A stretch of 64,000 nt of DNA from Candidatus Altimarinota bacterium (lineage in GTDB: Bacteria > Patescibacteriota > Gracilibacteria > 1-14-2-50-48-13). Every line of letters starts with the position of its first letter. Position 1 is the first letter of the stretch. Position numbers and translations under genes: made by a program. This document shows positions 1-64,000 of this stretch, piece after piece. The DNA lies in contig JBKBWQ010000001.1 of assembly GCA_046314355.1 (NCBI GenBank), forward strand, positions 192,001 to 256,000, read 5' to 3'. The notes below the pieces were generated by a model. The model was not told where the DNA came from. It saw nothing but the letters and a program-made list of their open reading frames with translations, and did not search any database.

Positions 1-1
1 A

Positions 2-2284
2 AAAGGCGCTGCTCCTCAGTTTGAAAAGATTGTTGCTGCCACTGAAGATTATGTAGAACTCTCCCCATCAGGTAAGAGAATACCATTGCATGTATTTGCT
101 CAATACTTGATAGATCCTGAGTATGGGACTATATCAGGGAAAGACGTAAAAATAGAGTATATATATGACGGACAGTCAGATCCTATTGATTCTTTTGATA
201 AACTTGCAAGTAAACTTGGAGTCACTAACGGAGCAAAGTCTCCTATCCGTCCTGGTGCAAAAGTAATCGTGAAAAATGAAGAGAATCAGACCAATGAAGT
301 CGCAGATGAGATTCTGTCTATTGATAAAAGTGGGAATACAATAACTTTAAAGTATGGCGGGCGTATGAGTTATGAGGAGTTTTACCTTCACTACTCTATG
401 CACAACTGGAAAATTTTCGAAGATATTGAAGAATTTAACCGGATTGAGGGCGTCTCACCAAAGACAAAAGAAAAAGGCGGTTGGGCATCCATTAGTACAG
501 TCTATAATGCTATCGTAGATAAGATCAAAGAATTTACAGATGATTTTAAGAAAAAAGATAAAATTAAAAAACTTGAGGCAAAGGTTCATTTCTTGAAGGA
601 AGATACAGGACTGTGGAAAGCTGCGAATAAGGAGCTTGGCGGTGAAGAGACAAAGGCTGTGGATGAAAGAATAGATGAACTAAAAGCAGATTTTCCAAAA
701 GGAGGAGAAAAAAGAAAAGGTTTGTTGGCTTTCATGAAAAATCCTCCTGACATGAATACCTTTAAAGGTCGTGTAGAGATCAAAGCATGGCTTGAGCTTA
801 CATTAAAAACCTTTGGTACTCTTTATCCTATTGATGAGAAGGATACAAAAGCTGGGTTTACTCACTTTGAAAAAAATCGTTTTTGGATTGGTATATTTTC
901 TACGTTTGGTTTCCACCAGGAATTTAATGGAGAAACCTATTATGCACAGCCTACAAGAGCCTTAGATGATGCCGCAAAGAAGGACGGTCCTGTGGATGCA
1001 CGTGTAGAGTACAATACTCTATTCCAAATGCTGACGCGGAATGAAAATGCCAATAGAGTACTCAAAGGTGCATTTGGAGGTGGCTACGCAGGTAAAATAG
1101 GTGGTCTTAAGAAAGAAGGTGACGGAAATATTGAGACAGGTAAGGCTGACGCGCTCAAGGCGACAAGAAATACTACTGAAGTATATAAGGTTGTATCAGA
1201 GACTATTCAGAATCAGGAATGGGCAGGACTTATCACTGTGTTTGATAAGCTTGCTCAGAAAGGATACTCTCCAGAGCAAATGTTTAACCTCTTTCTTTAT
1301 CTATTTGATAAGGTTCACTATGTTGAAAATAATGAACATATGTCAAAGATACCATTTGACGTGCTTCAGAATGTAGGAAAAAAGATTGGTGGTGCCTATC
1401 CAGTTCCATTCTTTGGAATGTTTACCAACACCACCAACTTTAGATTCTTTTCCAACATGATCTACAATAATCCTATCATTAAGGATAGATTTAAGTGGAC
1501 AAAGGACTCTTGGAAAATGGCTGAAGCCGGCGGGTTTAAAGTACCGGCAAATAATGCATCCCGCGACCTGTATAAGTTCTTTATGATGAGAGATAATGAA
1601 TACGATCTCTTACGAGGATTCTCTGAAGATGGTAAAAAAGATGAAGAGAAAAACTTCAAACCTGGAGAGGCGCAGTTTGCGGAGTATAGAAAGATTATCA
1701 ATGGTGTAGTCGCCAATGCAAGATATGATACAGGCAACTTAGATATTGATAAAAATAACTGGGCACAGTCTCCGCTGCTTATGCTTTCTGAAGGATTTGG
1801 TAAGATTGTTACCTCTCATCCTATGGAAGAGGGAGAATGGCAGAAAGATCCTGCGAAGCTTTTCTTTGATGCAATGCTCAAAGAGTACGGAAAGATTAGA
1901 GGTCTCTCTTCTGATAGGCTTCCTGAGAAGGATAAGGAGGCGATTAGAAAAAAGATAGCGGAGCATCTTTGGTCTACATTCTGGTATAAATTTAAATGGA
2001 ATGAAGATTCTCGAACGGCAGCATCAAGACAAGGTATCCGCGTGCGGGATCTGAACCGTGATAAATTTATTAAAGAGTATGGTAAAAAGCTGAAAGATCT
2101 CGGACTTGATTACGATGACTGTATGAAACTTACAGGTAATGAGGATGAGAAAAAAGGATTAATTAATCATCCTGATGATGGATATCCATTTGCTCCAGCA
2201 AATGAAAATCAGTCATACTACAACAATAATGCAAGTGATGTAGATAATCTCCTCAAATATCGTTATACAGGTCCTACACCTTAG
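2..2284 (+). CDS. Large hypothetical protein, 5'-truncated by the window edge
   Basis: Frame is open from position 2 (the track start at TTG 86 is internal); >760 codons, Lys/Glu-rich, no family motif recognised. Confidence 0.8.
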   Translation, partial: KGAAPQFEKIVAATEDYVELSPSGKRIPLHVFAQYLIDPEYGTISGKDVKIEYIYDGQSDPIDSFDKLASKLGVTNGAKSPIRPGAKVIVKNEENQTNEVADEILSIDKSGNTITLKYGGRMSYEEFYLHYSMHNWKIFEDIEEFNRIEGVSPKTKEKGGWASISTVYNAIVDKIKEFTDDFKKKDKIKKLEAKVHFLKEDTGLWKAANKELGGEETKAVDERIDELKADFPKGGEKRKGLLAFMKNPPDMNTFKGRVEIKAWLELTLKTFGTLYPIDEKDTKAGFTHFEKNRFWIGIFSTFGFHQEFNGETYYAQPTRALDDAAKKDGPVDARVEYNTLFQMLTRNENANRVLKGAFGGGYAGKIGGLKKEGDGNIETGKADALKATRNTTEVYKVVSETIQNQEWAGLITVFDKLAQKGYSPEQMFNLFLYLFDKVHYVENNEHMSKIPFDVLQNVGKKIGGAYPVPFFGMFTNTTNFRFFSNMIYNNPIIKDRFKWTKDSWKMAEAGGFKVPANNASRDLYKFFMMRDNEYDLLRGFSEDGKKDEEKNFKPGEAQFAEYRKIINGVVANARYDTGNLDIDKNNWAQSPLLMLSEGFGKIVTSHPMEEGEWQKDPAKLFFDAMLKEYGKIRGLSSDRLPEKDKEAIRKKIAEHLWSTFWYKFKWNEDSRTAASRQGIRVRDLNRDKFIKEYGKKLKDLGLDYDDCMKLTGNEDEKKGLINHPDDGYPFAPANENQSYYNNNASDVDNLLKYRYTGPTP

Positions 2285-3338
2285 TTGTAAGAAGGTTGGT
2301 AATATCTTGTACTGCGGAGGATGATACATTTAAAGGAGCTTTTGCAGACAAAAGCTCCTTTAAAGTTTTAAGCAGGGCTTTCATTTCTAGGTCCTTTTCC
2401 TCCACCATCCTCCCCATCTCCGGATACATCTTCATGAACTCCTCCGCATTGTCATACTGATCTCCTCGTGACTGCGCACGCGTCAAAGGGATCATGAGTA
2501 CTGGTTTCTGCAGATATATGAACTCAGCCAATGCTGTAGATCCTGCACGGCTTATGACTATATTTGTTAGAGCAAAAATGTCCTTCATCTCATCACCCGC
2601 AAATTCAATCTGTACATAACGTTTTTCTACCTCGGATTCCAATGAAACAGGGAAGCTTTTTCCTTTTCCTACAAGATGAAGAATATTGTACTGAGAGAGG
2701 ATTTCTGCCGCATTTTTTTTGATAAAATCATTAATGCTCCCAGCTCCTAGGCTGCCGCCAACCACCAAAATAACTGGCAGTTTATTTTTCTCCAAGCCAG
2801 TAAAATTATATCCATTCTCCTTACTTCCATCCTTTAATTCCTCTCTTACAGGTATGCCGGTAAGTACCGCATTCTTCCCTGGAAAGAGAGAAAGAGTCTT
2901 TTTCCACGACACGCAGATTGTAGATGCAAACTTGCTTGATATCCGTGTGGTGAGTCCTGGATAGACATCTGATTCATGAATGATCACTTGTTTCTGCAGT
3001 ATTTTTGCTGCAATTACCACGGGGAGACTCACATAACCTCCCTTTGAAAATACTACATCGGGAGAGAGTTTTATGATCAGAAAAATGCTTTGAAATATTC
3101 CAAAAAGTACTTTAAAGACATCGGCAATATTCTGCAGGCTAAAATATCGTCTCAGCTTTCCGGCTTGTATTGCATAGAAGGGAACTCCTTCCTTAGATAT
3201 AAGTTCCTTTTCCATGCTGTGATTTTCACCTATATAGCTTAAGCGGATCTTCTGATGATCCTTCTTAAGCTTCCTGAGGAGGGCTATATTGGGAAATATG
3301 TGGCCGCCCGACCCGCCTCCTGTTAATAAAATATGCAT
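2274..3338 (-). CDS. murG: Undecaprenyl-PP-MurNAc-pentapeptide GlcNAc transferase MurG
   Basis: TGGGSGGHIFP, SKGGYVSLP, HESD, GGSLGA, SRAGSTALAE and Q-YDNA motifs; downstream of ftsW. Confidence 0.97.
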   Translation of the reverse strand: MHILLTGGGSGGHIFPNIALLRKLKKDHQKIRLSYIGENHSMEKELISKEGVPFYAIQAGKLRRYFSLQNIADVFKVLFGIFQSIFLIIKLSPDVVFSKGGYVSLPVVIAAKILQKQVIIHESDVYPGLTTRISSKFASTICVSWKKTLSLFPGKNAVLTGIPVREELKDGSKENGYNFTGLEKNKLPVILVVGGSLGAGSINDFIKKNAAEILSQYNILHLVGKGKSFPVSLESEVEKRYVQIEFAGDEMKDIFALTNIVISRAGSTALAEFIYLQKPVLMIPLTRAQSRGDQYDNAEEFMKMYPEMGRMVEEKDLEMKALLKTLKELLSAKAPLNVSSSAVQDITNLLTTKV

Positions 3339-4464
3339 GTTCTACCGTGGTGTAACGAGATATATTGAGAAGTATGCCTGTAGCTGTGATATTCATGATA
3401 AGAGACGATCCTCCCATGGATATAAACGGCAGGGTAATTCCTGTAAGAGGAAAGATCTTGGTGGCTACTGCTATATTTACAAATGCCTGCCAGATAATCC
3501 AGAAGGTTATACCGATGGCCGTATACCGTGCAAATTTATCAGGAGCATTCTGAGCGATAAGCATTCCTCTCCAGCCGATGGCTAGAAAGAGAAGAATAAG
3601 AGCAAGGGATCCTCTGAATCCTGTCTCTTCAGCTATGGCAGAGAAAATGGTGTCACTCTCCACTTCCGGAAGATATCCCCATTTCTGAATTGAGTTATTG
3701 ATACCTCTGCCCATAAAGCCGCCGCTGCCTATTGCAATGAGACTTTGCTGGATTTGCCAACCTACATTTTTATTTGAAGGGTCAATAGAAGGATCCATAA
3801 AGTCTTTGATACGGTCCTGCACATGTTTAAATGAAAAGGCAGCAAACATGAATACAAGTACTCCGATGAGAGCCATCATCAGAAGATGCTTGAGTCTTCC
3901 TCCTGCAGCAAAAAACATGACTACGAGGGTTGGGATAAGAACCAGGAATCCTCCAAAGTCCGGCTGTGCAGCGATAAGTATACCCACTACACCGGTAATA
4001 ATACAGAAGGGAATGAAGCCTGTATCAAGATTTTTCAGTTCATCCACCTTAGGCTCCAGCCAGCGTGCCAGATATATAATAGTCGATAGTTTTACAAACT
4101 CGATCGGCTGTATTGAAGGAATATTTGCACCAAAGTTCAGCCATCCTGTCGCTCCATTCAGACTTACACCAAATGAAGTAAAGAGGAGAAGCATTAGAAC
4201 AATTCCCAGAATATATAATATTGGGGAAAATCTTTTCCAGAATGTATACTTGATGTTACTCACAACAGCCCAAATAAACAGACCGCCGACTACAAGGTAT
4301 ACTTGTTTAAGTGCATAGGTATTGATCATCTCGTCCTCTATCTTCTTGATACTAGAAACAAAGCTGAACACACTTACGCTATAGACCATGATAAGGCCAA
4401 AAACTATAAGAAGGAAAACAAGGATGAGAAGGAGGTAATCAATAGAGTGTTTCTTCTGTTGCAC
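3265..4464 (-). CDS. ftsW: SEDS peptidoglycan polymerase FtsW
   Basis: Multi-TM; IQPIEFVK, QPDFG, YLPEVESDTIF, TGITLPFISMGGSS motifs; adjacent to murG. Confidence 0.93.
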   Translation of the reverse strand: MQQKKHSIDYLLLILVFLLIVFGLIMVYSVSVFSFVSSIKKIEDEMINTYALKQVYLVVGGLFIWAVVSNIKYTFWKRFSPILYILGIVLMLLLFTSFGVSLNGATGWLNFGANIPSIQPIEFVKLSTIIYLARWLEPKVDELKNLDTGFIPFCIITGVVGILIAAQPDFGGFLVLIPTLVVMFFAAGGRLKHLLMMALIGVLVFMFAAFSFKHVQDRIKDFMDPSIDPSNKNVGWQIQQSLIAIGSGGFMGRGINNSIQKWGYLPEVESDTIFSAIAEETGFRGSLALILLFLAIGWRGMLIAQNAPDKFARYTAIGITFWIIWQAFVNIAVATKIFPLTGITLPFISMGGSSLIMNITATGILLNISRYTTVEHAYFINRRRVGRPHISQYSPPQEA

Positions 4465-4537
4465 AGGAAAAAGTGAAAAAAGTTATCATCATGATATTAA
4501 GGAAAAATAGAAAGTTTGAAAGGTAATTAAATAAGAA

Positions 4538-4570
4538 AATCATTAGGCTCAATCATTAGGCTCAATAACT
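4538..4570 (+). repeat. Left arm of inverted 13-bp repeat array flanking the four-helix-bundle gene
   Basis: Two exact AATCATTAGGCTC copies followed by AATAACT. Confidence 0.85.
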
Positions 4571-4647
4571 GTTAGTATTATTGAACAACAGATCTTTATT
4601 GATAAAGAATAATTATTATGGATAGTAAGATATTATAATAAGAGATT

Positions 4648-5028
4648 ATGACTGTAATTCTACTTAAGGATTTTAAACCATACCAAAATGCGCTTATTTT
4701 AAGTAGTAATGCTTGGAAGGTTTATAATAAGTTATCTACTCAATGTAAATTTCATCCAGGAGGACAATTTATTAGAAGTGTTGACTCTATTGGAGCAAAT
4801 ATTGCAGAAGGCTATGGACGATATCACTATTCGGATAAAAATAAATTTTACTACAATGCTATAGGATCTTTAACTGAAGTGTACTTTTGGCTTGATATAC
4901 TTAGAGATAGGGAATTTGTACTTATACCACAGTTATCTATTATTCAAGATCAGCTAAATGAACTTTTACACATATTAAATAAAATGATTTTAGATAATAA
5001 ATCATTAAAGAATTTTAACAGTAGATAA
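4648..5028 (+). CDS. Four helix bundle protein (TIGR02436 / 23S rRNA IVP-like)
   Basis: 126 aa with the QFIRSVDSIGANIAEGYGR...F..AIGSLTE signature; AT-rich and opposite in orientation to both neighbours. Confidence 0.92.
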   Translation: MTVILLKDFKPYQNALILSSNAWKVYNKLSTQCKFHPGGQFIRSVDSIGANIAEGYGRYHYSDKNKFYYNAIGSLTEVYFWLDILRDREFVLIPQLSIIQDQLNELLHILNKMILDNKSLKNFNSR

Positions 5029-5033
5029 TTATA

Positions 5034-5072
5034 AATAATTGAGCCCAATAATGTGCGCCCAATATTGAGCCC
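5034..5072 (-). repeat. Right arm (inverted) of the repeat array flanking the four-helix-bundle gene
   Basis: AATAATT-GAGCCC-AATAAT-GTGCGCCC-AATATT-GAGCCC, i.e. reverse-complement GGGCTC/GGGCGCAC units. Confidence 0.85.
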
Positions 5073-6554
5073 TTATTTCTTCAACACCCCATTATCCAGA
5101 TACCCCAACGGATCCACATGTTTTCCGTCCTGGAAGACTTCAAAATGCAAGTGTGCTCCTGTGGTCATCCATCCTGCTCCGGCTGTCCCAGGGGTACCTC
5201 CGGAGAGTCCTATGATGTCTCCACGTTTGACTAGATCACCTGCGGTTACTAGGATCTTGCTTACGTGACCGTAGAGAGTCATGACACCTCCATTGTGAGC
5301 AACCATGATATAGCTGTATCCAAGACCGCTGTCTTTTACCTTGGTTACATATCCGTCAGCTGGAGAATGGATCTCGCTTGCCTGAGGTGCAGGTATGTCT
5401 ATGGCGCTATGAGCGACTCCAAAGGTATTCACATAGCTTGAATCGTGGAAATATGCGGTTATACCTCTTAGCGGTGGAACCGGCCAATCAAGACCGAGTT
5501 TACCATTTGTACCTTCACCAAGCTGTGCAAGGATCTTTGCACGTTCTGCAATTTCTTCAGGTGAAAGAGAGCTGCTGGCAATATTTTTCTGAAAAGCCTC
5601 AAGTTTAGTTTCAATTTCCTTGATGCTTTCCTGCTGAAGGAGAACTTCTTTCTGGATCTCTTCCTGTAGTTTTCTGTTTTCTTCAACGAGAATCTCAAAA
5701 TTTTTCTGTTCACCCTGGGTTCTCTCTAAAAGCAGACGTTTACTTTCCTTCTGCTGACTTAGAGTCTGCTGAGCAATAGAGAAGGACTTTTGTAGTTCCG
5801 CTAGACGCACCTGATCGTTTGTAAGCTGTTTTTTTCTGATATTTAAAAGGAGATCTACGTCCTGCAGATCTGCTAGGATATCGCTTCCGCTTTTACGAAG
5901 GATGGTTGCATATTTATTTGCAGTTAAAATGTCATTTATACCATTTTGAGTCACAAAGTAGGACACATCATTTGAAATATTCTTTTCAGGTGCAAAATAA
6001 ACCTGATTCTGTTTATAGAGAAGTTCTACATAGGTAGTAACAATTCTATCCTGTTCCTTGCCTGCAATTTCCGTAAGATTAATTTTTTCATAATTTTCAG
6101 TAACATCCTGTTCTTTTTCTTGTATCTGTATCTGTGTATTCCGTATTTGAAGCTTTGTAAGTTCTATCTCGCTATCAAGAAGTGCAAGCTCATTTGTGAG
6201 GGAGACAATATTTTTCTTGAGACCTTCAATTTTCTGCTGATAATTATTGATATCAGCAGTTATTTGAGTAAGTTCTGATACCCGGGAATCAAGCTTATTC
6301 TTTTCGTTATCAAGCTCTGTCTGAGAATAGAAAAGTTTTGAATTCCAGTTCTTCAGTACTTGACTCTGACGTGCGTTCAAGCGGTTTACTAGATCTTTTA
6401 TCTCCTTCTCTGGATCTGTCTGTGCTGAAGTCACTGAGCCTTGAGCGTGAACTGGGAAAGATAGAGAAAAAATATCTGTCCAAAACAGGGAAAAAAGGAT
6501 CAGGCTCAGAGTCAAATATGTGAATTTCTTTTTCATGTCGGGTATTATAAACAT
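5073..6554 (-). CDS. Coiled-coil M23 family peptidase (peptidoglycan endopeptidase, EnvC/MepM-like architecture)
   Basis: Signal peptide, long coiled coil, C-terminal HSAID...YGH...HLHFEV M23 motifs; real start may be MKKK at 6536. Confidence 0.92.
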   Translation of the reverse strand: MFIIPDMKKKFTYLTLSLILFSLFWTDIFSLSFPVHAQGSVTSAQTDPEKEIKDLVNRLNARQSQVLKNWNSKLFYSQTELDNEKNKLDSRVSELTQITADINNYQQKIEGLKKNIVSLTNELALLDSEIELTKLQIRNTQIQIQEKEQDVTENYEKINLTEIAGKEQDRIVTTYVELLYKQNQVYFAPEKNISNDVSYFVTQNGINDILTANKYATILRKSGSDILADLQDVDLLLNIRKKQLTNDQVRLAELQKSFSIAQQTLSQQKESKRLLLERTQGEQKNFEILVEENRKLQEEIQKEVLLQQESIKEIETKLEAFQKNIASSSLSPEEIAERAKILAQLGEGTNGKLGLDWPVPPLRGITAYFHDSSYVNTFGVAHSAIDIPAPQASEIHSPADGYVTKVKDSGLGYSYIMVAHNGGVMTLYGHVSKILVTAGDLVKRGDIIGLSGGTPGTAGAGWMTTGAHLHFEVFQDGKHVDPLGYLDNGVLKK

Positions 6555-6626
6555 TCTTAATAGTATACTATAGTTGCATTTTTCTGTCAGGGCAGGGAAC
6601 TTGTCATTTGTCTAGATTGTGGTTTC

Positions 6627-8351
6627 CTATTTATCTTCCCCAAGCCTTTGAATCACAGTGATCTTCATAGGGTTAGGTGTCAGAATATTATTTGAAAGAT
6701 CCCGTATATTTGTAAGTTCCACTGTAAATTTTTCGTTTGGCTGTTTTGTTATGTTTTGCGTATAGATGGTGAGTTGTCTGTTCTCACATTTTATAAATCT
6801 TACCTTTGGACGGCTAGATGCTTCTACTACTACTGAATCTGTATCAAGTACTGTATAATTTTCGATATTAAGACAGTCTGATTCTAGAATAGGTTCATTA
6901 AATTGGAGTATTATTCTGTTTACATCAATAAACTCCTGATTTGTAATCCTTGGGGGGGTTGAATCATTTGTAAACTTAAGATGGAGATCCTGATCTGTCT
7001 TTAAGCTACCAGTAAAGTAGGCTGAATTTTCAGCGGTTCTAAAGTCCTGAGAAGTTATAATATGATCAACAGGTGTACTAACGCTAGCAGTATATGTTGT
7101 ATTCTCCACACCGCTCTGTTTAAATATATGGAGATTATAAGTATTGTCTGAGATTACATCTTGAGGGAGAGAGTATGCAAATTCAATGACAGAAGTTGTT
7201 TTGGGCTCTATCTCTAGTTTTTTGCCGAATACGGTGTATCCAAGTTCTTGGTATGGCTCAATATCGCTGCTATAACCAGGAAGTAGCGTAGAGCCCTTTG
7301 GAGCATATATACGCACATATCCTTTATAGACATGACTCAGTGGGGGATTATAGTCACCACTATGTCTAAAGACAAGTCTAACCTTTGCTTCAGGCTGCAG
7401 TTTAGAAGTAATATCTGTAGATTTCTTCAAATTAACGAAATATTCAAAAGATCTGCTGATATAACGGTCTGATTTCATGCCCCCAAGATTTGCTTCTACG
7501 ACACCAAAAATATCCCGCTTATTCTCAGATACAGGAAAATCTGCTGTCCATTTATATTTCTGGAATGATTTCTCAAGATTTTCATCGGTGAAATACAGAG
7601 AAATATCCTTTGAATCAAGATCATTTCCAAGCAGTGTAAAGATCTGAGGATATTTAGGAAGTGACGTAATGAGTTTCTTTGTAAAGGCAGGAGCTATAAT
7701 ACTTAAGATACTTTTTCTGTTCTGCAGCTGAGCAATATCATGCAGATCAATATTATTCTGTTCATACTGGATTGTATGAAATAAATTATCTTTACTTATA
7801 GATTTTCCATTTACATTTATGGGACCTATGATACCTAGAAGATCTTCAACAACAGAAAAATTAACAGCAATAATACCATCTATATTTTTATTTGGAAATT
7901 CTTCTTTATAGAATTCGAGAGTAGTTTTTGCAGATGTTTTGAGGTCTGGAATCCAGTTTGAGTCATGAAAACTATAACCTTTATAATATTTATTCTGGAG
8001 TAAGTCACCCATAGGATAAGGTGGTTCCTGAATTTTATCATCATTATACCCTTTCAAAGTAAATACATCTTTTATGAAAAAAGATGGAAAGAGACCGTTC
8101 TGTATGTGCAGTTCTCCATAAGCAGCAACAAAGCCTCCTCCAGGACGTAGCTCTGCATTATTCTGTAGGAGTACAAGATATGTTTTACTAAAAGGAAATC
8201 CGGAGAGTTGGAATGTATGAGGAAAAAACCGCACAAGCGTATGCATACTTACAATTACCCATGCTATAAAGGCAATAAGAATATAGAGTAATATTCGAAG
8301 TACTTTCAATACAATAGGTTTTATTTTAGTAGCAGTAAATTGCTGATTCAT
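6627..8351 (-). CDS. DUF4012-domain membrane-anchored protein with C-terminal Ig-like domain
   Basis: N-terminal TM; YLVLLQNNAELRPGGGF, DSNWIPD, IDGIIAVN and NLGGMKSD motifs typical of DUF4012. Confidence 0.8.
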   Translation of the reverse strand: MNQQFTATKIKPIVLKVLRILLYILIAFIAWVIVSMHTLVRFFPHTFQLSGFPFSKTYLVLLQNNAELRPGGGFVAAYGELHIQNGLFPSFFIKDVFTLKGYNDDKIQEPPYPMGDLLQNKYYKGYSFHDSNWIPDLKTSAKTTLEFYKEEFPNKNIDGIIAVNFSVVEDLLGIIGPINVNGKSISKDNLFHTIQYEQNNIDLHDIAQLQNRKSILSIIAPAFTKKLITSLPKYPQIFTLLGNDLDSKDISLYFTDENLEKSFQKYKWTADFPVSENKRDIFGVVEANLGGMKSDRYISRSFEYFVNLKKSTDITSKLQPEAKVRLVFRHSGDYNPPLSHVYKGYVRIYAPKGSTLLPGYSSDIEPYQELGYTVFGKKLEIEPKTTSVIEFAYSLPQDVISDNTYNLHIFKQSGVENTTYTASVSTPVDHIITSQDFRTAENSAYFTGSLKTDQDLHLKFTNDSTPPRITNQEFIDVNRIILQFNEPILESDCLNIENYTVLDTDSVVVEASSRPKVRFIKCENRQLTIYTQNITKQPNEKFTVELTNIRDLSNNILTPNPMKITVIQRLGEDK

Positions 8352-8373
8352 GAATGAACGAGGAGAAATAGAA

Positions 8374-9390
8374 TTACTCTAAATAGAGAGCTTTTGCTTT
8401 GTTATGCTCAGCTTCTGTACGGCTAAAGTGAATGATACCGTCATTGTCATGAAGATAATACCAATAGGCACTGTCTTTAGGATTAAGTGCTGCCTGGATA
8501 CTCAGCATTCCCGGGTTAGAGATAGGAGTGGGTGGTAGTCCTTTAACTCGTCTGGAATTATATGGATTATCTGACTGCAATTCTTTATATGTCAGGGGAG
8601 CCAGAGGATCATTTTTGATATATCTAGTAGTTGCATCTGCTGCAAGCTGTACACCGTTTTCAAGTCTCTTCCATAAAATACCTGATACGATTTCCTGATC
8701 ATCCCGTGGTGTTGATTCTTTCTCCAAGATAGACGCCATTTTTATAATCTCGTCTAAAGAATATTTGCTAGCTTCTATATCTTTTTTTATTCCACTGACG
8801 ACTCTGTCTTCAAAATTCTGAAGCATTAGACCTAGAAAGCTCTTAAGCGTAAATTTCGTTTGATCGAAAAAATAGGTATCAGGAAATAAATACCCTTCAA
8901 GAGAATCATTATCTGGTAGAAAAGAAAAATCACTTTTAAAATCACATCCTCCCTTGATACACTCATCGAACTCTGCCTTTGTGACAAGACCTTTTTTGAT
9001 GAGTACTGCACCTATATCATTTACACTATATCCTTCTGGTATAGTTATACGCACTCTTGTAGGTACCACTTCTCCTGTCAGTATTTTAAGAACCTCTGGA
9101 ATAGTAAGTGATGGAGTAATATAGAATGTTCCTGCAGCAATGTCTTTATCCTTATTCTGTTCTGCAGCATATCTTGAAAAGCTATCCTCATTTACCACGA
9201 GCTCTTGTACAAAGAGATCATGAGCTATCTTTTTGACTGATGATCCGCTGGAAACAGTGAATTCTTTTACAAGAGTGCTTCCTGCGATTGGTTTTTCAGT
9301 AATATGTTTTTTATATTCCTGTTCTTTATATGTATACCAGCCTACTCCGAGCAGAGTAAAAACGAGTATGATAATAATGAACTTTTTCAT
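8374..9390 (-). CDS. mltG: Endolytic transglycosylase MltG
   Basis: TIPEG, LEGYLFPDTY, ASILEKE, NPYNS..GLPPTPISNPG motifs. Confidence 0.96.
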   Translation of the reverse strand: MKKFIIIILVFTLLGVGWYTYKEQEYKKHITEKPIAGSTLVKEFTVSSGSSVKKIAHDLFVQELVVNEDSFSRYAAEQNKDKDIAAGTFYITPSLTIPEVLKILTGEVVPTRVRITIPEGYSVNDIGAVLIKKGLVTKAEFDECIKGGCDFKSDFSFLPDNDSLEGYLFPDTYFFDQTKFTLKSFLGLMLQNFEDRVVSGIKKDIEASKYSLDEIIKMASILEKESTPRDDQEIVSGILWKRLENGVQLAADATTRYIKNDPLAPLTYKELQSDNPYNSRRVKGLPPTPISNPGMLSIQAALNPKDSAYWYYLHDNDGIIHFSRTEAEHNKAKALYLE

Positions 9391-9411
9391 AAGCTATTAA
9401 GAGGGATAAAA

Positions 9412-9705
9412 TTATCCTATATTTGGAAGACCTAGTCCTCCCATAACATCTTTCATATTCTCTGCAGCAACTTGCTGAGCTTTTTTCATCGCTTTCTGCG
9501 TCGCTTCTTTGATAGAAGTTTCAGCTACTTTCTTACCCTGTGTCCATGCCTCATCTGATATCTGCATATCTATAATATTCATAGCTGCATCAATAGTAAC
9601 GGTACATCCGTTAACCTCTGATTCGATGTGTAGGTTTTCTAATTTACTTTGAATCTGTTTTGCCTGCTGCTGAAGTTTCATCAGCTGCTTTATATCTCCC
9701 ATCAT
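9412..9705 (-). CDS. YbaB/EbfC nucleoid-associated protein
   Basis: 97 aa, MKLQQQAKQIQSKL start and GGLGLP end typical of YbaB/EbfC. Confidence 0.85.
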   Translation of the reverse strand: MMGDIKQLMKLQQQAKQIQSKLENLHIESEVNGCTVTIDAAMNIIDMQISDEAWTQGKKVAETSIKEATQKAMKKAQQVAAENMKDVMGGLGLPNIG

Positions 9706-9787
9706 AATTTCTAAACATAAATGTTAAAGCTCCCACATATTACGGGAGAAAAAGAAAGAGTAAAGAGGAAGGAGGGGGATAGTTGGA

Positions 9788-9915
9788 GAGTAAATGGTAA
9801 TTAAGCAGTTAAGGGCTCGTTATTGGGCTCAATAATTAGGCGCTAATAATTGAACTCAATAATTGCAGCCCAATTACCGAGCCCCAATTACTTAATGACT
9901 CTCTTACTCAATTAC
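9788..9915. repeat. Self-inverted 13-14 bp unit array (gene-less copy)
   Basis: GGGCTCG, GGGCTC, AGGCGCT | GAACTC | GCAGCCC, GAGCCCC cores separated by AATWATT-like spacers; between divergent ybaB and rplY. Confidence 0.88.
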
Positions 9916-10066
9916 TTTTTTACTTTCTATCCATTTTCTCCCTCACTTCTTTTAAAAAACTATTGCAAAAACGAATTTCTAGAGTATCTTTGTAGAGCAT
10001 ATTTAAAGAAGGGCGCTCAATATATAAAAATTAACGGTATTACTTTTCTAACATTTACACACACGG

Positions 10067-10708
10067 ATGGAAAACATTGTACTTCCTGTACAGATGAGAA
10101 ACGCTGGATCACAGGCAGCCAAGGATTTACGAACTGAAAAACAGGTTCCAGCAGTAATCTACGGCCATAAAAAAGAGAATATTCATATTTCAGTAGATGC
10201 CGAGAAACTTCGAAAAGTATATCGACATGCAGGAAGAAACACTATTGTTACTCTTGAACTTGATGGAGGAAAGACTGAAAAAGTACTTATCCATATGGTA
10301 GATAGACATCCAGTGAAAGATACTTTCATGCACGTAGACTTCTACGCTGTGAAGCTTAAAGAGAAGATTACTACAACTATTCCTCTTGAGTTTACTGGTA
10401 TTTCAAATGCAGTGAAAAATTTTGGTGGTATTTTTGTAGAGACAATGAGTGAAGTGGAAGTACGATGTCTTCCAACTGATCTTATTCATACGATCGTAGT
10501 AGATATTGCAGTACTTGAAAACTTTGGTGATTCTATCCATGTAAGTGATCTTATTGTACCTAAGACTATAGAAATTCTTACGGGAGAAGAAGAGACAATT
10601 GCTCTTGTACAGGCACCTAAGGAAGAAGTTGTTGCAAACGAAGCTCCTTCTGCAGACCAGCTTGTCCCAGAGTCAGCGAAAGACTCTACAGAATCTTCAG
10701 CAGCATAA
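10067..10708 (+). CDS. rplY: 50S ribosomal protein L25/Ctc
   Basis: VPAVIYG, HVDFY, IHVSDL motifs; long Ctc form. Confidence 0.96.
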   Translation: MENIVLPVQMRNAGSQAAKDLRTEKQVPAVIYGHKKENIHISVDAEKLRKVYRHAGRNTIVTLELDGGKTEKVLIHMVDRHPVKDTFMHVDFYAVKLKEKITTTIPLEFTGISNAVKNFGGIFVETMSEVEVRCLPTDLIHTIVVDIAVLENFGDSIHVSDLIVPKTIEILTGEEETIALVQAPKEEVVANEAPSADQLVPESAKDSTESSAA

Positions 10709-10739
10709 TTTTCCTTTTATATAATTACTTAAACTTCAC

Positions 10740-11036
10740 GTGATCAGAATCAGACTTAGCCGTATGGGCCGAAAAGGACAGCCTCACTATCGAATACTTG
10801 TTGCCGAGCATGCTCGAGCTGTACAGGGAAAATTTATTGAAGCTGTTGGAACTTATAAGCCAACTTCAAAGGAATTTGAAGGAATTAAGGAGCGTATTGA
10901 ATATTGGATTTCAGTAGGAGCGCAGCCTTCTCAGACAGTTGCTAGACTCTTGAAGAAGAATGGTTATGAGAATATGGATAAATTTATTAAATTTGTACAT
11001 TTCAAGAAGAAAGAAGAAGCAGAAAAGTCCGAGTAA
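10740..11036 (+). CDS. rpsP: 30S ribosomal protein S16
   Basis: IRIRLSRMGRKGQPHYRI...GAQPSQTV. Confidence 0.97.
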   Translation: MIRIRLSRMGRKGQPHYRILVAEHARAVQGKFIEAVGTYKPTSKEFEGIKERIEYWISVGAQPSQTVARLLKKNGYENMDKFIKFVHFKKKEEAEKSE

Positions 11037-11080
11037 AATTAGAGTAGACAATATTTTCTATTTTTTCGGAATTTTATCCT

Positions 11081-11344
11081 ATGCATGACGATCAAAAGTT
11101 TCTAGAATTTGCTATTCATGCTCTTGTAGATGATCATGATCAGGTGAAAATAGAGAGAGTGATAGACGATTATGGAGTTTTCTTTAAGGTTTGCGTATCT
11201 AAAGAAGACATGGGAAAAATTATTGGTAAAAAAGGTCGTACAGCGCAGGCACTTAAAACACTCCTCCGCGTTGTAGGTTCCAGGACACAGAGTAGAGTGA
11301 ATATGAAAATTATAGATCCAGAAAGAGACGAGGTAGTTGCTTAA
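11081..11344 (+). CDS. khpA: KH-domain RNA-binding protein KhpA/YlqC
   Basis: DMGKIIGKKGRTAQALKTLL; follows rpsP. Confidence 0.92.
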   Translation: MHDDQKFLEFAIHALVDDHDQVKIERVIDDYGVFFKVCVSKEDMGKIIGKKGRTAQALKTLLRVVGSRTQSRVNMKIIDPERDEVVA

Positions 11345-11401
11345 GTAAAGCAGCTGCCTTTTCTTATATCGTACTTTCTTATATTATATCCAAAAACATA
11401 T

Positions 11402-11821
11402 ATGTATTTCTTTCCGGTAGTCGCGGCACAACTATCTTTCGTTCAGCCGGTTATGTCACCAATCGAGGCACTAAATAAATTTATTGCATATAGTATCCTG
11501 ATCGCTTTTGTCTTGTCAGTTGCTTATATTCTATGGGGGGGATTTAAGTTTATATTCTCTGGAGGTGATGACAACAAAGTAAAACAAGCAATGGGAACAA
11601 TTCGACATGCAATTATAGGACTTGTTATTGTCATAGGTGCGGTGTTTATTGTATATATCGTAGGTCAGTTCTTAGGAATGGATATTGGAAGACACCTCTT
11701 CAATTATGACGAGATTGTAAACGATATCAGAGGGATCATTGATAATCTAAGCGGAAACTCCAATCTGTTTCCAGGAGGAGATAGTAATAGTATCGATTAT
11801 AGCTTTGAAAGAGATTTCTAG
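11402..11821 (+). CDS. CPR-type pilin-like (TrbC/VirB2-like) membrane protein
   Basis: Two TM helices around ILWGGFKFIFSGGDDNKVKQA..TIRHAIIGLVI. Confidence 0.75.
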   Translation: MYFFPVVAAQLSFVQPVMSPIEALNKFIAYSILIAFVLSVAYILWGGFKFIFSGGDDNKVKQAMGTIRHAIIGLVIVIGAVFIVYIVGQFLGMDIGRHLFNYDEIVNDIRGIIDNLSGNSNLFPGGDSNSIDYSFERDF

Positions 11822-12933
11822 ACCTCTTTCAACTGCCTGCTTTCCTTTTTGATAAGCAGCATACTAATAACGAACATAAGAAGAATGATTGCTGCAATGG
11901 CAATCATTTTTCCAAATGTTTTAAGATAGAATAGAAAGCCGATGGAAGCTATACCTAGAGCAAATGTCATCATATATGCTATGAGGAGTGTATGCTGTTC
12001 TGAGAAGCCTACACGAAGCAGTTTATGATGATAATGGTTCAGATCACCTTGGAAGGGAGACTGTCCCTTACTGACGCGTCTAATGATAACCCATAGCAGA
12101 TCTGCAAGAGGTAGACCAAGCACAATGAATGTTGTTGCTATCTTTCCACCTGTATAGAGAGAGAGTACAGCTAAGATAAATCCTATAAACATTGCACCGC
12201 TATCCCCAATGACAACTTTTGGAGGATAAAAGTCAAATCTGTTAAATACAAATAATATTGATCCTAATATAAGCGCCATTTTAGCCACATACTGAGCATT
12301 AAGCTTTTCATCAAGAGTAGTAGTGGTGGAGATGATCAGCAATATGCTAAGTCCAAGTAAAGTAAAACTAGCAATGGATCCGATACCTGAGACCAATCCA
12401 GGAATTCCATCCTGAAAGTTGATAGCATTCATTACAAAGATTATCCATACTATAGTAAATAAGTCTGCAAGAGGAGTGAACTCAAAGAGTTGACTAAAAA
12501 TTTCAAAGGATATAGTCCACATCCGAAGATCTATAGCACTTCCAAAAGGATTACTTATTACTTCTATACCAATTCCCGAGAGTACGAGGATAAGACCCGC
12601 TAGAAACTGCATCAAAAGTCTAAAGGATGGTTTTAAACGCTTGAAATCATCGATAAAGCTTACTGTCACTATAATAAGCCCTGAGCATATAAGTCCTAGG
12701 AGTTCTTTTGTAATCGGGAAAAATAATAAAAGATGACTAATAAATACTATGGATATAATAACTCCAGCGGAATACGGAAGAGCGGCTCTTTTAAGACCAT
12801 AATCATGTGGTCTATCGAGCAGACCCCACTTTGGAAAGTACTTGAATATAAAGAAAAAACCGAGTAAAGTACTTACGCTACTACTCAAGAATAAAAGAAG
12901 ATAATCCATTGGGAAGATAAATGACAAATTCAT
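11818..12933 (-). CDS. Glycosyltransferase family 4 (MraY/WecA/TagO-like polyprenyl-phosphate HexNAc-1-P transferase)
   Basis: SFIDD, NAINFQDGIPGL, IGDSGA, DLNHYHHKL motifs; multi-TM; start may be at 12909. Confidence 0.92.
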   Translation of the reverse strand: MNLSFIFPMDYLLLFLSSSVSTLLGFFFIFKYFPKWGLLDRPHDYGLKRAALPYSAGVIISIVFISHLLLFFPITKELLGLICSGLIIVTVSFIDDFKRLKPSFRLLMQFLAGLILVLSGIGIEVISNPFGSAIDLRMWTISFEIFSQLFEFTPLADLFTIVWIIFVMNAINFQDGIPGLVSGIGSIASFTLLGLSILLIISTTTTLDEKLNAQYVAKMALILGSILFVFNRFDFYPPKVVIGDSGAMFIGFILAVLSLYTGGKIATTFIVLGLPLADLLWVIIRRVSKGQSPFQGDLNHYHHKLLRVGFSEQHTLLIAYMMTFALGIASIGFLFYLKTFGKMIAIAAIILLMFVISMLLIKKESRQLKEV

Positions 12934-12942
12934 AAGTATTAT

Positions 12943-13644
12943 ATGAAAAAATTGCCCGTATACAATAGCACCAAGAGAATATTGGAAGAATCAACAAAGA
13001 ATGCTTACAACATGTATGCATCAAAATTTGCTGAAACAAGAAACGGCAAGGTGCATTGGGAGGAGTTTGAAGTGCTTATACCTCTCCTCGCTAAAAAACC
13101 ATTAAATGTTTTAGATATCGGTTGCGGCAGCGGACGTTTTTTTTCATATCTAGAGAAGCATGCAGATATTTCTCACTATACTGGTATAGATTATTCTACG
13201 GAGCTTTTAAAGGAAGCAAAAGTGAAGGCAGGATTTCGTGATAAACTAGAGTGGATAGAAGGAGATATGCTGAACTTTAAAGTAGAAGAAGGAAAATATG
13301 ATCTTATTGTATTAATTGCCTCATTTCACCATCTGTTAAACCCTGAAGAGCATAAGTTATTTTTAAAAAAACTTTATGACTCTTTAAAACCTGAAGGAAT
13401 TTTATTTATGACAAATTGGAATCTTTTGGAACTACCGTTCTATGCTGATCGTCAAATTGAGAAAACCTCAATTTTTGAAATCCCTTTAAGCGATGGAAAA
13501 GATAAGGCAGAAAATAGATATTACTATGGATTTGAGTTAAAAGAGATTGAGCATTTATTTGAAAATGCAGGGTTTATAAAGAGCTCTCATACTTTATCTG
13601 AGAAGAATAAGAGAAATATAATCTCTGTAGCCTATAAGAGTTAA
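12943..13644 (+). CDS. Class I SAM-dependent methyltransferase
   Basis: VLDIGCGSGR, GIDYS, ASFHHL, LKPEG motifs. Confidence 0.9.
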   Translation: MKKLPVYNSTKRILEESTKNAYNMYASKFAETRNGKVHWEEFEVLIPLLAKKPLNVLDIGCGSGRFFSYLEKHADISHYTGIDYSTELLKEAKVKAGFRDKLEWIEGDMLNFKVEEGKYDLIVLIASFHHLLNPEEHKLFLKKLYDSLKPEGILFMTNWNLLELPFYADRQIEKTSIFEIPLSDGKDKAENRYYYGFELKEIEHLFENAGFIKSSHTLSEKNKRNIISVAYKS

Positions 13645-14039
13645 ATAGCAAAGAAAAGGGAATAAAGTCCAGCTATGATCAAATATGATAAAAGAATTAT
13701 AGCTACACCGGTACTAACATTTTTGACCTTCGTAAAATAGTCTTCTTTTGCAGAATCCTTCGCCTGTACAGCAGCAAAACCTGCAAGTACGAGCATAAGC
13801 ACTGCGAGTGTTAAGGCGATGGAGACAGAGGAACGTATAATCTTATTTAAGAAGTTAAAGATATTACCCTCATACCCAGGAAGCATTCCTACTGATATTT
13901 GCTGATTTGTAGTCTGATTGATCCATTCATTTGCTTCCGGCGTTAACTCTGCATGGGTAAACTGCATCGGAAGCATAGCTGCAATGAGCAGCAGATAGGA
14001 GAAACGTGAGATATAATACTGCAGATTTTTGAATTTCAT
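13641..14039 (-). CDS. Pilin-like small membrane protein
   Basis: Signal peptide plus two TM helices (LAVLMLVLAGF...GVAIILLSYLII), as in CPR pilin-like proteins. Confidence 0.6.
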   Translation of the reverse strand: MKFKNLQYYISRFSYLLLIAAMLPMQFTHAELTPEANEWINQTTNQQISVGMLPGYEGNIFNFLNKIIRSSVSIALTLAVLMLVLAGFAAVQAKDSAKEDYFTKVKNVSTGVAIILLSYLIIAGLYSLFFAI

Positions 14040-14116
14040 TTGAGGTAATTACAGATCTTCTCTTTATTTTACCTTATGTGCAGCGATTTGACAAAGATTA
14101 CCCTAAATATTTTACT

Positions 14117-14145
14117 TTGACTTATGGAGCTTCTTCTCATACAAT
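14117..14145 (+). promoter_or_regulatory. Putative sigma70 promoter of tRNA-Ser
   Basis: TTGACT-N17-TACAAT ending 18 nt before the tRNA. Confidence 0.65.
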
Positions 14146-14163
14146 CTGGAAGCATTCATTTAT

Positions 14164-14253
14164 GGAGAGATCGCATAGTGGTCGAGTGCGCCCGCTTGGA
14201 AGGCGGGTAGGGTCGAAAGGCTCTCCAGGGTTCGAATCCCTGTCTCTCCGCCA
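14164..14253 (+). tRNA. tRNA-Ser(GGA)
   Basis: GGAGAGA/TCTCTCC acceptor stem, CCCGC-TTGGAAG-GCGGG anticodon arm, long variable arm, GTTCGAATC, encoded CCA. Confidence 0.97.
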
Positions 14254-14301
14254 TTCTTCGCTTCTCAGCGAAGCTACGAATGGCACAGCCAGAATGGAAT
14301 G

Positions 14302-14327
14302 AATCTTCGCAGGCGAAGATTTTTTTT
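14302..14327 (+). terminator. Intrinsic terminator after tRNA-Ser
   Basis: AATCTTCGC/GCGAAGATT hairpin followed by a T-run. Confidence 0.7.
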
Positions 14328-14612
14328 AATATAGCGAAGAATGTCCCTCGTAGCCTACACCTGAATTACAAATATTTGATATTCTTTGTGGCGTAGAGGG
14401 ATTCCCAAACATAAAGCATTGGTGTATTTTGGTACGCCTCTAAGTTCATCGTAATTCTTTTTTATAATAGAATATAAAAATTTATCCCTAAGTACTAACT
14501 ACTCCCACTATCACTCATACTCCGAGCCAAAAAGTACTCTCATAAAATGACAATGTACATTGATACAGAGTTACATTACAGTATGCATATATCCCGTTAT
14601 CATATTATAACT

Positions 14613-14939
14613 ATGAAAAAATTTCTCGTTCTCTACTGTGCAACTAAGGCTACTCTTGAGCAGTGGAATTCTATGACACAGGAAGAAGGTCAAGCTGGTA
14701 TGGATGCATGGGCACAGTGGCAGGAAGCGCATAAAAGTGAATTAGTTCAGCCTGGAAATCCTGTAGGAAAAAATACCCGTCTCACTAAAGAAGGTACAGA
14801 AGCTACTTCTAATGAAGTGTGCGGTTACTCAGTGGTGGCTGCTGAATCAAAGGAAGCCGTATCCGCACTTCTTGCTGATAATCCTCATCTCATGCAGACA
14901 GGGACGTATCTTGAAATCATGGAATTGATGGAAATATAA
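14613..14939 (+). CDS. YciI/DGPF-like small protein
   Basis: MKKFLVLY start; W..W, GNP, GYSVVAAES, NPHL pattern of YCII-related proteins. Confidence 0.7.
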   Translation: MKKFLVLYCATKATLEQWNSMTQEEGQAGMDAWAQWQEAHKSELVQPGNPVGKNTRLTKEGTEATSNEVCGYSVVAAESKEAVSALLADNPHLMQTGTYLEIMELMEI

Positions 14940-14948
14940 TATCAACTT

Positions 14949-14980
14949 AAAAGGGATAGTAAATATGCTATCCCTTTTTT
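14949..14980 (+). terminator. Intrinsic terminator
   Basis: AAAAGGGATAG...CTATCCCTTTTTT. Confidence 0.8.
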
Positions 14981-15059
14981 GTATTATAATTTTATAATTC
15001 TCTTTCTACTTACTAAAAGTTAGTATATACTCGAAAGGCTTAATTTTTAAAGTAAATAT

Positions 15060-15575
15060 ATGTCAAATTTATATGTTGGTACTAAATACATAACTCTTGG
15101 TGCATTAGAGAATATGATTGCTCTTATTCGCAAGATAGAGACACAGCTTGAATCTAAAGGAATTTCTGAGGCTGAACTTTTGGATGCAAGACTTGCTCCA
15201 GATATGTTTCCTCTCGTCAAACAGATCCAGATTATGTCCGATAACGCAAAGGGATTGAATTCAAGGTTATCAGGAGTAGAAAACCCTTCTATGGCTGATG
15301 AAGAAAAAACTTTTGAAGAACTTATTGTGAGACTTGAGAATACACATCAATTTATTGCAGGAATAGATGATGAAAAGTATGCAGATGCTGATACACGCCA
15401 GATTGTAATGCCTTATTTTCCAGGAAAATACCAGACTGCCGAAGACTATGTAACGGATTTTGGAATTGCTAACTTCTACTTCCACTTTGTGACAGCCTAC
15501 GCAATTTTGAGAATGAAGGGATTTGATATTGGAAAGACTGATTTTGGAGGAACGCTTCATTTGAGAGATCTTTAA
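15060..15575 (+). CDS. DUF1993 family protein
   Basis: ARLAPDMFPL..QIQ, NFYFH..TAYAILR..G..IGK.DF motifs. Confidence 0.88.
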   Translation: MSNLYVGTKYITLGALENMIALIRKIETQLESKGISEAELLDARLAPDMFPLVKQIQIMSDNAKGLNSRLSGVENPSMADEEKTFEELIVRLENTHQFIAGIDDEKYADADTRQIVMPYFPGKYQTAEDYVTDFGIANFYFHFVTAYAILRMKGFDIGKTDFGGTLHLRDL

Positions 15576-15597
15576 TATTCTCTTAAGAATCATTCCT

Positions 15598-16053
15598 ATG
15601 AAAAGATCATACTATAATTCTCCTGTGGGCATCCTTGAGCTGCAGGAGGATCAAGGACATCTGATAGGACTGTATTTTAGAGATGCTCAGGGTATTGAAA
15701 ATAATAACTCCGATCTTTTTATAGAAGTGAAAAAACAATTAGATGAATACTTTGTGGGAAAGAGAAGTACATTTACCCTTCCATTAAAGATTACAGGTAC
15801 ACCATTTCAGGAAGGTGTCTGGAATGCTCTTCTAGATATTCCTTATGGAGAAACAAGATCATACTTGCAACAGGCACAGTATATACAGAATCCCAAGGCT
15901 GTAAGAGCAGTTGGAACTACAAATGGGAAGAATAAAATTAGTATTATTATTCCATGTCATAGAGTAATTGGAAAAGATGGCAGTCTTACCGGCTATGGAG
16001 GTGAGTTATGGAGAAAAAAGTGGCTGCTTGAACATGAAAAAAAGTACAGATAA
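15598..16053 (+). CDS. ogt: Methylated-DNA--protein-cysteine methyltransferase
   Basis: GTPFQ..VW, IPYGETRSY, RAVG, PCHRV active site. Confidence 0.96.
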   Translation: MKRSYYNSPVGILELQEDQGHLIGLYFRDAQGIENNNSDLFIEVKKQLDEYFVGKRSTFTLPLKITGTPFQEGVWNALLDIPYGETRSYLQQAQYIQNPKAVRAVGTTNGKNKISIIIPCHRVIGKDGSLTGYGGELWRKKWLLEHEKKYR

Positions 16054-16054
16054 G

Positions 16055-16089
16055 AAAAAAGGACTCAATCTTAAAGATTAGTCCTTTTT
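16055..16089. terminator. Bidirectional intrinsic terminator
   Basis: AAAAAA-GGACT(C)AATC...GATTAGTCC-TTTTT. Confidence 0.8.
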
Positions 16090-16213
16090 ATATAACTTCT
16101 AGTGCATAGAAGCAGGCATATGATATGAATCTATTTCATCCCAAATGTCTGGCTTCTATACTGAAATGCTTGTCTCCACTCATCACGTCTTAGGTGATAG
16201 TCTCGATGAAAGC
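16055..16213 (-). ncRNA. Candidate structured small RNA
   Basis: Upstream promoter, two hairpins, ends at the terminator; no ORF longer than ~15 codons noticed. Confidence 0.4.
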
Positions 16214-16219
16214 GGACGT

Positions 16220-16247
16220 ATAATAATGTAGAACAATAAAATGTCAA
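16220..16247 (-). promoter_or_regulatory. Putative sigma70 promoter pointing into the intergenic structured region
   Basis: TTGACA-N16-TATTAT on the minus strand. Confidence 0.55.
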
Positions 16248-16260
16248 TGAAATAATATAC

Positions 16261-16947
16261 TTAATTATTCTGCATGTCTGATTGCATGGAAATAAGCAAA
16301 GTATTCATTTGCTGAGTCGTTAAAGAAATATCTTTATATGAGAATAATGCTCTCATGCTTGCTACAGGAATATCTGAAGTCTCAACGTATTGATAAAATG
16401 GCATAAAGTCATTCCAAAAACATACAAATTCCTTTTCATCTGTTTTGCTTAAAGTTGCGCATTGATCTGCTGCCACTTCAACTCTGGCCGGGAAATACTG
16501 TTTTAAACTAGAGATCATTTTATCGGGATCTGCAGATGTAAATTTAGGATTCGTTGAGCTTAGCTCTATAGTTGGTTCTGAAAGACTTCTTTCACGTAAG
16601 GCTATTCTTCTTACAGATTGTGCTGCAACACGTATAAGTGTAGCTGTCTCATCTTGCGAGAAGATCTTCTTATTTCTAGAGATACATGAGCCACTTCCAG
16701 AGAGATTTGAGCAAAGAATGCTATCACTAGTATCTTCTCTAAGAAATATAAATTCTTTATCCTGCTGTACTACATATAATTTTGATGCCTGGCTTGCATC
16801 ATTCTGATCAATACCCATGATAAATCTGCCAGGTGTTCCAAAGGCATAACTAGTATCAGGAGAGAGAGAAGCAGGCAGCGAATTATTTGTGCAGGCTGTA
16901 ACAATGACTAAAGCTGCTAAAAAGAAAATATTTCTTAGAATATGCAT
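16261..16947 (-). CDS. Hypothetical lipoprotein
   Basis: Signal peptide ending in lipobox-like VTAC. Confidence 0.7.
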   Translation of the reverse strand: MHILRNIFFLAALVIVTACTNNSLPASLSPDTSYAFGTPGRFIMGIDQNDASQASKLYVVQQDKEFIFLREDTSDSILCSNLSGSGSCISRNKKIFSQDETATLIRVAAQSVRRIALRERSLSEPTIELSSTNPKFTSADPDKMISSLKQYFPARVEVAADQCATLSKTDEKEFVCFWNDFMPFYQYVETSDIPVASMRALFSYKDISLTTQQMNTLLISMQSDMQNN

Positions 16948-17121
16948 AAAATGAGACTAATAAATTTACTTTATGATAAGAGGATTGAGGTAGAAAGCAA
17001 GAGAAAGAGGAGAAGCCAAATTAATTAGCTTACCCCTTAAGCTCTTGCTTACTTATTCCTTCTTTACTCTGCTTCCCAAATACGATATAAATAGACCAAT
17101 TTCTAGTTACTATTCATACAT

Positions 17122-17496
17122 ATGACGTATAAGCAGAAGGTATATATACTTCAAGTGGCGATAGCATTTATTTTTGCCTGGTTTGGAGTAGAAAAGCTTT
17201 TGTTTCCAGAGAGCTGGGCACTTTTTGTTCCTAGCTGGTTTACAACATATGTAAAAATAAATGTTACTCAGCTTGTGCTTCTCTGTGGTGCTGCTGAAAC
17301 AGTGCTTGCATTATGGATACTTATACCATGGAAAACTCATTGGGCAGCGTATACAGCATTTGTATACTTTATCCTTATTATTTCTGTTACAGGCATTTCA
17401 CATGCCGGGATAAGAGATATTTCTCTAGCTTTAAGCACACTTTCCTTAGCGCTCTTCACTACGCCTCCTAAAATAGATCTTCATTTTTCAAGATAA
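17122..17496 (+). CDS. DoxX family membrane protein
   Basis: FAWFGVEKL, GAAE, IRDI motifs; four TM segments. Confidence 0.8.
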   Translation: MTYKQKVYILQVAIAFIFAWFGVEKLLFPESWALFVPSWFTTYVKINVTQLVLLCGAAETVLALWILIPWKTHWAAYTAFVYFILIISVTGISHAGIRDISLALSTLSLALFTTPPKIDLHFSR

Positions 17497-18356
17497 TGCT
17501 ACCTGTTCGCTATAGATTTTGGGATGTACCATTTCATACACCTCTAAGAGATGAAGTGACAGAAGTATTTGCGCGTATGCTAAAGGAAGAAAAAATGCAT
17601 ATGGTCTTTACGCCGAATCCTGAGATCATGCTGGTTTCTGAAGATTTGCCAGAATATAAAGAAGTACTGCAGTCTGCATATTGGAATCTCCCCGATGGGC
17701 ATGGGATTTTATGGGCATCAACTTTTCTTGAAAAAACTAAAAACATAAGAAATAAACTCTTCATTATTTTGATTTTTCTTAAAACCTACGCTGATCTTGT
17801 AATAAATAAAAAAGCTCTACAGAGAATAATACCTGAGACTGTTACTGGAGCAGATACATTTTTTAAAGTACATTCTTTATTTGTAGAGAGAAGGATTCCT
17901 GTCTTTTATTTTGGAGGGGAAGATGGAGTAGATAAAGAGATTGGAGCAACGATGGAGAAAAAGTATCCTGGACTTCAAGTCGCAGGAAGCTGTGGAGGAT
18001 TTCCCTTTAGATCTAAAGAAGAAAATGAAGCAATACTTTCTAAAATTGAAGATGCTGCTCCTGAGGTAGTCTTTGTCGCTCTTACATTTCCGCGTCAGGA
18101 AATGTGGATACAGCAGAATAGTCCAAGATTGGAGAAGGCTGGAGTAAAGGTAGCAATGGGAATTGGAGGGACCTTTAATTTTGCTGTGGGAAGAATAAAA
18201 AGAGCCCCTCAATGGATGCAGAATCTGCATATTGAATGGCTCTGGAGACTTATAATGGAACCTAGGCGTATGAGGAGAATACTAAAGGCAGTATTATATT
18301 TTCCTTGGAAAGTTTTACAAAAGAAGCTGAATGCTTACTCTTCTTTTTCTGAGTGA
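17496..18356 (+). CDS. WecB/TagA/CpsF family glycosyltransferase
   Basis: FTPNPE, PDGHG, VTGAD, PRQEMWI, GIGGTF, KRAP..EWLWRL..EPRR. Confidence 0.93.
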   Translation: MLPVRYRFWDVPFHTPLRDEVTEVFARMLKEEKMHMVFTPNPEIMLVSEDLPEYKEVLQSAYWNLPDGHGILWASTFLEKTKNIRNKLFIILIFLKTYADLVINKKALQRIIPETVTGADTFFKVHSLFVERRIPVFYFGGEDGVDKEIGATMEKKYPGLQVAGSCGGFPFRSKEENEAILSKIEDAAPEVVFVALTFPRQEMWIQQNSPRLEKAGVKVAMGIGGTFNFAVGRIKRAPQWMQNLHIEWLWRLIMEPRRMRRILKAVLYFPWKVLQKKLNAYSSFSE

Positions 18357-18643
18357 TCCTTCTTACTGCCTTTGAAAAAATTCATCACCGTATAGGCTAG
18401 AGTTGCAGGCATGGTAACATATGTATTTACATTATCCATAAGCTCTTCTCCCTTCGTAGAGAGATTCTTCAGTGAGAAAACAAATGCAGCAAGTGCCCCA
18501 ACAAACACAGAGCACATTATAAAGAAAAGTCCAAGTCCAATGGATAATACGAGAATCAATACGTCCTGCATAGTTGTGATCATAAGTATAATAGGTTCAG
18601 GATAACAATAACTAAGTATAAGAGAAAGTAAGAGGGATGGCAA
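18335..18643 (-). CDS. Small hypothetical membrane protein
   Basis: Single long hydrophobic segment; real start probably at a downstream ATG (MITTMQD). Confidence 0.6.
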   Translation of the reverse strand: MPSLLLSLILSYCYPEPIILMITTMQDVLILVLSIGLGLFFIMCSVFVGALAAFVFSLKNLSTKGEELMDNVNTYVTMPATLAYTVMNFFKGSKKDHSEKEE

Positions 18644-18662
18644 ACTCTTATTGTTGGCATTT

Positions 18663-20090
18663 TTAAGAGAGCTTTTTCTGTACTATTTCACCGACGATTT
18701 TAGGATTTGCACTTCCACCTGATTTTTTCATAGTTTGTCCTACAAAAAAACCTAGAAGAGTAGTCTTTCCACCTCTAAACTCATCTGCCTGTGCAGGAAA
18801 ATCTTTTATAACTTCATCTACAAAAGCTTCGATGGCTTTCGTATCTGAGACTTGAAGTAGTCCCATTTCTGACACTAACACTTTAGGATCTTTACCATTT
18901 TCAATCATTTTTTCTAGTACTTCTTTACCGCTTAAGCTTGATATTTCTTGTTCTTTTACCATAGAAACGACCATCGCCATTTCTTTTGGTCCAAAAGGAA
19001 GTTCTTTGAGATGAATTTTCTTTTCGTTTATAAACCCAAGCAGAATAGATACTATCCACGATGATGAGAGTTTTGGTTCCTTTGTATACTCTACAACTGC
19101 TTCAAAGAAGTCAGCAAGTTCGAGATCTGCAATAAGTACTGCTGTTATATCATGTTCTAGATCATAACTAGAGAGATAGCGTTCTTTCTTTGCGTGAGGC
19201 AGTTCAGGAAGCTCGCTTCTAATCTCCTCGATTTGTTCTTTAGTGAATGTAAGAGGTGGGATATCAGGTTCTGGAAAATATCTATAATCTGCAGCTTCTT
19301 CCTTTGATCTCTGAGATATAGTGATTTCTTTTTCATCATCCCAACCTCTAGTTTCTTGAGTTATTTTTTCACCTTTTTCGATCATCTTTGTCTGCCTGTC
19401 TATCTCAAAGATAATTGCTCTTTCCATGGATCTAAAAGAATTTAGATTTTTAATCTCTACTTTTGTACCAAAAGGAGCATCTTCATTCTCGCGTAGAGAG
19501 ATATTGACATCAAAACGCATCATTCCTTTCTCCATATCCACCTCTGACGCACCAGATGCCCGTAGAGTCTGCTGCATAATACGTGCATAGAGACTTGCCT
19601 CCTCCATACTTCTCATATCTGCTCTTGATACGATTTCCATAAGAGGAGCTCCTGCTCTGTTATAATCTACAAGACTTCCCCCTGATGTATGTGAGAGTTT
19701 TCCAGCATCATTTTCTAAATGCAGACGCTCAATTCCAATTCTCTTTTTTGTACCGTCTTTCTTCTCTATCTCTATGTAGCCATTCTCAGCAACTGGCTGA
19801 TCATACTGTGATATCTGATATCCCATTGGCAGATCGGGATAAAAGTAGTTTTTCCGGTCAAATTTTGAAAACTCATTTATAGTACAGTTGATGGCAAGTG
19901 CTGCTCTTACTCCTAACCGTATTGCATCCTGATTCGGTTTCGGAAGCATTCCAGGATGTCCAGTACAAATAGGGCAGATATTTTTGTTTGGCAGTTCAGG
20001 GACTGCTTCGTTGAGACAACGGCAAAAGAGCTTAGTCTTTGAATTGATACGAGCATGTATTTCAAGACCGATTACAGGAGAAAGAGGCAT
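18663..20090 (-). CDS. gatB: Asp-tRNA(Asn)/Glu-tRNA(Gln) amidotransferase subunit B
   Basis: IGLEIH, FDRKNYFYPDLP.GYQISQ, HLENDAGK, YRYFPEPD. Confidence 0.98.
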   Translation of the reverse strand: MPLSPVIGLEIHARINSKTKLFCRCLNEAVPELPNKNICPICTGHPGMLPKPNQDAIRLGVRAALAINCTINEFSKFDRKNYFYPDLPMGYQISQYDQPVAENGYIEIEKKDGTKKRIGIERLHLENDAGKLSHTSGGSLVDYNRAGAPLMEIVSRADMRSMEEASLYARIMQQTLRASGASEVDMEKGMMRFDVNISLRENEDAPFGTKVEIKNLNSFRSMERAIIFEIDRQTKMIEKGEKITQETRGWDDEKEITISQRSKEEAADYRYFPEPDIPPLTFTKEQIEEIRSELPELPHAKKERYLSSYDLEHDITAVLIADLELADFFEAVVEYTKEPKLSSSWIVSILLGFINEKKIHLKELPFGPKEMAMVVSMVKEQEISSLSGKEVLEKMIENGKDPKVLVSEMGLLQVSDTKAIEAFVDEVIKDFPAQADEFRGGKTTLLGFFVGQTMKKSGGSANPKIVGEIVQKKLS

Positions 20091-20199
20091 AGTCAGATTT
20101 GGAAAAATTATCGTGCATTATTATAAAGGAAGAAGAGAAAACAAAAAAGTAAAAAAAACGATTTTCTTGCCGGTTTTTAAGTGCATGATAGAGTGTAGG

Positions 20200-20327
20200 G
20201 GAGAAGTGAGTAATTGGACTCAATAATTAGGCTCAATAATTGGGCTCAGTAATTATGGCTCACATAATTAAGTAATTGCGCTCAATGATTGCAGCCCAAT
20301 TATGTGCACCCAATCACTGATCCTCCC
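20200..20327. repeat. Self-inverted 13-14 bp unit array (gene-less copy)
   Basis: GGACTC, AGGCTC, GGGCTC, TGGCTC | GCGCTC | GCAGCCC, GTGCACCC cores with AATAATT-like spacers. Confidence 0.9.
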
Positions 20328-20355
20328 ATCCTAACCTTAAATTTTACACTATTGT

Positions 20356-20655
20356 ATGAATTATCCGTCCTTTGAAAGTGAAATGACAGAATTTCTTGGA
20401 GATATGGGCTTTAATGATCTTCCTAAGGAGAAACAGCAGGAAGTACTCGCTCAGCTTAAAGCACTAGTGGAAGAAGAAGTGGAGTTTGAACTTGATCAAA
20501 TTGTTCCAGACACTGAAAAAGATCACTTCGCAGGTCTATCCAAAGAAGAACAGGATGAATATCTAGATGAACTTGGAATTGATAGGGAAGAGATAGCATA
20601 CCAAAAAACTCAGGCTCTGAAGACTGAATTACAGAAAGGTGAAGAGAGTGAGTAA
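20356..20655 (+). CDS. Small acidic hypothetical protein (DUF5663-like)
   Basis: 99 aa, very acidic, MGFNDLPKEKQQE motif resembling small CPR helical proteins. Confidence 0.65.
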   Translation: MNYPSFESEMTEFLGDMGFNDLPKEKQQEVLAQLKALVEEEVEFELDQIVPDTEKDHFAGLSKEEQDEYLDELGIDREEIAYQKTQALKTELQKGEESE

Positions 20656-20687
20656 ATAAAAATCCCCGTGATCGGGGATTTTTATTT
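20654..20687. terminator. Bidirectional terminator between convergent genes
   Basis: AAATAAAAATCCCCG-TGAT-CGGGGATTTTTATTT perfect hairpin. Confidence 0.88.
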
Positions 20688-23304
20688 ACTTCTTAGAAAA
20701 ACTAAGCTCTTCATTTTTTAGATCTACTTTGATGGTACTGCCGCTTAGATAACTTCCATCTAATAGTTTGATTGCAAGTGAATTAATAAGTTCCTGCTGA
20801 ATTATTCTTTTTAGCGGACGAGCTCCAAAGAGAGGATCATAGCCCTTTTGACCTAGGTAGAGTTTTGCTTTTTCACTAAGAGAGAGAGTTATATTTCTCT
20901 CCTTTAATCTCTCTGATAATTCTAGAAGCTGAAGATCGACAATTTTTATAATTTCCTCTTTTCGAAGTGCATGGAAAATAATGGTATCATCGATTCGGTT
21001 GAGGAATTCAGGACGGAACTGTTTCTGTAGGATTCCCATGATCTCCGCGTATTGGGCGGATTCTAAACTCTGTCTTTCTATATCTGATTCGGTGGCGGCT
21101 ATCTTTGGCGTATAGTGCTGTATAACAGCACTTCCCAGATTTGACGTCATAATTATTACTGTATTCTTGAAGTTTACAGTTCTCCCTTTAGCATCTGTGA
21201 GCCTTCCGTCATCGAGTACTTGTAATAGTATATTAAATACTTCAGGATGAGCTTTTTCGATCTCATCAAAGAGAATCACAGAATAGGGTTTTCTACGGAC
21301 TGCTTCCGTAAGCTGTCCTCCCTCATCATAGCCGACATATCCTGGAGGTGAACCTATCATTTTTGATACCGCATGAGATTCCATATATTCACTCATATCG
21401 AGACGAATCATATGTTCCTCGTCATTAAACAAGAATTCTGCTAAGCTTTTTGCAAGCTCTGTTTTTCCTACTCCTGTGGGACCTAAGAATAAGAAAGAAC
21501 CTTGCGGTCTCCTGGGATCTGATAATCCGCTCCTGGCACGGCGTACTGCGTGAGCTATAGCAGAGATAGCATTCTTTTGTCCTATGACACGTTTTTCAAG
21601 ATATGATTCCATGTTGGAAAGTTTTTCAGTTTCACCCTCTACAAGTTTGGTCACAGGAATACCTGTCCATCTTGATACAACTTTGGCAATATCTTCTTCG
21701 GTGACCTCTTCCCGCAGTAGGGAATGTCCATCTTCTTGTATCTTTTGAAGTTCAACTGTTTTAGCAGTAATTGTTTTTTCCAGTTCTGGTATAGTGCCAT
21801 ACCTGAGCTGCGCTGCTGTATTAAGATCTCCGTCACGCTCAGCTTTTTCTGCCAGTACGCGCTTTGCATCTAGATTTTCTCTTAACTTATTGAGATCCTG
21901 GATGATATGTTTTTCTCCAAGCCATACATGTTCTATCTCTCTTGCTGACTCCTGAATATCAGCAAGTTCCTTTTGGATATCCTTTAATCTCTTTTGTGAC
22001 GCTTCATCTTTTTCTTTTCTTAAAGCTTCCTGTTCAATTTCGAGTTGCATGATTTTTCTTTTTTTCTGTTCAAGTTCGGCAGGCATGGAAGTTACTTCCA
22101 TTTTGAGTGAAGAAGCAGCTTCATCCATGAGATCGATTGCTTTATCCGGAAGCCTTCTATCAGGAAGATAACGGGTAGAAAGTACTGCAGAGGCAACTAT
22201 AGCAGGGTCAGAAATCCGTATACCATGGTGAATCTCATATTTTTCTTTAATACCTCTCAGGATTGAGATAGTATCTTCCATTGTAGGTTCATCCACCATA
22301 ACTGGCTGAAAACGTCTTTCCAAAGCTGCATCTTTTTCTACGTACTGTCTGTATTCTTTTAGAGTCGTAGCACCTATCACATGGATTTTTCCTCGAGCTA
22401 GGGCAGGTTTTAGAAGATTGCCGGCATCAGTGGATCCTTCTGATGCACCAGCTCCCACAATAGTATGGAGCTCATCTATAAAGAGTATAATGTTTCCTTG
22501 GGATTTCTCTACTTCTTGAAGTACCGACTTCAGTCTTTCTTCAAATTCTCCGCGGTACTTTGCTCCAGCTATAAGTGATCCCATATCAAGGACAAGAAGC
22601 TTTTTATTTCTAAGAGTATCAGGAACATCGCCGCTTACTATTCTTCTCGCAAGTCCTTCAGCTATAGCAGTCTTACCAACTCCCGGATCACCTACGAGAA
22701 CAGGATTGTTTTTAGTTCTTCTTGAGAGGATCTGGATAGTTCTTCTGATTTCGTCATCCCGTCCGATTATTGGATCAATTTTTCCAGTGCGGGCTTCTTC
22801 AGTAAGATCTGTTGTATATTTTTTCAACGCCTGGAGTTTTGTCTCGGGATCCTTATCTGTGATATGCTCTCCACCTCTAAGTGTCTTGATTGATGCATGT
22901 ACAGCTTTGGAATTGATTCCAAAATGCTCCAACATGTCTTTAACTGTACTCTGAGTATTTGTAATAGCTAAGAGTAAATGCTCAGTACTTATATATTCAT
23001 CACCAAATTGTTTTGCTTCACTTTCAGCAGTCTCAAGTACAGTTTTAAAATTTGCTTCCATAAAAAGCTGACGCTCTCCCTGTATAGTTGGAAGTGCAGA
23101 AATAGTCTGCTGTAGTTTAAGTACAATGTCTGCAATCGGGGATCCTATTTTTTCTAGAATTGGTTTCACTAAACCGCCTTCCTGCTGAAGTAGAGAAAGT
23201 AATAGATGGCTTAATGTAATCTCACTATGAGAGAGTTTATTGGCAGAATCTTGTGCTTCCTGAACTGCCTCTAAAGCTTTGATGGTAAATTTTTCTAGAT
23301 TCAT
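20686..23304 (-). CDS. clpB: ATP-dependent chaperone ClpB
   Basis: Two AAA+ modules ([16 protein letters not shown]) and a long coiled-coil middle domain; 872 aa. Confidence 0.97.
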
Positions 23305-23370
23305 AGACAGAATATTTATGTGTTGTATTAATGCTTATATTATATCCAAAATCCAAGTACTTGTAAAAAA

Positions 23371-24675
23371 TTATTTTAGCTTATCATGAGATTCTTCAGA
23401 ATAGATCGTACCAAGGATCACAATGAGTAGTATAAACCCAGTCCACGAAGTGAGCCAGAAATGATCTATAAGTGCATACAAAAAGAAGGTCATAATGATT
23501 CCTAGTTCTGAGAAAAGGAGTTTTCTATGAATATACATCCTTTGAAAAAAGGAGAAGAAAATGTTTAAAAAGAATATAATAGCTGATATGCCTCCTATAA
23601 TGCCTAGCTCATTTAATAAAAGCATAAAGAAAGAATGAACAGGCTGATATTCCCATGGAAAGAAGAGAGGTAGTGAAGGATGATTGAGATGGAGTATAAA
23701 GTTTCCAAGCCCTATACCTAGAGGGTGAGACAATAAAACCTGAATTGATGCTTTGAGTAAAAGAAACCTGTCTGTAAGAGTAGTAGAATCAAAGAACAGG
23801 AATATACTGCTGAATAGAAGAAAGAATACAGCTGCAAGCATCAGTATAGCCCATAGTATTCTCAGGATATCTTTCTCAATTACTAGAAGGCTACTTGTAC
23901 GTTCTTGTAGTGATGTAAAGATATGAGATGTCTTCGCTGAGCGGATGCATACCCAGACCACCAGGGTACTGAGTAATATAAAATATGCCGTTTTTGAAAC
24001 GCTGGCTAAGATTCCTGCCAGTATCAAAAAGGTAATAGAGTTATATTGCCATGACGTAAGAAAAGAGAGGCTCTTTTTAAAATAGAATATAAGAAACAAT
24101 GAAAGAGAAAGAACACCTGCTGCAATATTTGGGTGAAGGAAAGTTCCATATGCTCTAATATGATTTTCTCCAGAGATATGAAATTTTGCTGTGGTAAGAT
24201 CCTCAGCTGAGAGTACTGGCTCTTTGAAGAACCATAATCCAAGACTTGAGTTTAGTAGGAACTGCAACACCATCAATATGGATTGAAATAGAGCTCCGAA
24301 GACTACTGTGTATAAAACAGTTTTGTGCAGACTTCTATCCGAGTAGAGGATATAAAAGAGTAATATTCCCTCCAATACATGTCTTGATCGTAGAATATGA
24401 AGCCATGGATCACTGGCGAAGAAATAGCTCGTCACTATACCTATAAATATTCCTAAAATACTGTAGATCTGAAGAGATGGTATTTTGATATTCTTTGTAT
24501 TTTGAATAAATACTAATCTAGCAAAATAACTGAAAAAAAAGAGGAGAAGTAAGATTTCACTTATATGGAGATAAGAGCGTGTCCAAATCGCATCTGTACC
24601 GAGAGCAATAGCCTCTGAATTCGAATAAATCAGGGTTTCAAATTGGAACATGGATAGAAAAATGCTACCTGCCAA
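23371..24675 (-). CDS. O-antigen ligase-like (Wzy_C) membrane protein
   Basis: RAYGTFLHPN, GIGLGNF, PVHSFF..LNELGIIG, DHF motifs; start codon uncertain. Confidence 0.85.
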   Translation of the reverse strand: MAGSIFLSMFQFETLIYSNSEAIALGTDAIWTRSYLHISEILLLLFFFSYFARLVFIQNTKNIKIPSLQIYSILGIFIGIVTSYFFASDPWLHILRSRHVLEGILLFYILYSDRSLHKTVLYTVVFGALFQSILMVLQFLLNSSLGLWFFKEPVLSAEDLTTAKFHISGENHIRAYGTFLHPNIAAGVLSLSLFLIFYFKKSLSFLTSWQYNSITFLILAGILASVSKTAYFILLSTLVVWVCIRSAKTSHIFTSLQERTSSLLVIEKDILRILWAILMLAAVFFLLFSSIFLFFDSTTLTDRFLLLKASIQVLLSHPLGIGLGNFILHLNHPSLPLFFPWEYQPVHSFFMLLLNELGIIGGISAIIFFLNIFFSFFQRMYIHRKLLFSELGIIMTFFLYALIDHFWLTSWTGFILLIVILGTIYSEESHDKLK

Positions 24676-24733
24676 TGACGCACGTATGAGGTGTGAGATG
24701 TAAGCAGATATATTATCCTTTATCTGAGCTGGT

Positions 24734-26074
24734 CTAAGTGAGGGTATCTTCAGTGGGTAGGAAATAAATCGTATAAAGTATGGAGTCTGGATTTGATGTA
24801 TTAATTAATACAAAAAACTCTTCTTTTTGAGAATAATAAACAGTATCGAACTTTTCTAGATTCAACAGATGTGTGCAGTACTGCAAGTGGAACTGCTCGC
24901 AGTGAAGTATCTCATTATCAAAAACAACAAATCCATAAAGAGCATTTTCTACAGTAAAAATTGCTTTAGGCTGAGATGAGAATCTTGTAAGAAACTCTTT
25001 TGCTGTAGAGGATGAAAGTAGGATGTCTCCTAGAGATTTTATAATAAAGGTTCCTTTCGGTTGAGGATAGATGGCTTGTACCTCTGACTCAATTACACTT
25101 TTAGTTTTCTCTGATATGAGAGCACCAGTTGAGGTAAGTAGGAGACTATCATCACTCTTGAACTGCAGCGCCTTTATTGGAAGTGTTCCAGTTGTGAGCT
25201 CACTAAGTCTTAAGTTTCCAAAGAAGTCTTGTTTTAGAATATTTCCTGATCCTGCAGCAGATGTGAAAATATATCCATAATTAGAAAGAGAAGATTTCTG
25301 AAGTAAAGTTGATGCTGTAATTTCTTTAATATTCTTAGAGAGAGGTGATGATAATTCACCGTTCTGTTCTTGGATGCTCCAAAGTTCGCGTTTATCTTTT
25401 TTGAATACTAATAGCGACTTTTGTTCAGTGAAGACATTATCTTGAACATCTGTGTCTATAAGGGTGCACGACATTGTATCAAGAGTACATATTCTCCAAT
25501 GAAGATTGGTTTTTAATAGTACTTTCGTATCCTTAAACGAATTAAATTTTTCAACTATTTCATTCTCTGCGAGGAAGTCTAGCGTGAATACTTTCTCTGG
25601 TTTGTGAAGCTTTAATGAAGGAGCTTTTTCAAAAAAAGAAAGAACTCGTGTATCTGTATAATATTCAAGAAAAATATGATCGTTTACAAAAAAATGCTTT
25701 AAATCCTTTGAGGATGTAAAACTTGTTGAAGTGATTCTTGATTCTACAGGTGTAAACTCAACTTTAAGATGAACAGCCTTTTCTTTAGAAGAGGGAAACT
25801 GTACAGTAATGGGATGAAATCCTGCTTTTAAGAGCTTTACAGTATGTTCTCCAATATCAATATTTGAATCGAGGTAGGGCAGAGTTACAAGAGATGTCTT
25901 GTCATCAAGGATCATTGCCACATCACTCTCTTCACCTTCTATGAAAAGAACACCTCTTTGCTGTATCGTCTTTTCCTGCAGGCTGAAACGATATCCAAAA
26001 AGTGCTCCTAGTGAAAGAGAAGCAAGTATAAGAAATACAGAAACAAACCACAATTTTCTTAAAAGTACTAACAC
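24734..26074 (-). CDS. PEGA-domain membrane-anchored protein
   Basis: N-terminal TM, GYRF, then PEGA-like GEHTVKLLKAGF; beta-rich remainder. Confidence 0.65.
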   Translation of the reverse strand: MLVLLRKLWFVSVFLILASLSLGALFGYRFSLQEKTIQQRGVLFIEGEESDVAMILDDKTSLVTLPYLDSNIDIGEHTVKLLKAGFHPITVQFPSSKEKAVHLKVEFTPVESRITSTSFTSSKDLKHFFVNDHIFLEYYTDTRVLSFFEKAPSLKLHKPEKVFTLDFLAENEIVEKFNSFKDTKVLLKTNLHWRICTLDTMSCTLIDTDVQDNVFTEQKSLLVFKKDKRELWSIQEQNGELSSPLSKNIKEITASTLLQKSSLSNYGYIFTSAAGSGNILKQDFFGNLRLSELTTGTLPIKALQFKSDDSLLLTSTGALISEKTKSVIESEVQAIYPQPKGTFIIKSLGDILLSSSTAKEFLTRFSSQPKAIFTVENALYGFVVFDNEILHCEQFHLQYCTHLLNLEKFDTVYYSQKEEFFVLINTSNPDSILYTIYFLPTEDTLT

Positions 26075-26082
26075 AGATATGT

Positions 26083-26535
26083 TTAGTAAAGAGAAAGAAG
26101 TGTGCCTACAAACACTCCCAAAATCATTCCGACAGCTACTTCTAAAGGTGTGTGTCCAACCTCTTCATGGAGAGGAAACTGTTTGAGAAAATCCTTAGAT
26201 AAGTCAAAGGAATGGGTTTCTACAAGCTGATTGATAACTGTAGCATGAACGCCTGACTGATAGCGTACGTGCATTGCGTCATACACTACGATACCTGAGA
26301 AAGAAAGTACGACAGCAAATTCAGTAGAATTGATACCATGCTTAAAGGCTACGGCTGTAGATAAAGCTAGTACAAAACAAGAATGTACACTGGGCATCCC
26401 TCCGGATCCCCAGATATACTTTCTATTAAAACGTGAATTACCAACCCGTATAATATATTTTACAACCTGACCTATACACCATGCGATAATAGGAATGGTG
26501 AGAATATGCTCAAGAAAAAAGCCATGAGCTATCAT
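26083..26535 (-). CDS. Divergent PAP2 family protein (DUF212)
   Basis: SGGMPSVHS, VVYDA..VR..SG.HA, GHTPLEV motifs. Confidence 0.92.
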   Translation of the reverse strand: MIAHGFFLEHILTIPIIAWCIGQVVKYIIRVGNSRFNRKYIWGSGGMPSVHSCFVLALSTAVAFKHGINSTEFAVVLSFSGIVVYDAMHVRYQSGVHATVINQLVETHSFDLSKDFLKQFPLHEEVGHTPLEVAVGMILGVFVGTLLSLY

Positions 26536-26537
26536 TA

Positions 26538-27014
26538 TTATGCGATTTTAAGGATTTCATATTTCATAAGACCCTTTGGAGCTTTGAAGTTTACTACTGT
26601 TCCTATTTCTTTTCCAAGAACTGCTTCTCCAATGGGAGACTCATTTGAAAATTTTGAATTAAGGGGATCAACCTCAGTACTACCTACTAATGAGAAAATA
26701 AGCTGCTCATTATCTTCAATATTTCGGACAGTAACTGTAGAACCTAACTCTACTATTCCTCCTTTTTTAGCTTTTTTTGAAATAACCTCAGCTGTTGCAA
26801 TTTCTTCCTCTATTTCACGAATACGTGCCTCAGTAAGTGCCTGATCATTCTTTGCAGAATCGTACTCGGAGTTTTCTTTCAAGTCTCCATAAGATATGGC
26901 TTCCTTTAGACGCTCAGATACTTCTGAACGTCGTACTGTTTTGAGGTAATCTAGCTCTTCGTTGAGCTTTTTAAGACCTTCTGCTGTAATATAGTGGTGA
27001 ACTTGCTTTGCCAT
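26538..27014 (-). CDS. greA: Transcription elongation factor GreA
   Basis: GDLKENSEYDSAK, SNESPIGEA. Confidence 0.97.
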   Translation of the reverse strand: MAKQVHHYITAEGLKKLNEELDYLKTVRRSEVSERLKEAISYGDLKENSEYDSAKNDQALTEARIREIEEEIATAEVISKKAKKGGIVELGSTVTVRNIEDNEQLIFSLVGSTEVDPLNSKFSNESPIGEAVLGKEIGTVVNFKAPKGLMKYEILKIA

Positions 27015-27076
27015 AGTGATTGATATGGGATATGTATTATAGTTGTACTTATTTTTGAGAAAAGAACAAGAGTTAC

Positions 27077-28240
27077 TTAAGAACGGATCTTTACACTTGT
27101 TGGATGTTCTTTGAGTTTCTGTAGAACTTTTGCCTCGATCTGACGTATTCGCTCACGCGTAACACCAAACTCTCTTCCTACTTCCTCGAGAGTATGACCT
27201 ACTCCATCTCCGAGTCCAAAACGCATTTTTATGATCTTTTTCTCACGAGGAGAAAGATACTGAAGCATTTCGTGAATATTCTCTTTGAGAATCTGACGGT
27301 TTGTCGCTTCGTCTGGAGATACGGTATTTACGTCCTCGATAAAGTCTCCAAGATTTGAATCTTCCTCTGAACCTACTGGTGCATCAAGAGATACAATATC
27401 CTGAGAGATTTTCATGATATGTTTTACCTTCTTGATATCCATACCAAGCTCGGCTGCGATCTCCTCTGGGAGAGGCTCACGTCCAAGTTCCTGTACTAGT
27501 CGTCGCTGAGTATGCGTAAACTTGTTGATGGTTTCCACCATATGTACTGGGATTCGGATAGTTCTCGCCTGATCCGCAATCGCTCGTGTAATTGCTTGTC
27601 GTATCCACCAAGTAGCGTATGTAGAGAATTTGAATCCTTTTTCCGGATCAAATTTGTCTACCGCACGTACTAGTCCAAGATTACCTTCCTGAATAAGATC
27701 AAGAAAAGAAAGCCCTCGTCCAATATATTTTTTTGCAATGGAGACTACGAGACGAAGATTGGCAGTCATAAGTGCCTGCTTTGCCTGGATGTTTCCGACT
27801 TTAATTTTTCGTGCAAGATCAACCTCTTCTTTTGCATTAAGAAGTTTTACTTTACCAATTTCACTTAGGTACATTCGTACACTATCATCTGAGATAGCCT
27901 GAAGATCTACCGCTTCAAGAAGCTTTTCAGGTTCGATCTCTTCTGTAAGATCCTCAGCCTTTGGTCCCTCGACTACAGCTGCAGGCTCACTATCTTTCTT
28001 TTTGAGCGTGTCCTTAAGGTCTACTACTTCAATCTCGAACTCGATAAGAAGTGTATAAATCTCATCAAGAAGCTGAAGACTATCTTCTGCGTCAGGAATT
28101 ACCTTTGAAAGTTCCTGATGAGTTATAAAACCCTGCTGAAGACCTTTTTCTATAAGTTCCTTGATCTCTGGTTCTAGTGTCTGTAATTTTTCATCTTTAA
28201 AATCGCCTATCGCTTTCTTTTTGCGTGGTGGTGTAGTCAT
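27077..28240 (-). CDS. rpoD: RNA polymerase primary sigma factor RpoD/SigA
   Basis: [43 protein letters not shown]; follows dnaG. Confidence 0.98.
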
Positions 28241-28253
28241 AGTGACTATGGAG

Positions 28254-30008
28254 TTAAGATGTAAAAGGTGAATGTATTGTATTTCGGAGCTGGGAAAGCT
28301 GCTCGCCTGTTTTAATCATACCCTCAGTATTTTTTTCTTTCTGATAGTATGCAAGCTTTAGAAGGAGTTTATCCTTTAATTTATGCTGGAGAAGTATAAG
28401 TTTCTCCTTGAGTGTAGTGCGCGCTATATCGATATTGTGCGTGATATTTGCTTCATCCAGATAAAGAAGAAGTACTTCTACCCTTGTTTTCACGTCGTCG
28501 TGAAGGAGTGTATGTATCTGGGAAATATCGCCCGAAAAAGTATATTCGTTTTTTATAAGCTTGTAAACATGATTTGGGAGCTCTCCGTCTAGTTCATCGA
28601 GGTATAGATGGTCATGAATTTCGCTGTAAAGCTCGGGGTAAGCAATAAGGATACCTGTAAAGATGGCTTCTGGAGTAGAAAAGTGTGTTTGGTTGAAAAG
28701 CTCTGCACTCACATTTTCATGTATTTTTGGAGTTTTTATTTTTTTAAATTCTTTTGTTACTGCCTCTACAGTACTCATCATTTGGTATGCTACCTGTTTT
28801 AAGTAATGCTCTTGAGCGATCTGACTTGTTAATAGTTTTACTAATGGGAGATAGAGAGTCACAATACGCTTTTTACCTTCAATAGTTTCCGGATCAAATT
28901 TACTTAGTAAATGAGCAAGTACAAAATCATGAAATGGCTTTGCATCTTCTGTCAGTTTTAAAAGCTCATCCTTCGAATATTTCTGAAAGAACTCGTCTAC
29001 GTCTTTTACATTATGCGCTTTGAGCGAAATAGGGCGTACTTCTATATCTTGGGGGATAACTACTTCTGCATTTCTAAGTGTTGCCTGCCAGCCGGCATTA
29101 TCATTATCGAAGAGAAAATAGAATGTGGAAGTATGACGTTTCAGGAGCTGTACTTGTTCTTTCGTAAACGCTGTGCCCGAACTTGCTACAATATTATGAA
29201 TACCTGCCTGCCATGCAGATAACACGTCCATGTATCCTTCTACTATGATGACAGATCCTGCTTCACGGATCGCATCTTTTGCAAAGGAGAGACCATAGAG
29301 AACATTTGATTTATGATAAATTGGTGTCTCTGGAGAATTAAGATATTTAGGTTCTCCATCACCAAGGATTCTGCCGCCAAAGGCAACAATATCCCCCAGA
29401 TGATTCGTAATAGGGAACATAATACGTCCCCGGAACTTGTTATAATGTTTCGCATCGTTTAATGCGAGCAGCCCTACTTTTAAAAGCTCCTCTGTCTCAT
29501 ATCTGTGTTTCTCACGAAGTTCTCTCCAAAGATCATCATAGGAATTTGGAGCAAATCCTATTTTAAAATCCGTAATAGTCTGCTCGTTGAGACCACGTTT
29601 TAGTAAATACTCCTTTGCTTCTGGAGAATTCTGCAGCTGCTCTTGGTAGAATTCAGTAGCAGTATGCATTATTTCGAACCACCGTTCCTTATCAGATTTC
29701 TTAATGGATGAAATTTTTTGAGGCTGATACTCAATCCCGGCTTTCCACGCTAGAAACTTCACCGCCTCAGGAAAATCCAGGCGTTCCACTTCCATTACAA
29801 ATTTGAAGATATCCCCGCCTTTCTGACATCCGAAACAATAGGCAATCTGCTTATCAGGACTGATAATAAATGATGGGCTGCTTTCCTTATGAAAAGGACA
29901 GAGAGCTTTAAAGCTTCTGCCGGATTTACGTAGTTCTACATATTCACTGACAACGGTGACTATATCGAGCTTTGCCTTGATGTCTTCTACGATATCCTGA
30001 CCTGACAT
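28254..30008 (-). CDS. dnaG: DNA primase
   Basis: CPFH..CFGC zinc finger, [28 protein letters not shown]. Confidence 0.98.
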
Positions 30009-30073
30009 GAAATATGATTTTAAAACAAGTAATGAGAGTATACTGTTGTTTTGTCAAATTGGAAGAGGAAGGT

Positions 30074-30201
30074 GGAGAAGTGAGGGGGTAATTGGGCGCA
30101 CATCATTGGGGCTCGGTAATTAGGGCGCAATTATTGGACTTAATAATTGCAGCCTAATAATGAGAGCCCAATTATACGCACCCAATGACCGAGCCAATTA
30201 C
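30074..30201. repeat. Self-inverted 13-14 bp unit array (gene-less copy)
   Basis: GGGCGCAC, GGGGCTCGG, AGGGCGC | GGACTT | GCAGCCT, GAGAGCCC, CGCACCC, CCGAGCC cores. Confidence 0.9.
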
Positions 30202-30211
30202 ATTTTACCTC

Positions 30212-30239
30212 TTTACTTTTCTCAATTTCCTCATATACT
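30212..30239 (+). promoter_or_regulatory. Putative sigma70 promoter
   Basis: TTTACT-N16-TATACT immediately after the array. Confidence 0.45.
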
Positions 30240-30409
30240 CCACCTCAGCTTATATAGTTTCATTTTTATGAACGCTTCTACATCTCACAGCCAGGTCTCT
30301 ACGCTAGCTATGTCACAGTATTGTGTCAAGTTTATTCGTATGTGGGATTTTGAGGCTCGGGAGATAGAGAAGATGCGGTTAAGCTAAACACTTTACAAAC
30401 AACTTTCTC

Positions 30410-30449
30410 AAAAACTCCCAAGACGCCTCAAGCACTTGGGAGTTTTTTT
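30410..30449 (+). terminator. Intrinsic terminator directly upstream of an ORF (attenuator-like position)
   Basis: AAAAACTCCCAAG...CTTGGGAGTTTTTTT. Confidence 0.75.
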
Positions 30450-30462
30450 AAATCAATTACCT

Positions 30463-31701
30463 ATGATGGAAACATTAATATTACAGAAACAAGAGATCTT
30501 GCCTGAAAAGAAAGACCCTCTAAAAACAAGTATAGAAATTCAGTTACCTTTAAAGGAATTTCATACATCTCTTTTGAAGTTTACAAATCTTGATAAAGAT
30601 CAGGAGAAGGATCTCTTGTCAGAAATGGTTGAAAGGAACGATATGAGACTTGATAAGGAAAAGGGAAAAAATGATACTTCTAATAAAGTTGAGAAATTTT
30701 CTACGATAAAAAATTCTTTGATCAAAGAGAAAGAGAGTCCCACAGCGTTGATGGCATGGATAAAAGTATTGTTACATGATCTCATTGATGAGGCGAATGT
30801 ATATGAAGAGTATGATGCAGTAAGTGATGCTGCAAAAAAGATCTCAAAGGAAAAGTATGAATTAATGGATGAATATATCTACGCACAGCTGCATAGAGAA
30901 ATACAGAATAATATTTGTTCAAAGGGAGAGTTTCTTTTTAATTTTATGAAAATACCTGTCAAAGGTGCAGAGGATAGAAAGCTTGCATCTAAAGAGGATA
31001 TTTTATATATACTCGGACTGTCACACTATAAACTTAGTGAGGTACAGAAACTTGTGAATGACTTTTCAAAATCAATCTCTGTAAGAGAGGAAAAGACAAG
31101 TCTGCTTAATGTACTGAATGCTATTGAAATGATGTCATCAAAAAAGGTGACCAAAGATAAAATTAAGGATGAATTTATCCTAGCAGTAAATAGCTATATT
31201 GAAGATAACGCTAACTACAGTGTATATGATACTTTCTCTTGGTATTTGATGAAAGGTCATAAACAAGTATATAATCTTGATGCTTTACATATAGATGTCG
31301 AGAATGAAAAAGAGTTTAAAGCCAAAAATGGTGCTCTACTCTCAAGTATTAATGAAAAGTTTGAACGGACTTCTTATCTTGGTGAAAAGGATAACTTTAT
31401 CACAAAGGTGGATGTCTTAAGAAAACTTTACAATAAAGCTGTACTAGACGGACTACTTAATCCTAATGATGAGTCAGCAGTGGTTGAGCTGAAATATACT
31501 CTTGATCTTGTGAATCTTCCTAAAGATCAGAAGGAAGTGAATAAAGTAAGAATAGATTTTGATGTGAAAGATGCAGATTTACGATCATTGCTTCAGTCAG
31601 ATGAAAATATTACTGCTATAGATCAGAAGGAATTTGCATGCGTAAAGAATGCTATCGAAATGAAAAATGAAGCTCTTCTATTACAAAAAGTAAAAAAATA
31701 G
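30463..31701 (+). CDS. Hypothetical protein
   Basis: ~412-codon ORF, Lys/Glu-rich helical; first ATG after the terminator. Confidence 0.75.
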   Translation: MMETLILQKQEILPEKKDPLKTSIEIQLPLKEFHTSLLKFTNLDKDQEKDLLSEMVERNDMRLDKEKGKNDTSNKVEKFSTIKNSLIKEKESPTALMAWIKVLLHDLIDEANVYEEYDAVSDAAKKISKEKYELMDEYIYAQLHREIQNNICSKGEFLFNFMKIPVKGAEDRKLASKEDILYILGLSHYKLSEVQKLVNDFSKSISVREEKTSLLNVLNAIEMMSSKKVTKDKIKDEFILAVNSYIEDNANYSVYDTFSWYLMKGHKQVYNLDALHIDVENEKEFKAKNGALLSSINEKFERTSYLGEKDNFITKVDVLRKLYNKAVLDGLLNPNDESAVVELKYTLDLVNLPKDQKEVNKVRIDFDVKDADLRSLLQSDENITAIDQKEFACVKNAIEMKNEALLLQKVKK

Positions 31702-31738
31702 TTACTCATCTTGTATTCCTCTACTTTTCTTGATAAAG

Positions 31739-31799
31739 TACATCCGCTTAAGTCTGGAGATTTCCATACCTCAAATCTATTAAGCGGATGTATTTTTTT
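31739..31799 (+). terminator. Long hairpin plus T-run (probable terminator)
   Basis: TACATCCGCTTAA/TTAAGCGGATGTA 13-bp stem, inner AGATTT/AAATCT stem, T7. Confidence 0.65.
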
Positions 31800-31812
31800 G
31801 TAATATAAATTC

Positions 31813-33309
31813 ATGGATAAGAAGCCGCTTCCTTTTAAAAAAGGACAAGTTCTTGAGCTAAAAATTGAAAAGTTAGCTTATAAAGGTATAGGTATCGGAT
31901 ATATTGATCAGGAGAAAAACGAAAAAGATGAGGCTGGAAATATAATAAAAGTATCAAGTACAAAGCTTGTAGTATTTGTGCCACAAACTCTCCCAGGTGA
32001 AGTGTGTGAAGTAGTAATCACAAAGATGAAAAAACAGTTTTGGGAAGGAAAAAAGATCAAGACTATCGAGAAATCTGCGATGGAAATAGAAGCTCCTTGC
32101 CCGTATTTTGGAGTATGCGGAGGGTGTAAATGGCAGAACATGCCTTATGATAAGCAGCTTGAGACAAAGGAAGGATTTATCAAAGAGAGTCTGAAGTATA
32201 TAGGACGTGCAAATGATCCATATGATTTCCTGCCAATTGTGCCAAGTCCGGATCAGTATTTTTATAGAAATAAACTTGAGCTCTCTGCGGGAGTGCTAGC
32301 TTATATAGGTCAGGGAGAATATCACGAGAAGAAAGAAGAAGTGACGGAAAAAATTGAGGGATTCTATCTTGGTTTTCACGGAGCAGGTAGTTTTGATAAA
32401 ATTGTTGATGTAGATAGCTGTCTTCTCTTAAGTGAGACTGCAAATCAGGTACTTGTGATCGTGAAGGATTTTATCAAGAAGAGAAAGCTGAGTGCGTACA
32501 ATGCGAGAACTCACGAGGGATTTATACGGCATCTCGTAATACGTGAAGGTAAAAATACGGGAGAGATGATGGTTAATCTCGTAACGAATGCTACTGAGGA
32601 TTATACTGTAGAATTTTTTCAGCCGCTTGTAGATGAATTCCAATTACTGGAAAAAGATAATGTTAAATTTGAAAGTGTTCTTTGGACGCAGAATGATAGT
32701 CTCTCTGATACAGCTGTCGGGACTAATATTCAGGTAATCCATGGAAGAGAATATATTTTTGATAAAGTAGGAGAGTACCTCTTCAAGATTTCACCGTACT
32801 CATTCTTTCAGACAAATACCCATGGTGCCGAGAAACTCTATGATGTAGTAAAAGAGTTTGCAGATCTTCAGGGAGGTGAGACTGTACTCGATCTTTATGC
32901 TGGTACGGGAACAATCGGAATGTATTTGGCAAAAGCTGCAAAGAAAGTATTCTCTCTTGAATCTGAAGTAAGTGCTGTGGAAGATGCAAAAGTAAATGCT
33001 ACGATGAACAATATTATGAATATTGAGTTTATGTGCGGAAAGGTAGAGAAGGAAATTGCGAGACTTATTTTTGAGAAACCTGAAGTTATAGTTCTAGATC
33101 CTCCGAGAGCAGGTATGCATCCGAATGCCTTACAGTTCCTTCCTAGGTTTAATGCGAAAAAGATTATTTACGTTTCCTGCAATCCTACTACCCTGGGACG
33201 AGATTTAGAATTCTTACAAAGATGGTATACGGTGAAAAGGGTGCAGGGAGTGGATATGTTCCCGCAGACCTACCATGTGGAGACAGTTGTGGAGCTTATC
33301 CGTAAGTAA
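31813..33309 (+). CDS. rlmD: 23S rRNA (uracil-5)-methyltransferase RlmD/RumA
   Basis: TRAM domain, C-PYFGVCGGC Fe-S motif, SFFQTN, DPPRAG, YVSCNP, DMFPQTYHVE. Confidence 0.94.
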   Translation: MDKKPLPFKKGQVLELKIEKLAYKGIGIGYIDQEKNEKDEAGNIIKVSSTKLVVFVPQTLPGEVCEVVITKMKKQFWEGKKIKTIEKSAMEIEAPCPYFGVCGGCKWQNMPYDKQLETKEGFIKESLKYIGRANDPYDFLPIVPSPDQYFYRNKLELSAGVLAYIGQGEYHEKKEEVTEKIEGFYLGFHGAGSFDKIVDVDSCLLLSETANQVLVIVKDFIKKRKLSAYNARTHEGFIRHLVIREGKNTGEMMVNLVTNATEDYTVEFFQPLVDEFQLLEKDNVKFESVLWTQNDSLSDTAVGTNIQVIHGREYIFDKVGEYLFKISPYSFFQTNTHGAEKLYDVVKEFADLQGGETVLDLYAGTGTIGMYLAKAAKKVFSLESEVSAVEDAKVNATMNNIMNIEFMCGKVEKEIARLIFEKPEVIVLDPPRAGMHPNALQFLPRFNAKKIIYVSCNPTTLGRDLEFLQRWYTVKRVQGVDMFPQTYHVETVVELIRK

Positions 33310-33329
33310 ATAATTCTACAATATTCACC

Positions 33330-33363
33330 AAAAAGAGAAACACTCATAATGTTTCTCTTTTTT
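33330..33363 (+). terminator. Intrinsic terminator
   Basis: AAAAGAGAAACA/TGTTTCTCTTTTTT. Confidence 0.75.
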
Positions 33364-33387
33364 ATGTAAAAACATATAAATAATCTC

Positions 33388-33417
33388 TTGTCAAAAATGC
33401 CCCATAAGGCGTATACT
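33388..33417 (+). promoter_or_regulatory. Putative sigma70 promoter
   Basis: TTGTCA-N18-TATACT, 25 nt before the ATG. Confidence 0.5.
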
Positions 33418-33442
33418 ATAGAGAAGTACTTATTTTTACTCT

Positions 33443-35137
33443 ATGCGTTCCTTCCTTTCCAAACATCTACAGAAAATTCTACTTGTCACAGCTGGCGCTA
33501 TACTAGCTGGATTTATTATATATTTAGGTACAGGAAATCTGCAGAGCTCACTGCTATCGCAACAAGTATCAAGCGTTATTTATAGTGAAAATTTTGATTC
33601 CACAATACCAGTACGTTGGTGGAGAAATGGTTGGCATATTCATAAGAGTGATTTTTCGGAATATACCGATTCAGGAGAAATGAAAATATCAAGTGCATAC
33701 ACTGTTTTAAAAACTTTGCCGATTCATCCTCAGCCTGGTGCAAGCTACACCTTGAAATTTGTTGCAAAGAGAGATAAACCAGGAAGCACAAGATCATATG
33801 TCCGTCTTTATTATACTAATGACCCATCTAAATCAGATAATAGTCCAATAGGTGACAAAGATGTATATCTTAATGAAACTTGGCAACAGGTCTCATATAC
33901 CTTTAAAGTACCTCAATCAGCTGATGTAAGTGACAATATGACAATTGAAATAAATGCTGACGGAAATGCGCATCTTATGTTAGATGAATTAACTTTTACA
34001 GAGGAAAAGACATTGATTACGAACATAAATGACAATATAGATGTGAGTAATCAAAATACGACTCCTGTTCAAAATACGAATACTCAGAATATCGAAAATA
34101 GCAATGTGCAGAATACCAATAGCCTTGGAAATAACGGACAAGCAAATGTAAATCAGAATATACAAAATCAAAATACAGCACCTCAAGTGATGAACACAAA
34201 TCTGAATTCTATAACTTTGAGTAATCAGAATACAAATACAATACCTTTACAGACAAATACTAATGTACAAATCCAGTCGAATACCAATCAATCCGTCTCT
34301 AATAGCAATCAAAATCTAGTTAGTAATAATGGGGTGCAAACCAATATCAATCAGGTAATCCTACAAATAAATACTAATAATACATCCTCTACAGTAGTGC
34401 CAGTAATTACTTCTTCAGGAGGTGGTGGAGGGGGTGGAAGCTATAACAATAGCCTAATACCTGTAACTAACACTACACAATCACCTTCGAAAACAGATAT
34501 TATGTATTGTCCGCCAACCTGTCCTACTGTTTCTGTCCCGCGGGACTTATCTGCCGGACATTTTGCTAGATCAGCAATACTGTTTCTAGTCTCTGCGAAA
34601 GTGATGCAAGGCTATCCAGGAGGTGATATACGACCTGATAATCCTATAAACAGAGCAGAAATTTCAAAAATACTTCAAGTAGGATTTCAAATGGAAGATA
34701 CTGGCACTACTATAAGTCTGCCTTTCAAAGATGTAGGAATACAGGAGTGGTATTATACCTCACTTGTGACATTGTATAAGAAGGCACTTCTTAAAGGGTA
34801 TCCTGATGGAACATTCAAACCTGCTCAGTATGCCCTTCGAGCTGAGGCAATAAAAATGCTGGCTCTGGCACTCTATGATGAGAGTGGGATCATCAGTCGT
34901 TTCAATACATGGAAGAGTCTGCATCCTACTTATGCATATACGTTCTTTCAGGATGTACCTTCAGATGCATGGTATGCTCCGTATCTTTTTGTCCTTGCTG
35001 AAGATGAAGTAGTGAAGGGAAGAAACGCGAATGGAAAAGTATTATTCTATCCGGCCGATATGATATCGCGTGGAGAGTTTGCTGTTCTCCTTGCTCGTAT
35101 CATTGAACAGAAAAACATTCAGTATCCCAACTCATAA
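33443..35137 (+). CDS. S-layer homology (SLH) domain protein with CBM-like N-terminal domain and Asn/Gln/Thr linker
   Basis: N-terminal TM; beta-sandwich region (YTLKFVAK...WQQVSYTF); three SLH repeats (GYPGGDIRPDNPINRAE, GYPDGTFKP, SRGEFA). Confidence 0.88.
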   Translation: MRSFLSKHLQKILLVTAGAILAGFIIYLGTGNLQSSLLSQQVSSVIYSENFDSTIPVRWWRNGWHIHKSDFSEYTDSGEMKISSAYTVLKTLPIHPQPGASYTLKFVAKRDKPGSTRSYVRLYYTNDPSKSDNSPIGDKDVYLNETWQQVSYTFKVPQSADVSDNMTIEINADGNAHLMLDELTFTEEKTLITNINDNIDVSNQNTTPVQNTNTQNIENSNVQNTNSLGNNGQANVNQNIQNQNTAPQVMNTNLNSITLSNQNTNTIPLQTNTNVQIQSNTNQSVSNSNQNLVSNNGVQTNINQVILQINTNNTSSTVVPVITSSGGGGGGGSYNNSLIPVTNTTQSPSKTDIMYCPPTCPTVSVPRDLSAGHFARSAILFLVSAKVMQGYPGGDIRPDNPINRAEISKILQVGFQMEDTGTTISLPFKDVGIQEWYYTSLVTLYKKALLKGYPDGTFKPAQYALRAEAIKMLALALYDESGIISRFNTWKSLHPTYAYTFFQDVPSDAWYAPYLFVLAEDEVVKGRNANGKVLFYPADMISRGEFAVLLARIIEQKNIQYPNS

Positions 35138-37626
35138 TGAATAAAAAAATTACTTTAGTCGCGTATATTTTCTTACTGTTCGCTGCAGTAGCTTGTACTA
35201 TATTCTTCTTTAGAGGCGGCACGAGCTTACAAAGCAGTCTTTTCCCTAGTACAACTTCAGTGACGTCTCTACTTTATAATGGAAATTTTGAGGAGGATAA
35301 AAATCAGGACTTTTTTCCTGATGGATGGCATCTCAAACAATGTAATTTAGAGGGAATTGTCCCGAATTCAGAAGGTATTGCCGGAAAAGGATTTACTATA
35401 CAAACTCCAGTATGTCTCTCTCAATTTCAGCCAGTGAGACTGCCCAAAGGTGCAAACCTGAAAGCTGAAGTAAGTGTATATAATGAAGGTACTACTGCTG
35501 CACCAATAAACATTGCTATTGTACATAATGATGGTAGTGACACACCAAATATGATGGATGAACGCTCCCTTACAGTTGCGATGGTTGCACCAGGAACATG
35601 GCAAACCATCCAAACATCATTGCCTCTTGTGATGGAATCTCGAGAATCAACATTAGCCATTGGTTTAGTTATTACAAATTCACTTAATGCAAAAGTGAAG
35701 ATTGATAACGCAGAACTTCAAGTCGATCAGAGTATTATGTGGACTCCAACTGCAAATACTACAAACTCATTTACAACTATTAAGAATCCCTACTCAACAT
35801 CTTTCACAGAGCTCTCTCAAGTGACGCCAGGCACAGCTACGGAATTTCTAAGTGATAAGGACTTTATACGGTCGGAAGGAATTCTGCCCGAATCATGGAT
35901 ATCAGAAAGTTGCCCTGATTTTGCATCACAGTATGCGAGCGGCAAATCTGGAAAGGCCTATCCAATGAATTTCAAACAATGCTTATGGCAAGTCTCTGAT
36001 ATTCCAATGAATGTACTATTTGATAGTTTAAGTGGATTGATTTCAGTAAAAACTAGTCAAAATGTAACTGCAGAGTTAACTATTCGTTACGCAGCAAATT
36101 TCGGTGAGAATGCTGTTTGGCAAATTCAGAAAAACTCAGTATCTTTGATAAAAGATACATGGTCAACAATAAATACGCAGATGATTACTGATCAATACAC
36201 CCCATTCACTAAAAAAAGAGCTCTATTCGTTCTCTCATTACCTGATAATGTTTCTTTTACAGTAAAAAATGCATCACTTAAACCTGTAAAAACTCTCAGT
36301 CCTGCTGAGGCCACTGCAGTAGCAGCTTTTAAAGAGAGCGGAGTATTGCAGCAGGGACATGTGATTCTTGATATGAATCCTGCTGATACTGCACTTCTGC
36401 AAGATCCGATAAGATATATGAAAGCACTGAATCTTGTCTACGACACATATAAAAACATGCTTGGAGGTGCTCCATATAATGATCGTCCGATTACAGTCAT
36501 GTCTAAATGTGACTATAATGCTTCGATCGCAGATCCTGATACTCCAACTGCAACTTGCCCGAATGGATATATGAGATGGAACATCGCGGGCGGCGCGGGT
36601 GAGACTACGATTGTAGCAGATACATATTTTAAACAATCTCTAGATGTCTTCAATAAAACCGGTGCAATGAGTCTCTTGGTTGCTCATGAATTCGGTCATA
36701 ACTTTGATACTGTTACAAGTGCTCCGCAATATATGTTCAATGGTCCTTCGGTAGAATCCTTTGCAAATATCAAGGTTGTTGCTCTCATTGACCGTGGTCC
36801 ACAGCCGGTTGAATTTCAGAATAAGGTCTATATGACAAGCGGCGAAATGATGACGGGTAATGGATTCTATGCACAGTTTTATCCTAGATATAAGAGTAAC
36901 AATTATACTTTTGCAAGTTTGATGGAGGGACAGAATATTTCGAATCAATCAGACCTCTATCTGAGTATCCTCATGCGAGTTGCTGCACTGATCGGAGATA
37001 ATAAGCAAAGTCTTTTTGATACATTGAGACTGTATAAAACGGGAGAGACGACGCTGCGTTCTATTGTTAAGTTGAGTCCTGCTGAGAGAATGAATCAGTT
37101 TGTGTACTTCTGGAGTGCTGTAGCAAAAAAGGATTTAAGTCCATACTTTATTGAGGATAGATTCCCGATATCAGAAACGACAAAATCTCTCATTACACAA
37201 TATTTGGCTTTGCCGGTGCTAGAAAAAACCGACCAAAAGATTATAGATCTAGATAAAGCCACATACGCGAATAATATACCCGCAAATATCAAAACTGCTT
37301 TCCAAATGAAACAATCATCACTTAGTCAAAGCTTTTATATGCTTGGTGACATCAATATGAAGGATGGATACTACATACAGGAATTTAAAGTCAACTCGAA
37401 TGATGGACTGGGCATACTGATGTATAATGCATCCCTTGGTAAAATATTTGTCGTACCATGGTGGAACTATGATCTCATAAGTGCAGATCCTCTTCTTACA
37501 AAGTATGGTAGTCCAAAGGAGGATTACTACTACAACGTTTCAAATGGATACGGATGGACGCAGAACTTTGAGAAGGGAAGATTCATCTGGAGATCTGGTG
37601 AATCACTACAGTTTGTGCCTAGCTAA
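35137..37626 (+). CDS. Secreted/anchored zinc metallopeptidase-like protein with CBM-like domains
   Basis: TM; NGNFE..PDGW CBM-like start; AHEFGH..E zincin motif; LGFP-like C-terminus. Confidence 0.7.
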   Translation: MNKKITLVAYIFLLFAAVACTIFFFRGGTSLQSSLFPSTTSVTSLLYNGNFEEDKNQDFFPDGWHLKQCNLEGIVPNSEGIAGKGFTIQTPVCLSQFQPVRLPKGANLKAEVSVYNEGTTAAPINIAIVHNDGSDTPNMMDERSLTVAMVAPGTWQTIQTSLPLVMESRESTLAIGLVITNSLNAKVKIDNAELQVDQSIMWTPTANTTNSFTTIKNPYSTSFTELSQVTPGTATEFLSDKDFIRSEGILPESWISESCPDFASQYASGKSGKAYPMNFKQCLWQVSDIPMNVLFDSLSGLISVKTSQNVTAELTIRYAANFGENAVWQIQKNSVSLIKDTWSTINTQMITDQYTPFTKKRALFVLSLPDNVSFTVKNASLKPVKTLSPAEATAVAAFKESGVLQQGHVILDMNPADTALLQDPIRYMKALNLVYDTYKNMLGGAPYNDRPITVMSKCDYNASIADPDTPTATCPNGYMRWNIAGGAGETTIVADTYFKQSLDVFNKTGAMSLLVAHEFGHNFDTVTSAPQYMFNGPSVESFANIKVVALIDRGPQPVEFQNKVYMTSGEMMTGNGFYAQFYPRYKSNNYTFASLMEGQNISNQSDLYLSILMRVAALIGDNKQSLFDTLRLYKTGETTLRSIVKLSPAERMNQFVYFWSAVAKKDLSPYFIEDRFPISETTKSLITQYLALPVLEKTDQKIIDLDKATYANNIPANIKTAFQMKQSSLSQSFYMLGDINMKDGYYIQEFKVNSNDGLGILMYNASLGKIFVVPWWNYDLISADPLLTKYGSPKEDYYYNVSNGYGWTQNFEKGRFIWRSGESLQFVPS

Positions 37627-37690
37627 ATAGAAATTCTATTATTGAAATAAAATATCTTTTCGATACTATGAAAGTACTATATTCCTGCAT

Positions 37691-38578
37691 ATGAGCACAA
37701 AAAAAATTGTATATATAATTTTAGGTCCTACTGCTTCCGGCAAATCTGCTTACGGAGTGAAATTGGCAAAGGAACTTGATGGGGAGATTATAAGTGCTGA
37801 TTCGCGTCAGATTTACCGAGGGATGGATATTGGGACTGGAAAGATTGTGTTTGAGGAGATGGACGGAATTCCTCACCATATGATTGATGTGGTGAATCCC
37901 GATGAACTTTTTTCTGTCAGTGATTTTAAGGATAGAGCCGAGAAATGTATTGAAGATATTCAAATCAGAGGAAAAACTGCAATTATAGTCGGAGGGACAG
38001 GATTGTATTTAAATGCTTTATTGCAAAACTATGAGTTGCCTCCTCTTATTCGCAATGAAAAAGTTCAGAAAGAAATCGAAGAAGAATTGAAAATTAAAGG
38101 TGAAGATGTTCTTTATGCAGAACTTATGAAAAATGATCCTGAGTCTGCTGAATCTTTTAGTCCCAAAAACCACCGCTATCTTATTCGTGCTTTGGAGATT
38201 TTGAGAACTACAGGAAAAAAGAAGTCGGAACTAGCAGTCAAGAAAGAACCTAGGTTTGATTATAAAGTGATTGAAATTCATTGGGATGCCGTTCAACTAG
38301 CCGAAAGAATCAATATAAGACACCGATCAATGTTTGAACAAGATGCGATTATTGAAGAAACAAAAATGCTTTTAGAAAAGGGATATACTTTTCAGATGGA
38401 ATCAATGACTTCTATCGGGTACAAGCAAGTAGGTGAATTTCTGGATGGTAAAATCAGTAGGGAAGAGATGATTGAACAAACTTGTGCTGCAGCTAGGCAG
38501 TATGCAAAGAGACAGAGGACTTGGTTTAGGAGGCTAGGGAAGATGGTGGAAATAGAGTGGGTAGTCGTAAGCAAATGA
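37691..38578 (+). CDS. miaA: tRNA dimethylallyltransferase
   Basis: GPTASGKS, ISADSRQIY.GMDIGTGK, VGGTGLY, YAKRQRTW. Confidence 0.98.
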   Translation: MSTKKIVYIILGPTASGKSAYGVKLAKELDGEIISADSRQIYRGMDIGTGKIVFEEMDGIPHHMIDVVNPDELFSVSDFKDRAEKCIEDIQIRGKTAIIVGGTGLYLNALLQNYELPPLIRNEKVQKEIEEELKIKGEDVLYAELMKNDPESAESFSPKNHRYLIRALEILRTTGKKKSELAVKKEPRFDYKVIEIHWDAVQLAERINIRHRSMFEQDAIIEETKMLLEKGYTFQMESMTSIGYKQVGEFLDGKISREEMIEQTCAAARQYAKRQRTWFRRLGKMVEIEWVVVSK

Positions 38579-38675
38579 TCTTTATTTGTTTACTGAATAA
38601 AAAGAAATGAGTACTCAACCATAAGATTCTCAATAAAGACATCAAATGCTAGTTTATCTTTCTGCTTAGATTCTA

Positions 38676-39011
38676 CTAGTTCCATAAGTTTATTTGCTTT
38701 TTCAAGTTTTGCATTAAATAATCTAATACTTTAGAAATACTTTTATCTAATTCTTTGGCATACTGTTTTTCAAATTTGATTTTTACTTTTGATAATTCAG
38801 GAAATTTCATAATGATAGTATCACAGTAGTCAATTGATTCTTCAGGAGTCTCAATGTCTACTATCGAACTTTGAACAAAGTTTAAAATCTCATCTCCTCT
38901 TTCAGAACTCATTAAGTTCTTATCCATGCTTTCAAAAATATAACTTCTTATTGCTCTCCAAACTTCTAGTTTGCTCACAGAGTGAATTGGAGTGTTTAGA
39001 TTATTAATCAT
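38676..39011 (-). CDS. Hypothetical protein
   Basis: 111-codon ORF in a very AT-rich patch. Confidence 0.55.
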   Translation of the reverse strand: MINNLNTPIHSVSKLEVWRAIRSYIFESMDKNLMSSERGDEILNFVQSSIVDIETPEESIDYCDTIIMKFPELSKVKIKFEKQYAKELDKSISKVLDYLMQNLKKQINLWN

Positions 39012-39044
39012 TGTTAAGTAAATGATGCATTATGTTTCTTCGAG

Positions 39045-39701
39045 TTATTTAATCTTCTGATTTCTAAGATACAACATATCCTCTTCAAGTGTTTTTTTAG
39101 CATTTTCGTCCATAAACTCTTTTGCAGTCTTTAATTCACTGGCTTTTGTGGTGATGTCAGATGTCTTATTATTCTTTAAATCATCTTTGGAAAAGTTAGC
39201 AGAACCTCCAAATGAATAAAAATGTGCAAGATTAACTTCTTCACCGTCTTTATTACTACCAGATAGAAAGATTGTCGTGAGACTAATAGGACTATTGGAT
39301 AATTTCTTTATTTTCAATTCTGGGTTTGTTAATCCTTGATCAGCTACATATTTTGCAGCAGTGTTCTTATTAATTTTAACTAAATCTCCATTAGGTTCCA
39401 CAAAGGATAAAGTTAAGTCTCTGAAGTCATCAGTTGTACTGTATACAGCTATATCACCTCCATTCTTCATTTTTCCGACATATTGTACTTTAGCTTCAGA
39501 AGGAACATTTAGGTTACGGAGAAGTAATTTATCATATGCATTTAAATTTTCTAAGGAAGATCTAGCAGATTCTTTTTTTGCAGATAAATCTTCTGAATAT
39601 TTATTTTTTACACTTTTGATATTTTCATTATTATCTTTTTTAATTTCATTTATCTTGGAAACATCCTGATTTTCAAAAGATAAATTCTCCATGTTCTCCA
39701 T
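39045..39701 (-). CDS. Hypothetical protein
   Basis: 218-codon ORF, Lys/Asn-rich, AT-rich patch. Confidence 0.65.
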   Translation of the reverse strand: MENMENLSFENQDVSKINEIKKDNNENIKSVKNKYSEDLSAKKESARSSLENLNAYDKLLLRNLNVPSEAKVQYVGKMKNGGDIAVYSTTDDFRDLTLSFVEPNGDLVKINKNTAAKYVADQGLTNPELKIKKLSNSPISLTTIFLSGSNKDGEEVNLAHFYSFGGSANFSKDDLKNNKTSDITTKASELKTAKEFMDENAKKTLEEDMLYLRNQKIK

Positions 39702-39849
39702 AATTTATCTAATACATAGTATAATATAAAGATATTATACGTCTTCTGTAGCTCTGAGTCAAAAAAAGTACCCTACTTTATATTATGATGAATAAAATTA
39801 GCAGAGAAAATCTATTTGCGAAATACTGAAAACTGCATTCTAAAGAATT

Positions 39850-40254
39850 TTATCTCTGCTCATTCCCATTCACATAAAATTTCATGACTCTCTCAAGCTG
39901 AACTTTAAGAGGCTCGTTATTGATATTGTACTCAAGACTTACAAGATCCTCTGTTCTCTCTACCTGAGAAAGAACGGCTTTCAACTCTCCGATTTTTTCT
40001 TTTACTTCGGTACTGTATGTAAGTTCATCTTTCTTTGCCTGCTCATAATCTACATCCAAAAAGAACTCCTCTTCGATTCTTTTCTTCTCATCGTCGATCT
40101 GTCTCTTGAGTTCTTTATATGCATTTTTAAGCTGTGCGAGCTGTTCGGACTGTACTTTATAATGTCTAAGAATTGCTTTATTATCTGCAACTTTTTCTCT
40201 GATTGCGAGAAGATCGGAAAGGAGTTTTTCTATAGTTACCTGTGAAACAGCCAT
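39850..40254 (-). CDS. Hypothetical coiled-coil protein
   Basis: ORF from ATG MAVSQV (track start TTG 40314 likely too long). Confidence 0.7.
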   Translation of the reverse strand: MAVSQVTIEKLLSDLLAIREKVADNKAILRHYKVQSEQLAQLKNAYKELKRQIDDEKKRIEEEFFLDVDYEQAKKDELTYSTEVKEKIGELKAVLSQVERTEDLVSLEYNINNEPLKVQLERVMKFYVNGNEQR

Positions 40255-40406
40255 GTGACGAAATGCAAAAAAGATATACGAAAAGCAGTATAAGGAAGCT
40301 GGTGCAAAACGCAATATTGATGCGACTTAAAGTAAACTTATTGATTGACTGGATTGATTCCTGACGGAGTTTATGCTGATAAAAATCAGTACAGGAATAT
40401 CAATGA

Positions 40407-41315
40407 CTATTTCCTAAGTCCTGAAATATAGGCTTCAGCACTCATTGGTTTTTTCCCCTCAGGTTGTAATTCAAGAATTTCGATACTTCCGGCTGCTGTA
40501 CCAAGGAAGAGTTTTTTATCAGCATGAGTAAAGTGTGTACTCGGATACTTTGTTTCGATGATATCGATCTTAAGTAACTTTATTCTTTTACCTTCCTCAA
40601 ACATAAAAATGCCTGGCCATGGTGTAAATGCCTGCCATTTATGATAGATATTTTCTGCTGTTTCATTATCCGGATGTATTTCACCCATTTCTTTTTCTAT
40701 TTTTCCACAGTAGGTGGCCTGAGATATATCTTGTTCTTCTGCCTTCACTGTTCCTTCTGCGTAGCCTATTAAAACTTCCGGCAGTATTTTTGCTCCTAGT
40801 ACACTTAAATCCTCAAATAAACTCTCACTCGTAGTTTCTTTTGTGACAGGCAGGATTATTTTCTGCAGCATAGCACCTTCATCCATACCTTCAGAGAGCA
40901 GCATAATAGTGACTCCTGTTTCTTTTTCGCCATGTAAAAGTGCCGCTTGAATAGGAGATGCTCCTCTATATTTTGGAAGGAGAGAGCCGTGAATATTGAT
41001 ACATCCGTATGTTGGTATATCTAAAATACTTTTAGGTATAATCCGGCCGTAGGCAACTACTAAGATGTAGTCTGGAGACAGACTTTGGATTAGCTCTATA
41101 TTTTCTTTAGACCTTAATTTTTCTGGCTGAGAGCAAGGAATATTATACTTCATGGCGACTGCCTTAATAGGAGTAGGCATAATTTCCTGTTTTCTGCCTT
41201 GCGGCTTGTCTGGCTGTGAAAACACATGTACTACCTCAAACCGCGGATCGTTGACAAGAGTCTCAAGGGCAGGTACTCCAAAGTCAGGAGTTCCCATAAA
41301 TATGACACGGAGCAT
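40407..41315 (-). CDS. fmt: Methionyl-tRNA formyltransferase
   Basis: FMGTPDF, VVAYG, INIHGSLLPKYRGASPIQ. Confidence 0.98.
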   Translation of the reverse strand: MLRVIFMGTPDFGVPALETLVNDPRFEVVHVFSQPDKPQGRKQEIMPTPIKAVAMKYNIPCSQPEKLRSKENIELIQSLSPDYILVVAYGRIIPKSILDIPTYGCINIHGSLLPKYRGASPIQAALLHGEKETGVTIMLLSEGMDEGAMLQKIILPVTKETTSESLFEDLSVLGAKILPEVLIGYAEGTVKAEEQDISQATYCGKIEKEMGEIHPDNETAENIYHKWQAFTPWPGIFMFEEGKRIKLLKIDIIETKYPSTHFTHADKKLFLGTAAGSIEILELQPEGKKPMSAEAYISGLRK

Positions 41316-41327
41316 GATAAGTATTTA

Positions 41328-42980
41328 TTATATAAGTTCTCCTCCTAAAAAATCAGCAATTTTAGAGTAATCTACTTTTTTCTCAGACATAGTAATATTC
41401 TTTTCAGATTCTTTTTTTCCTGCAGGAGAATGTGGCACAGCAGGTGCGTCACTTGGTTTTTCAAGCTTAAAGGTAATACGTAGTTTTACATGAAATTCTT
41501 TTTCTAATAATGCCTCAAGTGCTTGTTTATGTTCCTCTGCCTTTTCCATATGCAGGCTTCCAAAGACAGCAAGTATCAGCTGATGATTTTGAATCTCGCG
41601 TGGAAAGCTATGCCGTCCGAAGGTAAGCTTTGCTATGGACTTGGATAACTTCGCTGCGATGATATTCCAGTCGCGTTTGAGAACTGTAAGTGAAAGGGAA
41701 GAGTCACCTTCAGCACTACTAGTATCATTTTTATTCTCATTAGTCTGCACTACTGCTTCTTCCTTCTCTTCTTTCTTTTCAGTTTTTTCTACTACTGCCT
41801 CTTTTGGTGTCTCTGATACTTTAGGAGATGAGATGACTACTTTATCTTCAAACTTTGTCTCAGCTTTTTCCTGAATGACTTTTTTTTCTATACTTTTTTC
41901 TTTTACTGCTTCTTTCTCTAAAGGTTTTGTGAGAATAATTTCTGTCGGAATATCCATTTTAAGTTTTAAAAGCCGCAGCTCAAATGGAAGATTTGGAACT
42001 GCACTGTATTTAGCTTCTTGAAGTGCTTTTTCGACCTCCTCAGAGAGTTTCATTAAAAACAGAAGATCTGGTGAATGAGAAGTAGATTTCATCGCTACAG
42101 ATATCATCTCGCCTCGCACATAACTTAAGAAGCCTCTCATGAATTGTTCAATAGGGAACCCTCTCTTTTGAACTGAGTGCAATAATGAAAAAAGCTCTTC
42201 ATTATCTCCATTCTGCAGGATAGATAAAAGATCCCGATAAGCCCTTTCGAAGCCAGAACCTAGTAGAGATGAAACAAGATCAATAGTAAGTTTATCTGAT
42301 TGAAATGCTACTTTTTCCAGAAGAGAAAGTGCGTCACGTGCTCCACCACGAGCTTCTTCTGCTATCAATGCAATGGCATCTTCATCAAATTTGATACCTT
42401 CGCTATTACATACAAGCTGCAGGCGCTCTTTCAATTCATCCACTGTAAGAGGATAAAATTGAAAAAACTGACATCTTGAAATAATAGTAGGTAGTACCTT
42501 TTGAAGCTCTGTAGTGGCAAGTATAAAATGTACATGCTCAGGCGGTTCCTCAAGAGTTTTTAAGAGAGCATTAAATGCTTCCCGACTCAGCATATGTACC
42601 TCATCTATTATATATACTTTTTTTCGTGCAATATTTGGTACATAATTTACCTTTTCCTTGAGGTCACGAATATCATCAATACCTCTATTGGAAGCAGCAT
42701 CGATTTCGATTACATCTACCATTTGACCTTCTTCAATTTTTTTACAAATCTCGCAGATGCTGCACGGATTACCGTCCTCTTGCGGGTTAAGACAGTTTAT
42801 TGCCTTGGCAAGTATTCTCGCTGTGGATGTCTTTCCTGTCCCTCTTGGACCTGCAAATAGGTATGCATGAGCAAGCTTTCCAAGCTTTGATGCATTTTTC
42901 AGCGTCTGTTTAATATGCTCCTGTCCTTCAAGCTGATCAAAATTTTGTGGTCTATATGCGAGGTAGAGTGTTTTGTGCAT
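41328..42980 (-). CDS. dnaX: DNA polymerase III subunit gamma/tau
   Basis: YRPQ.F, GPRGTGKTS, EIDAASN, DEVHMLS, SRC motif. Confidence 0.97.
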   Translation of the reverse strand: MHKTLYLAYRPQNFDQLEGQEHIKQTLKNASKLGKLAHAYLFAGPRGTGKTSTARILAKAINCLNPQEDGNPCSICEICKKIEEGQMVDVIEIDAASNRGIDDIRDLKEKVNYVPNIARKKVYIIDEVHMLSREAFNALLKTLEEPPEHVHFILATTELQKVLPTIISRCQFFQFYPLTVDELKERLQLVCNSEGIKFDEDAIALIAEEARGGARDALSLLEKVAFQSDKLTIDLVSSLLGSGFERAYRDLLSILQNGDNEELFSLLHSVQKRGFPIEQFMRGFLSYVRGEMISVAMKSTSHSPDLLFLMKLSEEVEKALQEAKYSAVPNLPFELRLLKLKMDIPTEIILTKPLEKEAVKEKSIEKKVIQEKAETKFEDKVVISSPKVSETPKEAVVEKTEKKEEKEEAVVQTNENKNDTSSAEGDSSLSLTVLKRDWNIIAAKLSKSIAKLTFGRHSFPREIQNHQLILAVFGSLHMEKAEEHKQALEALLEKEFHVKLRITFKLEKPSDAPAVPHSPAGKKESEKNITMSEKKVDYSKIADFLGGELI

Positions 42981-43063
42981 GAGGATACTATAAAGTAGTG
43001 ATTTTATTCTAATGAAAAAATATACTTTGTCATCGTCATCCTGAATTTATTCTGGACGTAGCA

Positions 43064-43888
43064 TTATAGTATCATTGTCTGTACAACTGGAGCAATAACT
43101 GCTTCGATAAAGGATCCAATGATTAACAATCCAAGACCTGATAATAATAAGACGAGTGAGGTCTCTGCAGGTTTAAAAAAGTTGAGCGTAAGAAGGTGAT
43201 ATTTACTGAGGGCTCTTGAAAGAAATATACCCGCCAGTGCACAGACTATATAAGCACATACTTCTAAAATCATATGCGGGCTGATAATCAGCAGTGCTTT
43301 TAGTAATCGCAGTTGCAGAAAATCACCATTAACCGTAATAGTAGCTATAATTGATGCCCAAATGGTCGCATTGACTGCAAGTACAAAAATAACTCCTAAT
43401 CTAAAAACTAAGGAGAAAAGAAAAAAGATTAAAAATAATTTGAAGTTATTAATCAGAATAGTAATAAAGTCTGGAAAGGAGAAGAATGCATGATTGGAGG
43501 TTATGAGTTCTCTGAAAGGTATAAACAAACTCTCTGATTGTAAATATGCGGTAGCCTCTGAGAAGAGAACAAAGGCTGCAACTAAGGTAAGAAGAATACC
43601 TAGAAATACAGAAAAAAACTCTAGTACAAGACGTATATTCGCTTTAAATGCTGCAAGTGTCCTTGTCTGAATACTTTCATGATTCTTATCCAGCAGATAA
43701 TGAAGTAAGTCATAGAGCTGGATTACGGTCAGAAAAAGAGTAACAGTAAGTACACCATTTCTGAAAAGGCAGTGGGAAGCAATATAGGCAATCACTGTTG
43801 CTATAATACCACGCAGGAATAGTAGAAAATAACCAAAGATATTTTGTCCGTTTTTTTCGAGCTGACTTCCTGAAAGGAGGTAGAGCAT
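43064..43888 (-). CDS. Stage II sporulation protein M-like membrane protein
   Basis: Multi-TM; ILINN, PHMILE, FIEA motifs of the SpoIIM family; start uncertain. Confidence 0.75.
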   Translation of the reverse strand: MLYLLSGSQLEKNGQNIFGYFLLFLRGIIATVIAYIASHCLFRNGVLTVTLFLTVIQLYDLLHYLLDKNHESIQTRTLAAFKANIRLVLEFFSVFLGILLTLVAAFVLFSEATAYLQSESLFIPFRELITSNHAFFSFPDFITILINNFKLFLIFFLFSLVFRLGVIFVLAVNATIWASIIATITVNGDFLQLRLLKALLIISPHMILEVCAYIVCALAGIFLSRALSKYHLLTLNFFKPAETSLVLLLSGLGLLIIGSFIEAVIAPVVQTMIL

Positions 43889-43926
43889 AATTGAGAGAAT
43901 TGATATTCACTCTTCATTGTAACATA

Positions 43927-44026
43927 GGGGGCGCAGGAGCTCAATAAATGGGCTCGTAATTGGGCTCTAATTATTTGGGCTGCAATAATTGAGCTCAATT
44001 ATTTAATATTGAGCTCAATTATCGCG
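43927..44026. repeat. 13-14 bp unit array (gene-less copy, mostly left arm plus palindromic centre)
   Basis: GAGCTC, GGGCTCG, GGGCTC, GGGCTGC cores, then perfect 20-bp palindrome AATAATTGAGCTCAATTATT (43984-44003) and another GAGCTC. Confidence 0.88.
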
Positions 44027-44041
44027 TCCTTGTCTTTCTTA

Positions 44042-46471
44042 TTATCTCATTGAAATACCAGATTCCTTTTCAACAGCATTTACTGCGCTTTTAACTACTT
44101 CCTGAATTTCATTGTCCTTTAATGTCCTCTCAGGATTACTCAATGTAAGAGCAAATGTAACACTTTTTTTCTCTGATGGAACTTGTTCACCTTCATAAAT
44201 GTCGAATACTTCCACATCTTTAATGAGGCTGTTTGCTGAAGCTAGAGTTTCCAGTACATTTCCCACATACTGACGTTTATCCATGAGGAAAGCTAGATCT
44301 TTCCGTACTGCAGGGAACTGAGATACAGGAGTATAAGAAATTTCTCCGCAAATATCCTGGAGCATACTAACATCGAGTTCTAGAGCAGCAACATGAGCAT
44401 TCTTTATATCAAAATTACTCATTGCCATGGGGTGTACCTCCGCAATCACTCCAAGTACTTTGTCGCCTGCCACAATCTCAGCAGCCTTTTTAGGGTGTAC
44501 CCAGTGCTGGACTTCAGTTATTTCTTTACTGATTGGCTGGAAAGTAATCTTCTCTTTCAGGTGAAGAGCAGCAAAAATATCTTCAAGCAGGGCTTTAATA
44601 TGAAAATATGGATGATCCCAGGTATTCTTCATATCCTCTGTATGTGCGGCTATGATACCCAGATGAGCAGTCTCATAGGATCTTTCCTTTGATGTATCCC
44701 AGAATTTTCCCTCAACCTTTGGATAGACATGTTCTATTTCAAAAGCACTTATATGATCAGAAATCTTTAAGTTCTCTGCTGCAGTTTTCAGGAGGTGAGG
44801 CACAATATGTGTACGCATCATTTCCTGTTCGGAGGAAAGGGGATTCATGATCGCAATAGTCTCCTGGGTAAGAAGTGCATTTTTATGATCTTTCTTTGAA
44901 TAAAAAGAATAATGCTGTACTTCCTGGAGATTTGCTTGAGTAGAGAGTAGGTTTCTAAGATAATTTCTAAATTCCACTTCACTGTGAGCTGCATTGGGTG
45001 TAATCGGAAGCACAGGAATACTTGGTGTAATATTTCCAAATCCTAGAATACGGGTAATCTCTTCTACAATATCTTCTTTCATAGAAATATCTCCTGTAGC
45101 CCGCCAGCTTGGAACACGGAGAGTAAAATTATCACTGTCCTTTTCCTCGATAATGAATCCAAGGAAAGTAAGAATATCCTGGATTTCCTTTGTCTCTACG
45201 GGAGCTCCAATCCGATCTTTCAGGAATGAGTATGAAAGATCTATAGATACCGGTGCATTTGGCGCTGGATAGATGTCAGTAATACTGCTGGCAACTTTTG
45301 CTTCAGGATGTAACTCAAGGAAAAGAGATATAGCCTTTTCTAATGCAAGAATAGTCATCTCCGGATCAAGATTTTTTTCAAATCTCATGGATGCCTCCGT
45401 ACGAAGAGAAAGTGCCTGAGCACCTTTTCTAATAGTAGTTGGATGAAATATAGCAGCTTCTAATATAATATTTTGAGTCTGTTCACTGACTTCAGAGTTA
45501 TTAAGTCCCATGATTCCAGCAATTGCTATAGGAGTTTCTTTATCTTTTATAAGTAATACTGACTTTGGCACGGAGCGGTCTTGTCCATCAAGAGTAGTTA
45601 GCTCCGCTTCTTCTGAGCTCATATAGCCTACATGAATTTCTTTGGAAGTAAGTTTATCTGCATCAAAAGCATGAAGAGGTTGTCCGAGATCAAGCATGAC
45701 ATAGTTTGTGACATCTACAATGCTGTTGATACTTCGAATACCTACTTTTTCAAGACTTGTGCGAAGCCATGATGGGGAAGAAGTTGGTTTGATGTTTTCT
45801 ATATGTACTCCTAGATACCTTTTGCAAGTGTCTTTCTCTTCTATTGTTACTGAGAGTTTAGGAAGAGTTTCGTAGTTTGAAAAATCAAGCTTTGTTTCCA
45901 TGAAAGCTTTTAAAGGCTTTCTGTATATAACTGAACATTCTCTCGCAAGACCGTAATGTCCGAAAAGATCTGGTCGGTTTGTGATGGATTTATTATCTAT
46001 TTCAAGAATAGTATCATTGTAATGCATATATTCAAAAAAACTCTTTCCTATAGGTGCATCAGTAGGAAGTACAAGAATACCCTCTGCTCTTGTCTCTGAA
46101 AGTCCAAGTTCATCCTCTGAACAAATCATACCTCGAGACATAGTTCCTCTAAGTTCTGCCTCTTTGATTACAAAATCAGGTGCAAGCTGAGCACCAGGTA
46201 ATGCTACTGGCACTTTTTGACCAATCTCAAGATTTTTTGCTCCGCAAACTATTTGTCTAAGAGAACCTTCTCCAGCGTCAATCTGAGCAACCCGAAGTTT
46301 ATCCGCATTTGGATGTGGAATAAGTTCCTTTACTTCACCAATCACCACATGATCAATACCTTTCTGTTTTACTATGGATTCTACCTCGGAAGTATGGAGG
46401 CTGAGATCCTCTAAAATCGTAGAATCATCTATATCAACATAACGGCGGAGCCACTCGAGAGAAATATGCAT
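44042..46471 (-). CDS. pheT: Phenylalanine--tRNA ligase beta subunit
   Basis: HPNADKL, IVCGA, TNRPDL, GQPLHAFD, C-terminal FDX-ACB; 809 aa. Confidence 0.98.
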   Translation of the reverse strand: MHISLEWLRRYVDIDDSTILEDLSLHTSEVESIVKQKGIDHVVIGEVKELIPHPNADKLRVAQIDAGEGSLRQIVCGAKNLEIGQKVPVALPGAQLAPDFVIKEAELRGTMSRGMICSEDELGLSETRAEGILVLPTDAPIGKSFFEYMHYNDTILEIDNKSITNRPDLFGHYGLARECSVIYRKPLKAFMETKLDFSNYETLPKLSVTIEEKDTCKRYLGVHIENIKPTSSPSWLRTSLEKVGIRSINSIVDVTNYVMLDLGQPLHAFDADKLTSKEIHVGYMSSEEAELTTLDGQDRSVPKSVLLIKDKETPIAIAGIMGLNNSEVSEQTQNIILEAAIFHPTTIRKGAQALSLRTEASMRFEKNLDPEMTILALEKAISLFLELHPEAKVASSITDIYPAPNAPVSIDLSYSFLKDRIGAPVETKEIQDILTFLGFIIEEKDSDNFTLRVPSWRATGDISMKEDIVEEITRILGFGNITPSIPVLPITPNAAHSEVEFRNYLRNLLSTQANLQEVQHYSFYSKKDHKNALLTQETIAIMNPLSSEQEMMRTHIVPHLLKTAAENLKISDHISAFEIEHVYPKVEGKFWDTSKERSYETAHLGIIAAHTEDMKNTWDHPYFHIKALLEDIFAALHLKEKITFQPISKEITEVQHWVHPKKAAEIVAGDKVLGVIAEVHPMAMSNFDIKNAHVAALELDVSMLQDICGEISYTPVSQFPAVRKDLAFLMDKRQYVGNVLETLASANSLIKDVEVFDIYEGEQVPSEKKSVTFALTLSNPERTLKDNEIQEVVKSAVNAVEKESGISMR

Positions 46472-46651
46472 AAATATATCTGCATTTAAGCGAATAATAC
46501 GAATGGAAGTGTACTAGGAAAAAGGAAAAAGTAAAAGAGTAATTGGTAATTAAGTAATTAGTATTGTTGCTAGTTAGTAATAACTGCTTTGAAGCTTTCT
46601 TATTCTTACAAGCTATGATATAAACAAAATAATTATTACTTCTAAATATCT

Positions 46652-47143
46652 ATGCGTTTTCTAGGCATTGATCCAGGTATTGCTACAGTTGGTTTTGGAG
46701 TTATTGAAAAAACAGGCAATAACTATACTATGATTGATATGGGGACAATTGTTACTCCAAAAAATCTAGATACTCCTGAGAGACTTAATATCATCCGTAC
46801 TGATTTACTTGATCTCATTGATACTTTCAAACCGCATGCAGTATCAGTAGAAAAACTCTACTTTTCTACAAATGTAAAAACTGCCATGACTGTAGCAGAA
46901 GCACGTGGTGTAATACTTGAAACTATATTTTCGAAAGGTATTCAGGTAGTGGAATTTAACCCTCTTGAGATCAAGCAGGCAGTGACTGGGGACGGTAAAG
47001 CTGATAAAAAACAAATTCAGGATATGCTGAAGCTATTATTAAAACTTGAAAAAGCACCGAAGCAGGATGATGCTGCTGATGCTTTAGCAAGTGCTCTTTG
47101 TCTGGGACAGAGTTGGGAAATGGTAAAGAGGATGGGGGAGTGA
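46652..47143 (+). CDS. ruvC: Crossover junction endodeoxyribonuclease RuvC
   Basis: LGIDPG, VEKLYF, EARGV, DDAADALA. Confidence 0.97.
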   Translation: MRFLGIDPGIATVGFGVIEKTGNNYTMIDMGTIVTPKNLDTPERLNIIRTDLLDLIDTFKPHAVSVEKLYFSTNVKTAMTVAEARGVILETIFSKGIQVVEFNPLEIKQAVTGDGKADKKQIQDMLKLLLKLEKAPKQDDAADALASALCLGQSWEMVKRMGE

Positions 47144-48561
<1,418 letters not shown>

Positions 48562-48601
48562 TTATATCATATTCACTATCTAATTCGAGATAATTTATCT
48601 T

Positions 48602-51004
48602 TTAATAATTATTTGGATGAGTCGTATGATAGACAACATATGCCATATCACCTCTCGTTATTGGCTCAGCAGCTAGTGAAACTCCATAGGGAAGTATCTG
48701 TAAGGAAGTTGCTTTATCCATATAGGGTATAAACCAATCCACATGATACGGGAGATTCTCTGTTTTCCATACATCTATTTTTTGGGTTTTCATAAGCATT
48801 TTGAGTGCCTCAGCAAGCCTAATGGAAGCGTGAGGTTTAAAGGTATTATCAGGATATCCCTGGATGATTCCTTTATCAACTGCATAGAGGACATACGGAA
48901 GGTACCATGAATTTTCTTCAAGATCTGAGAGTTTATTCCCGGATGCAGTAAATATATGTCCATTAGCTACACTCGCCTTATATTTATTTAGTTCTGTTTT
49001 CTCAATATCATCATCCATACTTTCCAGTAGTATTTTGAGAAACTCTGCACGGGTAATCTCTTGAGTTGGTCTAAAGGTTTTATCGGAGAAACCTTTTATA
49101 ATTCCTTCATCTTTCAGCGCAGAAATTTCGGACTCATATTTATAATTGGACGTATCTATAAATGAGCTATTTTCAAGTGCAGTGAGTTGATAAAGCTCAG
49201 TTCTTCCAGGCTTGTCAAACTCTATAGATGAAAGAAATTTCTTTATGAAAGGAAAATATTCATTGTATTTTTCACTTTTTGCATCAAAGCGGATCTCATA
49301 GTAGTGTGCTCCATCCGGAATATATACATCAAGAAAGATATGCGGCACTGAGGACGCCGTAGATCCTGGAAGAGGAGGCAGCTCTATACGTGAAAGGATA
49401 AAATATGCTTTTTTTCCGCCGATAAAGAGATCATTACCGCTTGCCATGACGATGCTATAGCTTTTAGCACTCTCTAACTGCGCTTTGTAGAATTCCTTTA
49501 ACTCAGGATCTGTCTCGTTATCATAAGCCTCATAATAATTCATGGAAATATGAGACTCAAGATCAGTCTTATGTTCAAGCCATACATTAAAGGCAGGAGC
49601 TTTGGCTAAATAATGAGACTCAACCATATGCCACACGCTGCTTGTGTTTTTTACAGTTACATGAGGAACATCTGATCGTATGATAGATGCTGTAAAATTC
49701 GGCTTTACTTCCAGATCTAATGTGAAGCTAGCAATCATATTTTTGATCTTATTCTGTTCTTCAGGCGACTTACTGTTTGACTGTGTAAAAAGCTGTATTG
49801 TTGCAGTGCCATGTGGGATGAGATATTCTTCATAGTTAAGCGTATTATTTGGATCTCCAAAGTAATCACTATCTTTATAAGTAACTTTTACTGCAGGATA
49901 TTTTCCGTTGAGAGTCACGATCTCTCTTGAAAATCCTTTATAGTCTGATAGATAAGGACGATTGAGTTCATCGAATTTCTTTATATCTTCCACTGAACGG
50001 TCAAATGCTTCCTTCACATATGAGAGTGTCACATATGAAAATCCCTTTGTTGGAAGAATACTGACACTTCTTTTTCCTAGTTCCACCGCTACTCCTTTAT
50101 CTCCAAAAAGATCATCAAGGGCATTGAAAAACTTCCATCCCTCGCTCGCAGTAATTGTATAGCGAAAATTGCTATTATCCATAGTGTAGACTTTGCTCTT
50201 ATTTGCAGCATCAAATTGTTTTAGCACATTTTTGAGTTCATTCTCTGCTGAGATATTTACATGTACATTTGTACTCTGAATATTTTTTTCTATCCAGCTT
50301 TCGTAGTTTGCAATGGGTAAAAAGTATCCAAGAGTCTCTCCTGAAGACCATCCTGTTCGTCCAGCAGAGGGAATACCAATGAACACTCCTGTTGAATTCA
50401 CGGCAGTACCTCCTGAGTTTCCGTTTGAGATTTTTGCATCAGACTTTATAAGCTCAACTCCCTCAGTATTAAGATAGCCGCTTACCTGTCCGCTAGTATA
50501 TGTAATAGATGTACCACCTATATCAGGGTAGCCTATAGTTGTGACCAGATCTCCAACAGTAGGTTTTATCGCTCCTTTATAGCTGAGAAAATTAAAATTT
50601 GGAATAGTATTTCCATATATATCTTGTGAACTAATCTTCAGTACGGCGATATCGTCATCCTTATTACCTCCCACATAAGATGCCGTTGAAAGACATTTTG
50701 GAATCTGTACATCAGTTTTAAATGTATAGCATATCTCAAAAATATCATTAATTTTTTCTTCAGATGTGCTTAGATCTCCAGCTACATGGTAATTTGTAAC
50801 GAGGTATCCATCAGCAGTAATAATTGTTGCTGAACCTGCACCACTCGGGATCAGATCATTATCCTTTGTGAGAGTATACGAAATCACCTTAACCGTAGGA
50901 ATCTGATCCGAAGATCCTATCTCAAAAACTGTTGTATCAGCAGCTTGGGCTGAAACAATAGAGAAGCCTGCTAGTACTATTCCTGTAAAAAATAATGAGC
51001 GCAT
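48602..51004 (-). CDS. Trypsin-like serine protease with C-terminal SLH domains
   Basis: Signal peptide; TNYHV / DIAVLK / GNSGG catalytic triad; SLH repeats (GFSDKTFRP..ITRAE, GYPDNTFKP). Confidence 0.9.
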   Translation of the reverse strand: MRSLFFTGIVLAGFSIVSAQAADTTVFEIGSSDQIPTVKVISYTLTKDNDLIPSGAGSATIITADGYLVTNYHVAGDLSTSEEKINDIFEICYTFKTDVQIPKCLSTASYVGGNKDDDIAVLKISSQDIYGNTIPNFNFLSYKGAIKPTVGDLVTTIGYPDIGGTSITYTSGQVSGYLNTEGVELIKSDAKISNGNSGGTAVNSTGVFIGIPSAGRTGWSSGETLGYFLPIANYESWIEKNIQSTNVHVNISAENELKNVLKQFDAANKSKVYTMDNSNFRYTITASEGWKFFNALDDLFGDKGVAVELGKRSVSILPTKGFSYVTLSYVKEAFDRSVEDIKKFDELNRPYLSDYKGFSREIVTLNGKYPAVKVTYKDSDYFGDPNNTLNYEEYLIPHGTATIQLFTQSNSKSPEEQNKIKNMIASFTLDLEVKPNFTASIIRSDVPHVTVKNTSSVWHMVESHYLAKAPAFNVWLEHKTDLESHISMNYYEAYDNETDPELKEFYKAQLESAKSYSIVMASGNDLFIGGKKAYFILSRIELPPLPGSTASSVPHIFLDVYIPDGAHYYEIRFDAKSEKYNEYFPFIKKFLSSIEFDKPGRTELYQLTALENSSFIDTSNYKYESEISALKDEGIIKGFSDKTFRPTQEITRAEFLKILLESMDDDIEKTELNKYKASVANGHIFTASGNKLSDLEENSWYLPYVLYAVDKGIIQGYPDNTFKPHASIRLAEALKMLMKTQKIDVWKTENLPYHVDWFIPYMDKATSLQILPYGVSLAAEPITRGDMAYVVYHTTHPNNY

Positions 51005-51109
51005 TGAAAATGATGACTAATATGAAATATAGTGTCGGTAGTTTTTACATACTTTATAGAAAGCTCTATTGAAAGTAAAAAGAAAAGCTACTTTCTTAAC
51101 TGTTCTGAA

Positions 51110-52087
51110 TTAATCAGTTTTCACAAAAGCGAATTGTCCGTGATGACCGCTTACCTGCTGATTGAAGAGCTCAAGATCATGCATTTTAAAATAACTGATC
51201 ATTGTAGGGATATGATAGGTTCTAATTTCAAGAAATTTAATCTGCTCAGGAGGTAGAAGATGTATACGCTCTCCTCTATAACTGATAACGGTAGGGGAAA
51301 GTATTTCTACAGAGTACTGAAAACATAAGACCCCGATTGACCCTTCTAGTTCTGCTTTCAATACAATTTTAGTATCATCTCTTGGAATACCTAAGCGGTA
51401 AACTGCATCAGATAAACACTCCATGCGGGACTCATTTTTAAGCATTTGTGAGTAAGCATTGAAGATCATCAAATCATCTTTTTTATCGAGAGTAGGGCGG
51501 GTCATGATATCAAGGCAGATAATATCATCTTTTTCAAGAAGATTATAAAGTGTATCAACAATTTCAGTTTGAGAGACGTTACCTAAAGTACTACCGATAA
51601 GTAGAAAGATGACTTGATCAAATTTTTCTGTCTCTAAACGCTTTTTTAGTTCAAAATGAAATTCTGCTGCTGAGAAATCTGCACAGAAAAAGGAGCCGTT
51701 AATATCAGCCTGTATAAATTTTTCTTCTGCCGCATCTAACATTTCCTTTGAAGAATCAATACCAAAGAACTTATATTGAGTATGGTCTTTCACTTTCTTC
51801 ATCAGCATTGCTTCTATTGTAGCCTGTCCACATCCGAGACTTACAAATGCTATTTTATTATTTTTCTGTGGTATAAGAGAAATAATAAAGTCCACCATTT
51901 GCTCCTGTGTAAGTCTATTTTTCCAATAATCAGTAGTTGCAATCTGAGAAGTCGGTGTTGAGTTATAGTATTTGTTTGCGTTATCTCCCAGATAAATAAA
52001 TTTTTGTTCTATCTCTCGTCTTTTCACATTTCTAAGAAATTCTTTTTCTAACTCAAGATCAGACGTAAGGGTCAGTATAGTTGACAT
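51110..52087 (-). CDS. SAM-dependent methyltransferase, EgtD (histidine N-methyltransferase)-like
   Basis: REIEQKFIY, SLGCG, GIDSSKEML, CADF, GSTLGN pattern matching Methyltransf_33. Confidence 0.72.
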   Translation of the reverse strand: MSTILTLTSDLELEKEFLRNVKRREIEQKFIYLGDNANKYYNSTPTSQIATTDYWKNRLTQEQMVDFIISLIPQKNNKIAFVSLGCGQATIEAMLMKKVKDHTQYKFFGIDSSKEMLDAAEEKFIQADINGSFFCADFSAAEFHFELKKRLETEKFDQVIFLLIGSTLGNVSQTEIVDTLYNLLEKDDIICLDIMTRPTLDKKDDLMIFNAYSQMLKNESRMECLSDAVYRLGIPRDDTKIVLKAELEGSIGVLCFQYSVEILSPTVISYRGERIHLLPPEQIKFLEIRTYHIPTMISYFKMHDLELFNQQVSGHHGQFAFVKTD

Positions 52088-52089
52088 AA

Positions 52090-52971
52090 TTATGATTGTT
52101 TAAAAGTATGAATCTTAAGTTTTGTATTTTTTTGATGAATAAGCAGACCTTTTTTAAAGTAAAATGAAGCTGAAAAATGATTGTCACGCAGGTTAAGAGA
52201 AATAGTTTCTGTATTTATATTAAAATCCTCTGAGTTAATAAGTGTTTCATATAAAGTATAGTCTTCGATTTCCCATATAATGTTACTGGAATCGTTATAT
52301 ATAAGCCCGTATAACTGCTGTTCGAGTTTATCAAAGTATGTTTCAAAGAGAGCATTCTTAAATGCTTCAGGTGTTGAAATATTCTTGGATGTAAGAAAAT
52401 TATGCAGAGATGTACTCATTTCTTTTATAGAATCCGTGCTGTCAAAGTTTGTAATATCGCGCATCGGCTTATATATAGCCTGCGTCTCAAAGGCCATTCT
52501 AATCTGTTTATGACTCTGCAGGTGCTTAAGAGTAGAGAGATTATGATCTCTATCAGCAATTTTTACTAGTAATGCCCGGATATCTTTCATACCTGCCCAA
52601 AGCTGTCTTTCAATTTTATCTTCAAAATACTCTTTAGGATAAAGATAGAAAGACTTTTCATCCTTTGATGCAGCATCAACAATAAATCCCACATTCTCCC
52701 CAAAGTCTTTATAAATTTGTTCCATAGTTACTTCTTCTACATCTTCCACCGTATCATGGAGCATTCCTCCGATTGCTAGATCTAGGTCATGAAATTTTTC
52801 CCAAAGGACTCGTGATACATCTATCACATGTATAACGTATGGATCTCCGGATTTTCGCATCTGTCCTTCATGAGCTTTCTTTGCAAACTCTAAAGCATGG
52901 ATCAGAGAACGTTTTTCCTCTGGAGCAGCGTGTTCGATTGCCAGCAGAAAATTTTTTTCTTCAAGAAGCAT
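52090..52971 (-). CDS. RelA/SpoT-type HD hydrolase (small alarmone hydrolase-like) with C-terminal extension
   Basis: AHEGQMRKSGDPYVIH, LHDTVED, KIADRDHN; no synthetase domain recognised. Confidence 0.85.
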   Translation of the reverse strand: MLLEEKNFLLAIEHAAPEEKRSLIHALEFAKKAHEGQMRKSGDPYVIHVIDVSRVLWEKFHDLDLAIGGMLHDTVEDVEEVTMEQIYKDFGENVGFIVDAASKDEKSFYLYPKEYFEDKIERQLWAGMKDIRALLVKIADRDHNLSTLKHLQSHKQIRMAFETQAIYKPMRDITNFDSTDSIKEMSTSLHNFLTSKNISTPEAFKNALFETYFDKLEQQLYGLIYNDSSNIIWEIEDYTLYETLINSEDFNINTETISLNLRDNHFSASFYFKKGLLIHQKNTKLKIHTFKQS

Positions 52972-53091
52972 AGGAATGAGATTAGATACTGTTTATTTTA
53001 TAGAAAAATATCTCTATTGTCGAGAAGCTATTGTGAAAATGAAAAGATTTACTATAATTTAGATTATCCTATAATCAATTCCATATAGCTG

Positions 53092-55008
53092 ATGATGATC
53101 GTGGAAGCGAAGATAGATTATAATAAAACATTTGAAGAGATTGTCGAAAGACTACTGGAAGCTCTGGCTTATCTTGACGCGCAGGATATACAAGTTGTAA
53201 AAAAGGCAGTAGAAATAGCAAAAGAAGCACATTCTACTCAGGAACGTATGTCTGGTGAGCCTTATATATTTCACCCAATTCGTGTTGCTCTCATCATGAG
53301 CGAATATAAGCTGCCTGCAGTATGTATCATTGCGGGGCTTCTTCATGATACTATTGAAGACGGAGGGTTAACTGAAGATTATTTAGCTGAGCAGTTTTCA
53401 AATGAATGTGCCGAACTTGTGGATGGAGTGACAAAATTTGCTAAGGATAAATTCCGTGAAGCGGAGACTAAAGACAGACAGATTGAATCTATACGAAAAA
53501 TGTTTGAGGTTATGCAGCATAATATTAAGATACCTATTATTAAGCTCTATGACCGTCTTGATAATGCAAGATCCTTTGATATCTTCAGAGAAGATAAAAG
53601 AATCAGACTAGCACAAGAAACTCTACATATTCATGTAAAGCTTGCGGAAGCTTTACTAGTCATACCTATAGCAGAAGAACTTAAAAAGATTTGTTTTGGT
53701 ATTTTATATCCGAAGGAAACACAAATATACCTGACGAATGTAGAATTACGCAAGAAAGCTCTACAGGATACTTGTGATTATCTTCACAAAGAGTTTCCAA
53801 ATTTCAAATTTAAAGTGGATTCAGATCTCTTTGCTGGTGCTTTGATAAACAATAGCGAATCTGTATCATGCGCCCGGGTAAAGGATCTTTTTATATCATG
53901 TATTACATCTACAGAGAAAGAAGCATATCAGATGCTTGATCTTCTACATAAAAATTTTGAATCGTTAAGTATTGTTGAGGATTCATTGTCCAGTCAGATG
54001 AATCAAAAAAAAGAGATTATTACAAAAATTTCTGGAAACGTATTTAAACCATGTTTTATACATATTACAACTGAAGATCTTTATACTCACAATCGTTTAG
54101 GGATTGTTCATGGGATAGCAAAAAATCAGAATTCACTGGTCGATCATGAAACTAAACAATGGATTCCAAATCTAGACCATTTATGCGAATTGAATCAGGA
54201 AAATAGTGAAATCTTCTGGAATGAACTTCATGCTTCGATTCTTTCAAATAATATTACTGTATTTATAGGAAGTAATGAAAGCCATTATGTTGTTACTGGA
54301 AGCAATGTACTTGAGACATTACTGCTTACTCATACTCAAGATATATTTTCCATATCTCATATTTGTATAAATGATAAAACCGGAGCATTCAATACACCCG
54401 TTTCGTCAAAGGATCATATTACTTTTGAAAGAGGAGAGACTTCACTTCTCCATCCTGAGGACGTAATGGGCATTAAAACTTCTCTTGGGCGAAAACTATT
54501 TTATCAGCAGATAAGCGATAGAAAGGAAACTGATAAAATTATATGGGGAAGTGTTATGCTGCGCAGTATATTTATATATGAGTCACTCAGTTCCGAAGAG
54601 AGAGCTTTTCAGAATTGGATAGAAGGATTGATGCTTCATTTTTCAGTATTAGATGTAGCAGAACTATATGAGAAAATTTTTAAAAATACGAAGTATTACG
54701 ATATATTAGTTAAAACGGCCTATGACTACAGACCGGAGATTAATGCGGATGATTATATTTTACTCTGTAGAGTTGATAACAAAGAAAAAGCACTAAGAAC
54801 CGCTGAAAGTATCGATAAATATTATAAACAGCATAGTGCAAGTGTGGAAAAAGTACGTTATCACACTATAGAAAACGGGATTGTAATAGAATTTACAGTG
54901 AATAAGCATCAGACATATACATATGGAGCATTAATTAAGCTACTATTTAGATTTGATCTTGTTGAGTTTTCTTTAGCGCCTTCTTCTTCTGTTTCTTTGC
55001 TAGAATAA
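53092..55008 (+). CDS. Long RelA/SpoT homolog with intact HD domain and degenerate synthetase
   Basis: AHSTQERMSGEPYIFHP, LHDTIED, KLYDRLDN, AQETL; downstream SYNTH/TGS/ACT-sized regions strongly diverged. Confidence 0.82.
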   Translation: MMIVEAKIDYNKTFEEIVERLLEALAYLDAQDIQVVKKAVEIAKEAHSTQERMSGEPYIFHPIRVALIMSEYKLPAVCIIAGLLHDTIEDGGLTEDYLAEQFSNECAELVDGVTKFAKDKFREAETKDRQIESIRKMFEVMQHNIKIPIIKLYDRLDNARSFDIFREDKRIRLAQETLHIHVKLAEALLVIPIAEELKKICFGILYPKETQIYLTNVELRKKALQDTCDYLHKEFPNFKFKVDSDLFAGALINNSESVSCARVKDLFISCITSTEKEAYQMLDLLHKNFESLSIVEDSLSSQMNQKKEIITKISGNVFKPCFIHITTEDLYTHNRLGIVHGIAKNQNSLVDHETKQWIPNLDHLCELNQENSEIFWNELHASILSNNITVFIGSNESHYVVTGSNVLETLLLTHTQDIFSISHICINDKTGAFNTPVSSKDHITFERGETSLLHPEDVMGIKTSLGRKLFYQQISDRKETDKIIWGSVMLRSIFIYESLSSEERAFQNWIEGLMLHFSVLDVAELYEKIFKNTKYYDILVKTAYDYRPEINADDYILLCRVDNKEKALRTAESIDKYYKQHSASVEKVRYHTIENGIVIEFTVNKHQTYTYGALIKLLFRFDLVEFSLAPSSSVSLLE

Positions 55009-56191
55009 CCGGATTTGTATATTCAGGAATGCTCAGACCGTATTTTTCCCATGTTTTTAACTCAATTTGTTTAAGCATGTGTAAATAATGCTCAAATTGT
55101 ACAGATTTTACATGAGAAATTTTTTTGTTAAATATCTGTAAACTTTCTATAAATACTTTGGATAGAAGCATCTTTTCATTCAGAAAATCTCTATCCGAAA
55201 TAAATAACAAAATCAATTTCAGAAGCTGTCTATATTTATAAATTTTGGAATTTCTTTCCGAACCTTCTATGTTATCCTGCTCTTCCTTTGTTCTTAGCTG
55301 AAAATCTATCACCGCAGGATAATATTTAGTACTATTGAATTCCTTCAATGTGTACTCTTTCATTGTAACAAAAAAATCAAGTGACTTGTAAAAGCCACGG
55401 CTATTTCTCGAATTTCTAATTCCGTTCACTGGATCCACATTAGGATCATTAATATCCCATACATGACTCATAAGAGGGATCTGAACAAAAGGGGAGTCCG
55501 GATCATTTAAAAGTAATTCAAGTAGCGTATTAATATCATTGCTTTTTTGAGGTTTAACTCTTAGTCCAAATAAGTCCGCACAAAGAAAAAACGGTTTCCT
55601 TTCAAGTAATCTGTTAATAAACATAGAACTAGGAGTTTTAACACGTCTTTCTATTTGATAGCTACCTTCAAGGCTTTTACTATGTTTTACTAGGAAAGAT
55701 TTCAACTTCGTATCAAACTCATTAAGAATCAATTCTGCACCATATTCAAATTCTCTCATTAATTGAGTAATAGATTCGGTTTTTGAATCAAGTAGAATTG
55801 TATCTAAATCATATATAGAAGGGAGTTTTGAAAAACAATTATAAAAATCCATTTCGGATGTTGAATAGGTATCTTTCTCATCCATCACGTGAATAGTTTT
55901 TGCAAGGTTAACTGTATCTTCGGGAAGATCAACAATAATTTTACTGCTAAATTCATCAATAAAATTATCAATCGGTCTTGAAAGAATGAGGTCATCATCT
56001 CTATAATCTTCATTTACATCTAAAATACCAAATTGGTAAATAGGACCATAAATATTATTTATTGCCGAGAGTATAAAATCTTTATACTTAGTTATCATCT
56101 CTGCCTCTTCTTTACTGGGTTCCTGTTCTTCAGTAAAGGCATAGAAGATTTTATTAAACTCTTCTAGCGCCCATTCTTCATTTCCTGCCAT
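54947..56191 (-). CDS. RelA/SpoT synthetase-like nucleotidyltransferase (SAS-like)
   Basis: RRVKTPSS, DLFGLRV, GFYKSLDF, DFQLRT in the order of Syn1-Syn4 motifs. Confidence 0.68.
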   Translation of the reverse strand: MAGNEEWALEEFNKIFYAFTEEQEPSKEEAEMITKYKDFILSAINNIYGPIYQFGILDVNEDYRDDDLILSRPIDNFIDEFSSKIIVDLPEDTVNLAKTIHVMDEKDTYSTSEMDFYNCFSKLPSIYDLDTILLDSKTESITQLMREFEYGAELILNEFDTKLKSFLVKHSKSLEGSYQIERRVKTPSSMFINRLLERKPFFLCADLFGLRVKPQKSNDINTLLELLLNDPDSPFVQIPLMSHVWDINDPNVDPVNGIRNSRNSRGFYKSLDFFVTMKEYTLKEFNSTKYYPAVIDFQLRTKEEQDNIEGSERNSKIYKYRQLLKLILLFISDRDFLNEKMLLSKVFIESLQIFNKKISHVKSVQFEHYLHMLKQIELKTWEKYGLSIPEYTNPVILAKKQKKKALKKTQQDQI

Positions 56192-56209
56192 TCACGATTG
56201 AATTAAGGT

Positions 56210-56494
56210 TTAGTGATTCTGCAACAGTTCATGTACAAGTGTCAATACTCTATCTGCATAATTAGCGCAATTCACTGGGATTTTATGTGTGCTAATTGCA
56301 AAAGAAAGGGCTTTCTTTACTTCCTTCACATCATTTTTTTCAATAATATTCTCTTCTAACAATGAATCTACAGTTAATTTTACTGTCGAACTAACATGTG
56401 CTTTCCATGCTTCTACACTTGTTAAACCTAAAACATGATTAATGTTTTTCTGTCCCCTGTCAAAACTGTTAAATCCTTCCCGACTTATTTTCAT
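56210..56494 (-). CDS. Small hypothetical protein upstream of the SAS-like gene
   Basis: 94-codon ORF ending 18 nt before the SAS-like ATG on the same strand. Confidence 0.6.
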   Translation of the reverse strand: MKISREGFNSFDRGQKNINHVLGLTSVEAWKAHVSSTVKLTVDSLLEENIIEKNDVKEVKKALSFAISTHKIPVNCANYADRVLTLVHELLQNH

Positions 56495-56629
56495 AGCACA
56501 AATGGATAATTTTTTTATACAATTTACTATTGCTTAGAGTTTGACGTATTTATAAACATTTGTCAATGATTCTACCTAGTACTTTTTACAAACTGAAGCA
56601 AAGTATATTGCTTATGATATATGATTATC

Positions 56630-56706
56630 TGGAGCGAATGACGGGGGTCGAACCCGCAACCTTTGCCTTGGCAAGGCAACGTTCTAGCCAATTGAACTAC
56701 ATCCGC
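56630..56706 (-). tRNA. tRNA-Gly(GCC)
   Basis: GCGGATG...CATTCGC-TCCA; TTGCC-TTGCCAA-GGCAA anticodon arm; GTTCGAC T-loop. Confidence 0.97.
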
Positions 56707-56820
56707 ATTTATTTCCAAGATATTCTAGCAAAAATACACATATACGCAAGAAAAAGTAATAGGAAGTAACAAGTAATTTATAATTAGATAATTATTTTAA
56801 GGTAACTATCTCGTGGTTAT

Positions 56821-58536
56821 TTAGCTTACCGTTAAATCTTCTACTTTTTTATTTGTGAGCCAAGTCTGATATTGTTTCTCCATCAGCTGTTTATCAGCAC
56901 TAGTATGAGTTGGGATCAGTTCATACTCAAAGACAGTAGTAAATTTTGTTGTGTTACTATGAATATTACCTTCACTTTTCGTTCCTGTAAGTGGATATTT
57001 ATATTTTTCTTTTAAATACAAAGTTGCCAAGTATTCTTTACTGTATCTAGATGGTGGTTTCCCCTGACGTTTATCTGTCATATTTTTGATTTGATCCTCG
57101 TTGGCATCATAAACAGCAGTAAGCATTTTTCTATATACTTTGTCAGCCTGAAACTTTGGCCACTTCGCGAGTGTCTTTTTTTCCTCTGGAGTAAAAAGAG
57201 TGTTCGCATTTATATCCACATCATTGGTTTGCTCATTGAGAGTTGTATTTGCCATGAGTTTACCAACTGTGATCTGCTGATAGACTATATTCGTAAGTTT
57301 ATTTTCAGCTTCGTTTAAGTTGAGCACTTTTTCAAAGTGATACACGGGATTGAAATTTTCAAGCTGCTCGACAGCATCATGATCAATATTTTTACTTGTA
57401 TCAGCCATACCTTTCATTTGTTCCAGCATAGGGTTTACTGTACCTTTAAATAACCCTACTAAACCTTTCTCACCATTTGTAGTGAGAAGTGCAATACTGT
57501 CCCACAAGGTAAATTGCCTTAGTCCCTTCATAAGAGTACTATTTTTTATACTGTCCGGAAGAATAAGTGAGATCAGTGAGATAATAACAGCAAGCATTCT
57601 TGCAGGATTTTGTACAAGCATGCTGAAATGATTTAACCCATTATTTACTGTGCGGTATCCTAAAGTACCCGCTACGGCAACCGTACGTTCAAGAGCATTT
57701 TTACCGTTTAGGCTTGCTGGATCTATCTTAAAGTTCTGTACTATTTTCTGACTGTATGTTCCAAGTTCACTACTAGTTGCTAAAGTTACATTTTTGCTGT
57801 CATGAGCTATTTTATATTGGGCAAGAATCTTATCAAGTTCGTATTTTTTAGTATTAATAATGTCAGTTCTTTCTTTAGAATTATTTGGATTGTTTTGAGT
57901 CTGTACACCAAAGCTGCGTATTCCTTCTATTGCGTGGAGTACTTGTTTTTCATAGATCGTAGGTTCTGGTTTACGTTTGATCGCAATTTCTACATCATTT
58001 AATTTGAGCTCTGCTCCAGAGTTGACTCCTTTAAAATCTAGACTGGGAACTGTAGAGAATACAGTAGTAGAGTGATTACCGTCAGAATAGAGCAGGTTAT
58101 TGAGCATAGCAGCTTCAAGCTGAGTCGAGACATGTTCTTTTTTTAGATTTGTCTCCTGTGATATGTCTCGTCGTTTCTCAACGGGTATACCCTGTAGTTC
58201 CTTTGAAACTACATAAGAATTGCTGTAGAGCTTAGTAAGAGTAGCCTGGAGTCTATCTGCAAGTGCTTTAGGAAGAATTTTTTCAGGTACGGAATCTGTG
58301 GCGATTTCGTAGCCGAAGAATTTGCGTTTGATCAGAATATTATGGCGGTTGAGTTCTCGTATATAGTTTTCCAGATGTCTTACCTGATCAGGATACTCTC
58401 TTGCTGCAGTATAGTTATTCGCGAGAGCTTCAAATCTGCTTATATCTATAGCCTTCATAGTATCAAAAGACCTTTCACTGGAAGATGGAAGGACAGGTGC
58501 TTCAACTGTTTTTGTTTCTATTTTATTAGAACTCAT
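56821..58536 (-). CDS. Hypothetical protein with a central hydrophobic segment
   Basis: 571-codon ORF; MLAVIISLISLIL TM. Confidence 0.8.
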   Translation of the reverse strand: MSSNKIETKTVEAPVLPSSSERSFDTMKAIDISRFEALANNYTAAREYPDQVRHLENYIRELNRHNILIKRKFFGYEIATDSVPEKILPKALADRLQATLTKLYSNSYVVSKELQGIPVEKRRDISQETNLKKEHVSTQLEAAMLNNLLYSDGNHSTTVFSTVPSLDFKGVNSGAELKLNDVEIAIKRKPEPTIYEKQVLHAIEGIRSFGVQTQNNPNNSKERTDIINTKKYELDKILAQYKIAHDSKNVTLATSSELGTYSQKIVQNFKIDPASLNGKNALERTVAVAGTLGYRTVNNGLNHFSMLVQNPARMLAVIISLISLILPDSIKNSTLMKGLRQFTLWDSIALLTTNGEKGLVGLFKGTVNPMLEQMKGMADTSKNIDHDAVEQLENFNPVYHFEKVLNLNEAENKLTNIVYQQITVGKLMANTTLNEQTNDVDINANTLFTPEEKKTLAKWPKFQADKVYRKMLTAVYDANEDQIKNMTDKRQGKPPSRYSKEYLATLYLKEKYKYPLTGTKSEGNIHSNTTKFTTVFEYELIPTHTSADKQLMEKQYQTWLTNKKVEDLTVS

Positions 58537-58541
58537 AAAAA

Positions 58542-58838
58542 TTATTTAGGCAGAGTAGTTAATTCTACGATAAGCTCTTCCATTGCTTCAGTGATCTTTT
58601 GATCTCTTTCCGTGTTTTCACTTAAGAGAGAGAGGGCTTTAAACATATCCATGTCATCCATATTCTCGTTGGAAAGTGCCTCCATTTCCTCATCTGAAAG
58701 GGAAGAGAGGATGACACTAAGTACCCGCTGCTCAACAATAGGAGCAATTTTTTCTTTATACTGTGCTTTCTTCTCGTCATCGAGATTGAGTTCCAGACGG
58801 GCGATAATCTCTGCGAGTACGAGGTCGATAATGTCCAT
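58542..58838 (-). CDS. Small acidic hypothetical protein (DUF5663-like)
   Basis: 98 aa, acidic, helical; similar in character to 20356..20655. Confidence 0.65.
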   Translation of the reverse strand: MDIIDLVLAEIIARLELNLDDEKKAQYKEKIAPIVEQRVLSVILSSLSDEEMEALSNENMDDMDMFKALSLLSENTERDQKITEAMEELIVELTTLPK

Positions 58839-58877
58839 GAAGTTGAAGTTGAGAAATAGAGAAAGGTAGAAATAATT

Positions 58878-61643
58878 TTAAGTAGCGGGATCTGTTGTTG
58901 GATCTGGCGTGGTTGTGGGTTTCTTTCTAAATAAGCCTGTTACGCCATCGTAAGTCCATTTACCTGGATAGCGCATCCAAAGGTATAAGGCAGGAGCAGC
59001 GACAAAGGCTGCAATTTTTGCAGGCTTGCTTGTAGCATGCTTTTTTATACTTCCAAAGAAGCCTTTTGTGCTCTTCCAGAATTCACTAGAAGATTTTTGA
59101 TTCTTTTTATAAAGATACGTACCAATAGCTACTGAGATACCAAGGAAGGTAAGAAGTGCTACAAGATTTTCGCGATCATTCTTGAGTGCACTTATCATGC
59201 CGCTTACTTCACTTGCGGCAGCGCCATCAAAGGCGTCACCTCCGCCTGAAGCCATTATACCTGAGAGAATTTTACGTGTATAGATATCTACTTCAAAATC
59301 AGTTAGTGAGTTTGGAAATCCAATAATATCCCAGATATGTCCCTGGAGCCGTACAAATTTCTCTAAAGGCTCTGTAAGTCCTAGGTAGAGAGTATCCTTT
59401 GCTACATCTGTAGTACCTGCGATAGTTTTGACAATCATACCATAACCTTTGTTTGTGGCATTGTTATAGAGGTACCAGTCATCAAAGGCCATGCTGTTCT
59501 CAAAATCAATACCTAATAGTGGGTGTGTACCAAAACCATTGAACCAGTTATTTGGTCCTCCCCATTTACCATCTGCTGTATGCAGTGCAAACTTTCTAAG
59601 CCCTGTGACCGTACTCCAAGGTCCTGTTGGTCCTTCCTTCACTAATACTCCGAGACTTTCTTTAGCCTGCTCTTTTGCAAGCTCTGCAGCAAGCTCAGTT
59701 TTTTCAGCTGGAGTCATTGTATTATACAAATCCTGAAGCTTTGCTTTACCCTCCGCGATGTCTGCAGCAGTTAATGTACGGTTTTCGTATTCTTTCAGGA
59801 TCGCGTTTACTGCATTCATATTCTGAGGTAGTTTTCCTGTCACAACATCTGTGAGATCTGGAGCTCCTCCAAGCGCAGGATCGAGCTTAGGTGCTATTGG
59901 TGTATTATTCACTGAAGATACTTTATCCTCTACAGCAGCTTTGAATACTCCGCTGTCTGTATGAGTATCAGTAGTCTGAGAGAGTGTGGAAGTAACTGGT
60001 TGATGAGCGACTGATCCAACATCCGTTTTTAAAGGCTGAACAATAGCTTTTACGTGATCTCCTGTATATTCTTTTACCGCCCACATACCTAAATGACCTG
60101 CCATATATCCAGTCCCAAATAAGAGGGAGGAAGTTGCAAGGGATTTTGTAACATGCCATCTTCTATCCTTATCTTCTACCTGCTTAAAGTCTACTTTATC
60201 AATGAGGTTCTGATCAACAAGCTCACTATCTTTACTGATATGATCAATATTTGCAGAGAGCAGCTCTGTTCTTTCTTTTGCTGTTTTTGCAAAGCTTAAG
60301 ATTGTCTTTTTCTCTGGAGAGGTCTTTTTGCTTTTTTCATAAATTCTTTTAAATACAGTATTTTTTAACTCTCCAACGTAGCCAAGATATACCGGATTGA
60401 TATGTTTACTAGTATCATTTATCATAATCTGCTGCCACTCAGAAATAGCACTATATATGATATGAAGATCTTTAACTGAAAGTTTACTCTCAATTAAAGT
60501 CTTTATTTCTTCCGGTGAAATAGGATTCTTTAAGAGATCCTTCAATTTTGCAGCTTTTTTTGCATCTTCTGCACGGTTTTCAGGTGTACTGTTTGTAGTC
60601 GCACGTTCTGCGTATGCTTTTGAGAGAGATAATACTATTTGTCTATTAAAGTATGTTGGAGTTCTATTTGCTGCTTCTTGTTTTCCCCAGCCTCTTACAA
60701 GAGATGCTGTAGCAGTAATTGCAAGTAATGCACCTGGAACTATGGCGATTGGTGCAACCGTACTTACAAGCACCTTTGCTGCAATACCAGCTGCAATGTA
60801 TCCGCCGTTCTTAGCGAGGTTCTTTAACTGCAGTTTTCTACTTGCGATAAGGGTACCTTTTTTGTTGATTCGGTGATTCTGATGATGCTCTACCTGAGTC
60901 ATACTATTCAAAATCATATACTGACTTGAGTATGTAGAAAAGAGTAGGTTCTGATCTAACAGATCAATATCAGTAGGTTCTTCCTTTGAAGTACTCTTCA
61001 GATGTCCCATAGCTATCCTTCCAAAGAGTTCTCTCACTGAAGTCTTATCATTGAAATCTTTATAAAGACTTTCATCTATCTTTTTTTCAAGGATATACCT
61101 TATGAGCGCAAAATATTCAGGTGTCGTAGTATCTTTTGCCTCTAGCTTTTCTTTGAGATTTTCATGAATCTCTTTTGCCTCCGGAGTATCTAACGCCTTT
61201 GCAGCTTCAGGCAGTACACCAAGTGTCTTTTTTGCCGAAGCTTCAAGTTTATCATTCTGGTCCTTTAAGAGTTTATTTACATGTTTTTTACTAAAAGTAT
61301 TTACTGCATTATAGTAGATACTTTTTGCTATTCTCTTTGCTCCTGTGCTATTTTCCAGGCGTATTTTCAAAGATTCTTTATTTGCTTCATCAACTTTCAA
61401 TGCATTTTTAGCATTCTCGACGCTAGTTTTCTGTTTTTTTACCTTCTCTTCAAAATTATCACTCATGTCTAAGTCTTCGTCTTCATCGTCGCTCACTTCC
61501 TCATTAATTTCTTCATCATCAAAATTATCCTCATCAAAAGTATCATCAGGAATCTCCTCATCTTCTTTTAGAGGAATGTCTAGAAGCTTTTCATCAAGCT
61601 CCACATCTGCTGTATTGTTTATTGTATTTAGTTTGCTAGGCAT
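58878..61643 (-). CDS. Large hypothetical membrane protein
   Basis: ATG MPSKL start (track TTG 61700); Asp/Glu-rich N-terminus, several TM segments, basic C-tail. Confidence 0.8.
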   Translation of the reverse strand: MPSKLNTINNTADVELDEKLLDIPLKEDEEIPDDTFDEDNFDDEEINEEVSDDEDEDLDMSDNFEEKVKKQKTSVENAKNALKVDEANKESLKIRLENSTGAKRIAKSIYYNAVNTFSKKHVNKLLKDQNDKLEASAKKTLGVLPEAAKALDTPEAKEIHENLKEKLEAKDTTTPEYFALIRYILEKKIDESLYKDFNDKTSVRELFGRIAMGHLKSTSKEEPTDIDLLDQNLLFSTYSSQYMILNSMTQVEHHQNHRINKKGTLIASRKLQLKNLAKNGGYIAAGIAAKVLVSTVAPIAIVPGALLAITATASLVRGWGKQEAANRTPTYFNRQIVLSLSKAYAERATTNSTPENRAEDAKKAAKLKDLLKNPISPEEIKTLIESKLSVKDLHIIYSAISEWQQIMINDTSKHINPVYLGYVGELKNTVFKRIYEKSKKTSPEKKTILSFAKTAKERTELLSANIDHISKDSELVDQNLIDKVDFKQVEDKDRRWHVTKSLATSSLLFGTGYMAGHLGMWAVKEYTGDHVKAIVQPLKTDVGSVAHQPVTSTLSQTTDTHTDSGVFKAAVEDKVSSVNNTPIAPKLDPALGGAPDLTDVVTGKLPQNMNAVNAILKEYENRTLTAADIAEGKAKLQDLYNTMTPAEKTELAAELAKEQAKESLGVLVKEGPTGPWSTVTGLRKFALHTADGKWGGPNNWFNGFGTHPLLGIDFENSMAFDDWYLYNNATNKGYGMIVKTIAGTTDVAKDTLYLGLTEPLEKFVRLQGHIWDIIGFPNSLTDFEVDIYTRKILSGIMASGGGDAFDGAAASEVSGMISALKNDRENLVALLTFLGISVAIGTYLYKKNQKSSSEFWKSTKGFFGSIKKHATSKPAKIAAFVAAPALYLWMRYPGKWTYDGVTGLFRKKPTTTPDPTTDPAT

Positions 61644-61744
61644 ACCAGAGAAATATAGTGATATCAAAGTAGTATAACACACTACGCCTTCTTTGAGCAA
61701 TCGGTGGACTTGAAGGAAGGGAGGAATTATGTTCTCGGGAAAAC

Positions 61745-61778
61745 AAAAAAACCTCCTGGAATTCCAGGAGGTTTTTTT
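61745..61778. terminator. Intrinsic terminator (perfect palindrome)
   Basis: AAAAAAACCTCCTGGAATTCCAGGAGGTTTTTTT just past the stop of the 61784 ORF. Confidence 0.85.
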
Positions 61779-61783
61779 GAACC

Positions 61784-64000
61784 TTATGCAGGTACTGACC
61801 GCAGTCCTTGTGCTATTGCTGCATCGTTTGCATCCTTATAAGCATTTCTTGCTGTAGTTTCGTCTGTAATTAATGCTGCATTTGTCGGATCCATACTAAG
61901 TGCTCTACGCTTTTCTCTAAGATCCTTGCGTGCTACATCTCTTCTCTGAAGAGCAATCTTTTTGTCATAGTCATATCTCATGTACCGGTATCCAGCTTTT
62001 GAACCTCGGTATAGTTTTGGTATTGCCCATATTGCGACTCCAAGTGCCACTATAGTTATTGCTATATTAGCAGCTAATTTTGCATTTGGAGATGTACTGA
62101 GATAAGTATCCATCATCTTTGCCTGTCTTTTGATCCATTCAATATATTCATGTTTTTTAGGATCCCAGTTGAAGTCCTGCATTTCACGTTCTGAGAGTGT
62201 CAATGTCGCGCCATTTTCTCCATAAAAAATGTTATTTGTAGGAGTATCAATGAGTGCCTTTGTAAAGTCAGCCTTCAATCTTGGATCAGCCATGATTTCT
62301 TTCAATGAATAATCTCCAATACGTACATTTCCTATCTCTATTGCATCCTGAGGACTAAATGCTGTAGTGAACTTTGACCCCTGACTTTTTACCTTATTAA
62401 TATATGTATCAAGATATTCCACCATTGCATCTGCTTTTGCTCCTGGAGTAGGGTAGATAGCATCTGGGAAGTAGCTATTGATCATTGAGTTTACCATCTT
62501 CTGTCCATCGGTTGTATTATCGAGGCTATCAAGAAGTGTCTTAGGATCAACTACGATATCTCTTGAGTTACCACGAGTATCTATAAAGTATGGCTGATCA
62601 GTAGTATTATTTACTCCTCCACCATCGATAGGAGAATGATTTGCACTGCTTCCACCAGAGATATTTGTATTATTTACTCCTGAAGCGTTCTTATAAAGTT
62701 CCGCAAGCGGATCAAACGTAGACTGTACTGGTCTTGGCGCATATGGAAGACTTCTTTCTAATGTCTTATCAGCATTTGTCGTAATTCTTGAATCAAGATT
62801 TGGTACCTTTGCTGTAATGTTCTTAGATGTCGCTTGAAGATTTGCTGCCAGATTCTGGGACTTCACTGCAAGCGCCTGCTGGTAGTTGAATGCCGCAAGT
62901 TTTGTATTATATGTAGCCTCAGCTGCTACCTCTTCTCTATACTGTCTCTCAAGATTTCGTACATACTCTGTAAGCTGTCTCTTATTTGTCTCCGCTATAG
63001 CTATATCATCCTGTACACTTATAATCTTATCCTGGATTCGGAGTTTTTCAGCAAGGATTGTATCTCTATAAAGATTTACATTCTCAACTGTTGGAGGATC
63101 AAAGTCAATGAATGACTTTTGAGTTTCACGTCCGATACCCTTTGAGTAATCTTCTTTGATAAGATTTGAAAGCTTTTCCTGATATGCATTCAAGAGTAGT
63201 TTCTTAGCCTCTGGAGATGGATCTGCCTCAAGTGGAGCCACATATCGGTTAAAGAGATATTCAGAGTTGCCTTTGAAGTCCTCTTCAAGTCCCACCATTG
63301 AATTTGCATAGTCACTGAATTTTTCAGTGGGATAGCCCTTAGAGATGAGATAAGCATTATATGAACCTGTATTGTTTCTTACCGGATCCTCTGAACCATA
63401 GCTTCCAAACAAAGCTCCTACTTTGTCAGCTCTCGCCTGAAGACCTTCATAGAATGTGCCAGCTGTCTGTAATGTATCTGGAGATACATGCATATGCTGA
63501 TACCTTTCAAGCTCAAGTTTTGCAGAAGCAATCGCAGCCTTTGTAGCCTGAGGATTACCGAGTCTTGCTCTCATCTCATTCAGCTCATTGTAAAGCTTAA
63601 GGACATGCTCTTTCTGCGCAGCTGCTACTGTTGTGTAATCAATATCTGTTGCATTGTTTCCTTCTACTCCATTTACTGGCATTGCATTCTCATTGGTTGT
63701 AGTGAGAACGCTATTCTGCTTGCGTGTAAGTAATGCTTGTTCCCCTTCTGTTATCTCGCCTTTTGTACCGCTATATTTTGTACCGTGCTCTACTGGTTCG
63801 TCAGAGATACCCATAGCTCCATGGAAAAGCTCTTCATTAGTATATTCTGGCGGACATACTATAATTCTTTTTCCATTCTGGAAGAAAGTTGAAGCTTGTC
63901 CTACATATGACTTCCACTCCTTTTCAGGTGTATGTTCATCAATAACATTGAGCTTTGTAAGTAAAGCTTTCATGCTTTGTGGATCACTGATAGTTTCCGC
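61784..64000 (-). CDS. Large hypothetical protein with C-terminal TM, 5'-truncated by the window edge
   Basis: Frame open to position 64000; coiled-coil regions; IAITIVALGVAIWAI TM followed by a basic tail. Confidence 0.8.
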   Translation of the reverse strand, partial: AETISDPQSMKALLTKLNVIDEHTPEKEWKSYVGQASTFFQNGKRIIVCPPEYTNEELFHGAMGISDEPVEHGTKYSGTKGEITEGEQALLTRKQNSVLTTTNENAMPVNGVEGNNATDIDYTTVAAAQKEHVLKLYNELNEMRARLGNPQATKAAIASAKLELERYQHMHVSPDTLQTAGTFYEGLQARADKVGALFGSYGSEDPVRNNTGSYNAYLISKGYPTEKFSDYANSMVGLEEDFKGNSEYLFNRYVAPLEADPSPEAKKLLLNAYQEKLSNLIKEDYSKGIGRETQKSFIDFDPPTVENVNLYRDTILAEKLRIQDKIISVQDDIAIAETNKRQLTEYVRNLERQYREEVAAEATYNTKLAAFNYQQALAVKSQNLAANLQATSKNITAKVPNLDSRITTNADKTLERSLPYAPRPVQSTFDPLAELYKNASGVNNTNISGGSSANHSPIDGGGVNNTTDQPYFIDTRGNSRDIVVDPKTLLDSLDNTTDGQKMVNSMINSYFPDAIYPTPGAKADAMVEYLDTYINKVKSQGSKFTTAFSPQDAIEIGNVRIGDYSLKEIMADPRLKADFTKALIDTPTNNIFYGENGATLTLSEREMQDFNWDPKKHEYIEWIKRQAKMMDTYLSTSPNAKLAANIAITIVALGVAIWAIPKLYRGSKAGYRYMRYDYDKKIALQRRDVARKDLREKRRALSMDPTNAALITDETTARNAYKDANDAAIAQGLRSVPA

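Follow-up and report, generated by a model that had tools for sequence, protein, structure and literature searches.

Since the early 1990s, to our knowledge, PF05635/S23p proteins have been known only as products of the puzzling open reading frame (ORF) that some 23S rRNA intervening sequences carry, to which a kinship with Avd was added later, and their function has stayed unexplained. In the available part of PMC4990558, the intervening sequence in helix 45 of the Coxiella burnetii 23S rRNA is described as 428 nt long, with a terminal stem of 28 bp and with tandem heptamers that precede the S23p ORF; it is excised by RNase III, which cuts the terminal stem. The same part of that paper traces a mobility role for the intervening-sequence ORF to Ralph and McClelland 1993 (cited in PMC4990558). 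PF05635 is also kin to Avd of diversity-generating retroelements, the two having a homologous four-helix-bundle fold and family according to the available portion of PMC10053308. Dispersed arrays of short tandem repeats have been described in Xanthomonas, where GGGAATC heptamer arrays include 70–75 arranged as convergent inverted pairs, and further arrays are those of Nostoc (GGGGA(C/T)T) and Beggiatoaceae (TAACTGA) (available parts of PMC4692102 and PMC4679880). The terms S23p, IVS and four-helix bundle occurred zero times in the available text of these two papers, and full-text searches of open-access papers (PubMed Central, bioRxiv) yielded no account of PF05635 cassettes lying outside rRNA, nor of any link between them and dispersed arrays. 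In the locus described here, the ORF-in-hairpin design of the intervening sequences known from 23S rRNA is found outside rRNA, between essential cell-wall genes.

The window, meaning the whole 64,000-nt stretch of DNA that was analysed, corresponded to C1:192001-256000 of a 1.69 Mb genome (G000; 28 contigs, 98.26% complete) with a GC content of 38% (38.2%). Its features of interest are a small gene enclosed by two inverted arms, hereafter the cassette, within an M23–ftsW–murG-like host operon, and five palindromic arrays of a dispersed repeat family designated family A (Table 1).

Table 1. Coordinates of the cassette, its neighbouring genes and the family A arrays in the window
Feature	Position	Strand	Evidence and remarks
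ftsW/rodA-family gene	3265..4464	-	PF01098, E 6.4e-92; ORF list; downstream neighbour in host operon
Degenerate outer module of left arm, GGTAATTAAATAAG-type	4465..4537		Within 608-bp insert; array BLAST spans 4500-4575
Left arm, two 13-nt units AATCATTAGGCTC	4538..4563		Motif in sequence; arm pairing
AT-rich leader of four-helix-bundle gene, weak promoter-like hexamers	4564..4647	+	TTGATA-16-GATAGT at 4599-4626
Four-helix-bundle gene, PF05635/TIGR02436, 126 aa, intact	4648..5028	+	Profile matches; ORF list
Right arm, reverse-oriented units ending GAGCCC / GTGCGCCC / GAGCCC	5034..5072		Arm pairing; family likeness
M23 peptidase gene	5073..6554	-	PF01551, E 4e-23; upstream neighbour in host operon
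ORF-less family A palindromic array	9770..9930		Sequence reading; BLAST
ORF-less family A palindromic array	20185..20335		Sequence reading; BLAST
ORF-less family A palindromic array	30060..30240		Sequence reading; BLAST
ORF-less family A palindromic array	43915..44035		Sequence reading; BLAST
ORF-less family A palindromic array	47100..47290		Sequence reading; BLAST

Profile analysis of the 126-aa protein revealed matches to PF05635 (23S_rRNA_IVP; E 3.1e-21, 76 bits against a cut-off of 33.8, profile positions 1-106/106) and to TIGR02436, 'four helix bundle protein' (E 3.6e-22, 78.7 bits against a cut-off of 24). The ORF is therefore a member of this family, with the full domain above the curated cut-offs. 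PF05635 was the only Pfam match, no recognised catalytic domain was found in the protein, and a PADLOC search with it returned no match. The sole solved relative found by sequence was 2RLD (E 3.6e-4), whose five chains are annotated merely as 'uncharacterized protein'. The gene, which was the only ORF of at least 60 aa lying wholly inside the insert, lies on the strand opposite to the host operon, in the gap that separates M23 from ftsW. GC content across 4400-5099 was 0.245-0.31 compared to 0.38-0.52 in the adjoining genes, and that of the gene itself was 27.8%, compared to 38.2% for the genome. The TTGATA-16-GATAGT hexamers in the leader are only suggestive of a promoter for the gene; a scan of 4300-5250 found seven promoter-like sites against 5.2 expected in shuffled sequence, which is not above background, and a terminator scan of the same interval found zero terminator-like sites. 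An Rfam scan of the whole window at gathering thresholds detected two tRNAs only and no family for the arrays. An earlier note on this DNA had read the locus as an AT-richer four-helix-bundle ORF lying antisense between M23 and ftsW, with two AATCATTAGGCTC units on its left and reverse-oriented GAGCCC / GTGCGCCC / GAGCCC units on its right, and had counted five gene-less palindromic arrays elsewhere in the window. The ORF list, the PF05635 match and the GC values bore out the first of these points, the units were present on both sides of the gene, and the five arrays proved real, with approximate coordinates.

Comparison of the M23–ftsW junction with that of relatives revealed a spacer of 608 bp in G000; for G001, G002 and G003, a reading of the start codons gave spacers of about 5, 12 and 78 nt respectively. 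These three were all of the same-family genomes; they belong to different genera and share about 70% DNA identity in ftsW. M23 and ftsW were adjacent and co-directional in 3/3 of them, with neither a four-helix-bundle gene nor an array in between. A metagenome contig with 62% FtsW identity had the same empty junction of 12 nt. The metagenome FtsW scan from which it came identified only three relatives, the best of which (this contig) appears to be of the G002 lineage. In the source-sample contigs (three listed runs), only the filled form was present, in the source contig, and no joint across the insert was detected; empty M23–ftsW sites were found in other genera only. From these junctions, the 608 bp containing the gene and its arms are a discrete and derived insert. 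The earlier note had treated gene and arms as one unit, and the junctions agree with this, the unit being absent from 3/3 same-family genomes, all of other genera. The distribution of PF05635 genes in the class was patchy: they were present in 12/20 relatives, with none in G001 or G002 and one partial copy in G003.

BLAST with the window arrays as queries gave matches on contig C1 that merged into 95 intervals, of which 59 contained at least three pieces. Once both arms of the cassette and three further loci, partial or one-sided, had been set aside, 54 arrays were analysed. Family A arrays are long but imperfect palindromes: they span a median of 141 nt, their units repeat every 13-14 nt, their outer modules have a period of 8, and their median fold energy was -53.5 kcal/mol. 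The ends of the arrays were fuzzy. The 12-mer ATTGAGCTCAAT, a frequent array centre, had 38 occurrences in G000 and 0–3 per genome in 300 others of the class, with none in the three same-family genomes; on these counts family A is confined to G000 among the genomes searched. All of the arrays (54/54) were intergenic, with 31 between co-directional, 16 between divergent and seven between convergent genes, while the spacers of the genome overall were 62% co-directional, 19% divergent and 19% convergent. Arrays between co-directional genes lay nearer to the upstream stop codon in 23/31 cases, at a median distance of about -4 nt. Intrinsic termination was considered as a role for the arrays and is not favoured, given the 7/54 convergent and 16/54 divergent placements and the empty terminator scan of 4300-5250. 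The only 23S rRNA gene of the genome (C1:1366156-1369178) is about 1.17 Mb away and contains no family A array.

The arrays showed no folding bias toward the transcribed strand (18 vs 13, p = 0.64) and no wobble asymmetry, so that an RNA-level role for them has no support from the sequence. No within-copy compensation of the array arms was detected either, similarity being 21 within and 20 between copies. The rank of each array's own partner was evenly spread. The arrays thus behave like copies that have diverged from a single palindromic source. The 99th percentile of the between-copy score was 38-39 of 70; all copies were diverged. The cassette locus had been described earlier as an array with a gene at its symmetry axis, and the array survey set it apart in just this respect, since the cassette alone among the analysed arrays carries a gene at the axis. 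Genes located between two full arrays were housekeeping genes only (ddl, dnaJ, lexA-like and rpsT). A tblastn search (E <=50) for four-helix-bundle remnants in or near the arrays found none; four noise matches were located near arrays, and no match below E 0.5 was obtained besides the three PF05635 genes of the genome.

Alignment of the cassette arms with the 54 arrays gave median local-alignment scores of 16 (left arm) and 22.5 (right arm), compared to a median of 7 for random 70-mers (95th percentile 9). By sequence likeness the arms thus belong to family A, and the kinship with the gene-less arrays that had been claimed for them was upheld by these scores. The outer module to the left of the left arm was similar to the GTAATTAAGTAA outer modules of family A arrays. 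The unit motif had 20 matches in the window against 2.43 expected, a number that 0/100 shuffles reached. Within-pair similarity was 16 for the cassette arms and a median of 21 for the arrays, and the cassette arms are among the most degenerate members of the family. The best arm pair (4539-4557 and 5034-5052) was 84% complementary over 19 nt. The predicted arm–arm RNA duplex (-24.3 kcal/mol) was equalled by 1/500 shuffles and by 31/1280 genes of the genome taken with the same geometry. Folds of the whole insert, on both strands, contained an interrupted arm–arm stem of about 19-21 pairs that closes the insert (minimum-energy and centroid structures). The fold energy of the whole insert was no more stable than that of shuffles (z = 0.09 and -1.45), and only the arm stem was notable. 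The strict inverted-repeat score of the locus was 24, and 48/1280 genes in the genome scored at least 25. The bracket on its own is modest, and it is the context that makes the case.

The first part of that context lies within G000, which encodes three AT-rich PF05635 genes with pairwise identities of 29-38%. The paralogue at C1:452371-452727, which is 29% identical to the cassette gene, was bracketed by inverted arms of heptamer-like units, and these correspond to a second palindromic family, family B (median similarity of the two arms to the family 18 and 22, compared to 8 for random sequence). Family B has 11 ORF-less intergenic copies. Each of the two genes is accompanied by its own repeat family. 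This second pairing of a cassette with a family strengthens the gene–repeat link. The third gene (C1:749611-749964) had no bracket, its score of 18 being background, and adjoins a hairpin of a third family. A PDDEXK_3 gene also adjoins hairpin repeats. The expectation in the earlier note that other four-helix-bundle genes of this lineage would have such arms was therefore right for the family B paralogue and wrong for the third gene.

The layout was then surveyed across 80 homologue loci (39-58% identity) in named genomes of many phyla, of which 74 had flanks of 250 nt and were testable. The upstream flank of each gene was scored against the reverse complement of its downstream flank, with shifted windows at the same loci as controls. 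A score of at least 25 was obtained for 57/74 loci compared to 9/273 controls, and a score of at least 40 for 25/74 loci compared to 0/273 controls. The arms at these loci consisted of tandem units of 7-16 nt whose sequence differed from locus to locus. At the 45 loci with scores of 30 or more, a median of 42 nt (IQR 13-78) separated the upstream arm from the start codon and a median of 25 nt (IQR 7-57) the downstream arm from the stop codon, and G exceeded C on the coding strand of the upstream arm in 39/45. In the cassette, the left arm ends 83 nt before the start codon and the right arm begins 6 nt past the stop codon, its end coinciding with the stop codon of the M23 gene; this geometry is near the usual PF05635 range. 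A replicate comprised 38 PF05635 loci from five further genomes, a subset of matches picked by hand with likeness to the cassette gene disregarded, of which 37 were testable. Scores of at least 25 were found in 23/37 compared to 2/40 controls, and scores of at least 40 in 9/37 compared to 0/40 controls. The arrangement of a gene between inverted arms holds for most PF05635 genes in many phyla. No recent duplicates of cassettes were found in the five further genomes, which indicates that movement is rare or old.

ORF-less copies were sought in six other genomes with the exact two-unit pattern of one cassette's arm, and all of the PF05635 genes in each were located. Such exact patterns undercount ORF-less copies, and a reversed octamer pattern was not valid as a control, as reversal is a phase shift of the same repeat. 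The number of ORF-less sites far from any PF05635 gene was 0 in both G303 and G304, 1 in G301, 2 in G305, 5 in G302 and about 25 in G306. The arm units were thus confined to the cassette itself in 2/6 genomes, and this privacy of the arm sequences in G303 and G304 argues that arms travel with the gene. Arm sequences can be either private to the cassette or common to many gene-less arrays, as in G000.

Candidate mobilisers of the arrays were sought in G000. No match to the reverse transcriptase profile PF00078 was found in this 98.26% complete genome, which removes a reverse transcriptase as a helper of array spread; a diversity-generating retroelement (Avd with a reverse transcriptase) was rejected on the same ground. 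The genome contains one intact Y1 (PF01797) gene at C1:772665-773087 and a frameshifted copy at 827760-828114, and the repeat that flanks these two is not family A but another hairpin, rich in GC, CCCCGGAG...CTCCGGGG. The Y1 transposase was ruled out as the mobiliser of family A, as it carries this other cognate hairpin. The insert contains no recognisable transposase or recombinase, and in this respect it does not conform to an autonomous transposon with MITE-like derivatives. The earlier note had drawn an analogy with RAYT/REPIN, according to which gene and arms form a mobile or self-propagating unit and the empty arrays are its non-autonomous derivatives, while allowing that the protein is not a recognised transposase. 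That reservation about the protein was confirmed by the domain searches. The analogy held for the layout and for the dispersed palindromes that share the flank sequence of the gene, but not for the gene, which is PF05635, while the Y1 genes of the genome have another hairpin. A mobile unit is in keeping with the discrete derived insert, but the protein has no recognised catalytic domain and the arms are degenerate. The claim that the empty arrays were propagated by the protein is not supported: none of the arrays contains a remnant of the gene, the third gene is armless and 2/6 genomes have no ORF-less copies.

The reading that we prefer, to which we give a probability of roughly 0.5, is that the 608-bp spacer is a lineage-specific insertion of an intervening-sequence-type cassette, in which a PF05635 gene and its leader lie within inverted arms of 13-14-nt tandem units, and that the arrays descend from such arms. 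When paired, the arms are predicted to form a stem of about 20 bp that would loop out the gene. They would have arrived together with the gene, as in the genomes whose arm sequence is found at the cassette alone. The ORF-less arrays would be the same hairpin minus its cargo, like the ORF-less rRNA intervening sequences, having come down from such arms and spread by a mechanism that has no recognisable encoded transposase. By analogy with the rRNA elements, paired arms might allow RNase III-like processing of the insert from the operon transcript, and such processing would make an insert tolerable between essential genes. The protein, to judge from Avd, most probably binds the repeated units or the hairpin rather than catalysing movement. 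Several observations sit less easily with the preferred reading, namely the weak cassette arms (score 24), the antisense gene, the armless third PF05635 gene, the lack of within-copy compensation and of a strand bias in folding, and the lack of recent cassette duplicates.

A different history, possible but doubtful, is that family A consists of independent host-type REP/BIME-like palindromes at 3′-ends and that the gene later entered the apex of one of them by targeting hairpin loops, as such genes do in rRNA helices, in which case the arms would be target DNA. It would account for arrays that far outnumber the cassette and that, like REPs, lie directly behind stop codons (23/31 co-directional, median about -4 nt), and for a left arm that bears the outer module typical of arrays; rRNA intervening sequences sit at helix tips (available part of PMC4990558), and the PDDEXK_3 gene and the third four-helix-bundle gene adjoin hairpin repeats. 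It is harder to reconcile with G303 and G304, where the arm sequence is present only at the cassette and no pre-existing dispersed family was therefore available, and with an arm-to-gene geometry near the canonical range. Two families would each need an insertion of a four-helix-bundle gene, and the arrays are not enriched between convergent genes (7/54 compared to 19% of spacers). Mere coincidence, in which a genome rich in repeats happens to have two unrelated partial arrays, one on each side of an ordinary small gene, could explain a strict score of 24 where 48/1280 genes score at least 25, and ddl, dnaJ and lexA-like genes are likewise flanked by arrays on both sides. We judge it very improbable, however, as PF05635 genes are bracketed by inverted arms in 57/74 and 23/37 loci elsewhere, comparison with three relatives shows the full 608 bp to be a single insert, the second paralogue is similarly arranged with another family, and each arm is half of an array, turned toward the other, rather than a full palindrome.

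The cassette could also be an autonomous mobile element whose four-helix-bundle protein copies or moves arrays in trans, the 54 arrays being its non-autonomous derivatives and the whole resembling a RAYT/REPIN pair in which the protein is of a new type. Only the four-helix-bundle gene occupies an array axis, two paralogues that are 29% identical pair with two repeat families in one genome, and arm units are cassette-specific in other genomes (G303, G304). Neither a reverse transcriptase nor an array-linked transposase is present as an alternative agent, the array family is restricted, among the genomes searched, to the one genome with the cassette, and an ORF-encoded mobility factor is an old idea (Ralph and McClelland 1993, cited in the available part of PMC4990558). 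Set against this are a 126-aa helical bundle that has no known catalytic motif and whose nearest structure is annotated merely as 'uncharacterized protein', cassette arms that are degenerate rather than consensus, and array copies that are all diverged (99th percentile 38-39 of 70), which speaks against recent activity. Recent cassette copies were also missing from five genomes, and in 2/6 genomes there were cassettes without any ORF-less copies. On balance an autonomous element is unlikely. A broader proposal, which we regard as a long shot, is that PF05635 proteins are sequence-specific trans-acting factors of an unrecognised class of hairpin-armed mobile elements, each recognising its own arm units and, with host enzymes, driving the spread of ORF-less arrays; in G000, paralogue 1 would act on family A and paralogue 2 on family B. 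If true, it would explain the rRNA intervening sequences together with many genus-specific short-tandem-repeat and palindrome families, and would give a function to a protein family that has been unexplained for 30 years.

At this locus, an orphan protein family is linked to a family of dispersed repeats. Two divergent paralogues occur in a single small genome, each with its own arm family and with 54 and 11 ORF-less copies respectively, which provides an experimental handle. If the link is causal, it would show where the genus-specific tandem-repeat and palindrome families of many bacteria, so far unexplained, come from.

Among known systems, Avd has in common with the cassette protein its four-helix-bundle family and is a nucleic-acid-associated accessory protein; the shared fold, which the earlier note had mentioned, is stated in the available portion of PMC10053308. 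Unlike Avd, the cassette gene stands alone inside inverted arms, in a genome that has no PF00078. The arrays of Xanthomonas, Nostoc and Beggiatoaceae, as far as the available parts of the two papers describe them, resemble family A in being intergenic, in consisting of short tandem units of genus-specific sequence and in often forming inverted pairs capable of hairpins or cruciforms. Family A differs from them in that its units are common to the arms of a resident four-helix-bundle cassette and are 13-14 nt, not 7 nt, in length. REP/REPIN sequences with a RAYT (Y1) gene share with the cassette the dispersed intergenic palindromes and the single gene flanked by inverted repeat copies, but the flanked gene here is not Y1, and the G000 arrays are of tandem units and 120-190 nt long compared to 20-35 nt for REPs. 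Insertion sequences of the IS1397 type, which encode a transposase and possess ends of their own, insert into the loops of extragenic palindromes. They resemble the cassette as gene-bearing elements that occupy the apex of one copy in a dispersed family of palindromes; unlike them, the cassette has no transposase, and its arms look to be part of the cassette. In comparison with the ORF-bearing 23S intervening sequences of Coxiella burnetii and Leptospira, the cassette likewise has terminal inverted repeats that enclose an ORF, but its location is not inside the 23S rRNA gene, where such elements lie in helix 25 or 45: it lies outside rRNA, between protein-coding genes and antisense to them, its arm units are 13-14 nt, and its ORF-less copies are dispersed about 54 times in intergenic DNA. 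What it shares with these intervening sequences, as they are described in the available part of the source, is the PF05635/S23p family, the position of the ORF in the loop of a terminal-inverted-repeat stem, the short tandem repeats beside the ORF, the form of a discrete insert and the existence of ORF-less versions.

Analysis outside the window revealed a single gene in this Candidatus Altimarinota genome encoding a PDDEXK_3 / GxxExxY-type nuclease fold (PF13366 match, E 9e-31), with a full array of the palindromic repeat family A beginning approximately 10 nt past its stop codon; no arm was found in the upstream flank. Like the four-helix-bundle gene, it is small, lies in an AT context and has a hairpin repeat alongside.

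Family A was also encountered in partial form. A tandem array of (CTCTTACT)n, the unit of which is the family A outer module, was present in a single orientation with no palindromic partner at that site. Within the window, a lone half-array of outer modules was located upstream of a RuvC-like ORF, the final codons of which were covered by a full array that extended beyond the stop codon.

The third hairpin family of this genome consisted of near-perfect ACTAGTAACTAGTGAC...GTCACTAGTTACTAGT stems within a bigger GC-rich composite repeat. One copy had a tRNA gene on one side and the third four-helix-bundle gene on the other, and approximately 10 further copies occupied other intergenic sites, three of which are listed as examples in the table.

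Locations of the genes and repeats described (C1, contig JBKBWQ010000001.1; L145 and L146, loci of genome G012)
Feature	Location
PDDEXK_3 gene	C1:326033-326476
(CTCTTACT)n array	C1:1283472-1283528
Outer-module half-array	window 46508-46560
RuvC-like ORF	window 46652-47143
Full family A array	window 47100-47290
Third-family hairpin, between tRNA and third four-helix-bundle genes	C1:750040-750110
Third-family examples	C1:849111-849144; C1:860635-672; C1:1251618-658
Y1 gene, intact	C1:772665-773087
Y1 gene, frameshifted	C1:827760-828114
Common arm segment	L145:1079-1210; L146:515-650

Among the homologue loci from other genomes (L023-L102), the upstream arm showed a strong polarity, with G exceeding C on the coding strand in 39/45 cassettes; this was not clearly followed by the two bracketed cassettes of the present genome. 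Two different four-helix-bundle cassettes of genome G012, L145 and L146, had a 137-nt arm segment in common (84% identity, inverted relation), despite the divergence of their genes.

The two Y1 (IS200/IS605-type) transposase genes in the Altimarinota genome, the second of them frameshifted, were each flanked by GC-rich CCCCGGAG...CTCCGGGG hairpins with no relation to family A.
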